From Sarea resinae (taxonomy: Eukaryota), in assembly GCA_026026165.1 (NCBI GenBank), contig JAPEUD010000024.1:1-64000 (forward strand): 64,000 bases of DNA, in the 5' to 3' direction. The notes below the pieces were generated by a model. The model searched no databases and was not told the DNA's origin. It saw only the letters and a list, made by a program, of their open reading frames with translations. The stretch's first letter is position 1; every line of letters begins with the position of its first letter. This document shows positions 1-64,000 of the stretch, piece by piece. A program made the position numbers and the translations under genes.

Positions 1-57
<57 letters not shown>
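1..57. repeat. poly-G homopolymer at window/contig start (possible sequencing artefact)
   Basis: 57 consecutive G. Long terminal poly-G is a known artefact of two-colour Illumina chemistry. On the minus strand it would read as poly-Pro. Confidence 0.9.
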
Positions 58-61
<4 letters not shown>

Positions 62-740
62 TGTTTCACCCTGCTGGATTGGGTATCCTTGTCGTTCGGG
101 ATACCCTGAGCCTGAACCTGACACTGGGCTTGAGCTTGAGCTTGAGCTTGAGCTTGAGCTTGAGCTTGAGCTGTTGATATCACAGACGTGGGCGCATGCT
201 CTTCGGCAGAGGAATTAGCTGCCTCTGTCGTGCATCAGGAGGAAGAGGCCAGGGAAGCAGGAGTCAAGGGAAGGACTAATCGAACTAGATGACTCCCGGA
301 GGTCCTTTACTTTCGGGCGTCGGTGTAGGAGTAGTCTGAAAGGGGGGAAAGCGGTACAGGAATATGAAGGTGTGGGTAGGTATGCCATCGTCACAGCTGT
401 CAAGGATGAGCTCACTCACAATTTTCACGGGTCTAAGGGATGTCGGCGGCATGCTTAGGTTCTAAAAGCGTGCGCCAAGGGTGGAGGGCACGGGGGATGG
501 GAAGACTGAGGGGGAGGGGGTGCCATTACGGTATTGTAGTGCCTTAGATGCGTCTGTTTTCCTAGTAATTCCATAGGAATCAATCAGCGATAGGTGGCAT
601 AGATGATACTCTATTCCTAGAAGTGCTGAAGCCGGACAGAGACGCTGTGTAGATGTCACGGCTCTTGTGAGTAGGTATGACAGAGAATTTTCAGCGAAGT
701 AAAGCAGGTTGAGCGGCTCTTGGAGCTCGTAACTGTTCAT
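58..740 (-). pseudogene. decayed coding relic with AQ repeat
   Basis: Minus-strand frames give protein-like segments (ORF 462-740; TTEAANSSAEEHAPTSVISTAQAQAQ...QGIPNDKDTQSSRVKQAPP) interrupted by TAG/TAA/TGA stops and frame changes. No family recognised. Confidence 0.3.
128..172. repeat. (GAGCTT)n hexamer microsatellite, ~7 units
   Basis: Directly visible. The minus strand reads (GCT CAA)n = AQAQAQ, continuing as GCC CAG TGT CAG GTT CAG GCT CAG. Confidence 0.9.
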
Positions 741-1416
741 GATATCTATCCTCCTTTACTCTTCTACTTTATTCAAGAGTATATAGGCATTGCTTGAAAG
801 AGAGGTGCCTACAAGGACATTGTATTTCAAGTTTTGATTCAACAGGCAGCGAAAGAGTTCAAGCTTTACTGGTTGTATTCACGTCACTCCATGCTAATTA
901 TTGAACTGGCAATGAAAATAACGCAGTCATGTGTGAAGTACCTCGATGGTTACAAAAAGATATGATTTGGCCCAATGTATCTAGCCTATGTCAAATGAGT
1001 GGAAGTGGTGCAAGTTGTCCTGCACCTAGAAGATTATTCGAGCAATGAATGAAGCTCTGTATGTTTTAGCTAATGATAGAAGGAAATAGCGGAGCTCATT
1101 GCATATATATGGAAAAGGAGTAGAGTGTGGTGCTTCTTGTATGTCTCCCTTTCCCTTTTCCTTCTGTGTGAAAATGAAAGTGAAGTCTATGAACTCGGGC
1201 TCTGTAACGGAGTTGCTACATGCACGTCTCTGTCTACGGAGTCAAGAGACATCTTAGGGTCCTCGGACCATGAGATACGAACCAAGTATGGTAGAGTGGC
1301 CACTGCATCAACACAACAGAGAGTCCTGTTCTCAGTGACCCGCCAACCCAAGACAGCCGAATCATAACAAGAAATCGACATCCGATATCGTCGCCCTCAA
1401 ATGAAGGGACCAATGA

Positions 1417-4400
1417 CTATAGAGGATCATTCTTGTAATCTTCGAGAAGATTGACAATTTCGGAATACCCTTCCTGCCGTGCAAACACCGCTGCTCTTTC
1501 ACATTGTGCACTCAACGCATTTGGCTCACGAAAGTAATTCAGGAGCAATTGCACCATGTCCAGCCGGCCGTGCTCGGCAGCACCTTCTAAGGCTGTCCTA
1601 CCTTTCTCGTTTGCTGCAGGGGCATTGACATTCACTCCGGCTTTGAGCAGAAGCAGGGCTATATTTGCATGACCTTTGATTGCGGCAGCTTGAAGAGCAG
1701 TCACTCCGCCGCAAGAAGACGCTGGAGCATTGATATCTGCCCCTTTCTGTAGAAAGAGCCGGACGAGATGCATGTTCCCGTTTTCTGCTGCTTCTTGAAG
1801 CGCGGTTCTCCCAAATGACCCGAATCCTGGAGCATTCACATCAGCCCCGGCTTCCATTAAGAGCTGGACCATGTCATTATTGTTTTTTTGCACCGCACGT
1901 TGAAGCGCCGTTCGCTCATCATCCCATTGGTCATTAACATCTGCTCCTGCGTTGAGCAGCATTTGGACGATTTCTATACTTCCAGACTCCACTGCGCTTT
2001 TGACGGCTTGCGTTGCTCCACGTTCGATGAAATGACGATCCTTCGCCCTTGCATTCAATAGTACCTGAACTATGAGGGGGTTGGGCCTTCTGGAACATAT
2101 TTCTAGAGCCTTAGCACTGGGAGATGCGCCCTTTTCAGTTAGATGCCATACGAACGCCTCATTATTCGCTTCAACTGCTTGTTCAAGTGCTGTTAGGCCT
2201 GAATCAGGGTCGAGAGCATTGACATCAGCTCCTAAATCCAACAATCTATCGAATGCAATAAGACTGTTGGATCCTGCTGCAGCTCGTAGCGCCATTCCGG
2301 GTGTGCTAATAGCTGACGCGTTCACATTCCCACCAGCATGGATTAACATATCCATCATTCCAAGGTCACCCATATATGCTGCTTCTTCAAGTGCTGATCT
2401 CTTGCGACCCTCTCCTATTAGAGGAGGTGGAGCATTAGGATCAGCACCCTCGAGGATCAGCATGTGAACGATCTCCTTGCTACTCCATCTCACTGCAATC
2501 TCAAGCGCCGTCCCTGCAGAACCACCTGAGGCATTAACATTTGCTCCCGCATCCAGTAGAGTTCGGGCCATCAGAAGACTGTCCGACCTTGCCTCATTGT
2601 TGACTGCTGCTTGAAGCGCTGTATATCCATGAAGTGCAGCTGGGGCGTTAACCTTTGCACCCAATTTCAAGAGATATTTCAACAGATCAATGGTTTCGCT
2701 TCCAGCTGCTGCTGCCTGCAATGCGGTTCGTCCATGATCGCGTCCAGCAGGTGCGTTAACGTCAGCTCCAAAGTCGATCAAGGCCCGCACTAGTTCAGTA
2801 TCTCCAAGACTCGCAGCCTCTTGGAGCGCAGTCATCCCATGTTCATCACCAGCGGAAGCATTGATGTTACCACCGTGACCAATCAGCAGTCTAATCAACT
2901 CGACTTTGCCAGCTTTAATTTCAGCTCCCACGGCTGCTTGGATGGCTGTTCTTCCGTAAAGGCCAAGGGCCGGAGCATTGGCATCTGCTCCCTCTCTCAG
3001 CAGTATTTGAACTATCTTGATATTTCCCAATGATGCTGCGAGCTGCAGGGCAGTGTCCGCACAATAAACGCTATCTCGAGCCTCAACATCTGCGTTTGCA
3101 TATAGGAGAATTCTAATCAGAACGGCATTTTCATGTGAGACTGCTGCCTGGAGTGCTGTCTTATGCTCATTGATAAGCCATATCCATTCTGGTGGAGTAG
3201 TGCCGTGATAGTGTGGAAAATAGTTGACGTCTGCGCCTGCCGCTAGAAGGATTTGTACCATCTCGGTGTTGTTCTGTTTTGCTGCGATCTGAATGGGACT
3301 CTTGAATGCCACACGGGTATCACCTTCCACTTCTACAGATTCGAGGGCTAAGATATATTCATCACCAGCTGGAGCGGTAACATCTGCGCCTGCATCCAGC
3401 AACACCTTGACGATTTCAACGTGATCGGCCGCTGCTGCGGCTTGAAGCGCGGTACAAGAGTCCGTATGTGTTATAGCTCTGGCATTTGCATTTCTCTTCA
3501 GTAAGATCTTCACGAGCTCAACATTGCGCTTTTCTGCAGCAAGTTGGAGAGGTGTCTCCATTTTTATGCCAGCTCCGTTGACATCAGCACCCGCTTCGAG
3601 CAAGACCCAAATTATTTCATCATTTGCGACCCAAATCGCTTGCTGGAGGATGTTCCGATCATAATCGTTGTGGGTAGGAGTGTGGACGTCTGCTCCTGCA
3701 TCTAGAAGCATCTCAACCATCTTCAAATCCCCTCTTGGGACAGCCTCCTCGAGCGGCCTTTTTTGCGGCCATCGACCGGCCAAAGCATTGACATCGGCTC
3801 CCTTTTTGATCAGAATACGTAGGCTCTCCATGTCTCCAAGTCTGATAGCGCTGAAGAGCAAGTGGTTGATGAAGGTTTTGGTGGATGCCGTGCCCAGGTC
3901 AGCCACAGCACACACAGCCCATCTATTTCCGCTTCGAACAACCCACCCGAATATCTTATCGATCTGATCATTTCCCATCATATTGTTTGACGAGAGGTAG
4001 ATGAAGAAACGGAGTAATTGGGAGAATGAGCGAACACTTTTGAACTCAAGGAGACCCTTCATATTTTCCGCGAGCTCTCCATGGTGCCTTTCAATCAAAC
4101 GAGGCTCTAGATAGCCGGCAACATCTCCAAGGAATTTTCTGCTTCCAGGTCTGACGTCTTTTTCCAAGCTCATTGCAAAGCGAGCAGATTTCGTTCTTCG
4201 AGGGATAGCTGATAGACGCGGCTGTGGAAGGTTCACCATGGAGAAATGGCCGACCGTTACCTGGTATGGGATGGCTGGATGATTGAACGTCGAATGTCTC
4301 GTAAGCGTCAGCGATGCTCTTGGTGTATTCACAAAATGAATCGGTCCGCTCTAGAGCATTCGGCAATTGCAATGGAGAGGTATTGGATGATGGGCCACGA

Positions 4401-5089
4401 TTGAAATCGTAGCAACTAGCCAATTGTGTCAACACTCCCTGACCGGCATCCATTCTCGCGAGTTCAACTATAGCTTATCAGCGGGTGCTCGACTTAATTG
4501 GAGATTGATTGTCTCTTACGCTTCTGTTCGATCTGATCACAGACGTGAAAGAATGGTAGGTTGGAATTTTCTATGGCCATAATGCTGGGATAGGGTATAG
4601 GTGAGCATATCAATATACCCTCCGGGGTTCTCGGACTTGGAGCTGTGATTCATAGTAAGTTACTAAACACTCGAGACGAGAGTCAAAGGTATGTTACCTT
4701 GGGCGTTTGCTGAGGCAAGAGTCGGAAGCATGTGCCGTGAAACCTCCTTCTTGACTTTCTTTTCCGAGATCAATTGGCCGTGGTTGTAAACATCGCTCTC
4801 TTTCCCTTCCAATTTCCGCTTTTGCACACGGTGCCCAACGAATCTCCATGTCTCGCCAGTATTGTATTTTTTGAGGTCCCAGTCTTTCAAATGAGTAGAA
4901 TATTGTTTGACACTATTCACATGGTCAGGAGAGTCGAGACAAGAGCACAGATACTTACCTAGGACGAAAGCCGCGTTGCGTGTCCATATGTTCCTTCAAC
5001 GCTTCGAGTGTCATGCTAGGGTACAAGTTTGTGATCTCAGCCTTGTGGATTTCCCACTCCGCTTCTGGAATCTTCCCAGTTCGAGCCAT
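1417..5089 (-). CDS. Clr5-domain, multi-ankyrin-repeat protein (multi-exon)
   Basis: Exon 1 from ATG 5089 (MARTGKIPEAEWEIHKAEITNLY...EHMDTQRGFRP), intron 4958-4913, exon 2 SVKQYSTHLKDWDLKKY...VQKRKLEGKESDV, which is the Clr5-domain pattern W..HK..I..LY...M....GF....QY...L..W...K. Further exons (APSPRTPEG...NLPFF) lead to ORF 1417-4332 with about 20 ankyrin repeats (GADVNAPA...GRTALQAAA). A frame change is needed near 4160-4260. Confidence 0.85.
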
Positions 5090-6477
5090 ATTAAAGTTTT
5101 CGGCAGAGACGCAGACGTTCGAGGAGAAAAAGCCAAAACATTAGCATCGGTTGATGTGAAGGGAAGTTGAACAGTCGTAGGGATGTGTGTATTTCGAGAA
5201 GACAGCCGGTTTCCTCCTGTGAGAGCAGAGCATCTATATAAGAGCCTCAAATCTGTGCCTGGGGCCTGCTTGCCTATCCATATGCCTTTGTACGTACGGT
5301 ACCCGGCGACCGACCTTAGTTGTGCATGCTGAGCGCCACTTGCATATTGGGGGTGAGAGGACCAGAGGATCTCATGCGATCAAAGTGACGAATGGAGCAA
5401 GACCCGGCGACGATGATCGGGCAGAGCAGGATTTTCATGTCAGCTCATGGCTCCTCGTTTCGTCTTGTTCCTTTTGTTCCTGAATGCCTACTTTACGCCC
5501 CCAGCGCGTTGTTCTCGAGTACTTCATAGAGGCGTCTGCTTTGGGCAACAGATATCCGAGCGTCAGTTGATTGGACACGACCAGAAATTCGACGTCGGCC
5601 CTGCAGAGGTGGAGACGATCTGCATGCATCATCGGATTCTGGACGATCCTGCCCAGCCTCATGGCTATCGCTCCGGGGTTGTCATTGGTGACACCCCAAA
5701 TTTCCGTGGGACAATTCAGTCGAGAGCGTACTTGGTGACTTCGTACACTTCAGCTACGCACAGCCCCTGGACTCCAAAACATCCAGAGGTCCCGATAGGC
5801 CTTTTCCACAATATCGCAGCCCCACACATACGCCAAGCGGTCTAGAGATGCATACCTAGGTAGGTAAGCGACATGTTGCGGCCTATCGAACGACAGATGT
5901 CGACTGCGGGCATCTACTATGTAGCTTTTGCCAGAGGACACCCCTATTGACCTAGTCTGACAGATTCTAGAGAATCAAACGGTGTCATTGTTGGATCAGA
6001 ACCATGGAAAGCCAGAGCTGGGACGAAGAGTCACTAAGCCAATGCGGCCGAGTCCTTTCCCATGGATGCGTTGATATCCAGGGTTTGAGATGAAAGTGTT
6101 AGATAGACTCCGGGACAGCCTTAGCGACTTCACCCACCAAACCCTTTTTGACGCGTTTGAACTTCGAAGCCACCTCACTAGATTCTGTACAAAGCCTCCG
6201 GCTGTCAAGGGATGACGCGCAAATCCGAGGGATGAGCGCTCAAGCGCCCTACTATTAATCGAGTACAGAGACCGTCCAAAATTTCCAAATGTCCAAAATT
6301 TCCAAAAGACAAGTCTCCAATAACGGGCTCAATCGCACACTTATAAGCCACGCTTTCCTCCTGAATCCCAATGTCTTCTCCCATCATCTCAAGCAGCAAT
6401 TGCTTGAGCAGTCGTTCTCGAGAAACCGGCACACCGGCATCAGGTCATCGCCTTGCCCGCCCCTGTCAACTAAGCGA

Positions 6478-7249
6478 ATGGCGCTTTCGCTCAATAACAT
6501 CTTGACGCTCGTGGGCATAATGGTCGGCTTACCCTCAGCCCTACTCGCCATCGTCCAAGTATGCAAGTGGAGAAGGAGAAGAAGGAGAGATAACCGGACG
6601 ACAGACGAGGAGCTTTCAGGTAAAGACACCTATCAAAGAGGGATTGCTCTAATGACAGAAGAATTACCCGCTCGTCAACGACTGCGGCGTATCCCCCGCC
6701 GCAACGGTAGCGAAACGGTTGTCTCGGTAAAATTCAGGTCCCGTAACGACGACGGTAAGGCCGATCCTGTTCTACCATGGCGTCATAACTTTGAGAAGAA
6801 TCGTCTAAGAAGAAGTATGTTACAGATTACCTGTCGGCATCGAGTTCATCTTGATCTTCCGCCAGTACATTGATATCAAACGTTGGTTGATCGATTTCGC
6901 GGAGACTCAGATCAAGGCCACCAATGAAGCGATGCCGCTGGAAGTATACACAGACTTCCTTGCAGAGACATGGCGCGCGGGACGGAAAGGCTTGGTTTGG
7001 TTTGGGTTGCTAATGGTGGGGTGGGAAGATGGTCTGGTTGGCGGGAACGCTAGGCTAGCCTACCATGCGGATCAATGTGTATATCGCGTCCTACTGTATC
7101 GAGAATTTTTGACGGCGCGCGAGCGAGATCACAAGCGCATCATCTTTTCATTTGTTGATAGGTATATATCAAAGGAGTGCGATATAGAATTGATGAATAG
7201 ATTTTCTGAAATAGACAAAAAGCATTTTACGTTTCTTCGACTCTTCTGA
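6478..7249 (+). CDS. hypothetical protein, N-terminal TM helix followed by basic stretch; structure uncertain
   Basis: ATG 6478 MALSLNNILTLVGIMVGLPSALLAIVQVCKWRRRRRRD, a pattern typical of small fungal single-TM proteins. Possible short intron 6620-6658. ORF 6851-7249 may be a later exon or a separate relic. Confidence 0.4.
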
Positions 7250-7347
7250 AAGTTCGAATACTTGGATTGTTTGTTCCGTGTTGAGTCCAGAGATCGTGAT
7301 GCTTCATGTTTCATAACATACGCAGGAACAGGCCGCCGAGATTTGCG

Positions 7348-9384
7348 TCACTTGCTGACAGGCTTTGTGAGAACGGTCAAATGAGGTTCAAAGAACAAGG
7401 GCGAGAAGAGATCTCTCCACGGTACGTCGTCCATTTTGGGCCTGTAGTAGTTATATCGTAAGCAACACCGTCCACCCCTAAGCACTCGGTATTGGCGACG
7501 AAAAAATTGACATACCGTGACGGATCGAAGACCATATCGAATTTACGGAATATGTAAGCAAACATGATGCGAAGCTCGCACCACGCCAGACTGCGCAGAG
7601 TCAGTCATGATTCCTTCAGAAAGGTCGGAGAAAGCTCACTTCATGCCAATACAGCTTCTAGGTCCCTTGGAGAATGGAACGAGCCATTTTTCAAGGTCCT
7701 TAGACGAAAGTCCGAGCCAGCGCTCTGGCCTGAAGTCTTTCGGATGATCATAGAGCTGCTCGCTATTATGCACAAACCAGCTGCTCATCGATACAATTGT
7801 CTGCTCACGATATTTCAGCTGGTGTCTCTGGATAGATCAGATATTCTACTCACACCACCAGGAATTGGATTTCCATCAACGTCGGCGCCCTGGACGGGCA
7901 CTACTCGAGGCAATCCAGCCGGTATTCCGGGTCCGATTCGAAGAGCCTCTTTTATGACAGCATTCTGTATCTGCTTAGTTGAGTGCTTATTGCACTAAGA
8001 TGCATCAACCAACCAGATAAGGCATTTTCTCGAGCTCCTTGAGATCAGGTTCCTTCTCCAGCTTTGGCCACACATCAAGTAGCTCTCTCCTTAGACGTGC
8101 TAGAATCTCGGGATTTTTGAGGAGATGAAATGTGCCTATCATCACAGCGCTGGCACTGGTATCCCCTCCGCCAAACATCAGCGCTTGAGATTCTTCGTAT
8201 AGACTCTGTGGCGATGGAGCGCTTTTGTTTCGGTACGCTTCGGGATCAAGGAGAACATGATATATAGTTGTGGAGTGGGGAAGGTGCGAAATGCTCTCCG
8301 GGTTGCGGACATGATTTGCGATTTGACTTCGAAGGAGCTGGTGCATATTTAGCTGTGATGGTGCTATCCGTTCAAGGAGAGGAAAAGCGCTCACTTGCTG
8401 CATGCGAACAAGTCCACTAGTATCCGGGAAGATCGCCTTGGCAATCCTTGGTGGAGTGTTTTTGATCAACGCTTTGCTGAATTGGAAGTGCCGGAAGAAA
8501 GGGAATATCGGAGAAGAGGCATGCATAGCCTCTATCAGCGGTGCTCTGAAATCGGGTTCCGTAACAGCGTGCAGAGGTTGCCCATAGCAAAGATATGTAA
8601 CCACATCCATGGTGGCACATCGGTATGCATAGAAAAGGTCCGAAGCCTTTCCTTCCTTGTTGCGTTCCTTGAACGCCCCACAAAGGGTATTGACCTTCGT
8701 CCACATTAGTATCTGTCCACGAGGCCTCATAAGATAGACATACTTCATCACGCACGATCCACTGTGAGTCTTCAATCGCTTTAGTCGAGAACATACGGCT
8801 CATTGCATCTCGCCGTTCCTTGGCTTCGCGATAGGCAAGAAATCCAAATGACGAAGCATCCTCCCCGAAGCAGTGATACAGCGACTCTTCCTTGTCCCAG
8901 CGATTACGATTGTTGTAGATATCGTAGTATGCGGAAGGTGCTGCAAAGTGCAACTAGTACACCGCGCATCGCATGTCAATACAGCGAATCATGAAAATCG
9001 AAGAGAAACAGTCTGTAAGGCGGATCGCACCTCATTTGGCCCGACTCGAACAACATCGCCTTTGGCCACAGGGCTTAATGTTAGCAGCTACCTATATGCC
9101 TCAGAGCACAGTCTAGAATAGATGATGGATATACCATAGGTCGCATGAAGCTGTTTCAGCTCGTTGAGGAAAGACTTTTGGAGGATACATTCAATGTAGG
9201 CTTTCCAAAACCTGGTGACAGCTGCCAGACGCGGTCCAGGGAACCGGGAAAGTGGATGGGAATAGAGGTTATAGAGGACATTTCGTACGACGACGGCTAG
9301 GCACAGCACGAAGAGAGCTTTCAACGTGAACCAGAATACAGATGAAGGTGAGCTATTAGCTACATGCTGAAGAGGGGAAGACAT
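7348..9384 (-). CDS. cytochrome P450 monooxygenase (trichodiene oxygenase/CYP58-clan-like), multi-exon
   Basis: N-terminal TM plus HPLSRFPGPRLAAVT; micro-exon GDVVRVGPNE; I-helix ALMFGGGDTS; K-helix KEALR; FRPERW; heme motif PFSKGPRSCIG. Last exon PKMDDVPWRDLFSPLFFEPHLTVLTKPVSK* ends at TGA 7348. Confidence 0.95.
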
Positions 9385-11985
9385 AGTGAGATTGTCGCTT
9401 GGACAGTTGTGCCATCAACCAGAGAGCATCCAATGTTCCTGGATTCACTGCCACAGGCAATGCCAAGGACAGCGTGATGGTGTAGGTATATGGATCTGAC
9501 TGTCTGCATCTCGTGCCCTTTTGAGACATCCATCCATGGCCAACGCAGCGAAGTAGCATTCGTACTACGACATCCATGTCCAACGCTTTCTTGATTTCGG
9601 TAGTTTTCCCGTGCCGGCTCAGACTTTCTTTTCCGAGCATGGACTGCTTCGAGGTCAAGAGCAGAAGGGAAGAGGGCGGCAAGCAGTCAACATGATCAAA
9701 TTCGAAAATCGCGCAGACAATTGAGCCAGAAAGAAGCGCTGTGCCTTGGGGGAGGCAAGACAACATGCCAAAACAGAAAGGTCTCATGTATCTTCAGTCA
9801 TTGAAGCAGGCTTTGATTTGCGAGGTAGAAGCTGCCAGTCCCCGCGGCCTGGTAGTCCGAACCGTGATTGATGAAGTCAAAGTCTGTATATCTCGCAGTC
9901 TTTCCATACAGCTGATACCTGGCACTACGAGGGTCGAGAACCCTGTACTTGTATCTCTCGATACTTCCAGGATGGATGTGGGGGACTCGAGTAGAGCAAC
10001 CAGAACGCGAAACTAACGCGTACTTATTGTACAAGGTAGTACTCCGTCCTTTTCGGGAGCTACCATTGACGGTATTTCCGCCATAGTCCGCCAGTCGTGG
10101 GGAAAGGTTGAGGATTCTCGTCTCGATTGGCGCTGCCCGTGCCTCCGCCTCGGCCTCCATTGCTGCTGCTGATGCTGCTGCTGGTGTTTTGCTGGTGTTG
10201 TTGTCATTGTTGTCATCGTTGCTTTTGTGCGCGATCGTTCGATGCCATACTTTTTCTCCAAAATGCAGCGGGGTCAGCATTCGCCACTTGCCAACGCGGC
10301 CTTTTTCCTTTGGATCGAGACGGTAACACTGGCACTGGAGGGATTATCATCAGGTCCATCGATGTCTGACCCAAGCCACCAAGTATGCTGTGGATTCGTC
10401 CGCAGTCGCCGTCTCAATCTTTCGAATGGACTAGCAGGACTTCAACAGCGACCGTGTTTGAGGTAATCATCACATGGAGAACGCGCTCCAGCTCCAGATA
10501 AAGTACTTTGTTGATTGATACAACCATAGAGCCCTTCTCAGCTGGCTCTCATCACTATCACATCACAGTCACAATCCCGTACAGCATACCTTAGCTGTGA
10601 AAATCCTTTTGTCTCAAGACCTAACTGGCAGAAGGGTCCCACCTGCCCGCAGGCCGTTGAGCTTCCATTCTCGGCTGTTGCTTGTACCGTACTCTATGCA
10701 TCCTGCACTCCGCACACAGGAGAGGTCGAATCCGTAAGAAGAGTAGCCGTTTTAGCCATCGACTTCGTGTGGATCATTGCACTATTCGAAATGCTATCTT
10801 AGTCGGTTCTGCATCCCATTCACATGCATCCTGGGGCGTACACATGAACTGATTCCGAAGGAGGATCGCTCGTAGCTTGACCATAGCTTGACCAAGGAAA
10901 TCCGTCTAAAAGTCGGAAAACTGCACACCGCAGAACGGTAGGAAGTGAACTGTACGAGAGTCGAGCATGTTTTCGGGTAGATGGTACCTTGCCTTTGAGC
11001 TATAAGGCTTACTGCTGCGCGGTCCACACTACCGCATACATAAGGTAGGTAGGTAGCGGGAGGTAGGTAGCTTCGAAAAGTACAGTACATGCAAACACAT
11101 CTTGGTCTGGTCTCAGAGTTGGTGACCTCGCCAGCGACCTTCACGACTACAGGTAGGTAGGTAAGGTGCTCAGCGACTTGAATTTGTACAGTACCTACTG
11201 TAGATGGGGAGTATAGCGATACTTACAGGTACTCCGTACATTCACTCTGCACCCTTGCCCTCTTGCTCGCTCGTTGGTCTGCGGGCACTTTTCTGACTGG
11301 ATACGGCCGGTCGTTTTGCTAACGATCCGCCCCCGCGCACCACCACACGCACCAGCGAGCACCGGCGTTACGCGTGTGCGCGTGTCGACCAAAGTACCTG
11401 CCGTTTCTTACTCTATTCTATTCGTTTTGGCCTTTGCTTGGACCTGCCTGTGCCTTTGGCCGTGAACTTGCTTCGCCTTGCATACACAGCGAACATCGAG
11501 CTCCACCCCCATCAATCACATCAATCACATCAATCGCTCCGGCACTAATGCTGTCGTTGCTGCTCGGGTGCGCAGAGACAGTCTTCTACTCGGAGTAGGT
11601 CCTTGAGGAACTGCCTCTACTCGTGTCCTACTTCCTCTGGTACTTACTCTATCCGTAATGCTTCCTTGATCACCTCAAGGTCAGAGGCCAAGTATCCCGG
11701 TGTCTGTTCCCTCTCGGCGGCGCGCGCCTCGCTGGCTTCTCGCCATTGGACTCCCACTGTCTGCCTGTTCTACTACGACGCGATCTTCGACTCCGCCGCT
11801 CTGTCGTCTCTCGTACTCTAACCTTCTCCTTCGATCATCCACGATAATTCGCTCCTTTAACCTTTCGACTGTCCTTACGACCTTACCTGGTACTCGACGA
11901 GGTACTCAGACCTGTACCTACCTAGTACAGCACACAACCTTCGATTCGTACTTCTCTTCCTCACTCCCTCACTTCTTCATACTCC

Positions 11986-12012
11986 CTTCCTTCCTTCCTT
12001 CCTTCCTTCCTT
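11986..12012. repeat. (TTCC)n microsatellite in pyrimidine-rich leader
   Basis: Directly visible. Confidence 0.8.
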
Positions 12013-13205
12013 CTTCTTTTCTTCCTTATCCAGGAGGTCGAATCCCTCATTATCTCATCATTTCCTTTCTTCACCGAGATACTGTTGTAGTGGTGTCTAT
12101 AGACCCACACAGAGGCCTATCCTGGTGCCTCTGGCGCCCTTAATTTGGCTCGGACTCGACGGAGCGGTGGTGGCTCCGAAGCAAGCGCGCCGGTTATCGA
12201 CAAGGAAGCGAGCTCCACGCGAACTGACCGCCCATTCTTCCTTCCAGGCTCGCTGCCCACGACCCTTTCCCCGTCAATCAGCTCAATCAGCGCCGTCCAG
12301 TAAATTCCTCTGCGCAGGAGCTGTCGTTCCTCTTCATCGCGACTGACACCTCATCGTCGCTCGGTCGGATCGATCAGAACACCATCTACCTTAGTCTTCA
12401 GCTCACCGGATTCCTCTTCGATCGTGTACCCTTTTCTCACCCCAGCCACCTTTAATTTCCAGGCGACCGAAAGTACGCTCGACCACGGAGGGCGCAACGG
12501 CGTATTTGCGACAGCAGCAGCGGGCGCATTGCCAGTGAAACGATCGCCGGTGTCTTCGATCTCTATCTATCACGAAGACCAACGTCGCCGAGTCACTTCT
12601 AAGTCCGCTTTATCTCTCGTCGCGAAAAAGGACGCGACAGCGGAGTCTTCTTCGAGCGCTACCTTCACCGTTGAAAGGAGCGCATCCATTCGTTCTTACG
12701 TAGTCTTTATCTTTTCACACTCCTTACAATAACATCACGCGTCGCCTTCGAAACGATCGAAGAGAAGCCATTCTTTTTGTCATCTCGCGAATCAAACTCG
12801 TCACGCGCAAGTTGGACGTCGATTGTCCACGACCTAAGCGGAACACTCGAGAAGAGTACGACCTCTCATGAAGGCATCTCAACGTTATTGAAAGCGGAAG
12901 TTGCAGGGGCCAACAGTAACTGCTTCCAACGCTCGAAGGCATCATCTCTATAATCTGCTTTCTGCACGAGAAGACGAACCGTCACGCCAGCCAGCGCAGT
13001 ACTGACAATCACTTGCGTGTTGAAAAGCGGAAGGGCTGGACTTTAATACTTCGGGATTTTGTTCTGTTATGATACTCCTTGCATAGATTCAAACCCCTCG
13101 AATCGTCCTCGCGTCGTCAGCAATTTCCGCTCGTCGGTCGCGCTTCGCGTTCACCTCTCAGCAGTCTCAAAGAGCATAAAGGGCCTTATCTCAGCCGCCG
13201 CGACA

Positions 13206-15248
13206 ATGGCTCCTCCGATTCGCCCCAAGCTCTCGATAACGCTCCCCCGCAATTTTACGTTTCATTACACTGACGGCCAAGCTCCGAAGACTCCAGAGCC
13301 GCGGACGGAAGAAACAGGTGAACTAAGACCTCCATCTCCTCCCGTCTATCGCGTTCGACGCCGAATCCGACCCGTTGTCCCGTTCTCGGCTTCAGTCACG
13401 CAATCTATCAACCAGGCTCAATTCCAAGATGTTCCAGTACCCACTATTGAGACCTCCGAGGCTCACCTAGACTCCAACAATATCGAACCCGAGCCAAAAG
13501 CCGAGCCTGTGGAAGGCTATCTTGCCCCAATACCGCCTCAGCCTCCTTTCATGTCGCCACCGAAGACGCCGTTAGGCCAGATTCTCACAAGCTTCGAGGA
13601 TGCCCAAGCACAGAATGAGAGGCCGGATTGGGGTCGGAGTGGAGCTCACAGCCCCGAAGGCAGCATCAGCCGTCCCGCATCTGCGTGTTCCGTTTTCTCA
13701 GACTCGTCAGAGTCCTCACATGGCAGCGCTGAATCATTTCCATCCACTGGCTGCAGCTGTACGAGTCCGGACAGCGATGCGTCTGATCCCTTCCACCATC
13801 ATAGTGGCGATTTCAAGGGCTGTCGTTCCTCTCCGCTCGTGGACCACTGCGAGCGTCATGGAATGAACATACAGCGACGCGTACGCTCTACCTGGACTGA
13901 TGAAATGGATCACCATCTCTGGACAACTTATGTAGTTTACCTGCAAGACCCCACAGTGACTCCATTCAAGATGCTACCTGGGAGCACACCACCTTTGGGT
14001 ATCTGCCATCGAGTGGCTAGAGAAGCCAAACGTGCCTGGAAAGGTCCTAAGCCTCATCTGTCGACGATCTCCGAAAGCCGAACTATGACGGAGATCAAGG
14101 GCAAACAAGTTCTACGTGATGTCGACGAAGATGATACTGCTGCCAAGCCTAATGAATCGCCCGATACAATCAAGGGAAGCAGAAGTGGAAGCAATACGCC
14201 TACCGGCCCTAAGGCTCCAAAGCCGGCTTGCAAATGGCCACACTCCCAGTCTTCTACTAGGAAGAGACTTCGAGAGCTTTGCAAACGAAAGCCTTCATTA
14301 TCTCCATACTACCAGCGCCTGATCCAGACAAGAAGCCCGTCGCCATTTCAATCTTCGCGTTCGCGTTCCCGCTCATCTCGTCTGTCTTCTCCATTCGGCG
14401 GCAACAATCAGCAACCATCCTTCTCAACACGTGATATGAATATGTCTCTGACAACCAGCGTTTCCACGACGATGCAACCCCAGAGCGCTTTAGCTCAACT
14501 AGCGCAAGAAAATTCCGCTGTGGATCAACGTGGCGAGGAATGGTTTGGCCAGCCCATGGACTGTTCACAAAGCAATGACCTACAACCCTTGCAGCTTGGC
14601 CTCGGTATTGACGGAGTCGCAGGCAGACCGAATAATATGCCCAGGCTTGGTTCTCCGTTTGGAAATCTCCCCAATGCTCCGGGACCCATGGATTCTTCTC
14701 CTATGCGGCCATCGACTCCCAGGACTCAATCCGACAGCCTCACCATCCCAGCAATTGCTCTGAGATCACCAGCTCGTCTTCAAGATCCTATGCCATTCAC
14801 CAGCGTATTGAAGCGTCGTGCACAGCATCAATTGGAAGATGAACTTAGCCCCGGTGGGAGTGACATGCGTCGTAACTTCGTGGAGGAGCTATTTGGAGCA
14901 CCTGCTGAGATCAGCCACCGTCGAGTTCGGAGCAGGGGATTCAGCTTGGGGGACATTGGCAGTGCCGGTCGTTTCACCACTATGATCACGCCTCCGAGCA
15001 CTTATGATCAATTGAACAGCTCTGAATTTGCCGACGTCCCGTCTTTTGAAGGAACTCTTGCCCCGCCAATGGCACCGGACCCAAACCAGCGACTTGGATC
15101 ACCTTTTGGTGGTTATCCTAAAGTCACAGCGCCCTCGAACGCCTTTTCAAACGTCCCAGCATATTCTTTTGAACAGACGCCATCAATTGGTCAGCGACTT
15201 GGAGAGAGAGACGAGGACGATCCATGCAGCAAGCGACTCAGAGGCTGA
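13206..15248 (+). CDS. conserved filamentous-fungal hypothetical protein, Ser/Pro-rich with one globular core (680 aa, intronless)
   Basis: First ATG of the long ORF, in strong context (GCCGCGACAATGG). Core WTDEMDHHLWTTYVVYLQDPTVTPFKMLPGSTPPLGICHRVAREAKRAW...KWP...TRKRLRELCKRK; many SP/TP sites and repeated RLGSPF motifs. Confidence 0.85.
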   Translation: MAPPIRPKLSITLPRNFTFHYTDGQAPKTPEPRTEETGELRPPSPPVYRVRRRIRPVVPFSASVTQSINQAQFQDVPVPTIETSEAHLDSNNIEPEPKAEPVEGYLAPIPPQPPFMSPPKTPLGQILTSFEDAQAQNERPDWGRSGAHSPEGSISRPASACSVFSDSSESSHGSAESFPSTGCSCTSPDSDASDPFHHHSGDFKGCRSSPLVDHCERHGMNIQRRVRSTWTDEMDHHLWTTYVVYLQDPTVTPFKMLPGSTPPLGICHRVAREAKRAWKGPKPHLSTISESRTMTEIKGKQVLRDVDEDDTAAKPNESPDTIKGSRSGSNTPTGPKAPKPACKWPHSQSSTRKRLRELCKRKPSLSPYYQRLIQTRSPSPFQSSRSRSRSSRLSSPFGGNNQQPSFSTRDMNMSLTTSVSTTMQPQSALAQLAQENSAVDQRGEEWFGQPMDCSQSNDLQPLQLGLGIDGVAGRPNNMPRLGSPFGNLPNAPGPMDSSPMRPSTPRTQSDSLTIPAIALRSPARLQDPMPFTSVLKRRAQHQLEDELSPGGSDMRRNFVEELFGAPAEISHRRVRSRGFSLGDIGSAGRFTTMITPPSTYDQLNSSEFADVPSFEGTLAPPMAPDPNQRLGSPFGGYPKVTAPSNAFSNVPAYSFEQTPSIGQRLGERDEDDPCSKRLRG

Positions 15249-16966
15249 TCTTGTTGTCTTTCAGCTCGAGACATCAAGCCCTTTTTCGAGACCTCCCAGG
15301 CTCTGTCGATCCTCGCGGTCACTGGAAGAGTATTGTGTGGTCTGCATCATGAAGGACTCTATTTCTCGTCTGCAAAAACTCTGGTGGCGGGGTCGGCGTT
15401 TGGCGCAACGTGGGTCCTTCGGTACAGCTAGTGCCGGAGTAGGCGCAACCCTTTTCACCGCGATTTTCTACCAACTACAATTGCATTTTTGCTATCATTC
15501 TCGCCTTGTGTTTCTAACACTGCATCATGCCTCACAGCTAGGCCTTTTCATTTGTCCTGTAAGCCTGTCTTCTCGATTTCAGCATTGAATGCAAGCATGG
15601 ACGACGGCGATGATCAATGTTTTCTCTACCATTTCTTCCGCATGAGATGCATACATTTTTTTTAATTTGCATGGGCAAATCCAGCCCCCATCATCTCCGC
15701 TTGTTTTTGTTCGGGGTTCTCTATTCCGATATGTCACCCGGGGACAAGCGGATTGCATATGCTCCTCTTCCTCTTTTTCTTCTTTTCGGTACGGACTTGA
15801 CGAGGCTACGAACTGTCGCAAATCACCATTTTCACGAAACTTGTTGTACCATTTCTCTCTCCTAGGCTGTCAAGGGCATGGCTCACGCGGGGAACTGTTA
15901 CGCACAACAATGCCGCTGTGCCCTCAACTTGCATGTAACTAGACAAACAAAATCTAAGGCCGACGCGGCCGTTTGCATAAATCGGACCAGCCATGTATGA
16001 GACGAAGCCGCACTTGATTGACAACAGCTCCAGCACTTCGAGTTCCCGTCCTTCGTAGCCGCGATGACTCGTGATGCTCGGCATTTATGTGAGTGTGGGA
16101 TGACGGCGAAGGACAACACCGGTGCGTTCCTGCATTCCGGCCCTTCTATCCTTCCTGCAACATTTCTACCCCTCGTTCAGCGATACCCATCCTGGCATTC
16201 CGTAAACGAGACACGGCCAGGGCAACCCAGATGCCCCACAGCAACGTAACAGAGCTGCCCTGAACCGATCGATCGGCTCTAGGATGCTAGCCCCATGGAC
16301 ATCTCCAATCAACGTCCCTCGCTCCTGGCTGTGTCTACCATGAAGAGGTACCGACATAGAGTCCCGAAGATATGGTGATTTCCTAACGACGGAGCCTTCT
16401 CGACCATCGACACAATGTGCGCTCATGACACGGCCCAATGCTGCTGCTGCCGCTGCTGCAGCATCTCAGTCATCGCTCCATAATGCTCCGGATATGGTGA
16501 TTATTGATTACCTAGGAAGAGCCGGAACTTAAACCGATTTAGGGCTATGGATAGCTGCGGCAGTCACCTAGCCCGTGGCATTTGACTTGTCTAGTGCTAT
16601 TGAGGACGACGTCGTGTCCGGCTGCTTGCATCGGCAGTTGGCGGACAACTACCTACCTACCTATGCACTCGACATTTCATGTGCAACGGCTAACTTGAGG
16701 TGCTAACAATTTGGTGACGTGAGTGATAGAAGTTATGAACGTTGTGAGAATTGCGCTCGGACTGGGGAGCATTGGGGCGGGGTTGCTGAGAGCATATTAA
16801 GATGGGGTTATCCTGTGGCCGGTGATTTTGTTTGCTTGTTCAACATAACATTGGAACGATTAGACATTTCGACCATCACAGCATTGGCTTTTAGGAAAAG
16901 AATAGTCCTATTTCTCAAGTCTTTATTGATTCTTCAACCCCAAGAGAGTTGACCTGAGAACGAATA

Positions 16967-17832
16967 ATGGCTACATTCAACGTGGAAGATCCATATCACA
17001 CGGAGCAGCCGGCTCTGAGCACCTACGCCTCCGATGCACTACGCAACAATTCTTCCGGAGATGATCCAGACAAAGAAGCATTGGAAAGATTCAAGGTCCG
17101 CGAGATCTGTGAAGGATGGGGTAGTTATCGAGATGCAGCAGAGTACGGATACCCCGCCGCAAACTCCATCATGCGTCCTTTCGCCGCTTGTTGGGACTGA
17201 CTCCCTAATGAAGCTAACAAAAACGTCTTGTGGGCAATAGGTGGCAGAACTACAGTTCCATGTTCTTCGACGACGCCTACATCGCGACTTCATGGAAACA
17301 AGGGTCCCTTCCCGAATTCATCGCGGCCTCCAAAGCTGGCTTTGCCAAGGGCTCGCGCTTCATGTATATTCTGCACCGCATCATCGGCTCCGCCGTAGAG
17401 ACCAACCGTGCCCTCACCCGGGCCGTCTGCAAGCAGAAAATCACCATCACTTGCCGCTTTACCTTCCCGGATCCCAAGGGTGAGCTCGTCGAGATGGACA
17501 ACGAGGCCGACTGCCGATTCTTCTTCCTGCTCGAGAAGCGTCAGGGGCGATGGGGCGTTTGCTTCTACACTTTGCTCTTTGACAAGGACAAGTTTGTGCC
17601 GGTCAACCCAGGCAAGGCGTTCGACGTGCCCGAGGACGAGTGCAGGAAGTTCCCCTCTGGATATAGGTATTTGGCCTGGGCGGAGGTCCGCAATGGCACG
17701 CCGCCGAAGATGAACCTCAATTCGCATGGGCCGGAGAAGAATATTTTGTATGGGAAGTGCAAGGACTGGTTGGAGGGTAAGCAGGTGAAGCCGGATCTGA
17801 CTGGGGAGGATATCCCGGATTGGCATCCTTGA
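16967..17832 (+). CDS. SnoaL-like (NTF2-fold) protein, pea pathogenicity protein 2 (PEP2)-like
   Basis: ALERFKVREICEGWGSYRDAAE|WQNYSSMFFDDAYIATSW...ILHRIIG...RAVCKQKITITCRF...EADCRFFFLLEKR...FPSGYRYLAW; intron 17143-17240 (GTACGG...GCTAAC...TAG). Confidence 0.8.
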
Positions 17833-18219
17833 GCCATTTTTACGTCTATATACCTTCGGTCTGTCTGTTTATCATAGACACGTTTGATGATTGGTAGAAT
17901 AGAGATATACTCGTAGAGAGCGAATATATACACCTCCAGCTCTTACTTCTAGATCGATAGGTCTCCCATGCTGTCACGATGTAGCCAGCCACCTTTAGTA
18001 GCCAACGGGCATCAAATGCCATCGCCCTCGACGGGATACAACGTTCTACTCATCCCTGAAAGATCCTGGCCTCTCTCCTGTCTACTCCTCTATTGCGGTA
18101 CTTGACAGTGCTGGCTTCAATATCGATCGATGCCAGCCAGCCGGCAGAATTCCAACTGGCCGATTACGTAAGCGGGAGGCGGTGTGAGAGGTCCCAGCCA
18201 ATCGCCGAGTCTATGAGGG

Positions 18220-18400
18220 AAAATCGTCGAACGTCTCGGGCTTTGGTTACTTTACCTACCTGCCACTGCTACCGCTCCCCGCATAAGGTATGCAACACTT
18301 TTATCATCGAACGTCTCGCGCCTTTGTGACATTGCCTTGCCTGCTACCGTTGCCAGGAGATTTTTGCACATTTATCGTCGATCGTCGAACGTCTCACTCT
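18220..18400. repeat. degenerate ~79-nt tandem repeat, 3 copies
   Basis: TCGAACGTCTC at 18227, 18307 and 18385, with shared flanks (TTTATC.TCGA, CTTTG, CTGCTACCG). Confidence 0.7.
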
Positions 18401-18420
18401 AGGCGCTTTGGCACAGGGGA

Positions 18421-18666
18421 CCTGTGGAAGTCCTGTGATAGGCTCGTTAGGTAGCCCAATAGCGAGTTTCTGGACTTTTTTCGTCGGTCGTGCCTGTCTC
18501 TCTCCCCCTGGCTATCACTCCAGATTCTGAGGGTTACCTTACTTACCTTAGGTACTTGAGATACGCCTATCGACAGTATCTCTGAGTACCTGTGAAAGTC
18601 CTGTGACAGGCTCGCTAGGGAGCCAATAGCGAGTTTTTGGACTTTTTTCGTCGGCCGTCTCTCTCC
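18421..18666. repeat. imperfect ~80-nt direct repeat, 2 copies 168 nt apart
   Basis: CCTGTGRAAGTCCTGTGAYAGGCTCGYTAGG...CCAATAGCGAGTTTYTGGACTTTTTTCGTCGG at 18421-18505 and 18589-18666. Confidence 0.85.
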
Positions 18667-19096
18667 GGTCAGCACGATCGGTTCTGATGTTTCTTCGTCC
18701 TCGTTGTGAAGGGAGTATGTATGCATGTACCCAGGTAGGTATACTCTATAAATCACTTCGCAGGCTTGGTCGCGCACCCCACCACCACCAACTCTTCCTT
18801 TTCTACTCTCCCTTCATTGCTAGAGAGGTCACAATTAGCATTTTGGATATTTCACTTCGATTCCATCATGCATGGACGAGAAGATTATGATTTCCTCCTG
18901 TGTTTTCAGCCTTGGCTATAGTAGGAAGAATGGAATGGTTCACCAAGGAGTAAAACACTTTAGTTCACCGGGAGAAAACATCTTCATTCATATATGCACA
19001 AGCAGCGGATCTTAATCTATTTTTTATGCTCAGAATGGCATACGAGAAACCAAGGCGCGTCTCTTTCCAGAGCCGCTTCCTGAGCCTGAACGAACA

Positions 19097-22000
19097 CTAC
19101 CGCTGCAGCTGTTTCCTCGCAGACGTGCACCAGTTCTGCCAATCTGTGAACAGCGACGGCTGGGCCTGGCACCCCTTCTCCAGGACCCACCGCGTGAGAG
19201 TATCAGCATAGATCTTTACAGCCTGCTTGAAGTTCTCGCGATCATGTCCCACGAGGACCTTGACAAGCAGAAGGCTAGCCTGGCTGCAAGCATTTGAATG
19301 GGCGTGCGAAGCCTCCCTCGTAGCCTCTCCATGCACCTCCCTCAGGAGCGTCCAGGTAGCCTCAACGTCGGTCGGCGTAGCGACATCTTTGCCTTTACAA
19401 GCTTTGGCATATTCTCTGATGACACTGCAGGCCTTCTCCGACACCTGTTTGCTGGTCGAGGTTCGGATGAGTTTCAAGAGCGGGAGGATCAGGTCGAGCG
19501 CGAGTGGGTTTGCATGCTGCCGTTTGACGTATATCTCGAGGAGATCGAGGACTCGATTCTTGAAGTTGACAATGGTCTCCTTGGCATCTTTCTTCTCTTG
19601 CTTTTTGCTAGCCACCTTCTTTCTCTCTTGAAAAACCTTGGTCAGATGCGGTTCCAGGGCCATCATTTGCTCATCATCCATGTCCTCGTCAGAGTCATCA
19701 TCATTTTGACCGACGTCCTCGTCTGCACGATGAGTACCAAGAGCCTCGGCAAGCTTTGCGTCGAATTGTTTGAGCTCGTCCGAGTCGCCCTCTTCGTCGT
19801 TGGATGCATCGTCCGATAAAGCATCAATCTCCTCCACGTCATCATCTTCGCTGGAGTCATCTTGATCTTCTTCTGAACTTTGGCTACTAGAATCGACGCT
19901 CTCTACATCCGAACCCTCGCTGTCAAGCATGTCTTCGTCGTCGACTTCTTCCGCATCTTGATCGAACATTTCTTGTTGGCCGACCATGCTTTCCTTGGTC
20001 TCCAAAACCTGCAATATATATCAGCTATGAAAGGAGGTAGTAAGCTAATTGTGACGAATACGAACCGTGATCATTGATTGTAGACCTTCAGAAGTGATAT
20101 CTGCCGCGAAAGCAGTGAAGACTTGTTGCGCTAATTTTCGAAACAAAACCGAAGGTTTAGATACGAAACTCAGGAGAACTTCAACAAGGATATCCGAAGC
20201 TTCTTCACCGCCACCCTTTTTCGGGTCGAGAACCTTCTCTGAGCATGCTTTGAGTTCGTCCAGGATGGATATGGCATCTCCATCGCCATTGTAAACTTGT
20301 AAGATAGTGAGAGAATAGAGAAGTTTGAACGCGCGAAGATGGGCCTTTCGAACCCCTTTTCGTGATTGCTCCTGTTAATGTGTCAGGGACTTGAACGGAG
20401 AAAATCTTCGAAATAGCTACCTTCTTGTGGATATCCTCGAGCAATTTTCGCGCACGTTTCACAGCCTTTTCAATAGAACTGTCGGCATTAAACAGAGAGA
20501 CGCTCATCGGGTCATTTGATTCGCGGTCTCGTATCTCGCAGACAACAAAGTAGGGAAACCGGGCCGGAGTCTCCGATTCCGCAGACAGCATATGCGTCAA
20601 GCAGGAAGATACCCTGGATTGAAACATCTCCTGTGATTTTGGCGACAATGGCGGCTCAGGGAGCAGCTCAGGATTCGCAGGGTCAAGCTGCGCTCTAAAA
20701 TATCCATAGCCTATGAACACTGAAAGTATGCGCTGGATCCATCTGCTTGGATCCTCTTCGACAGCAGCATCGGATTTCCCAGCTGTCCTAGATCTGAGTG
20801 CCGATACTAGCTGATCAGCGAGCAACTGGCGTCTTGCTTCCGAGGCTTTTTGCTCCTGAACTTGTGGCTTAGCGATCAAGCGACTGAAGAGAGATACTGT
20901 ATCTGCTAAAGCCGAGTCACTGCATTGCACCAGCAACCGCTCGACTGTCTTGGTCTTGGTGCTTTGATCGAAATTTATTGCTCCCTTCTCTGAAAGGAGC
21001 TGTTCAATGATGGCCGATGCTACGGTGGGGTCTGCTTCGACCTTTGCGTGTATCGCTTTTAGCGCCTTTTGTGCTGCACCATGAAGATATCTATCCTTGC
21101 TCGAAAGCTGGTTCTTCAGTGATCTCATAAAGTTCTTGCCGAAAAGAACTGGAAGCAGCTGTTCTGGAGCATCCTGCAGTACCTTGCCGAACAAAAGGAA
21201 GCCCCAGAATTTCCGTTCATCAGACGAGGAAGCAGCAAACAAGCCGTCTGCGAAAGTCAGCATCAATACAGTCCAGAAAATAAACCAAAACGTACTGTCT
21301 ACAACCTCCTCCCAGAATTCCGTTATGTTGATGCGTTTTCGTTTCGCTGAATCTTTGGTTGACTGATCCGCCAGAAGAAGGTTTGACAAGACCACGTCCC
21401 ATGCGAATGGCAACTTGGGAGTCCACATGCCCTTCTGAAGACCTGATTGTCCGTCGGTCTCCTTTTCATCACTTTGACCACTTTCTTTCAACGCCTTGGT
21501 CAGGGCGCTCTTCTCTTTGCGATGCAACGGATCTTCGTCACGCCATATGCCTTTCACAAGCCGCGCTTCTGGAAAAAGCGACTGCACCGTGAGCCATATG
21601 GCAACGCCCTCCGATGATTTTGCAAGCCCGTTTGCAACTAATCTGTCCAGTGCAATCTCAGCATACTTTTTGTCGATTGCCTTCAAGGAAAGAGTCCTTA
21701 TCGCCCCATATATGATCCAACCGCATTCTTCGAGCAACCATGACTTCTTCCTGGCCAGGTCATAGATTATATCAAGAACATGAGCCCAGTGTTCTGTATC
21801 GGAGGATGGCTGGAAAAGGACCAAGGATTTGATCACGGCTTCGGCACCAAAGAGACGACCAAGATGGTGATCTCGCTCTTCCTAGTAAAACATCAGCGCA
21901 GCCAACCATGACAGTCTTCGAACGGCTTACCTGGCCGGACACGCCGCCTGTTGGCTGGGTTCTACTCTTCAGGATCTCGACCACCCTGTCGATATCTAGC

Positions 22001-22293
22001 TTGAGATCAGGAATGTCACTGCTCTCTGGCCCAAGGACTTGGGTCAGAAATTCCGTGAGGGCTACAGAGAAACCAATCCGTGCGGCTTTTCGAGGGCTAG
22101 CAAGTCCTCGGAAAAGGCGATTGAGCACATTCTCAACGACCTGCACAGACGGGCTATTTCTGGGTGATAATTTCGATAAAAGTGTTTGCGCGGCCTTGAG
22201 TCTTATCTTCTCGTCAGGATTTGCCAAGTCCTCGTAGATTTCGACCAACTCCACATCTACGTTGGATTCTTCGCGACGGCGCTTCTTCGACAT
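19097..22293 (-). CDS. pol5: Pol5 / DNA polymerase phi (MYBBP1A-like nucleolar ribosome-biogenesis factor)
   Basis: MSKKRRREE...IYEDLAN...RLKAA...RLFRGLASPRKAARIGFS; EERDHHLGRLFG; ECGW; SDERKFWGF; INFDQSTKTKTV; acidic tract and MDDEQMMAL...FKNRVLDLLEIY. Introns include 21930-21882 and 21295-21248. Confidence 0.93.
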
Positions 22294-25200
22294 GTCTTAG
22301 ATGGACAATTCTCCTTGGCCTTCCTTTGTATCGCAACTTCTCGATTGAATCATTAACAGCATGAAATTCTTTAGGACCTCGCTAGCGAGAGAGCGGCATT
22401 CGCCGCGCATTGATCGAACTTGGGCCCCAGCCGAATTTTGCCTGTGATCTACGGAGTAAGGTATATATCCCTTGCCGGCCATTTCCTTGGCCGTATTCTG
22501 CACAATGATATGGCTTGAGAAGACAGGAAAGTTGCATAGAAACAGAGAGATTCAGATTCATTCAGAAGTAATCTACATCCAAATCTTGCTTGGCAAACGT
22601 CTCATCCACTCTTCGATACATACTATGAGTAGACACCTTACGCACTGAGCAGCACAGGACAGTCAGTATATCAGTTGCGAAGATCAATCGTGCATACTAC
22701 TCTAAGGTAGTAGAGTATGGGTTCCATAACCCAAGATAGCATTTCCGAGACATGCTGTGGACCTCTATTACTTCATACATACGCAGGCCCGGCTATGATT
22801 TCCACCTCCCGTTCGGATTGGACTGGAATGCAGGGAGACTGGTGGGCGACAACGTGGGGACCCGTCCGCAATGCAATGTAGAATCCTAGGAGGTAGAACT
22901 GGGGAATCCAGACGTTGGAGAGATCTCAACGCCCATATCTAGACCCGACCGTAAAATGCCTCGAAAGCCAGAGGACAGGCTCGAAAATGATAGGCTTGCC
23001 GTTGAAGCGAGAGCTTTGCTCGGCTGCACATTTGAGCCAGCGTCCTTCTGAGGTGGACTTGTTTTTAGACTGTGCCGATGATGAATGGATCGAAAAGTTT
23101 ATATATGTGCAAAAAAAAAGTAGCTCAAAATACTGTCAAACTTGGTGGAGAGTCTTGGCGGATCAAGAGCGACGCAAACAATATGTACTCTGGAAATGTA
23201 CGGGTCCATCAATACGGGAGTAGGTAGGTAGCCGTCAGTAAGGTAAGGTAAGGTAAGGTACCTTCGGTAAGGTACCTTAGTCACGATCTCTCGTGCAACA
23301 TTCGTGTTGTTTAGTCTTGGCATCCACACGTCAATCGGGGAAGGCCAGACATCCTCGCGAACCGGATCGGCAGAGGACCGCCAGAGCAACAGAGCGCCAA
23401 AGGAAAGGCCATAGCCTCCCCTTTGGAAGTGACGAAAATTGTGGCAAAGCCCTTGTCCTTGTCACTTCTCATACAAAGGCGGGACGGAGCCAACGTGACG
23501 GGTCCAGAAAGTGGGTGTCAACGAGCCACCGCGGCGACGGCGTGACCGAAAGTCTAGCCGGAGAATTCATTACCTTAAGTGGTGTATCTTCCAGATTGAG
23601 GCATGGCCTCGATCGACTCCACCATGCTCGTCCTGGGCTAGCTCACGGTTGTCATGAATGCCAGAGTGAGCTTCCAGAATAAGAATTTGATCGACTTGGA
23701 CAGTTGGCAGAGACTCGATGTTATTCATAGCAATTCCGTCAGGAGACCCGTGTTTTTGTACGCTCTACTCGTGCATACTCTCGGCAGTACTCTAGGTAGT
23801 GATGACAATGTCTGTGAGTGCCATTCACGTCATATCAGCGGTCGCTGCTACACTGGTTGATTATGATGGCATAGCCTCCAAGGAGAGATCGAGATCTGGT
23901 CGGAAGATCTCTCAATTTGATTCGTGCCGTAAGGGTTCTCCTGGCATATGGAAGCCGACTAACGGAACAAGCTTCCAATTGGGTATGGCGTAATGGGTGA
24001 GCATTGACGGGTTGGCGTTTCGCAAGAATCAAGGATGAGGGATCGTCGGGACGGCGGAGAAGACAAGTGCTCTCGAGCATTTTAGTCTGAGCATGAGCGC
24101 TTGTATCCCGGGTAACAAACTCTGGCGTTCGGCGAGCGGTGGACGGAGTGTCCATCCCGGGTACTAGAGCAAGGTACCTCACAGAGCTGTGGTCCCACTG
24201 AGAGTTCCCACCCATGCCTTGGAGCGGAAGGGTCGTCTTCTAGAGTTGAGCCAGCGTCACTGCAGGAACGAAGTTTGGCAGGCTGCAAACAGCCCAGATC
24301 ACTTCGCTTCATTAGGCGAATCCATTCTAGGCAGGGCCAGAGAGCGAGGACCGGACCACGGTAGGGCGTGGCTTATGCTCGAGCATTGAATTGTATTCGT
24401 AAGAGTGCTCTGCTGAATGTCAGATCTTCTTCGGGCCGCGGCTGAGGCAGACGAATAAGGATGCTCAAGAGACGGACCTAAAGTATCTGCGTAATTCGTG
24501 CAGCCGCCCCGTTGCTTCGTGAGGATGGAAAACCGCAGCCCTGGAGGGCAGCAGTAGTACCTACCTTAGTGAGGGCTCCGTATGTGCTATGAGTACGGAG
24601 TAATCGAGCAATCAAGTTGGGAACAGAATTCCCGCCCGCGAGCCTGCCTGGGAGCCCAGTAACTTATGCATAACGAAGGTCCAAGTCACAGTGAGGCAGG
24701 CCAATGAAGTGGTCGAAGGCCGTTCCCTTGCGCCGTGCCACATTCGATAGCTCAAAGTCTGTCTGCAAATGATAAGGCAAGGCAGGGAGCTCGCTTGAGT
24801 ACGAGTAGAGTAGAGTAGCGAGTACCTTAGGTAGGTAGCATGGTGACCCCCCCGCTCCGCTCTTCTAGGTACAGCGCCGAGCTGCCGTCGAGCGAGAACG
24901 CAGGCCAAGCCGCAACCTCAAATACCTTACCTTACCTTAAGTTGCCTTACTCGTAAGGTATCCTGATACTAGTAGCAATACTAGCAGAGTACCGACCTCA
25001 TGTACGTAGAGTCGCCTCTTTGACGGCTTATTGTTGTGAGTTGATGCAATGGCGCGAGACGAAGAAGAAGACAGGGTCTGTTTGACATTCCCAGGCTTGC
25101 CATTCCGCTCTAACTTACCTTACCTTAGTGCACGCGAGCTCGAGCTCTCTCTGAACGATCAGCATGGAGTTCTGCTGCCCGAAGAGGCAAAAAGAGGGCT

Positions 25201-26507
25201 GTAGCCGCCCGCGGCCAATCTGTACGTGGCCCCCGATTCCGTATGTGACTTGAGAGCAAAGCCATAGATGCCCATTGACTTTCGAGGTAACATTGGATCT
25301 GCTTTGACATGATTGATTGCTTGAGGATTTGACTTCGGCATGGCTCGTACTCTGCTCTGTCGTATTACAGGTCATCCACCTCCGTACCTGCGTGAGCTTG
25401 ATCGGATTCAAGGCACCGTTGGCGAGGGAATCGCAAACTAATGGTGCAACTTATCCGCCCGTTTGGCTGATCTTATTTGTCTCTTGCCCCCAAAGTGGAG
25501 TTCTCTTCCTTGGCCTGGCTTCGTCGCTCTGAGTGCTCGTACTCTACTCGAGGACCTGGCCTGCCTCTCCATGCCTGTTTGCCTTTGCCTTGCTGCATCC
25601 ACCCCTCGCACCTTGCCCTACCTGACCTGGGCCCTTGCCTCAGGCCTACCTTAGTCGAATGCATCGCCTACTTTGACGTTGGCTGCGTTACCACAGTCGG
25701 CTTGCTAGTATTGCTAGTACACGAATCCGTAGTACTTCCGCTGCCATAGTAGTCTCCCGCCCAGACAGAGTACCTTACCGTGCAGTACCGCCGTCGACTC
25801 GAGCAAGCTGGAGGTAATGAGATCCGCCAAAAGAACTGCACCCCTCCGCACTTCCAACAAGGCATCCCTACCCCAGGTTGCTTTGACAACCAAGAAGCAA
25901 GTTGCCAGCCTTCAGCTTCAGCTCGACCCGATCTTTCCCCAGTACTTCTTCTCCTCAGGCCCTCCTTCTCCTCATCTTGTCAATCTTTAGATATTCACCT
26001 TGACTCCGACTCCAACCACTCGTTCGCTCATTCCGTGTCGGTGTCGACTGTCGATTGAGCTTTGGAAGTCTCCATCCAGAACCTCAGAATCGTCTCCCCT
26101 CTCAGCACTGCCTCACCCTTCCGACGAACAGGCGACCTCTCCAATGCTTTCTCTCCGCCACCTCCGACGTCTGTAGTCCACGTCGTCTCTGCAGCTTGCC
26201 GATTGTCAACTCGCCATCAAATCCGGGGACAGTAGCTCAGATTGGAATCAAACATTCTTATCTTGCCCTTCGTCGTTTTGAGTGGAGTTGCAGTCCTCGT
26301 CCTGCCTAGCACATTATTGAAGGTGGACGGTGAGGCAGCTTGCATTAGCGATCGTGGAACAGACTATCTTACCTACTACTACAACCTACGTCTTGTCGGA
26401 CTCGCAGTAATTCTCGTTGGACTCGCCGTGAATCTTTTTGGACTCGTCGTGAATGAGCCTTCACCCTTCACTCTAGATCTGGTTTCCCCGTCGACAGACT
26501 CGTATCG

Positions 26508-28392
26508 ATGGAGCGATCTTCACCATTAGCTGCCATGCAGCCTTCGTCTCTTCCGTTCCATTCTTGGGGCTGCCGATCTGACATTCCGACATCACATACA
26601 CTTTTTTCTGGAGCAAATAATTTTGGTGTCTCAAACTTCAATTTCAAGGACCTGAGCATGAAAAAGTCCTCTTCAGACTACTTCACCATGAAGCCTGTCC
26701 GTGGTTCTTCTCCCACTGCCAGCCTGGCTGCAGATCTGTCTCAGAACTTCCACATCGACCAGAGGTATGTCTGTTGTCTTGACCGCACCAACAGTGCTCG
26801 TGCTTACTTCTGCCAGTCCCCATTTCCCCACACCTCGTCGATCTCTCTTCACGTCGTCGAATCTGTTTGGGACAGTTGATGGCCGGGGTAAGATCTCTCT
26901 TGTCCATGTCTAGTATTATTCATATTTATCCTGCAACAGAGAGCATGACCACTCCACCCCTTCCTTCGTCCTCCCCAGCTCCTGGCAATGACTCAATGGA
27001 CATCTCCCCACTGCCTCATAAAGCGCCATTCTTCTCGATTACTGAAGTCGAAGCACAGTCACCAACGCCCGATACAACATCTACGGACGATTCGATGACT
27101 AGTCTTTGCATGCAGTCGCCTGTGTCGCCGTTGGAAGCTGTCAAACCCAATCCATTTGTTGAGTAAGTCAATCGCCTTCGTGTGTCAGCCAACGATACTA
27201 ATTGGATGGCCAGACGTCGGAGGAACTCGCTGTTGAGACCATCTCTTGCTCGTTCCAAGGGCTATTCTACAAATAGCATACCCTCGAGGAATAGCATGGA
27301 AAACCCCTTGCCGGCATTCAAATTCGGACATGGCAGTAAACAGTCGAATTCCACACCGCTGACTTTAGATCAATGCTTTGGCGACTCTCCTCCCCAGGAC
27401 CGGAAGACTGCCTCAGGGGTTCCACAAATTACCTTGATGGGCCCTCCACGCCCCAAACAACCTTTCTCAGGGATGACTGGAACCTCACGTGCCAACGGCT
27501 CTCCTGGTAGTGGCCATATACGAAAACCGTCTACGTCTCTAGGACGACCGCGAAAGCAATTCCGAAGATCATTGAGCATGTTCGAGCATCCCGAAGACGT
27601 CATGAGGCAAGAGAAGAGGGAATACTGTCCTGCGGAGACCATGCAGTCAATTATGGATGTCGATGACTCCCACAAGCTTCGATTGCCGCATTTTGTCCCC
27701 GAGGATCAGCCAGATAGCCTGCCTAGAATCACAAAGGGTACTCTGATTGACATACTCGACGGACACTATCTGGATATGTATGATGAGGTGGTTATCGTTG
27801 ACTGTCGATTTGAGTACGAATATCAAGGAGGCCATATTGATGGTGCCTTGAACTACAACGACAAGGAAGTTCTTGCCAGCAAACTCTTCGACTTAAATAC
27901 AACTCCTAACACGCTGCTTGTATTTCATTGTGAATACTCTGCTCATCGCGCGCCGATCATGTAAGATCGTTATGCCAACGTACTTTGCAAATACTGATCT
28001 TCGATAGGGCGAAGTTTGTCCGTCATCGGGATCGTGCTGTCAACGCATCTTTCTACCCAAGGCTGACTTACCCTGAAGTCTACATATTGGATGGCGGATA
28101 TAGCTCATTCTTCGCCGATCATAGGGCTCGTTGCTACCCGCAAAATTATGTGGCGATGTCCTCAGAGGAGCATGCTCATGCCTGCGAGCGTGGTATGGGC
28201 AAGCTTCGGCAGCGCACCAAGCTTAGCAGAGCGCAAACGTTTGCTTTCGGTCAACATTCTCAAATGGACGAAAGCCCTACTGCCCCAAGCAGATCTAGCA
28301 ATGTCGACGACAGTATGATGGGAATGGACATCGCGACAGATACATCATTCGAGCACAGACGGAGCCATGTGCAGAGAATGGCGTCGTATTAG
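26508..28392 (+). CDS. cdc25: M-phase inducer phosphatase Cdc25/NimT/Mih1
   Basis: MERSSPLAAMQP; RGSSPTASLAADLSQNFHID; SPHFPTPRRSLF; rhodanese catalytic domain IVDCRFEYEYQGGHI...HCEYSAHRAP (HCX5R), YPEVYILDGGYSSFF. About four introns. Confidence 0.96.
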
Positions 28393-29513
28393 ATTCTCTT
28401 TGCATCTTCTTATGTCAAGTCATGGTCATGGCGAAATGGTCTAACGGAGTCTCGAAACGGTTTCTATGTCTTGCAATGCGAGGCATTCCCGGCGCACATG
28501 AATGCTTTCAGCGATTAGCAAGCGGATTTTTTTCTTTTTTGCATGCAGCGGAGTTTAGCTGGCTAACAGCTGCTATCACACCACCGGCCGGTTATATTAC
28601 CCCAAGTACCCCCTCTTATCAACCGCAGCCTGTTCGATATGGGCGCTGTCTCTGCATTCCCTGAGGGCTACTACCTGGTGTTGCTCTTTTCTCGTTCGGG
28701 TTGATCCTCGTTAAGGTTGATCCTCTTCATCTGTCTGCATCTTCCTTGATGGTCTGTTGACTGGAGTCGAAGTGGACGTCACTTCTTTGTATTTGGTGTT
28801 TTGGTGTCCCATATCCACCTTTTGATACCTATCATTTCTTTTGTCACATCTTATGGCTCGGCTCGAAGAGAGACCGACCATCGCTCATTGGAGCACACAT
28901 TTCGGAGATCCATACTGCGCGATGCAGCTGCCTCTATGAAAGAGACCCGTATGGCAAATCCTTTTGGGCCTCTTGGCCTTAGAATGACGTTGAGAAGCGA
29001 TAGCTTTAGTCGCAATCAACATACCCAAGACACATAACAATCGACCGCCAATTCTCTTTGTTATCTTCCAGCATTAACTTCCTTCCACAAATCCTTTTAC
29101 TACTCTATACCCTTTAATGGTCCTGCATAGCCTCTTCTCTGTATCCTGCTAGCGCTCTTACTGCATTGCTCTAACCTTTCTTATGGTGGAGGGGCCACCC
29201 TGCTTCAATGGTTGCGGGGCTGTAGATGAGATCAAAGACTGCACATATGAGAGCGAGAAGACGGGCCCTTTGGAAGTGAGAAAGAAATTGATGGAAACGG
29301 CAAGAATCCGTGGATTAGGAAAGATTTTGCACTGGTGTACATTAAGAAATTCAACTACAATTTCAATGCTTTGATGTGCGAGTGTTTATGAGTGTTGATC
29401 GCGCAAAGGAACACCTCGCCGTCTATTATCCATGCAATGTGTTGCGTACAGGATTGCCGTGACGCTGTGGAAATATAGATCACCGAATGGATATTGCTTT
29501 TAGGTTGCGAAAT

Positions 29514-29580
29514 CGCGTCCCGTACGGGACGAACCGAAGAAAGACTACACAACTTAGTCAAGTTTTGGGTCGCGCGCGTA
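29514..29580 (+). promoter_or_regulatory. MCB-like CGCG elements upstream of sld5
   Basis: TCGCGT at ~29513-29518 and CGCGCGCGTA at 29571-29580, within 150 nt of the ATG of a replication gene. MBF binds ACGCGT/CGCG cores in fungi. Confidence 0.45.
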
Positions 29581-29657
29581 ACCCTCGTCCGAGCGCGCTT
29601 TCTTCGATTTATATTCAGAAGGCGCCCCATCAATGTCGATGAGGCCGGTCCAGAGCA

Positions 29658-30534
29658 ATGGACATCGATGACATCCTCGCCGGACTCGACAGAGATACCA
29701 TCCCGCAGGAAACGCGCGATCTTCAAGAGCTGACGCGCGCATGGGTTGCCGAACGCGTCGCACCGGAGATTTTGCAGTTCCCAGAGGACCTTATGGAGAG
29801 GACCATGAATCGCATACGGCAGCAGGTCAGGAGATGCCTTCTTCTCTCTTCGTTGTCCATGGGCAATTCTTACAGAGATTAGAATTTTGCTGACGAGGCG
29901 TGCGATGTACGAGCGTGGAACAGATCGATCTTGTGGAGCAAGAGACTGGCAATATGGAGCCGAGGGCGAATTTCCGCCTCATTGTCATTCAGACCGAATT
30001 GGAGCGTTTTAAGTTTCTTGTACGGAGCTTCTTGCGTGCCCGAATTGCGAAGGTATGCATCGACCTCTCAAGCAAAGAAAAAAAATATGATTCAGCTCAT
30101 TTCGACTGAATATGAAGCCATGCAGCCATAAAAGAAGAAGAAGATAGGGGCTAACGTCCGGCACTGAATTCCAGATAGACAAGCACGCCCTCCACCTCCT
30201 TACAACACCCCGGCTGAAAGGCCGTCTTTCCTCTTCCGAGCAGCAATACCTGACGACACACCAAGCACTCCTACACGCGCACTATCGCGCCTCATTTCTG
30301 TCGCATTTCCCTCCACAGCTGCAGCGGCTCGACGACACCGCTGGAGGCATCTCCATGATCGAGACGCCGGATTTGGACACAGCCGTTTTTTGCCGAGTTC
30401 TCAGGGATGTGGATGAGCCAGTCGTCATCGAGGGCACGGATACCGAGGTGCATATGCGGCGAGGAGATGTCTTTGTCGTCAGATGGAGGCTTGTGAGGGA
30501 GGCATTCGAGAGGGGTGATGTTGAATTGATATGA
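29658..30534 (+). CDS. sld5: GINS complex subunit Sld5
   Basis: MDIDDILAG...[89 protein letters not shown]...GDVELI*. Two introns. Confidence 0.95.
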
Positions 30535-31143
30535 CATGATTCGGGATCATTTTATCGCGGCTACGAAGTTTTTGCATGTCCATGGTTGGGCATTGGAGGC
30601 GTTCTGGGTGTCTCTAGGCTAAGGCCTACATTTCCTGGATGACCATGGGTATATATTTGTGGCGAATGAGAAAGATGAACAGGAAAAATGGGATATAGAA
30701 TTGACTTTACCCCTGGTAATGCAGGATACATTATCATACACACGAAGGGAAGTCGGTGCCGCCGTCACAGTCATAGGAAACGCTCGTGGTCTTCTCCGCA
30801 TTAGGAGCATCCCTTTCTATAGCAGATTAACAGCTGCCAGAGCCTTCCAATCGTTTTCCTGGAAGAGGACCAGATTTATTTGTTTCCGCAGGCCGCTGTC
30901 ACGCAAATCTAAATGCACAGGCAGGGCGTCTATGCGGCGGGTTGGTTGATGCTTTGGTGTCCTCTATTTCCAGATTCTTATCCAGGACGGAAACCCCGGA
31001 CAAATCACCCCTATCATACAGACCAAACGATTCCTTCTTCGTCATACTTCATACATAGCACATGTATCCATTTCATCAGAACGCTTGCTTTTCGTCCTCC
31101 GACCACTTATACCCATTACTTTAATCTACACTGCACCTTTTCC

Positions 31144-31809
31144 TCACAGCAGAACAACCGCGCCTGCAACCCCCAGAACGGCCCACGGCGCTGCTCCAAG
31201 CGTCGGAGCTGCAGCTCCCTTTGATGAAGACGTCGCAGCAGCGGTTGCAGCCGTCTTCGTCAAGGCGCCCCCCTTTGGCGCTTCCGTATTGCCGTACTGT
31301 ACACCCTCGGTTCCCGATGCTGATGTCGAGCCAGAGGTGGATGCCGCCGCGGACGATGCACTGGCTGAGGATTTGGATGCCGAAGATGAAGATTTGCTGG
31401 CGGAACTTAGGGACGCGGACGATGCGGAGGAGACCGCAGATAGACTGGAGGATAGGCTGGAGGATCCCGAGGACGCGGAGGCTGCAACGGCTGAGGTTGC
31501 CGAGGAGGCTGAAGCGCTTGCTGCTGCGGTGGCGCTCGAAATCAGGGAGCCTATGGATGAGGTCCCTGTTGCTATTGGCCGGCTGATGGGGGCGATACGG
31601 GGGTTGATCTGTGTGTTGGCTGTGAGCTTTGGCTATGTGAATTGAAGTTGACGGTTAGAGGGGACGATTGGGATGAGGGACAGTAGGCTGGGGTATCTGG
31701 GTCTGGAGCAGAAAGGTGAGAGGAAAGGGGAGGGGGGCAGGCGCACCTCAGCCAGAGATAGCACGGCCAGAAAGAGGACAACGAGCGATATCGAGATTGA
31801 GAAACGCAT
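31144..31809 (-). CDS. secreted Ser/Ala-rich, probably GPI-anchored cell-wall protein (183 aa); absent from the ORF track
   Basis: Exon 1 signal peptide MRFSISISLVVLFLAVLSLAE (31809-31747), intron 31746-31633 (GTGCGC...CTAAC...TAG), exon 2 PKLTANTQINPRIAP...SSASSASLSS...SSSKGAAAPTLGAAPWAVLGVAGAVVLL* with a hydrophobic C-terminal GPI-type signal. Confidence 0.85.
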
Positions 31810-34099
31810 GATGAAAGCTCTGGTCTGTAATGCTTTGCTATGCTATGCAATGCCGATTTAAAGGGTTACGATTGATACGTGTAATGGACCCAATTGGTTG
31901 AGATGCGGCGAAGATTGAAGTCGTAGCAAAGGGATAGCACACATGACACAAGCAAGCAAACGTCAGTGGGGAGAAATGCAGATCTATTTGTAGTTTTCCC
32001 CATCAATTTTCTGCATGATGCATGATGCAAGATGTCGCATCACCCCATTTCCTATTGCCCATGGCGCCGCCCCTACCGGCTTCTATTACCGCTTCGAGAA
32101 CGTTGACAGCTCCTAGACTCCGGGGATGATGCACCATGGGATTTGCAATGCGGGTTGTTAGACTGTGGAGCGTGGAGTGAAAGCGGAGCTAAAGACCACC
32201 TACGCCCAGTAGGTTCAATTCCGAGGGGGCAATGACGAGAGGTCAGGGGAGACGAGCCTAAAAAGTCGCGAGATCTGCGCCCACCAGACTCCACGTTGGC
32301 TACGATGGACCAAGATACGTAATTAGTCGTCTCTGCCTCAAAGGTTCCCTTTGGATGGGTGAGCTGATCTAGAATGTGCTGCAATTTCCATTGTCACCTC
32401 ATTCGCATGGCCGTTCTCGACTCCGCTAGGTTGCCTCTAGGGAGTATGAAGGAATGAATGCCGGTGGCTTTCAAGACCGTGAATGACTGATGGCCGCGAT
32501 TATTCACTCAACGCTCTCGAATCTCCAAGACTTGGCTCAATCCCCATCCAAATCAATCACCTACAGATGATTGATGTTCTGCACAATTTCGATCATCTCC
32601 TTCCATGTGTCTCATCCTCCACATCTCCACTTACTCCACAAAGCTCGTCGATCTCGATTGTTCCCGGGATTGTTGTTGATCATTCCTCGATTGGGAATGG
32701 ATTCGATCGCACTCTCAAAATGATGTCAACAGCTCGCTTCTGTTCATCGCTCATCTTTCTATGTTTTCTACTTCAGTAGGGCCCATCGGAGCACTTTCCC
32801 CCTTGCCGATTCGATCCCCAGATTGACCTGCGGATCGAGGTATGCGATTGAATATGTAGGGGTCCTGTTGTCTTTTCACCATCGTCATTGAATGCATGTC
32901 TCGCTCTTCACTACTGCGCGGATGATGTCACCAACGCAAGTGAATCTGTCTTCATGTCCCTATTATTATTGAACCTGTGCTTCTCTTCTGGCAAATTTCC
33001 CGTCGGCGATCCAGGCTCTGCGTCAGCAGACCACGTATTTGTACGCCAAAAAGAAGGCGCTTGAGGAAGAATAACAGTCAACAACGACGGTCTTCGACAC
33101 GATTTACTGCAGCAAAATCTGCGTGGCTCTAAAACTATCGATAAGCACCGCAGCGATAAACATCAATTTACCTGATTCCTCATGTCTGGTAGCGGGGCGA
33201 TAGCTCAGATCTCTTACGGAATGGCCTTCTCAGGAAGGCTGGCTCTCCTTGTCACGCTACCTACGGACATCTTTCTGTGTCGTTGTTTATATCTGCCATG
33301 GTACAAGCTTTGCTTTTTGTCGTTTCTGCTGAAATGAAGTCTATGCAAGAGAGAGTATCCTTGAACAGACGGAGCGGGCGTTGCGAGAGGCTTAAGAAAG
33401 GTATGGCAGAACTGCACCTGGCCAGTCATTGACCTCAATATCTTGCTGCCACCCGCCTCTTTCAATACAACAACTTTCAACCTCTTGCCTTCGCATCATC
33501 AGATCTCTAGATACACGAAGATTATTATTATCAGACCCTCTCTGCTTATGCCGCATCACTAAGCTTCCTTGTCTTCAGCTTGTTAGCAGCACAGGTCTTG
33601 AAGCCATCAACTATTATTCTCTCTTCCTGATTATACCCTTACATTTCCTTCCACTATAACCACACCGGCACGATCCAACAAGCTCTTATTACAGTCCGCG
33701 CCGCGTGCTGTTAGAGGCGTTGCGATAGAGAACCTCGGCGCTTGTGTCTGCTCACTGACTTTATTCAATCCAGTTTTCATATCGTTTTCCAAAAGTATAT
33801 AAAACGGAGGGCCCTGGCAGAAAAAAATCCTGCATATATATAAAAAAGTGAAAAGGAAAGGACGACAACAGACTATCAACTATGTTTGCCATCTCACATG
33901 CGGACCAAGCACCCAGTCTCGAAAGAAGCTTGGAATCTCGCCGTCTCGGCGTCCTGTCTATTTAAGGGGGCCCCCCTCCCCTTCTTCCTCGTCTTCTTTC
34001 TTCTTGCCTCTTCAGATCACAAAACACCTTGCTGTGCCTTCTCCAGCCCTGCCAACCTCTTCTCTCTTCTTCTTCAATTATTATTCTTTCACGACAGCA

Positions 34100-36210
34100 G
34101 CTCCTCAAGCCTGGACAGGAGACAGCAGTGCTAGGGAGGTGAAAACCTTCCTAGCTAGGGTGCAGGCATCCACTGCTGTACTTTGCGTCTTTGGCAAGGA
34201 GGTGTGTGCCAAGGACAGCCATCAGAGGAAAAACAATCGTGTCCTCTGTGACACAGCAGAGATTGAGCAGGTCTCTCTCTCAGAGGCCTATGGCCTCTAC
34301 ACCAATTTGGCACAGTTTACTAGAGGGTCTGGCACCCTAGCACTACTGGCCAGCGCAGCAAATATGGTCTTTAATCATGTGGCAAAGCTCTTGGTTAAAG
34401 TGCAGCCGGATCATCAGATGCTTGAACTGCCAGAGTCTGGAACATGGGAGGAATTGTCCGCGTCCCATCGGGATTTGACGCCCCCGCCTAGCTCACCTTC
34501 AGGGCACCCCAATATTCACAGAAAAGTACCTGGAGCCTTCCCTGCCGCCGTTCAGCTGACCGGGCTCGGAGCCTTGTCTGATGCACTCCTTGGTCGACGC
34601 CGGTGGACGGACCCTGCTGTGCTAGAAGGACATGATCTTCTGTTCTCCTCTGATCCTGAAACGACTAGGAATGCATCAAGAAGTGGCAAGCGTGCACTAT
34701 CAATCAACTTAGAAAAGCGTGGGCCCTGGGCTAAGAAGTCCGAGATCACCGCCTTTGGCGACAAATCTTATTTCATAGCAAAGGAGAACGGCATTAGCAC
34801 GCGTTTGTGTTAGATTTGACGAAGTGAAGATGAAAGAAGGAACGGGATCTAGCGGCATCTAGAGGGGCGGCCTGACTGGCATTTGTTTGGAATGTTTTAC
34901 TGGAATAGAACAGTAAGATTTCTCCCCCTCTCCATCAGATAACATTTGACACGCTAGACAACTGAAAATTTTTACCAGTTGTGGTTTTTCGACCCTGCAG
35001 GAGTGGAACGGGTCTGCGAGGAGTCTACGCCCTATATTTGTCGAAGTCATTTGATAGATCTGCAAGCTACAATATTGCTGGCACAGTCGCCTTCAACCAT
35101 GGCTGGGATAGCCACAAGAAGATCCTTTTAAGGTGGATAAATGATACGACCGCTTACATATCGAACATAATTATAATAGCCAACGGTTTATTGTTCTCAA
35201 TGAGCAGCTCTTAAGGATAGCGACTGAAAACTAGATCCCTCTAGGACTACTGTTCTAAGATAGCGTCTAGCGTCTAGACAACCAGGCTCGCGCCACTGCC
35301 TGCCCCTACAATCAACGCTATCTGTACCGTCGTTAACAGATACTTGTCGCCTAATAAAAAGGTCTTTATTAAGGCAACAATTGAGGGGGTATAGTATAAT
35401 ATAAAATATGATGTATAGAATATGACGACAAGATAAAGATTACAAAATAGCGAAGGGTCTACTGTTGTTCTAAGTTGTGAGTTTCTATAAGGTTCGCTTT
35501 ACTCGTTAGTTTATGCTAACGTTGTATCAGATGTGAGCACTGTAAATCTGAGACGCCAGGCCACTCTGACAAGCAAACATAATTAACGTAGGCACAGAAA
35601 AGCTACACTAACTCTGTGTGTGCATCTGTTAGTAGCTATTGCTAACAGTCAGTGTAGAATACACTACCGCACCTAAGGATATTTGGGTACACACTCCTAC
35701 CACGTACATTAGAAAATTCAAGAGCTCTTTAAGAAGCATTGAAGCATTCTACCGCTGCAATATTGATGTAGGAATTGTCTGTCGCCGGAATGATCTTTTA
35801 AGAGAGATATAGAATGAGCGCAACCCCCTCATCGACCGAGGAAGATTCGAACGCGATGGAAATCGAATCATGCGGCCAACTTAATTGCCGACGATCTTCT
35901 CTCATCTCGAAGTCAAGAAGCTCAATAGCTGTTCATGCCGGCGTCATGCCAGCTGACTCTAGTACAGTGCATACAAGACCTAGAGTAAGGGCAAAACCAG
36001 TATTCGGAGCTGCGTTCTGGGTGCGAAGATGAGAATGAGGACGAGCGCGTCCTACTCGACGGCCGCCAAAGACTCCATGGATTGGAGATTACACTTGGGG
36101 AGGAAAATTTCCCCAACACGTTCCCCCTCGCTCGCCGACACCCATCCCAGTCCACACCCTCCTACACCTCAACGGACCCCAGCCGCCGGCCGAATCCATT
36201 ACCTCCTATA
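34100..36210 (+). pseudogene. intron-containing gene relic with many premature stops (RIP-like)
   Basis: Open frame to 34813, then protein-like segments (WINDTTAYISNIIIIANGLLFSM; LTVSVEYTTAPKDIWVH...) broken by TAG/TAA. Intron-like 35476-35530 (GTGAGT...GCTAAC...CAG). TpA-rich, AT-rich patch ~35150-35800. Confidence 0.55.
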
Positions 36211-36409
36211 ATGCTTAATTTATTATTCCTTTACTAGCGGTGCTCGCTGATCTTGTCACCTCTCTCTTTTCTAGTGGGTAATTTCGACCTCTTCTTTCCA
36301 CTCACTTATCCAGCAACTACTGAATCCATATGGACCTGATGACAGGTTTTCTCCGGTCCGAACAGGAGAAAAATTTAAGTTGTAGAAGATACGTCTTTTA
36401 GCTCTATTA

Positions 36410-38300
36410 GTGGTGAATCTTTGCGCATGCAATTATCTGCTCTTAGTAGTATCTAGGAGGCCTTTCCTACCCATATTACGCCAAGAAATCCTCCTCCACC
36501 GACAAGACAGGGTTTTACCATCTTTATCAAAACGTGAGGAAATTGTCGGGAAGATAGAACAGGGAGCAACTTGGTGCAATGTGCAGTGGCGTTCAACGAG
36601 GAAGACCAGGACAATTGCATTCGGATGCATTCGGGCTTGTATACGGCTCGATGTGAGTTATGAACAAGCAGATGAACTGGTTTACCGCTTTAGACTCATT
36701 TGCAACCAACAATGCTTCCTTAGCCGCGAGCTGAAGTCAAGAGAACAACACCTACGGCCGGCCAAATTTGAAATGGCCGGTCTTATATAGTCCATACGAA
36801 AGCTCGTTCTGTTCATTGAGCAAGCCCTCACTACGCTTGCTATCAACGATCATATTGCCAACGAAGCTATCAGCAGAATGAAGTCGATGAAAACAACAGC
36901 GGCCAGCGAAACTGAACGCGCGTCTTACCAACGCGGCAATCTTAATTTCGCAGTACTAGAACAATATGCCAGTCGCCTACTGTGAAGGCAAATCGATGGT
37001 AGTTGCACTCAGCAGGGTAAAGCCGAGCCAATGAAGCGGTTCTCTCCTACTCATTTAATCAAGAGGAAAACGAAGTCGGGGCTTCCTTCTGAATTATGAC
37101 CCACCAAGTACAGGACAAAGCAACCTCCTTTTCTCAACCTCATCGAGAGTCTTCTCTTTTTTTTTCGTGGTCCTATCTATAGCAAGCGACTCAAACCATG
37201 TCCTGTTGGGTCTGAACCCCTTCTTGTTCAACCCCTTCGACCATTGTTCACGAAATCGGACGCACAATATTACCTAGAGCTAACACAGGGTCTGTGAAAA
37301 CGCTCTTCATCACTGGTCCTCGCTCTAGATACTCATCTATCGTCAGCATCCGCTCTACTACCGAAGAAGCAATTCACGCTCTATGTGACGTGAGGAAACG
37401 AGGCAGGAAAGGCGTGGTGGCGTGTGCTCATGAACTAGGAACTACTTGCTGAGCCAACAAAGTCCATTGACCTGACTAAGGTCTTCGCGCTTTAATCTTT
37501 CTTCTAAAAAAAGACAAGTATATAAGACATTTTTTGCCGACATCAAGTATAGCAATTTCAAAGTTAATAAACTAGATCTAGGTTTAATAAGGCAAATATT
37601 CTTTAAGGTCTTAGAGTTCTATAAAAATTTACTGAGGACTAACAACGAGAGACATTATTAGATCTTGTCATAGCTCTCTGCAAATTAGCAGCATTAAAGA
37701 CGTTTCTGACCTTCACTAGCTTGTATAAAAGCGAGAGATTTGTTTTTGCTAGTCAGCAGCTCCGTGGTTGTGAACTCTTTAAAGATGCAGTCGTGGAAAA
37801 ATAAGAAGATTGACTTCTGGAGAGGAAGAGGCTATGCGGTAATTTCGCACTAATTTCTCTCCAGCACGCTGTTCTAGGGCCAGAAGGATAAGCTCCCTAG
37901 GTGCCGCACATGCCGCAAGGGCCATCCATCTTGTGAGTAGTTTCCGAACGTATGTTTTCGCAAAATCTAACACACAACCAGCCCATGTATGCCCAAGGGC
38001 AGTCAGAGCTGCTGAACCAGAAAACCATATCTGGTAGAGTATATCACATACATGCCAGAGAAGTATGTTGTGCCTATTGCTGAGCCCGGGGTCCGGTCAG
38101 GAGGGAACCCCCAAAATTCAGTATCATCTAGCAACAGATGCCTGAAAAATACTGTGCTGGCGGTGTTTTGTTCCAGTTACCAAAATTACCCACATGGCAC
38201 AAAGCTGACAGGGGGACCTCTGAGGATTACCGATCAGATCAAATTCTCCAGTACCGTCTCACCACACCGCAACGAATCCCAGCAATCACAACAACACATA
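36410..38300 (+). pseudogene. second decayed gene relic
   Basis: Fragments in shifting frames (REEIVGKIEQGATW; SIRKLVLFIEQALTTL; KTFFADIKYSNFKVNKLDLGLIRQIFFKVLEFY; DLVIALCKLAALKTF). AT/TpA-rich at 37480-37780. No family recognised. Confidence 0.4.
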
Positions 38301-38309
38301 ATGGATGAC

Positions 38310-39430
38310 ACGGAAACCTGTCGATGAACATTTCGACGTCCTCTCCCGTTTCCCCGAGAAGGCGGGAATACTGAACGTCGTGTCCTCTGGGTCGGGAAGG
38401 ATATCCCCTCTTTCCTTTTGATGTTGATTGGGGCGATTCAAGGATGATTCTCTAGGGCTACTTAAGAATCACCCTTTGTCTAATACCGACGACGAGCAGC
38501 AGAAGCGGCAATAGAAGCGGCAGCAGAAGTCGAGACCGCTCGGACAAGACGACATTAATCTTGCGGGAAACCAAGACGCTACTGGATCAGTGATCGAGGC
38601 AACAAGCAGCAGCCAGAGACGCAAGCCCCGCAGCGCATCATGCGTGCTATCTTGCCGGGACCGACTGGAAAAGCGAGAGGCAACGACACAAATCAACATC
38701 TATTACAAGCCGAGTCGATGAGGAACAAAGTATTCAAGAAGGAGGTGGGTGACGGAGTCTTTTTCGCTGACGATCCTGGAAACCGTAACGACTAGAAAGA
38801 AGAGCGAGAGGCGATAACGCGGAAAGGAGCACTGACGAGCAGGACAAAGCGCTCGCTGGACACATAGCCTATACCACAGCTGTAGCTGGAGCACTGTTAT
38901 TCCTTCCTCGTGAGGCGGGCGTTACGGGTGTGAGTGTCACGATAGGTCTCGAGGACGCGTCATGGCTAGACGACGGAATAGGTTGGACGATAGAAACTCG
39001 ATCCATTCGTCTTCGACTGAGAGAGAGATATTTTTTCCGATGAACAGGACGTGTATGCGACTGTAGGAGAACACGAGGGGCGAGGCGTGCGGGCTGGTAG
39101 GGACAGAGAAGGAAGAGAGTCTGGAGGTCAGCATCAGACAGAATAGCAGCGCTGTGAGAGATAGAAACCCTAGCTGTCTACGTTATCCAAAGTAGGCATT
39201 TAGGAGGAATTCACTAGGTAGGTAGGGAGGCTTCTTATGAATCATAGGGTATTTAGTCGATAAGGGCATACCTAGGCGGGTCGGGGTTTTGTCTTGAAAT
39301 AGGCGGCAGCCCAAACAATGAGGCATGTTTGGAAGGCGATGGATGCAAGAGAGGTCAAGGACACAGACATTAGGGGCGACAAATAACAAACGAATCCGCT
39401 GCGTGGATGGAGTCTGTTCTACGTCGAATG
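38310..39430 (-). mobile_element. possible Ty3/Gypsy LTR-retrotransposon relic (5' region plus start of gag)
   Basis: Minus strand ~38445-38310 reads QSTSKGKGDILPDPEDTTFSIPAFSGKR/EDVEMFIDRF across a 1-nt frameshift, resembling the P.F.G...EDV..F gag motif. No pol remnant or paired LTR seen. Confidence 0.3.
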
Positions 39431-39933
39431 CGGACGACCTAGTAGTAGTAGTGTAGGCCAAGGACGATTTCCATGAAGAAACGTAAGAAACACCTTCACC
39501 GACGAGAGAAGAGTATGATTCAATCTTTCAATTCATTCTAGCCTCTCAGAGATACAAAAGCTATCCAGACCGAGTCAAGCGTGAGAGACATAAGGAGTAA
39601 GTGTGGAAAGTAGTAGTGGTAGAATGTATGTGACAAATGAAACACGATGATAAAAGGGGAAAACAAACTTTTTGATGATGACCGTGATAAGAAAAGCTAT
39701 GTTGTACAGAGGGAAAATAATGTGGAGATGTAGCTACCCATCGACTCTCGATCGAAATTGATGCACAGTTCGAGCCGTGGACGAGATAAGCTGGTTAAAC
39801 TGGGCCGAGTCAGGTGAAATTCGCCAAGTGCAGTCCCTATCCGCCTATCCATTTATCAGCCCTCATGTCGATCGATTTGCCTGACTCCCCAGCTGCACCC
39901 GTGATACATGACGCAGATGGCCGCGTAGTGCGC

Positions 39934-41624
39934 TTATTTGATCTCGAGCAACTTGATATCGAACGTAAGGGTCGAGTTCTTGGGGATACCGGGTAGCGAC
40001 TGGTTGCCATAGGCTAAGCTTGGGGGGATGATGAGACGGCGTTCACCACCGGCCGACATGCCCGCGACACCAATTTCCCATCCCTTGATGACTTCGCCCT
40101 TTCCGAGGTTGAAGGTGAACGGCTTGCCCTTCTTGTTTACTGTCGAGTCATCAGTATTGGTAAGAAGAGATACTATAAACAGAGAACATACCATCAAAGA
40201 CCTTGCCGTCTTGCGTCTTTCCATAATAGCGCATGCTGACCTTGTCTCCCGCCTTGGCCGCAGGGCCCTTGCCAGCCTTCTTGTCCTCAATCTTCACGCC
40301 CTGAACGGTTCGCACGCCACCAGCTTTAGGCTTCTCCGAAACCTGCGCAGGTTCAGCCTTGTCTTTCGAGGTCTTGGTCGGACCCTGTTCGAGATTCTTT
40401 GCGAATTTTACCTTCTTGTCACCCTTAGCGGTAGCGGGGCTGTCCTTTTTCTCTTCGGCGGACACAGCCTCCCCAGAGTTGTTCTTGAGCTTCTTGGCTT
40501 GCTTCTTGCTCAGCTTTTCCTCAGCCGCGGGTTTCTTGAGCGACTTGGACATGATGTCGTCGAGGTTAGCACCTTCGTCGGACTCCTCAGCCGCGCGCTT
40601 GTTCTTGCCCTTCTTGTCGGCCTTGACGAGCTTGGGCGCTTCCTCGTCGGTGTCCACTTCGGTGACACGCGGGTTCTCGAGGTCATCTAGCTCATCCTCG
40701 CTATCCTCTTCCCATTCATCGAGCTCGTCCTCATCTGGCGACAAATCATAATCCTCATCATCGTCAGAGTCGTAGACCTCGTGGCGGTGGTTGTGGCCGT
40801 CATCAGCTGGGACCACGTAGTTACCGGTAAGGTAGACAGCGTGCGTGCCAGTGACTTTGAAGAAGACGCGCTCGTCCTCGCCAATGGTCAGATCCAACGG
40901 TTGTTGGTAGTTCTACCAAAAAGTCAGCATGATCCCTTCATGCGATTGATTGCTATCATTACCTTGGTGGGGTCCAGAGTGCAGACGACAAACTCTTCAA
41001 TCTCGAGATCTTCGCTGTCAGCATCTTCGTCGTCATCACTGCTCTCCTCCTCTTCACCGGTCGCCTTGGCCTTGCCCTTCTTTGCTTTTGGCGCAGCACC
41101 TTCCTCGTCATCTTCATCGACGCTCATATCATCTTCTTCAGCCAAGGCCTTCTTCAATGCCTCAACAGCTGCTTCCTTGCGAGCCTTCTTCGACTTCGCA
41201 GGGTCGCTGGGGCCGCCGTTCTTCTCGTCATCATCGGAAGACTCGTCATCCTCGGAATCGGCACCGCTCAACAACTTGCTGAGGTAGTCATCCTCATCCG
41301 ATTCATCAGAGTCGTCGTCATCGTCCTCGGCACCAATGGGCTGACGAAGGATTTTCAAGGTCGCGCGGATGGGCGTGTCGCCGTTGATCGCAGCATCAGC
41401 CTGAGGGGCAGCGCTAGGATCGATAGCGGCCATGGTAATGCGAAGCTACCAATCTTCCAGTCAGCGCGGCCATGCATGCAAGTGAAGTCTTGCACGTGCT
41501 GCGACATCCAGAAGCCATGGATAGTTCAACTTACAGTCACTGGGAAGTCTTCAACCGCTGGGATGATAATGTCGCCAGCAGGGACTTCGAGCCCGTAAAC
41601 GGCAACGGGGAGTAGGCCAGACAT
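39934..41624 (-). CDS. fpr4: nucleolar FK506-binding protein Fpr4/Fpr3 (nucleoplasmin-like domain plus FKBP PPIase)
   Basis: [36 protein letters not shown]...[32 protein letters not shown]; acidic/Lys-rich linker; FKBP domain [11 protein letters not shown]...FD...[31 protein letters not shown]...[18 protein letters not shown]. Confidence 0.96.
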
Positions 41625-42055
41625 CTTGACTGGATTCAGGAAGATGATCTGGGGAGGAAGAGAAAGTGAAGAGAAGTAGATGGAGAGGGGAGTGAGGTAG
41701 GATGGAGATGGAGAAGAAGAAGAGGTGAGGAGCAGGAATTAAGTAACTAAGGTGCAGAGCTTCACCGACGACTTATCACTGCGATGTACGAGGACTCGCC
41801 TATTTTTTTCTGCCAGTCGGAGAAGCTTTTGCTTGAAACTTTTCCACTTTCGGTTTTTTTCAGTTGGCAGGGCATTTATCGATTTGATCAGCCGAGCTCG
41901 CCTACCATTGGCGTATTCACTTGTCCTAACAGCCCTGGAGCACGCTATCTGGGAGCTTGACCTTATTTTTGAGCCTCACGAAAATAGAAAATAGGAAATA
42001 CATTGGCCATAATCCTTCAGCTGCACCATCTTGGACACAGCCCAGACCCTTCGAC
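41625..42055. promoter_or_regulatory. bidirectional promoter shared by fpr4 and utp18
   Basis: 431 nt between head-to-head ATGs, with T-rich RRPE-like tracts (TGAAACTTTT ~41834, TATTTTTTTC, GGTTTTTTT). Confidence 0.6.
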
Positions 42056-44036
42056 ATGGCCCGTCAACGCTCCAAAAGAGCAGCACGAAAAGATGTCGCC
42101 GATCCTGAATCCGAGTCGCTGTCTGCGGATGAAGTCGAGAGAACCATGAGCGACGCCGAAAATGGTGAGCCGGCCGAAAAAGACGAAGTGGAATTGGAGC
42201 TAGAAAAGCTCGTCTTCGGAGATGAGGCCGGATTTCTTGAAGGGCTGAAGACGCATCCTTCGGGAGAGCTGGAGGATCTTTCTCAAGGTGGCAGCGAGGT
42301 AGAAGATCAAACAGATGAAGAAGCGGGAGGGCTGGAAGGTGTGGATGATGCCGACGTACGTTCATATTCCCACAATCTTTGCGTGGCCGCTGGAGACTGA
42401 GTATCAATTGCAGCTCTTCTTCCTAGATGCTGGCCCCTCAGCATCAACTCAAGATGCTCTAGTCCCCATTCCAACTTCCGATAGCGAGATTTCACAGCAA
42501 GGCGATGCACCGGCCTGGGAGGACAGTGATGATGAGCGCATGATGGTATCGCTAGTAGGAAATCCACGACTACGGAAACTCCGAGTGAGCGAGGCAGAAG
42601 ACCTTGTCAATGGTAAAGAATACACCAAAAGACTGCGACGACAGTGAGTATTCTAACACTTCCACCCAAAATTGTCGAGATCTTTCTCATCGCGTCCCTT
42701 CAGATTCGAACGGCTATATCCCGTCCCAGAATGGGCGAATCCTTCAGCAGCACGAAAGCCAGCCCGAAAGAAGCGTAGGACCAACTCCGAAGGCGCCAGC
42801 TCTTCAGGAGAAGAGAGCTCATCTGCGGACGAGATGGATGTGGAAGAGCAGCTATCAGCACAACCATTAGCTAAACTACTACGCAACGCCAACGATCTCA
42901 TCCGACAGCCCGAAGCCTCTCAAGGCAAACAAGGCAAGCTCCGTCCTGAGGTCATTGACATTCAACGGACCAAAGATGTTGGAGGCATACAGCCTGTAGG
43001 TTCCGTCGTCCGCTCACCCTAAGTTTCAAGCGCTAATCTCCTCTCGACACAGTCCGCAATCACCTCCCTCTCTTTCCACCCCTCCTACCCACTCCTTCTC
43101 TCCTCCGGCCCCGCATCAACCCTCTACCTCCATCACATCGCCCCCCACCCGCCGAATCCGAATCCCCTCCTTACTTCCCTTCACCTCCGTGCCACCCCTC
43201 TCTCCACTACCGCCTTCCTGCCCCCGACAGGCAATAAAATTTTCCTCTCCGGCCGCCGGCGTTACCTTCATACCTGGGACCTCCAAACCGGGCAGATTGG
43301 AAAGCTCACCCGCGTCTATGGCCACCAGGATACTCAAAAAACCTTTGAGCGCTTCAAACTGTCGCCCTGTGGCCGCTGGCTTGGTCTCGTATCGTCTGCC
43401 CGCAAAGGCGCAGGCTTGGTCAACATCCTCGACGCGAACACTCTACAGTGGATCGCGCAAGCGCGCGTCGAGGGCCGTGGCGGTCTCGCCGATTTTGCCT
43501 GGTGGTCTGACGGCCAGGGCCTCGTGCTCGTGAGCCACGCGGGGGACGTAGTCGAGTGGTCACTCGACGAGAGGCGGCTGGTAGGCCGGTGGCGCGATGA
43601 AGGCGCCGTGGGGACCACAGTGCTTGCTCTTGGCGGCAAGATCGCCGGCCCCAACGCTCTGGGTGGAGACCGATGGGTCGCCGTCGGCAGCTCGAGCGGC
43701 ATCGTCAACATCTACGACCGGCGCGCTTGGGTCTCTTCTTCCTCGGAGGTGTCCATCCCAGAGAACCCCAAGCCGACCCGCGCCCTCGACAATCTGACCA
43801 CTCCGATCAGCAACCTCGTTTTCTCTCCCGACGGCCAGATCCTCGCGCTTTCCTCCCGCTGGAAGCGCGACGCGCTCCGTCTGGTCCATCTGCCGAGCTG
43901 TACTGTCTACCGAAACTGGCCTACCAGCTCGACACCCTTGGGCCGCGTCACGGCTCTCGCCTTTTCCAACGTAGGTGGGTTATTGGCGGTGGCGAATGAG
44001 CAGGGCAAGATACGCTTGTGGGAGATTCGAGCTTAG
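42056..44036 (+). CDS. utp18: U3 snoRNP / SSU processome WD40 protein Utp18
   Basis: KDEVELELEKLVFGD; LFFLD; PAWEDSDDER...RLRKLR...EYTKRLRRQ|FERLYPVPEWA; KLRPEVIDIQR; SAITSLSFHP; LSGRRRY; AVGSSSGIVNIYD; DALRLVHLPSCTVYRNWPT...GKIRLWEIRA*. Three introns. Confidence 0.96.
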
Positions 44037-44114
44037 ATCTGCGATAAAAGCAACGGCGCGGTGATGGTTGCTGATGGGTGGCCTTGCGGAAGCCGTTGAT
44101 GATTCCCTAAGGCA

Positions 44115-44202
44115 TGAATGATGAGGCTAGGCTATGTATCCGTTCTTCATCGAAGCGAGCGCCGCATGGAAGTAGCACGGATGAGCGCTCGAACTCTGAT
44201 CA
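44115..44202 (+). ncRNA. candidate box C/D snoRNA with two 5.8S rRNA-complementary guides
   Basis: Box C ATGATGA 44118-44124, putative D' GCGA 44155-44158, C'-like GGATGA 44179-44184, box D CTGA 44196-44199, terminal TGA/TCA pairing. Guide CGTTCTTCATCGA (44141-44153) and guide GCGCTCGAAC (44185-44194) match conserved 5.8S segments recalled from memory. Confidence 0.5.
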
Positions 44203-45035
44203 AACGAAGCTATCTGGCCCCAGAGAGCCCCCCTATATCCCATACATGTCTATATCCCATGCCCCTCCATGCTTTCCTCATATGTGACGAGATCCAAAAA
44301 AGCCGAATCTACTCGTTGAGTCTTCCGTGAATGAATGTAACACCCTGGGCTACCTACCTACCTAGCAACGGTAATCCAAAACGAACCCTCTCCTTTCAAT
44401 CCCCGTTGTGTTAAACCAACCAGGCCAGGATACCTACTTATCTGACGAAATCTGCCGGGCGTTCATGGGAAAGTATGGGAAAGTGGGAATGAGCTCATGT
44501 GAATGCATCCGCTCGTGAGCACGACACCTACACAGCCGGAGACGTTGGACGAAAAAAGTTCCACAACTCGAAATCGAGGCTGGTGAGCGAGTGACACCCC
44601 GCTATCTCCCCCTCCCCCTCCCCCTACAAGCCCTGGAGAAAACCTAGAATATCAAGCGATCATACGGACGTCTATCTGAAAAAGAAGAAGAAGAGGAAGG
44701 GGATTGTCCATACGTTATGGTTTCAGGACGTAAATTGTCACCTCAATACATCGTAACAGATCAGTCATCCACAAGAAGTATTTGGTTTCCGCAGTAGATG
44801 TCGTTGCGTCTTGTTTTTTCTAGATAGATAGGCAGGATCATCGACCGTCTATATCGTCAAAAAATAGTGAAAATCAAAGAAAGCATGGCCCCCGAAAAAA
44901 AAAAAAAGGCGGGGGGGGGGGGGCACAACAAGACAGAAGAATTTTGTCTTCGGGAAAGTAAATGGCCGACTGGAAAAGATCCAGATCACACACAATACCT
45001 GTCCCTGCACCTCGAGCTTCGAATCGGGCCCTTGC

Positions 45036-46772
45036 TCAATCAATACCCTCGCTATGTCTCACACCAGCCATATTGCCCTCTTTGATCCGCTTGAGCGTTA
45101 ATGCCGCGATAAGTGCAGCGCCAACACCGCTACCATCCTCGGCGGCCCTCACGTCGATTAGGTCGCGCTTGCCCTTGGGCCAGTCTAGGATCTCGCGCAG
45201 GGCCTGAGCGCCGCGGGCCTTGAAGTGCGGGTACTTGTTGAAGACGGAGCCGTCGGCGCCGACGTGGCACGAGGTAATGTTCTTCTTCTTGCAGATGGCG
45301 GCGATGCCGCACGAGGAGAGACGCGCTGCGCGAGTACCGATGAGTTCGGCAAGGCGGCGGATAAGCTCGAGTTCGGGCTGTGTGGTAGAGAGGGAAAGAC
45401 GATTTTGAAAGAGGTCGGATGTTTCTGAAAGGTTCTCGAACGGGTCCCTGTACGCGATTGTGTTAGTCGACTTCTGCGTTGGAGAGACGGCCAAACACAG
45501 ATCTAGGGGCTTACTCTTCGATTAAAGAGAGGAAGGACGAGTCGAGGGTGTATGCCTTTCGGAGCTTGCTGATGTCCTGGCCCTCGAAGATGTGCACCTC
45601 CTTGTTGTCGTGGAGGTCGCAGAGGACCAGGCGGAAGATCTCGCCGAGATAGAGTCCCGCGATCATCTTCTCAAAGGCTTGTTGGCCTGGTCGCGGGGAG
45701 TCTCGGTCGACGATGATATCGTACTGGGTACGTGGGAGCACCTTGTGCTCATTATCAAACGCGCCCCATTCACAGTTGATGGCCATTGGCATATCCGCGG
45801 GAAGGTTCATGTGGGCCAATTTGGGTATCGAGCCGCAATTCTCCATGTACGCGGCGTTGCATCCAGTGCCGAAGATGCAGCCAATCTTCATTTGGTCATC
45901 GGTGTAGGCCGAGGCGATCAGAGTACCAGTTGTGTCATTGATCAAGGCAGAAAGTTTGATGGGTACACCCTTGAAAGATGTTAGAGAGGGAAATTATTGC
46001 ACAGAATTCCATCACTCACCCGCTTGGCTAACGCCTCCTCGAAAGGAACAACCACGTCCTTTCCTTCCACACCGTCAATGTCGAAACCTTTGGTCCATCT
46101 TTGCAGAATGCCGTGGTCGATGTACTCTTGTGTAGCTGGGAATGAGAAGGTGAAACCAAGATGGAGCTTCTCGAGCTTCTGGCCTTCGTGATGGTATTGA
46201 ATGAATTGCTGGAGACAGTCCGCAATGTACTCCCACAATTCCTCTGATGAGCCCGACTTGAGATCCTCTGGCATTCGGTATTTAGATTGGGTGATATCAA
46301 ACTCGCCCTTCTCTTCCGGGAGGTTGATCTCACAAACACGGAGGTTGGTGCCGCCCATGTCCAGAGCGAGAAATGTGCCGGTTTCGTATCCAGTTGGCAT
46401 GCTCATCACCCATGTAGGATTCATTGGCTGGATAAAGTTGGGTCAGCGATCTCCTGGGTCACATAGTCGGGACAGCTTACGATGCTCCCGCCCTCGACGC
46501 TCAGACCTGAGGACATGTTAGATTTCAGCCTTCACGATGCGATGCGACAGAAAGGTACCTTTCTCAAGCTCATGCACAAAGTGGTCGGAGATCTTCTTGA
46601 GGGTTGGCCCATCAACGGTGAAAAGTCGTTCGAGCTCCTGAATCTGTGCTAAAAGATCTTTTGGCACGTCGGCCATCGAACCTGTCTAATCGTGAGTCTC
46701 CATCCGCCATAAGTGTGAGCCAATGGACGTACCCTTCCGGGACGGTGGCTTTCTTGGTCCGAGTCCGACCAT
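45036..46772 (-). CDS. hxk: hexokinase (HxkA/Hxk2 type)
   Basis: MVGLGPRKPPSRKGSMADVPKDL; PMNPTWV; FLALDMGGTNLRV; LGFTFSFP...WTKGF; LINDTTGTLIAS; IFGTGCNAAY; INCEWGAFD; FEKMIAGLYLGE; GADGSVF...AEDGSGVGAA. Five introns. Confidence 0.98.
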
Positions 46773-49066
46773 TTTGAATTATATATCGCGACGCTTTAGG
46801 TAGTGAAGAGGCTCCTATGGATAGAGAGCAAGATATTTGGAATGGGCAGTCCGTCGCAAGGTTGGGATCCCACGGCTGACCAAGAGACGGCGGACGAGAG
46901 GATCCAAGGTACCGAACGATCGTGGGGAGTGGCTAAGTCTTTCAATCGAGAGTGTCAGTAGTTGTTCTGAGAGTCTGGAGCCTTGTCGCTGATGAGAAGC
47001 GTCCTGAGCAGCCAGTGGTTGTAGCAAGCAGCATCTGCGTCCCTGACACCGAGTCGAGGCTTTTGCTGTACGATTGCCCCACCACCACCCGAGCTGTGAC
47101 GATAAGGAACCCCACCATGACATGCACTCCCTCCGACCGATGGAGTGGAGAAGAGGCCAGGCTTACCGATTGCTCTTTTTATATGCGTCCAGGGAGAATG
47201 AACGCTCTTCGAAATGTCCGAGGAGAGAGAGTGAGTTCAGTTCCTACTGATGGAGGGACGCACGCTCGTCAATCTACCTGCTTACCTTGTGCTCGACGGA
47301 TCAGAATGAGTGGAACCCTGGGTTTCGTTCGGGCCCCTCGGACTCAGCCGTCACCGCCTGGCAGCTGGAGGCGCACCACCGTCACCTTTCTCTCACCTTC
47401 CAGGCTCTCGCCCATTGCGGCCATGGCATCGCTACCTGGCCGCTAAGCTGAGTCGGGTGAAGTTTGAGCACTTTGCGAACATCTATGGCCATCTTTGCAT
47501 GTCGGTCGAGGCCGGAATCGTGCCACGGATCCATTGATGCATCGATGCATTGATCCATTGATGCATTGATCCCCTCAGTTGGTGGACGACGATCTGATGC
47601 GCAGAATTGGGTTCTCATCATCTATGACTGCTCTCGTGATCCCCGTGCATCTGGCGTGCCCTACTACGAAGCGTGAAAGCGCCATGGGCGATCGCCTTGG
47701 TGCAGTACAAAGTGACAGTAATGGGATTTCCGATCGGGGCGAGATCCAATGCTTCAGGCAGTGCGAGTGGCAACCACGCTTATCTGCGATCGAGATAAGA
47801 GCCATCCGAGATCCTTCAAACCATCGCATCGCATCGCATCGCATCGTGAGACTCTACTGGGAGGGTCACGACCTTGGGCCAGCAGATGATCTACTACGTA
47901 CTCCGTAGTTTCTTTCTCGACACCAATCCCGGTAGCCAACACTACCCAATGCGATGCTCTCTTCCTCGCTACCTCATCCATCAGTTTTCACACATGTGGC
48001 TTGACCTCAGCCGATGTGAAACATGTCGCCATCGATGCTTTGCTCCGTCCTTAGACGAAACAACGGGGAGAAGGGGGAGACGGGGGAGACGGGGAGCGAG
48101 AGGCACGCGCCTCGCGAAACCACAGCCACCCGACCTCATCGATGAACTGGCGAGAAGCCAATGACGTCGGTGGGTTGCGGTCTGCAGGCCTGCGAGCGAG
48201 CGACTCAAGTGATGCTCTCAGTGCTGTGCTGTCCAGGCTGTCCAAGTGGCCAAGTGGCCGCCCCGTCCTGCTTGGGCAAGGGCGGCAAGGAGCCCTGGGG
48301 TACGCATTTTGGTGCAAGTTACAGCCACGCCAGCCATGTTCCCCCACGGCGCCTTCTTATTTCCCCATGTAGTAAGAGCCAAGGACGATGCACTCCCTGA
48401 TTGGATGCTCGTGTCGCGGCGGTGCCCGTGGACGCTGCCACTCCGTCGCACCGTGTCCGCACTGGGTTAGCGACGACCTTAATTTACCCTGGGGGCTGTT
48501 GACAGGAACAGGAAGGAAACGAGGGAAACGAGGGAAACAAGGGCAACAAGGGAATCGGCGCTTCACCACCACGCCAAGCGTGAAGCGTGGAAGATCAAGA
48601 TTCTGCTTCTCTTCGTCCTTTCTCGGCCTTGTCGTCTTCCTTACCTCGTCTGCCTTGAGTGCTTACTACCTACCTACTTGATCTCTTTAATGATAATACT
48701 ACTTTTCACGACTGATGAGACCGTGCGCTGCGATAAGTGAATATCGGTAGCAAACGAGCGATTCCTTTGCAGCCAAAGCTTCACTTCGGTTCCTGAAAGA
48801 GCATCTGTTTCCTCTTCGATCTGCATCTGCATCTGCATCCGAGCATCTGTGTGATTGCTGAGGGGGGCAGGACGAAATAACCACCATTAATACTATTCCA
48901 TTCGACACGAACCCGTGACTGAGAACCCCAACGCTCAACAACAGCAACGGGAGGAGAGGACCGGTGAGCGACGCCTGAGGAATTTCCTGGAACATTCCGA
49001 TCTACTTTTCGCATTGGGCTGGCCCATGCGCATCCTCCTTTCGTCGGCAACCCCGAATCCGCCAGG

Positions 49067-52000
49067 ATGTCTGCCTCATCGTCGATGATGCCGACCGCTA
49101 CAAGTGTTGGAAGTGCGATCAATGAAGGCTCCGGCAAAGGACAGACCAGCCAAGGTGTCTCTCTGGGCTCGTTCCTGGCATCCTTGGCTGTTGCTTTTGC
49201 CACGTTCGGTATTGAGTTTGTCTTGTTCGTCTTGATCAAAGGCAAATTATCCAGAATATAGTACGTCTCTCAATCCATGGAACACGTTCTTCGCTGATGG
49301 TCGTTGAAGTGCGCCGAGAACTTACCTTGTGCCGAAGAAAGAGCGTACCAAAGCTGCTCCTCCTGGCCTTCTAAACTGGATAGTTCCAATCTTCCAGACT
49401 TCAAATTCGGACTTCATCCGCAAGTGTGGGCTAGATGCCTACTTCTTTCTCCGCTACCTACGCACGCTGCTGAAGATCTTCATACCTCTTGCCATGATCA
49501 TCTTGCCGATATTGCTCCCAATCAATCACATCGGAGGCCGGGGAAGTCACTTTGCGACGGGAAAATACCAAAAGCAGGATAATGTCACTGGTCTGGATAC
49601 CTTTGCGTGGGGGAATGTGCGGCCAGACAAGACCTCACGGTACTGGGCCCACCTTGTACTTGCCGTCTTCGTGGTCGTATATGTCTGCTTTACCTTCTTT
49701 GACGAACTCAGAGGCTATATTCGACTGCGGCAAGCATACTTGACCTCGCCTCAGCATCGTCTACGCGCTTCGGCGACTACCGTGTTAGTAACGTCCATTC
49801 CAAGGAAATGGCTCTCCGTGGAGGCTCTTGACGGGCTTTATGATGTTTTCCCGGGCGGGCTTCGGAATATCTGGATCAATCGGGACTTTGACGAACTTAA
49901 CGACAAGGTCAAGTTACGCAATAAGCTAGCCAGATCTCTGGAGGCGGCAGAAACAAGCTTGATCAAAAAGGCCAAGAAGGCTCATATGAAAGAGTTGTCC
50001 AAGGAGGAGAAGGAGGCAAAGAAAGCCGGCAAGAAGCCATCCAAGCGCACCGCAGAAGAGCATCAGGGTCTTGACGGGACCACGGATGAAGGAGCTCCTG
50101 GGCCAGGTGTTAGCTCCGGAGATCCTCATCAAGTTCGCCATACGTTACATGAAGCACTACAAGAGTCATCAAGACCATCCTCAAGGAACGCTTCTCTGGA
50201 GCGATCTACAACTAAGCGTGGCGCTATACCACTCGCTGCTCAGGGCCTGGGGCTGGTTGGGCATGGGCTCGGAACGGTTGGACACACCGTAGTCGGAGGC
50301 GTGCGAAAAGTAGGGAAGGGTGTCGATAATCGACTACAGACAACTGGGGGTTTTGTGGTTGACGACGATGGAGAGGCACTGGTTGCTGACCAACGAGCTG
50401 GTGGCCCCAGTCTTGATCGAACTGGACCCAGCGGCACGACCGGAAACGGTCTCGGTGTTGATGGTGCTGGAGATGACAGGACTAACTATGCGCGTGGGAG
50501 ATCTACCGATTCCGATACTACAGTAGTACCGGATGGCAACCGCCGTCAAGGAATCAAAACAGCCACATCCGCAGGTCCAAAACCGTCTGAAGACGCTCAA
50601 GAAGCTCAGAGACGCCTGAGTGGGCCCTATAGTGGGCCTATCGACCCTCGGATCAATAACCCTCATCGAAGTCCCCCACATAGTGTTGAGAGAACTGTAT
50701 CGCAAGATGATCTGGGCCCGCCAGAGGCGAGCTGGATGTGGTGGAAGCGAAAGCGCAACACCATGGATATTCCTAGTCCAAGGCCGCTTGCCCACGAAGA
50801 CGACGAATACCCGCTCAGCACCATGAGCCCTGCCACTCCAGGCGCCAACGGCCAAGCGACGGTCAATAGCATCGACCGGAAGGCCTCTAAGAAGAGGAAG
50901 ATCAAAAATCCCCTGAAGAAGCATAAGGTGAAGGAGGGGGAGACGGAGGAAGGTCAACACTATCCTGCAGCCTTCAATGAAGACTACGACGATGAAGAAG
51001 ACGATGAGCCGCTGTGGAAGAAGTACGTCAAGGAGAAAGACCGCGAGACGTCACGTCTTCCCATCTTTGGGTGGCAATGGATGCCTGCACTTCCACTAAT
51101 GGGCAAGAAAGTCGACACCATAGACTATTGCCGGAGAGAATTGGCACGATTGAATGTGGAAATTGAGCAGGATCAACAGGAACCAGAAAAGTTTGCTTTA
51201 ATGAACTCTGCCTTTGTGCAATTCAATCACCAAGTGGCCGCGCACATGGCTTGCCAGTCTGTGAGCCACCATGTTCCACAGCAGATGGCTCCGCGCATGG
51301 TAGAGATTTCGCCCGACGACGTCCTATGGGAGAACATGTCGATCAAGTGGTGGGAGAGATATCTCAGGACGGGCATTGTCATAGCGCTTGTCGCACTCCT
51401 GATCATCGGATGGGCCTTCCCAGTCACCTTCACGGGTCTTCTCTCACAGGTCAAATATCTGACCACCCTTTGGCACTGGCTGCGTTGGATTGACGATCTT
51501 CCTTCATGGGTCATTTCACTCATTCAGGGTGTGTTGCCTCAGGCGCTCTTGGCTGCTCTCTTGGCAGTGCTTCCCGCTATTCTGCGATTGTTTGCTAAAC
51601 AGTCCGGAGTACATACGGGGATGGCGATGGAACTTGCTGTACAGGATTACTATTTTTTCTTCCTGTTCGTGCAGGTTTTCCTCGTCGTCTCCATCTCCTC
51701 TGGAATTACAACTGTCATCTCACAGCTTACCTCGAACGTCGGGTCTGTTCCCCAACTTCTCGCGAACAACCTCCCAAAAGCCAGCAACTACTTCTTTTCC
51801 TATCTGCTACTCCAAGCCTTTTCGGTCAGTGCTGGAGCGCTGGTGCAGATTGGTGGCCTGTTCTCCTGGTTCATTCTGGCTCCACTGCTCGATAATACGG
51901 CTCGGCAGAAATGGGCAAGACAGACAAATCTCCCGCAAATGCAATGGGGTACATTCTTCCCGGTCTATACCAATCTTGCAGCCATCGGTTTGATTTACTC

Positions 52001-53018
52001 CGTTATATCACCGTTGATGCTCGTATTCAATATCGTCACCTTCGGCCTGTTCTGGATCGTCTACCGATACAATACACTCTATGTGACCAAGTTTCGCTTC
52101 GACACCGGGGGGCTTTTGTTTCCCAAAGCTATCAATCAACTTTTCACCGGCCTCTATGTTATGGAACTATGCTTGATCGGTTTGTTCTTCCTCGTGAGAG
52201 ATGCCCAGGATCGAGTCGCTTGCAAAGCTCAAGCAATCGTTATGATCGTCGTGACCGTTGCGACGGTCCTCTATCAATACCTCCTCAACTCGGCCTTTAG
52301 TCCTCTGTTCCGATATCTACCCATCACTCTCGAAGATGAGGCGGTCAGACGCGACGAAGAGTTTGCAAGAGCCCAGGCCAAGCGGTTGAACGTTGTCGAA
52401 GATGAGGATGAAGGCGACAATATCCAAGGTGTCCTCGAAGAGCGAGAACGCCGTTCGCAAGAAGAAGATCGTCAAGTCGAAGAACTCGAGATGAAAGTCA
52501 TCGAGACGGGAAACGTCCATCATAGGCTCGATCCTCGCGCCTTGGGTAAAATCGTCCCCCGCAAAAACTGGGCGGACCGCTCCAGCAATCATCGATCTAC
52601 AGACTTTGGCCACTACTCGCCCCACCCGTCGACCCAGAACGTCGACCGCCAGAACGACTTGACCGCCCACGACCAGATAAGCAAACATCACTCGGACCTC
52701 GAAGCACAACGCACGCCCAATCCCGTCGCCGACGCCCTCTTCTCCGGCATCAACGACGAGATCGAAGACCTGACGCCCGAAGAGCGCGACAAGCTGGTGC
52801 AGCGCGCCTTCCAGCACGAGGCCCTGCGTGCCAAACGACCCGTCATCTGGATCCCCCGGGATGAGCTGGGCGTGTCGGATGATGAGATCTACCGCACCCA
52901 GCGATTTAGCAAGCACGTCTGGATCAGTAACGCGTACACGGGACTCGATCGCAAGGGAAGGGTGGTCTATCGTCGCAGTCCGCCTGATTTCTCCGAGGTC
53001 GATCTAATTGAGCTGTAG
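49067..53018 (+). CDS. CSC1/OSCA/TMEM63-family (DUF221, RSN1-like) calcium-permeable stress-gated channel
   Basis: Exon 1 TM0 plus intron 49261-49309 giving RIYAPRT; GLDAYFFLRYLR; TTVLVTSIP; VDTIDYCR; SAFVQF; PDDVLWEN; LANNLPKASNYF; IGLIYSVISP; DTGGLLFPKAINQLFTGLY; PVIWIPRDELGVS. Confidence 0.96.
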
Positions 53019-53339
53019 TGGGGTTTTCTTTTGTCATGATGCTGGATAGGGTTGGTTGGGAAGGAGAGGGGGGCGCTGGCGACGCCGATGTCTCTGGTTT
53101 GGATAAGCTGCGCTCCGCTCGGAGCTAGGGATACCTTTTGCCACGGTCGTCAAGCGATACAGGGTTTCGTTTTTCCCCCCAGATACTGTGCCTCTCGCAG
53201 TATGCATTTGTGCGTTCACGCATTCACGCACGCATACAGGGGTGTTTCTCGTAATTGAAGCGTGGGCGTCTGGCGTTGGTGTAATAGATCGACTGGTCAA
53301 TTGATTGGCTGATCAATTCATTGGTGGGCGGCGCAAAGA

Positions 53340-53363
53340 GCAAGCAAGCAAGCAAGCAAGCAA
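53340..53363. repeat. (GCAA)6 microsatellite
   Basis: Directly visible. Confidence 0.9.
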
Positions 53364-53585
53364 AGAATGCGTGCCCTTTTTCTTTCTTTACTCTTTTAGA
53401 TAATGACGAGCGTTACGATACCAGCTTTCTTTCTCAAGCTATCTCTTTCATCCTCTTTGCCTGTCGTTGTGTAGGTTGTGTAGGTTGTAATTGTGATTGA
53501 GGTTGAGAAATGAGAGTTGAGAATTGAGCATTGAGTGACGGTTGGAAGGTGGCTAGACCTATTCTGGTGGGAGGCAGTCATCGAA

Positions 53586-53588
<3 letters not shown>

Positions 53589-53645
<57 letters not shown>
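53589..53645. repeat. (GAAA)n microsatellite, ~14 units
   Basis: Directly visible. Confidence 0.95.
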
Positions 53646-53646
<1 letters not shown>

Positions 53647-53984
53647 ATGAGAGATCTTTCAATGAGTAATGCGTAATTAGTTCATTACCCAGCCCACCAG
53701 CCAATCAATCAATCAACTAATCGACCACTCAATTAGCCCATCGGAAATGAAGAGGCTGAATGAATGGACGAATGAATGAATGGATGGATGGATGAATGAA
53801 TCTTTTTCTGTTTGGCAATGTGCGCGTGTGACGGGATCAGTGTGGGATTCGTGAACATGGGATTCAGGGAAGTTGGGATTACTATGGTAAAGGGTTTGCG
53901 GGGATAGATGGAGATAGGTGGGAGTTGACGGAGTTGACGGAGTTTGACGGACTTGTCGAGATTCGAGGGGATTGGGATCTAGAA

Positions 53985-54182
53985 TTAGAGAGAAGAGTAG
54001 AGGGGATAAAGAGAGAGGAAAGAGCAAGAAGTAGCAAGAAGAGAAGAGAAGAGAAGAGACGTCGAGAGGAGAAGTGAGAGATAGGGAGAAGAGGGGAGAT
54101 AAGGAGATGAGAAGAGCAGAGGAGATGAGAGGGGAGATGAGAAGATGGGAGGAGATGAGGAGAGAGGAGGGGAGAGATGGAA
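53985..54182. repeat. polypurine GA-rich low-complexity tract
   Basis: About 200 nt almost entirely A/G, with GAAGA and GGAGATGA units. Confidence 0.85.
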
Positions 54183-55019
54183 TCCTCGTGACTGATCACT
54201 CATTCTCTTCGTTCCTTATCCGTCACCTTACTTGTTATCATCACTATTAACATTATTAAGGTTAAGATTAAGATTAGAATCAAGAGCACAAGGAGCGCCG
54301 CTATAGTTACTCTCTTACTCTATTACCCTATTACTATCTTGTTATATCTAGGAGGATAAAGAGGTATAACCCCGGCTGAGCCGGACGAGGCAGACGAGAG
54401 CGGGTTATATATCTGTATATATATACTAGGAGGAGTAGTCTTTTTTGGGCGTATAGAGAGTAGAGAGCCTGGAGTGGAGGGATGGGTTTGGCCTGTGTGT
54501 TTGTTTGCTTGGTTATTAGGCTGGGTCTTGTGGAGATGGTTTGGTGGGTTGGTGGGTAGGGGGGATAGGGAGATAGGTGGATGGGTGGATGTGTGGATTG
54601 GTGGATTGGTGGGTGGATAGGCGGTTTAAGAGACATTTAAAAGAAGGCCAGATAGAGAAACAGATAGAGAGAGACACACATAGGTAGTCAGTCAGGGAGG
54701 AGCCTTCAGGCCTTCTATCTATATGAGTACGCTATAGCGATCACTGCTTTCGAGGTCCGTAAGACTTACATGTTGTCCTTTCAAACATCAAAAACCAAGA
54801 AAAACCAAAAGGAAAGGTAAGATAGGGGAGGTAAGGAAGGAAGCGTAAGGAAAGGTAAGAGGACAAGACAAGAGATGGGAACGAGTTGTGGATCTGTTGG
54901 GGCAGAAGGAGGGAGAAGTGTTGAGTGGATGGACGGAAGCGAAAGGATGCTGGGGGGAAGAGGGCTTGATGATGGGAAGGGTTTGGGTGGTGAGTGGGTG
55001 GGTTGGTAGGTTGGTAGGT

Positions 55020-55021
<2 letters not shown>

Positions 55022-55071
<50 letters not shown>
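55022..55071. repeat. (GT)25 microsatellite
   Basis: Directly visible. Confidence 0.95.
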
Positions 55072-55072
<1 letters not shown>

Positions 55073-55295
55073 AGAGGCAGATAAATACAGATAGAGGGGA
55101 CGAGAGAAAGAGGGAAAGAGAGAGAAAAGGACAGAAAGAAAGAACGCCTTCCCGCTTCCCCTATTCCATCACTTGACTCTCTTACTTACCACCCAAATAT
55201 AGGACGGATCCATTTGATCCATCGCTCCCGGAATGTCGTCTAGTGCGAATGTATACCTTAGACTCAGCTTAATAGCTGAAACATATTTCATAAGC

Positions 55296-57386
55296 CTAGC
55301 ATAGTAGTACCAGAGCCGTGGCTGGAGTCGTGCGAGTCGTGCGAGGCGTTGAGGAGCTGGAGCGGGAATTGGGGGGAGAGGCAGATGTAGAGGGAGAGCC
55401 AGGAATTGCACTGGTCTGGTAATAGCGAGCTCGATTTCGAGATTGAGCTCGAAGTCTAGCCCGCCGAGAGCGTTGTCCACGATCAAAGTCCACCGGTGGA
55501 GGCTTGAGCAGACCCGGATTCTCCATAGCGCGAGCGCCGGCCTTGCTGTTACTGGCAGCCCCGGCCCGGGCTCCAGCTACTGGCCCAGAATCATCAGCAG
55601 GACGGATAGCACCGAGTTTTAGGGTCGGAGCTGTGGGTGTCAGGGGCGTGGGGGGTGTTAGTGATATTCTGGGGATGGAGGAGGGCGTGGTGGGAGGGGT
55701 GATCTTGATCTTGGCTTTGAAGCCTGTGCTGTTTTTAGAGATTGTGCTTGTGGCTGTTGCGTTGGTGTTGCCTGAGCTGCTGCTGTTCGAGGCTAGGCTT
55801 GACTGCGAAGACGGATGCGAGCTCGACGACGAAGACGAAGGAACAGAAGACTTGGTCGAAGATGAACATGAAGACGAAGACGAAGACGAAGACGAAGATG
55901 AGAAAGAAATACGCTGTGAAGCGTTTTCAGTAGGCGAGCTGGAGGCTAATGAGCGAAAAGGACGAGACAAACCCCGCGAACAAGACGGCCACCATGAACG
56001 CAGCGAGAACAATGGCTTCAAAGAAGACAAGTAGCTCAATGAGCGCTCGGAGCGTAAGCGTGAGAGCCGCCCATGGCCACCGCTGATGCCTTTGCTTCGG
56101 CGTATCCCTTTGTGCAGGACGGCGAGCCTGCTGGATTTCTGATACACGGTCTTAGCATTCGGGTCGGGTGAGATGTATATTGCAGTAGTCATATGGATCA
56201 CTTCAGGGACATGACTGCGGGGACTCGATCGAGCCAATGGCTCGATTGTTGCTAAAGGCAAAGGCAAGGCCGTGGTATCCGTGCCCCCTTCTCGAGCAGG
56301 AAATAGAGGAAGAGGGTTAGAAATAGGGGTACGGACGGCCTCGGTGGACGCCCTGTCCATATACCGTTGTTGGTTGCTGCGCCGGGTCTGAGGCCGTGGT
56401 GTGGAGATGGGTGTGGTGGCCGCTGAACCAGCCGAGGGCTTCCGAGGCTTGGGAGCAATGATGGGTACTGCTGCAACGATGAGCGTGGGCGTAATGGTGG
56501 GTGTTACAGGAATAATCGCCGTACTGACGTGGGCGTGATCCCGCGACTTGTTGCTGCGCTTGGGTTGTCCAATCGGCGTAATGACGGCTAGGCCAGCCAT
56601 GGCCGTCTGAGTTGACGTCGCTGCAGAAGACGAAGGAGAGGGAGAATTAGGGGCAGGAGTAGGGGCAGTGACTTGAACCGGATCAAGATGAGTGGGTGGC
56701 GAGGAAAGAGTAGAGGCAGTGACGGGAGCAGGACCATAGATCGGACTACACACACAAGGTGCCACGCAATCCTGGAAACAGCCCTTTCCACCCCCGGCTG
56801 CCAAAACATCAACTACTTCGCCCTTCAAAGTTTGTACCTCATGCTTCCAAACAACACCGTGCTCCCAGTCGGCGTGGTCGAATTTATTGTTCCACTCTCG
56901 ACTCTGGGCCTTCACTTGACACGGCTCCGCTGTCTGGCACACGGGCAATGTACCACTACCTGGCATACAGTAATATAGAGATGGATCACTGGAGCAGTAA
57001 TGCTGGTCGTCGATTAGACATCGAGCCATGATCCCGGCCTGGTAGGTCGAGCCACACATATGGCAGGTCCATTTATGATTACACGGTGGAGCCGATAGAG
57101 TTGACAGAGGTATAGACTGACTTACAGGTGGTGATGGCAGCGGGGTGGTGTTAGTCAAACAGTTGGCCGGGTCGAAACGAAGGTGCTCCGCGATGCCGAA
57201 GAAAGGGGCTGGTGTTGAACGACTATTAGGCGGCGTAGGTGGGTAGAGCGGTCCGAGGTTCTCGTGCCCCTTGACCTCCGGAGAGGCGTTGTAGGTCAGC
57301 CCAAGCCCTTCGAGACGTTCCCGTTCATGGAAAATGGTGTTGAGGGAATCAATGGCGTTGGCGAACCGAAGAGCCAGTTTCGTCAT
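55296..57386 (-). CDS. hypothetical 696-aa protein: N-terminal Cys/His cluster, long Pro/Ser/Thr low-complexity tail
   Basis: Uninterrupted 2.1-kb ORF. WTCHMCGSTY...ARCLIDDQHYC...C...FDHADW...W...CFQDCVAPCVC resembles an uncharacterised fungal putative zinc-binding motif. Poly-Ser encoded by (TCTTCG)n. Confidence 0.65.
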   Translation of the reverse strand: MTKLALRFANAIDSLNTIFHERERLEGLGLTYNASPEVKGHENLGPLYPPTPPNSRSTPAPFFGIAEHLRFDPANCLTNTTPLPSPPVSQSIPLSTLSAPPCNHKWTCHMCGSTYQAGIMARCLIDDQHYCSSDPSLYYCMPGSGTLPVCQTAEPCQVKAQSREWNNKFDHADWEHGVVWKHEVQTLKGEVVDVLAAGGGKGCFQDCVAPCVCSPIYGPAPVTASTLSSPPTHLDPVQVTAPTPAPNSPSPSSSAATSTQTAMAGLAVITPIGQPKRSNKSRDHAHVSTAIIPVTPTITPTLIVAAVPIIAPKPRKPSAGSAATTPISTPRPQTRRSNQQRYMDRASTEAVRTPISNPLPLFPAREGGTDTTALPLPLATIEPLARSSPRSHVPEVIHMTTAIYISPDPNAKTVYQKSSRLAVLHKGIRRSKGISGGHGRLSRLRSERSLSYLSSLKPLFSLRSWWPSCSRGLSRPFRSLASSSPTENASQRISFSSSSSSSSSSSCSSSTKSSVPSSSSSSSHPSSQSSLASNSSSSGNTNATATSTISKNSTGFKAKIKITPPTTPSSIPRISLTPPTPLTPTAPTLKLGAIRPADDSGPVAGARAGAASNSKAGARAMENPGLLKPPPVDFDRGQRSRRARLRAQSRNRARYYQTSAIPGSPSTSASPPNSRSSSSTPRTTRTTPATALVLLC

Positions 57387-58606
57387 GTTGCCTGCCTATC
57401 AGCTTGGACGGTGAAATACTGAGAAGAGTAGGCAATCAATTCCGCTGATAATAGAAAGTCTCCTGCAGCTGCAGCAACAGTACCAATGGAAAGAAACGAG
57501 AAGGCAAAAAAGACAACTGAAAAAATGAGGGGAAAGAAACGAAGACACTCAGCTTGGATTAGATCAGCTTGACTTCGGTTTTCTTCACAACTTAGCACAA
57601 CTAGATTGTCAGTAAACTCTTTAGTCAATACAGAATCCAAGATCTGACGAAACCGAGATGGCAAACGAAGGCGTCGAGGAAAGGAGACGCTGGAGTACAC
57701 GAGGAGCAAGAAAGAAGAGTGTAGAATACGCGGAGAAGGGATGCTTATATAGATCCACTTCCCACGACTTCGACGGGTACATGAATGTGATGGTTGAAGT
57801 GTTCAGTCTCGACATCTCTGTTCTCGACGTGTATGTCCCGGACAAGAACAAGAAGACAGCAGTTTGTGATCTCAACACTAGTAGTCGGACCTATGTTCAG
57901 CATCGTCAACCCCTAAATTTCTTCGTTCCTTTGTCTTGCCCTTGCTGTTTATGAATTCTTTTGTCAGAGACACTAGACAAGTCTGGGGTCAGTACTGAAA
58001 GTGCAAAGGGTCAAAACGAGCCCCTGTCATCATCGTGTTTCGTCTTTTCAAGACAGTCGCGGAACAGTGAAACCAACAGACGCAAAACCTCAACCCAGTT
58101 TCCTTCCATCTCGCCACCTGCTTCCATCATCTCAACATCACAGTGACACTCCCACAGTGCAGTGCTGTAAGAAGAATCAGGGTTTTCGAAAACAAGAAAA
58201 GACCTAGATTCCCTAGATCCGCACGGTAAAGACTCGATTTGGATGAAGTGTACTGGATGGTAGCTCACGGACCAAGTACAAAATACCTAGCTAGGCACGG
58301 TAGAATGATCAGGTCATCACCTTCATGGCACTCTCCCGACGGTTTGACGATCGTTACATTACTTTCGAAGAATCTTGGTTCTAGATCTAAATCTTGTGAT
58401 GATGGAACAGATATGAAAGATAGAGTGTAGAATCAGACCTTCCTGACTGGATAGGTGAGTATGTAATACATAGGTAGGTAGATCAATCACGGCCAATTCA
58501 ACCCAGCTCAGTCCCATTTGATCCCGACTCCGCCCGGCTCCTGGATATTTTGTGACATTACTCCAACCCGAAAACGATAATTTGACACCGAGTATGACGA
58601 ACAGAT

Positions 58607-60402
58607 CTATATGTGTGCCGCTCCCGTATCCTCCTCGGCGGCGTCCTTTTCGGCTTGGATACCGTGACGATCACCAGCGACACCCGTATGCTGGTGACCC
58701 GAGCTGCTGTCCGAGGGGCTGCGGCCTTCGAGCATCTCACTATGTTCCTGGATGCCGTGACGGTCGCCCATGGGGATCTGGTGATCGCCCTTTTGAGGCT
58801 CGTGCGAGGCGGGCGTCCATGCGAGGTAGTCGCGGCGCACTTCGACGTAGTCATATGCAAACTCGCCTGTGATGACGAATCATTAGTATTGCTGGGACAA
58901 TGTTGGGACATTGAAACATACCGAGTTGGTCGTCATCCATGCCGAGCAGTTCAGCCTCTTCAGAAGCTCTCAGATGCAGGCCCGGGATGAGGTTGATTAG
59001 GAAAGCGAGGATGGCGCTAACGGTGAATGCATAGCCGGTAACGGCGAGAATGTATGCTATTTGCACATACAATTGCCTGTAGTGATGTTCGATCCAACCG
59101 CCGGGGATAGTTCCGACGTTGACCCCGTCGAGGCCAATGATATATTCAGCGCTGAAGATGGCATTGGCGAGAAGTCCGAGCATGCCAGCAACGCCGTGTT
59201 CGGCGAACACATCCATAGCGTCATCGATTTTGATCCAGAATTTGACTTAAAGAAATGAGTCAGTGAGCCAAGAAAGAGAACTTGAGGAACTCACTCTTGG
59301 TTGCAAAATTGCAAGTGATACCCGTCACGATTCCAAGGACCACACTCGCCCAAGGAGTGATGAAACCCGAAGCAGGCGTGGCAGCCACAAGACCCGAGAT
59401 GCACCCAGAGCACCAGCCGACCATGGACCACTTTCGAGCAAGTCTCCAATCGAGTAACACCCAAGTGATTGCCGCAAACATGGCGGTCAAGTTCGAGTTC
59501 CAGCACGCCATCGTCGCCCGAAGATTGGCTCCGAAGGAAGAGCCACCGTTGAAGCCTAGCCATCCGAACCATAGGAAAACGGTTCCAAGCGTGATGAGGG
59601 AAACATTATGAGGTCGAAAATTGAGCATCATCTTCTCCTGTCGTCGGCCCAAAACCATGGAATATGCCAATGCGGACATGCCCGATGCAATCTCGACGGG
59701 CCCACCTCCAGCATAGTCGTTGACACCATACTTAAACGCCCATCCATTTATATTCCATGCCCAGCAGGCGATCGGACAGTAGACAAGGGTGGCCCAACAG
59801 AAAGTGAAGACCATGGCCGGGATCAATCGGCCTCGCTCGGCGACCGCTCCCATGACAATGGCGGCTGTTGTGGCGCAGAATTGCATCTGCCCAATATTAG
59901 CTTTGATAGATCAATAAGGAACAACGACCCTCACCTGATAAAAGCTGTATAGAAGTTCCGGAATCAACGGACTACCGGGACTCGGGACGGCCAAAGTATG
60001 GAGGAGACCAAAGTGCGTCAAATCTCCGATGAAGCCGTTCGTCGCCGTGTCGCTGAAAGCCAAAGAATAACCCCAGAAATACCATTGGAAGGTGATGATC
60101 GAAAAAGAGCCCATGCAAGCCCATATCATGCTCAGAGCCGATTTTCTGCGTGCCAGACCGGAATAGAGGAAACCAAGACCCGGAATCATGACCAGCACCA
60201 TGGCCGAGGCCACGATGATATACGCTTGATCTCCCGACTGATACCATTGGTTCAGATTTTGGGTGTCTGCATTACACGTTCAGCAGGATGCTCAATTGAC
60301 GGGCAAAACCCCCAATTGTGCTCAGGTGGACTCACGGGAATTGCCACCATCGGGCGACGTCCCGTTGAACGGGGTCGGCGCCCCGACGAATGCATAGGAC
60401 AT
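58607..60402 (-). CDS. mep: ammonium transporter, Amt/Mep family (Mep1/Mep3/MeaA-like)
   Basis: MSYAFVGAPTPFNGT...NLNQWYQSGDQAY; MIPGLGFLYSGLARRK; GAVAERGR; DYAGGGPVE; FRPHN; LWFGWLGFNGGS; GLVAATPASG; DVFAEHGVAG; LRASEEAELLGMDDDQLGEFAYDYVEVRR. Four introns; last exon ends at 58607. Confidence 0.97.
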
Positions 60403-61207
60403 GCTGGGCTATATTTTTCGTCGACGACCACGTTAAACTCGCCTGCGAGTTTTGTATCGCGTTCGGGTCAAGTTGCCGATTTCGTCGGCGGGGCACGAAG
60501 TAGAGGACTTTCAGTGCGCTCACCGGATCGGTCTATGAGGTTGAAAGCTGGAGACCAACGAACGTCTTCTTTCAAGAATGGTAGGAAATAGATTTGCACG
60601 AGATAGAGAGAGAGAGGTGATATGAGAGAAAAACGATCCGGAAGGAGAGAGACGGTCTGATACAAATAGAGGCGGGCGGGCGTGGAGAGGAAATAGTCGT
60701 AGCAGAGCAGAGCAGAGCTACCCACCACTAATGCTGAAGGTAATACCAGGCCGGACGAGGATCTGCCCACACCACCACGAAGAGCGCAGAGGACCCCAAA
60801 GAGTGCTTAGGCCGTCGGGTTAGTACGAGCAGCTACGGGCCTGCTACGGGACAGCTAAGAAAAGACTGAGGCGAGTACTTCTCACCTTGCCGCGTTGAAA
60901 TGTACGCCTTACTATGAGTACAGTCCGCGACGGGACCTCACCAAATGAATCACAGGAATAAGTAATGTGTGGGGTTGATCGGGCTGGGTCTGCAGAGGTC
61001 TGCAGAGACCTGGGAGAGATCTCCGGCAATGCACCCCCTCCCGCGGACCGTGGACCGTAGACCAAATGCCCTGGACCAGCATGAAAAGTAGGTCAGGTCA
61101 GGTCCGCGGCCTTGTCTCTACTCCAGAGTACTCCGTATGCAGCACCTGTCAGAGATTTACTGGAGTGAGATTTGCTTTTTCGCTTGGCGGAGAAGGAGTC
61201 AGCTCAG

Positions 61208-61256
<49 letters not shown>
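61208..61256. repeat. (TTGA)n microsatellite, ~12 units
   Basis: Directly visible. Confidence 0.95.
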
Positions 61257-63310
61257 CGATTGATCGATCATGACGGTGACTTTGAAGAATCCTCCATGTC
61301 CTCTACGTCCTCTACCCCATGAACCCCATGGACCCCATGGACCCCCATGTCCTGGATGAAGCATAACAGTCTTTGCTTTCGCTTCAGGCTCGTCAATTTA
61401 GGCGGCATGCAAAGGCGAAGCACACGACTACTGTAGAAGCCCAACTAGGACAACTCGTGCAACGAACATAGCTGGGATGGTTCCCGATCGAACACGCTCA
61501 GGGAAAAGGCACCCATGGACGATTGGACGAAGGCAGTTGTCAGGCTGGTTGATGACGACAGAATCGCGGGATGGATGGGGACCCGGCCACGGATGGGAAT
61601 ATGCGAGACGGACAAGGGATGGGAATGGGGATAAGTTGGAGGCAATGGATCATTCTCTGCATGCTCAGATGCCGTCTCCAAGGACGAAGGTACTCGAAGT
61701 ACATAGTAGGTAAGGCACTCTAGTGAGGTACCTGAGCCGACACTTACTCCTACCTAAGGTAGTATTTAGTGTTGGTGCGATTCCTTATCTTTACAGCTTC
61801 GCCTTACACACACGCTACGATGCGTACGCCGCAGTACAGAAGTATGTAGTACTGTTCGAACAGCCATGGCGCCGATGCTCGGAGCTCTGATCGAGTTCGG
61901 TGAGGGGCGATTGGCCGCACATCGGCCATTTCATTGGCTCATTCCCCTCAAAGATAAGGAACGCTCTACGGCTAACCCGCCAGGGCTAGACGGAGCTTGG
62001 AGCTTGGCCGAAGAAGCCCTTACGACGTAGTGCGCCCATAAGAGCAATCGACTTACCTAATTCCACCCGATGCACGTACTCTGGGCTGTACGGATACTGC
62101 GTGTGGAATCTTCTTTGGATCGCGAAGAACGTCTCCTGCTTCGGGCAATAATCGATTCGACGAAGATGCGAGAAACGAGGCACAAGGCACGAGACAAGAT
62201 CGATTCTCGCTACTCGTGTGAGCATCCCACGCCGTGTGCCAAGCCAACGCCACGACTCCCAACAACACCCTCTCTTCCGGAGTAATTCTACTCTGTTGGT
62301 GGCCGAAGAGCTCTCGTACCTGCTTGCTTGCCATGTCCGCGGACGGGCGTATCCAAGATACACTCGTAGAGTGGAGGGGAGGAGAGTACCGAGAGTCGAG
62401 TACCTTAGCTCTCAGATCTCTTCCCGGTCTCTTCCCGGTGTCCACGTTTCTAGGTCGCCTCTCTGGCCCTTCTAGCCCTTCTAGCCCGTCCTGCCCTTGT
62501 CCTTTTCCCCCAAAGCGGTAGAGAATGAAGGCGACGTCATGCATAAAGGGCAAGACGGCACAGGGTCCCCTGCCTTGCCGTACTACGGAGTACGGAGTAC
62601 GTATTCTAGGGACTGTATTGCTTCAGCTCGTCCTCGTTCTGCCTGATTTGCATTTCCCCCTTCTTGAGTGGGCGGGCCATCCTCTGCTGTGGCTCGCCGG
62701 GCACGACGCCTCACCCAGCCTCATCCGCCGCTAATACGGAGTAGATCACGATCTGCCACCGACCCCATTGCTGTCGTCCGTCTCTTCCGACTGTTGACCG
62801 AGAGAATCATCGTGGGTGTAACGCCCGACGATATCGATGGCGATGATAATGATAAATAGTCACCTATCTATATATCGCAAAGCTACGGAGTACAAGATAC
62901 GACAGATTTGACAGCTGAAACATTCCACTGTCAAGATTATCACTGCAGATCCTCATGAGACCGAAGCCAGGGCTTCGAACAGACTGGCGACTGCATCAAG
63001 CAGCTCCTGTTGTGGTTTAGACCATGTACGAAGTACCCCGTACTCTGTGTACGCTCAGGGACTTCGGGAACTTCCTCACCACACCCTCGTTTGTATCTGG
63101 CTGAAGACGTCGTGTCTGTTCCCTGCCTGACGAAATGGGGTTGCCTGCGTCTTGAGCACAGAGACAGAGAATGACTATCATCGTCAATGAACTTCAGTCA
63201 TGATGAGTGGAAATGCTCTGCTTCCATCAACGCCGGAAATCATGAAGAGGCAACTTCGCTCGCTAACCTACTACAGGTAGCGAAGCGCGATGCCGAACTG
63301 CCGCTGGCCT

Positions 63311-63370
63311 CTTAGAAATCCAAAAAGTTCACTGCCTTAGAAATCAAAAAACAGGACTGTCTTAGAAATC
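63311..63370 (+). promoter_or_regulatory. three CTTAGAAATC boxes with exact 25-nt period upstream of OYE gene
   Basis: Copies at 63311, 63336 and 63361, about 150 nt upstream of ATG 63518. Confidence 0.55.
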
Positions 63371-63517
63371 AGCAGATTCGTCAGGGTTTTTTTTGCTCCA
63401 CCTCCTACGGATGGTTGCCATAAGAGCTTTGAATCAGCTTTTTAGATGAACTCCAAAGCATACTCACTGAATCCTAGATTCTTCTGTTCGAAATTATTTC
63501 ATCGGGCAGTCTCCACC

Positions 63518-64000
63518 ATGTCGGCGCCCAAGAATGAGAGAGCACCGGCTGCTCCGTATTTTACCCCTCTAACCTCACCTCCCACCGGCACCGCTCTCTC
63601 TGCGAACCCGCCCACGCTTTTCAAGCCACTTCAGATCCGCTCCACGACTTTTCAGAATCGGATATGGATTGCGCCAATGTGCCAGTATTCAGCTGAAAAT
63701 GGACATCTCACCGACTATCATCTAGTACACGTGGGCGCCTTCGCCTTACGCGGAGCTTCCCTGACCATTCTAGAGGCCACTGCTGTCCGCCCAGAGGGCC
63801 GCATTACACCCGAAGACTCTGGTCTATGGGCTGACAGCCAGATTGCCCCGATGAAGCGCGTCGCTGATTTCGTCCACTCCCAAGGTCATAAATTGGGCGT
63901 GCAGCTGGCGCACGCCGGACGAAAAGCATCAACGGTTGCTCCGTGGCTTGTACGTCGTGGCGAGGCTCAAGTCGCTACGGCTGACGTGAATGGCTGGCCG
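63518..64000 (+). CDS. NADH:flavin oxidoreductase / Old Yellow Enzyme (YqjM/NamA-like), truncated by window end; absent from the ORF track
   Basis: MSAPKNERAPAAPYFTP...PTLFKPLQIRSTTFQNRIWIAPMCQYSAENGHLTDYHLVHVGAFALRGASLTILEATAVRPEGRITPEDSGLWADSQI...HSQGHKLGVQLAHAGRKAS. Confidence 0.95.
   Translation, partial: MSAPKNERAPAAPYFTPLTSPPTGTALSANPPTLFKPLQIRSTTFQNRIWIAPMCQYSAENGHLTDYHLVHVGAFALRGASLTILEATAVRPEGRITPEDSGLWADSQIAPMKRVADFVHSQGHKLGVQLAHAGRKASTVAPWLVRRGEAQVATADVNGWP

Follow-up and report, generated by a model that had tools for sequence, protein, structure and literature searches.

What kind of element occupies the interval behind the utp18 gene of Sarea resinae, and does it act on ribosomal RNA? 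A sequence-only reading of the 64,000-nt stretch of contig JAPEUD010000024.1 analysed here (the window) had proposed that a double-guide box C/D snoRNA directed at 5.8S rRNA is encoded there. The features from which that proposal was built are all present in the sequence at 44115-44202(+): a unit of 82 nt from box C through box D that lies about 80 nt behind the utp18 stop codon, ATGATGA as box C, CTGA as box D and a closing stem of TGA and TCA (Table 1). We take the unit most probably to be a new box C/D snoRNA restricted to its lineage, whose predicted sites in 5.8S rRNA are unreported. We favour, with modest confidence, the fuller reading in which it is a real, uncatalogued ascomycete box C/D snoRNA that is transcribed together with utp18 and targets 5.8S rRNA.

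Table 1. Features of the candidate snoRNA and its surroundings (positions in the window; "relative" refers to a contig from a public RNA library)
Feature	Position	Strand	Evidence
Complete candidate box C/D snoRNA, 88 nt with its 3-bp closing stem	44115..44202	+	Sequence; covered by the relative's RNA-library contig
Terminal stem, 5' half, TGA, pairs with TCA 44200-02	44115..44117	+	Read from the sequence
Box C, ATGATGA, fits the RUGAUGA consensus	44118..44124	+	Sequence; same in relative
13-nt antisense element CGTTCTTCATCGA	44141..44153	+	Complement of 5.8S U34-G46 (UCGAUGAAGAACG); same in relative
D' candidate 1, GCGA, preceded by a single A	44155..44158	+	Sequence and inference; same in relative
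Segment CGAGCGC, perfect complement of GCGCTCG 44185-91 inside the D guide	44156..44162	+	MFE fold; -14.5 kcal/mol
D' candidate 2, TGGA (CTGA in relative: T44167C, G44168T)	44167..44170	+	Relative's contig
C' candidate, GGATGA, 5/6 match to UGAUGA; GAACGA in relative	44179..44184	+	G44180A, T44182C
D guide GCGCTCGAAC, followed by a single T before box D	44185..44194	+	Complement of 5.8S G144-U153; same in relative
Box D, CTGA	44196..44199	+	Sequence; same in relative
Terminal stem, 3' half, TCA	44200..44202	+	Read from the sequence
Upstream block, unchanged in relative: second TGATGA 44097-102, third 5.8S complement 44096-105	44087..44114	+	
utp18 last exon, presumed host transcript	43416..44036	+	WD40 gene, Utp18 C-terminus alignments
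Hexokinase gene (exons), convergent with utp18	45036..46424	-	Hexokinase_1 and Hexokinase_2, E 7e-56 to 7e-33

The unit has the anatomy of the box C/D class. Canonical boxes C and D are flanked by a terminal stem, which comprises only 3 bp. A spacer of 16 nt separates box C from the element CGTTCTTCATCGA, and a stretch of 20 nt lies between GCGA and GGATGA. Guides of this class have at least 10 nt and end 1-2 nt upstream of box D or D'; the D guide is of 10 bp, at positions 2-11. The spacer between the C' candidate and box D is 11 nt, which gives a 10-bp duplex and one unpaired base beside box D. The C/D RNPs of archaea and eukaryotes have this geometry. In the minimum free energy fold, the internal stem of CGAGCGC and GCGCTCG possibly masks the D guide, seven bases of which are involved; CGAGCGC is similar to the 5.8S target sequence, so the guide could be masked by its own RNA.

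The block immediately upstream of the unit contains a 10-bp complement, with one G-U pair, to 5.8S GAAUCAUCGA. This block may be a precursor stem, a 5' extension, an alternative box C or a third contact with 5.8S rRNA. A longer form of the RNA beginning at the second TGATGA (44097) was considered and rejected; it has no adjacent terminal stem and would leave a gap of only 1 nt between D' and C'.

The gene in front of the unit is utp18. The last 205 residues of its ORF align with Utp18 of Chaetomium thermophilum (5oql_N, 397-617/618; E 1.2e-77), and the same C-terminal residues align with yeast Utp18 (E 1.4e-50). The stop codon of utp18 (TAG, 44034-44036) precedes the unit by 78 nt. Because the hexokinase gene is convergent, the unit sits in the 3' region of utp18 without promoter-side intergenic DNA of its own, and utp18 is its sole obvious source of transcription. 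A 3'-UTR intron holding the unit was also considered. Intron-like signals are found nearby, with CTGAT at box D fitting the branch-site consensus and CAG at 44221-23 fitting a 3' splice site. There is no GTnnGT 5' splice site between the utp18 stop and the unit, and an RNA-library contig from a relative (described below) is collinear with the genome, so that such an intron is unsupported. Two other observations concern the DNA between the convergent genes. A run of 13 A, then GGC, then 13 G is found at 44895-44923, and the segment 44606-44884, downstream of hexokinase, is partly covered by contigs of a wood-decay metatranscriptome run. The latter is consistent with a hexokinase 3' UTR that reaches ~44606-44779 in the relative.

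The pairing with 5.8S rRNA was evaluated on the 5.8S sequences of other fungi rather than on that of the host itself. A collection of prokaryote genomes was scanned with the reverse complements of both elements, placed 70-100 nt apart. Fifty-six loci were recovered, 20 of which are fungal rDNA contaminating bacterial assemblies, and 5.8S, 18S and LSU were confirmed by Rfam in all four of the rDNA loci tested. The 20 rDNA loci were chosen by a pattern requiring both motifs, and they therefore establish that such 5.8S molecules exist, not that the host organism has one. The bacteria-labelled assemblies with fungal 18S-ITS-5.8S-LSU rDNA are those of loci L100, L101, L106, L107, L109, L117, L118, L121, L122, L124, L126, L128, L129, L134, L136, L137, L143, L148, L149 and L152; several "NPDC" actinomycete isolates have one identical fungal ITS/5.8S in common.

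On the Rfam-confirmed fungal 5.8S, the two pairings proposed in the sequence-only reading (13 bp, and 10 bp with one G-U) both hold. With 5.8S numbered from AAACUUUC, CGTTCTTCATCGA forms Watson-Crick pairs at 13 of 13 positions with UCGAUGAAGAACG (U34-G46; -19.8 kcal/mol). Beyond this element, after one mismatch, two further pairs are possible between GC at 44155-56 and 5.8S G31-C32, and the local alignment of the region to 5.8S matches at 15 of 16 positions. The D guide GCGCTCGAAC forms nine Watson-Crick pairs and one terminal G-U pair with GUUCGAGCGU (G144-U153; -16.2 kcal/mol); the base that follows GAGCG is U in 20 of the 20 recovered, pattern-selected 5.8S sequences. In both elements the first paired base is at position 2, counted upstream from an xxGA box, and both address the same 158-nt RNA. 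The D guide is minimal (10 bp, one G-U) and seven of its bases are open to pairing within the unit, both of which count against the snoRNA reading. A Eurotiales-type 5.8S (GUCCGAG) would mismatch it.

The fifth base upstream of box D lies opposite the C of GUUCGAG (C147 in the same numbering). The D+5 arithmetic of the earlier reading is thus correct, pointing to this C and, provided that D' is GCGA, to the A of UCGAUG. That reading had also placed the target of the D guide in the 5.8S strand that pairs with the 5' end of 25S rRNA. Duplexfold, run on the 3' end of 5.8S and the 5' end of LSU, bears this out, giving -27.4 and -23.8 kcal/mol with CCUGUUCGAG paired. Neither element has an equal or better partner in 18S, ITS1, ITS2 or LSU 1-2571 of the recovered rDNAs. 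Nor is the unit an inverted copy of 5.8S, as had been argued from the order of the two matches: they are not collinear with such a copy, and the best local alignment between the reverse complement of the unit and 5.8S covers 16 nt, with a score of 27 that equals the maximum of 500 shuffles.

How much of this could arise by chance differs between the boxes and the complements. A frame consisting of RTGATGA, a CTGA 50-160 nt further on and a 3-bp stem occurs once on the two strands of the window, among 39 RTGATGA sites. In block-shuffled windows, 0.29 such frames are expected per window, and at least one is present in 25% of them; the boxes alone are therefore not significant. Among 20000 shuffled versions of the 71-nt interior, 3 contained a perfect 13-nt match to 5.8S (1.5e-4) and 129 a D-adjacent duplex at least as good as that of GCGCTCGAAC (6.5e-3). 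The joint rarity of both complements, taken as the product of these two shuffle frequencies, is ~1e-6 per frame. It is the complementarities, not the frame, that are unusual.

RNA-library evidence comes from one public run containing part of the stretch, the wood-decay metatranscriptome mentioned above, which is kept as contigs and was matched over 43000-45000. A 432-nt contig from a relative that is ~95% identical spans 43792-44214 without a break: it begins in the utp18 coding region, includes the whole unit and stops at 44214, 12 nt past the closing stem. As an assembly, this contig is silent on strand, RNA ends, size and protein binding, and DNA carry-over is possible. The segments 43000-43791 and 44273-44540 are uncovered in the same run, which is not evidence on RNA ends or on DNA carry-over, and 44885-45000 was skipped as a repeat when the run was matched to the window.

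Over the contig, the relative differs from the window by 17 substitutions and nine inserted bases. The coding part has eight substitutions, six of them at third codon positions, and 44037-44086 has four substitutions and a 9-nt insertion. From 44087 to 44214 the only changes are T44167C, G44168T, G44180A and T44182C. At the local rate, taken from third codon positions and UTR sites (10 of 132), these 128 nt should have 9.7 changes, and four are seen. The confinement of all four to 16 nt (44167-44182) has P 0.005, and the 80 nt from 44087 to 44166 without change have P 0.002. This one close relative is identical to the window in boxes C and D, in the stem and in both antisense elements, and the invariant sequence continues for 28 nt before the unit and 12 nt after it. 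That the comparison is with one relative only, at ~95% identity, counts against the snoRNA reading.

The substitutions in the relative bear directly on the proposal of a double guide. Both 5.8S complements of that proposal stand; its second guide rests on GCGA as box D', for which the CTGA of the relative is a rival. In favour of GCGA, the 13-nt duplex would occupy positions 2-14 upstream of it, mirroring the D guide at positions 2-11. Of the CUGA consensus, GCGA retains just the final GA; the relative has the same GCGA, and with this choice two of the four changes fall in the loop between D' and C'. The two adjacent changes at 44167-70 convert TGGA into a canonical CTGA situated 8 nt upstream of the C' candidate. 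Such spacing between D' and C' is typical. With D' at 44167-70, the 13-nt element lies 13 nt too far upstream for directing methylation; it would then be an accessory pairing like those shown to boost short guides (PMC3116282), or contribute to a chaperone function. With two candidates for D', methylation at the A of UCGAUG is only a possibility. As to C', the GAACGA of the relative possibly retains the GA-GA arrangement one base over; the two altered bases of C' and the rival D' count against the snoRNA reading. C'/D' boxes that diverge strongly can still function (PMC3116282).

A reading in which the unit is a real C/D snoRNA that uses D' at 44167-70, and in which 5.8S rRNA is not a methylation target or is hit by one element only, is unlikely but deserves to be weighed. 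Its true D' guide would be the adjacent GAAGCGAGCGCCGCA, aimed at the LSU 3' third, an snRNA or a tRNA, and the 13-nt element would be accessory or fortuitous. Besides the perfect CTGA of the relative, this choice of D' gains from the kink-turn geometry, which would allow TGGA, but not GCGA, a G-U pair with the guanine of C'. A target elsewhere would fit the mixed targets often predicted for snoRNAs of N. crassa and A. fumigatus (PMC2780460, PMC2377427). However, the segment beside 44167-70 has no conserved complement in 18S, 5.8S, ITS or LSU 1-2571, where its sole matches are of 9-10 bp in the ITS2 or LSU of single species, and a fortuitous 13-nt element is at odds with the rarity of the match (3/20000) and with its being unchanged in the relative. 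In addition, this choice would place all four substitutions in the C'/D' boxes and leave the intervening loop unchanged, an odd pattern if the boxes are functional.

A second alternative, to which we also give a low probability, is that the unit is not an RNA gene but a conserved utp18 3'-UTR or 3'-end-formation sequence in which the motifs occur by chance. The frame alone is expected 0.29 times per window, the conservation reaches beyond the unit on both sides, and the contig of the relative ends at 44214, as the 3' end of an mRNA might. The candidate was, moreover, chosen after the fact from a very large scan, and it has neither a homologue in the metagenome scan nor an Rfam family. Against this explanation stand the two correctly placed complements to the same 158-nt rRNA, at ~1e-6 per frame, and the pattern in the one relative, where boxes C and D and both elements are intact and the segment between them changes.

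The searches that bear on this alternative cover RNA families, metagenomes and contaminated assemblies. The comparison with Rfam foreseen in the earlier reading returned no clear family match to the unit: the Rfam 15 covariance models give no match at the gathering score in the 64-kb window. With permissive settings (E up to 10), only sub-threshold matches appear, to sno_ZL63 at the upstream block (19.1 bits against a threshold of 50; E 0.26) and to the archaeal C/D models sR21 (17.9 bits against a threshold of 45; E 0.97) and sR3 (E 7.3). Some Rfam models are presumably built on A. fumigatus (Afu) snoRNAs, and the models so built give no match to the unit even at E up to 10. In metagenomes, a pattern of box C, the 13-nt element and CTGA yielded 96 stretches with 97 regular-expression matches (L001-L096), none of which is a homologue. 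They group into families that resemble bacterial coding sequence; L046, the one most like a snoRNA, is part of a 135-aa ORF, and the eight loci compared with Rfam at E 0.1 have no match. Because fungal DNA is sparse in metagenomes and the pattern is strict, this null result says little. Within the contaminated bacterial assemblies, only chance matches of 14-25 nt to the unit were found in G001-G005, and Utp18 was found in none of the ten examined (G001-G010); the fungal contamination seems to be confined to rDNA. A literature text search with a 17-nt stretch of the unit found no match, and no report of a utp18-linked snoRNA was found in the literature; PMC8216456 does not mention UTP18.

Under the snoRNA reading preferred here, Pol II would make the unit within the utp18 transcript, either as 3' UTR or by read-through. 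Snu13, Nop58, Nop56 and Nop1 would assemble on the C/D kink-turn and protect the unit, and exonucleases would trim the flanks down to the particle, leaving a discrete RNA of ~88 nt. In pre-rRNA, the D guide would pair over 10 bp with the 3' strand of 5.8S before the 25S 5' end does, and fibrillarin/Nop1 would 2'-O-methylate the C of GUUCGAG (~C147). The 13-nt element would bind 5.8S at the conserved UCGAUGAAGAACG loop, serving as a D' guide that gives Am at UCGAUG if GCGA is D', or as an anchor for the short D guide. If this is correct, fungal 5.8S would gain as many as two new 2'-O-methylation sites, one of them in the strand that forms the 5.8S-25S junction helix, and the snoRNA itself would be specific to its lineage and an example of a C/D snoRNA located in the 3' UTR of a protein-coding gene for ribosome biogenesis. 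This would be a modest extension of a well-known class; a chaperone or timing role would raise its interest if shown.

Such a role is quite improbable in its plain form, a non-methylating assembly chaperone in which the C/D snoRNP would clamp two 5.8S segments as a mirror image of vertebrate U8, keeping the 5.8S 3' strand off the 25S 5' end until the right moment, when a helicase would release it. It draws on the location of the D-guide target in the strand for which pairing with the LSU 5' end is predicted, on the two, possibly three, complements to one small rRNA, on the poorly defined C'/D' boxes and on two precedents, U8, a C/D snoRNA needed for the maturation of 5.8S and 28S and described as unique to vertebrates (PMC8993069), and a Tetrahymena C/D snoRNA that affects 5.8S processing (PMC6315972); yet the D guide has textbook methylation geometry, 10 bp at positions 2 to 11 upstream of box D, and on the features seen a clamp is indistinguishable from an ordinary guide. 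A broader version is highly speculative as well. A utp18 3'-UTR C/D snoRNP of filamentous fungi might grip 5.8S at two or three places, one of them in the strand destined for pairing with the 25S 5' end, and time the formation of the 5.8S-25S helix. By analogy it might be a counterpart of U8 on the opposite strand, with or without methylation, and it would be produced in step with utp18 expression or with 3'-end formation of the utp18 mRNA.

Returning to the preferred reading of a 5.8S-directed snoRNA, the predicted sites can be compared with known 5.8S methylations. In N. crassa, 55 C/D snoRNAs have been catalogued, 45 of which are intronic, with no 3'-UTR member listed (PMC2780460). The single predicted 5.8S methylation there, Am42, is assigned to the D' guide of CD29 and is the one experimentally shown 5.8S methylation in a filamentous fungus, with a primer-extension stop at A43 (PMC2780460). 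The stop implies that the site is an A followed by an A, and it is therefore not the A of UCGAUG (PMC2780460). Arabidopsis has Am47 (snoR9), shown by RiboMeth-seq, and Gm79 (PMC8053127), and Gm74 is known in Drosophila 5.8S (PMC11014333). For A. fumigatus, snoscan predicted Am43 (Afu-294), Cm47 (Afu-277) and Gm75 (Afu-191) (PMC2377427). The sequence-only reading knew of no S. cerevisiae 5.8S methylation at its two sites. In the consulted text of the reports above, the reported or predicted 5.8S 2'-O-methylations of N. crassa, A. fumigatus, Arabidopsis and Drosophila all lie elsewhere, and none falls at the 5.8S 3' end. The consulted portions of the literature on yeast, N. crassa, A. fumigatus, Arabidopsis and Drosophila report no modification in the 5.8S strand of the junction helix. 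The lack of a known 5.8S methylation at either predicted site counts against the main reading. In the main text of the fungal snoRNAome, 5.8S appears only for pseudouridine predictions, and its supplementary lists may include this family (PMC5824354). Accepted targets are quoted in the same text at -11.6 to -18.8 kcal/mol (PMC5824354); the duplexes of the unit are at -19.8 and -16.2 kcal/mol.

Among known systems, the closest in target are N. crassa CD29 and Arabidopsis snoR9, C/D snoRNAs whose D' guide pairs with the same conserved 5.8S GAUGAAGAACGCAGC (PMC2780460, PMC8053127). Unlike them, the unit has no xxGA box five bases from either AA dinucleotide: the tetramers at the corresponding offsets in the GAAGAAC region are GAAG (44152) and ATCG (44149), neither of which ends in GA. 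CD29 also differs in being a 101-nt intronic RNA with a D guide that targets A31 of U2, a distinction drawn from its published description (PMC2780460). According to its authors, cognates of CD29 in other fungi are without the 5.8S guide (PMC2780460). The A. fumigatus RNA Afu-294 (AM921923) resembles the unit as an 85-nt C/D snoRNA with one predicted Cm and a predicted site in the same 5.8S region, Am43, and Afu-277 as an RNA predicted to guide 5.8S Cm47 (PMC2377427). In contrast to the unit, the Cm of Afu-294 is assigned to 26S C1851, and its gene belongs to a three-snoRNA intergenic cluster that is not behind utp18 (PMC2377427); no complement to the D guide of the unit was found in LSU 1-2571.

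Vertebrate U8 (SNORD118) is similar in being a C/D snoRNA that base-pairs with one strand of the 5.8S/28S junction helix. It differs in that the 5' end of U8 pairs with the 5' end of 28S and guides no methylation, and U8 is described as vertebrate-specific (PMC8993069). The unit, by comparison, has complements to 5.8S and a D guide with canonical methylation geometry. Finally, in the published cases of extra base-pairing in yeast and human C/D snoRNAs, the extra pairing adjoins the methylation site (PMC3116282), unlike the two 5.8S segments paired with the unit, which are 97 nt apart. The snoRNAs with the shortest guides carry such stretches, and in these RNAs, as may be the case for the unit, a second conserved antisense stretch stabilises a short guide (PMC3116282).
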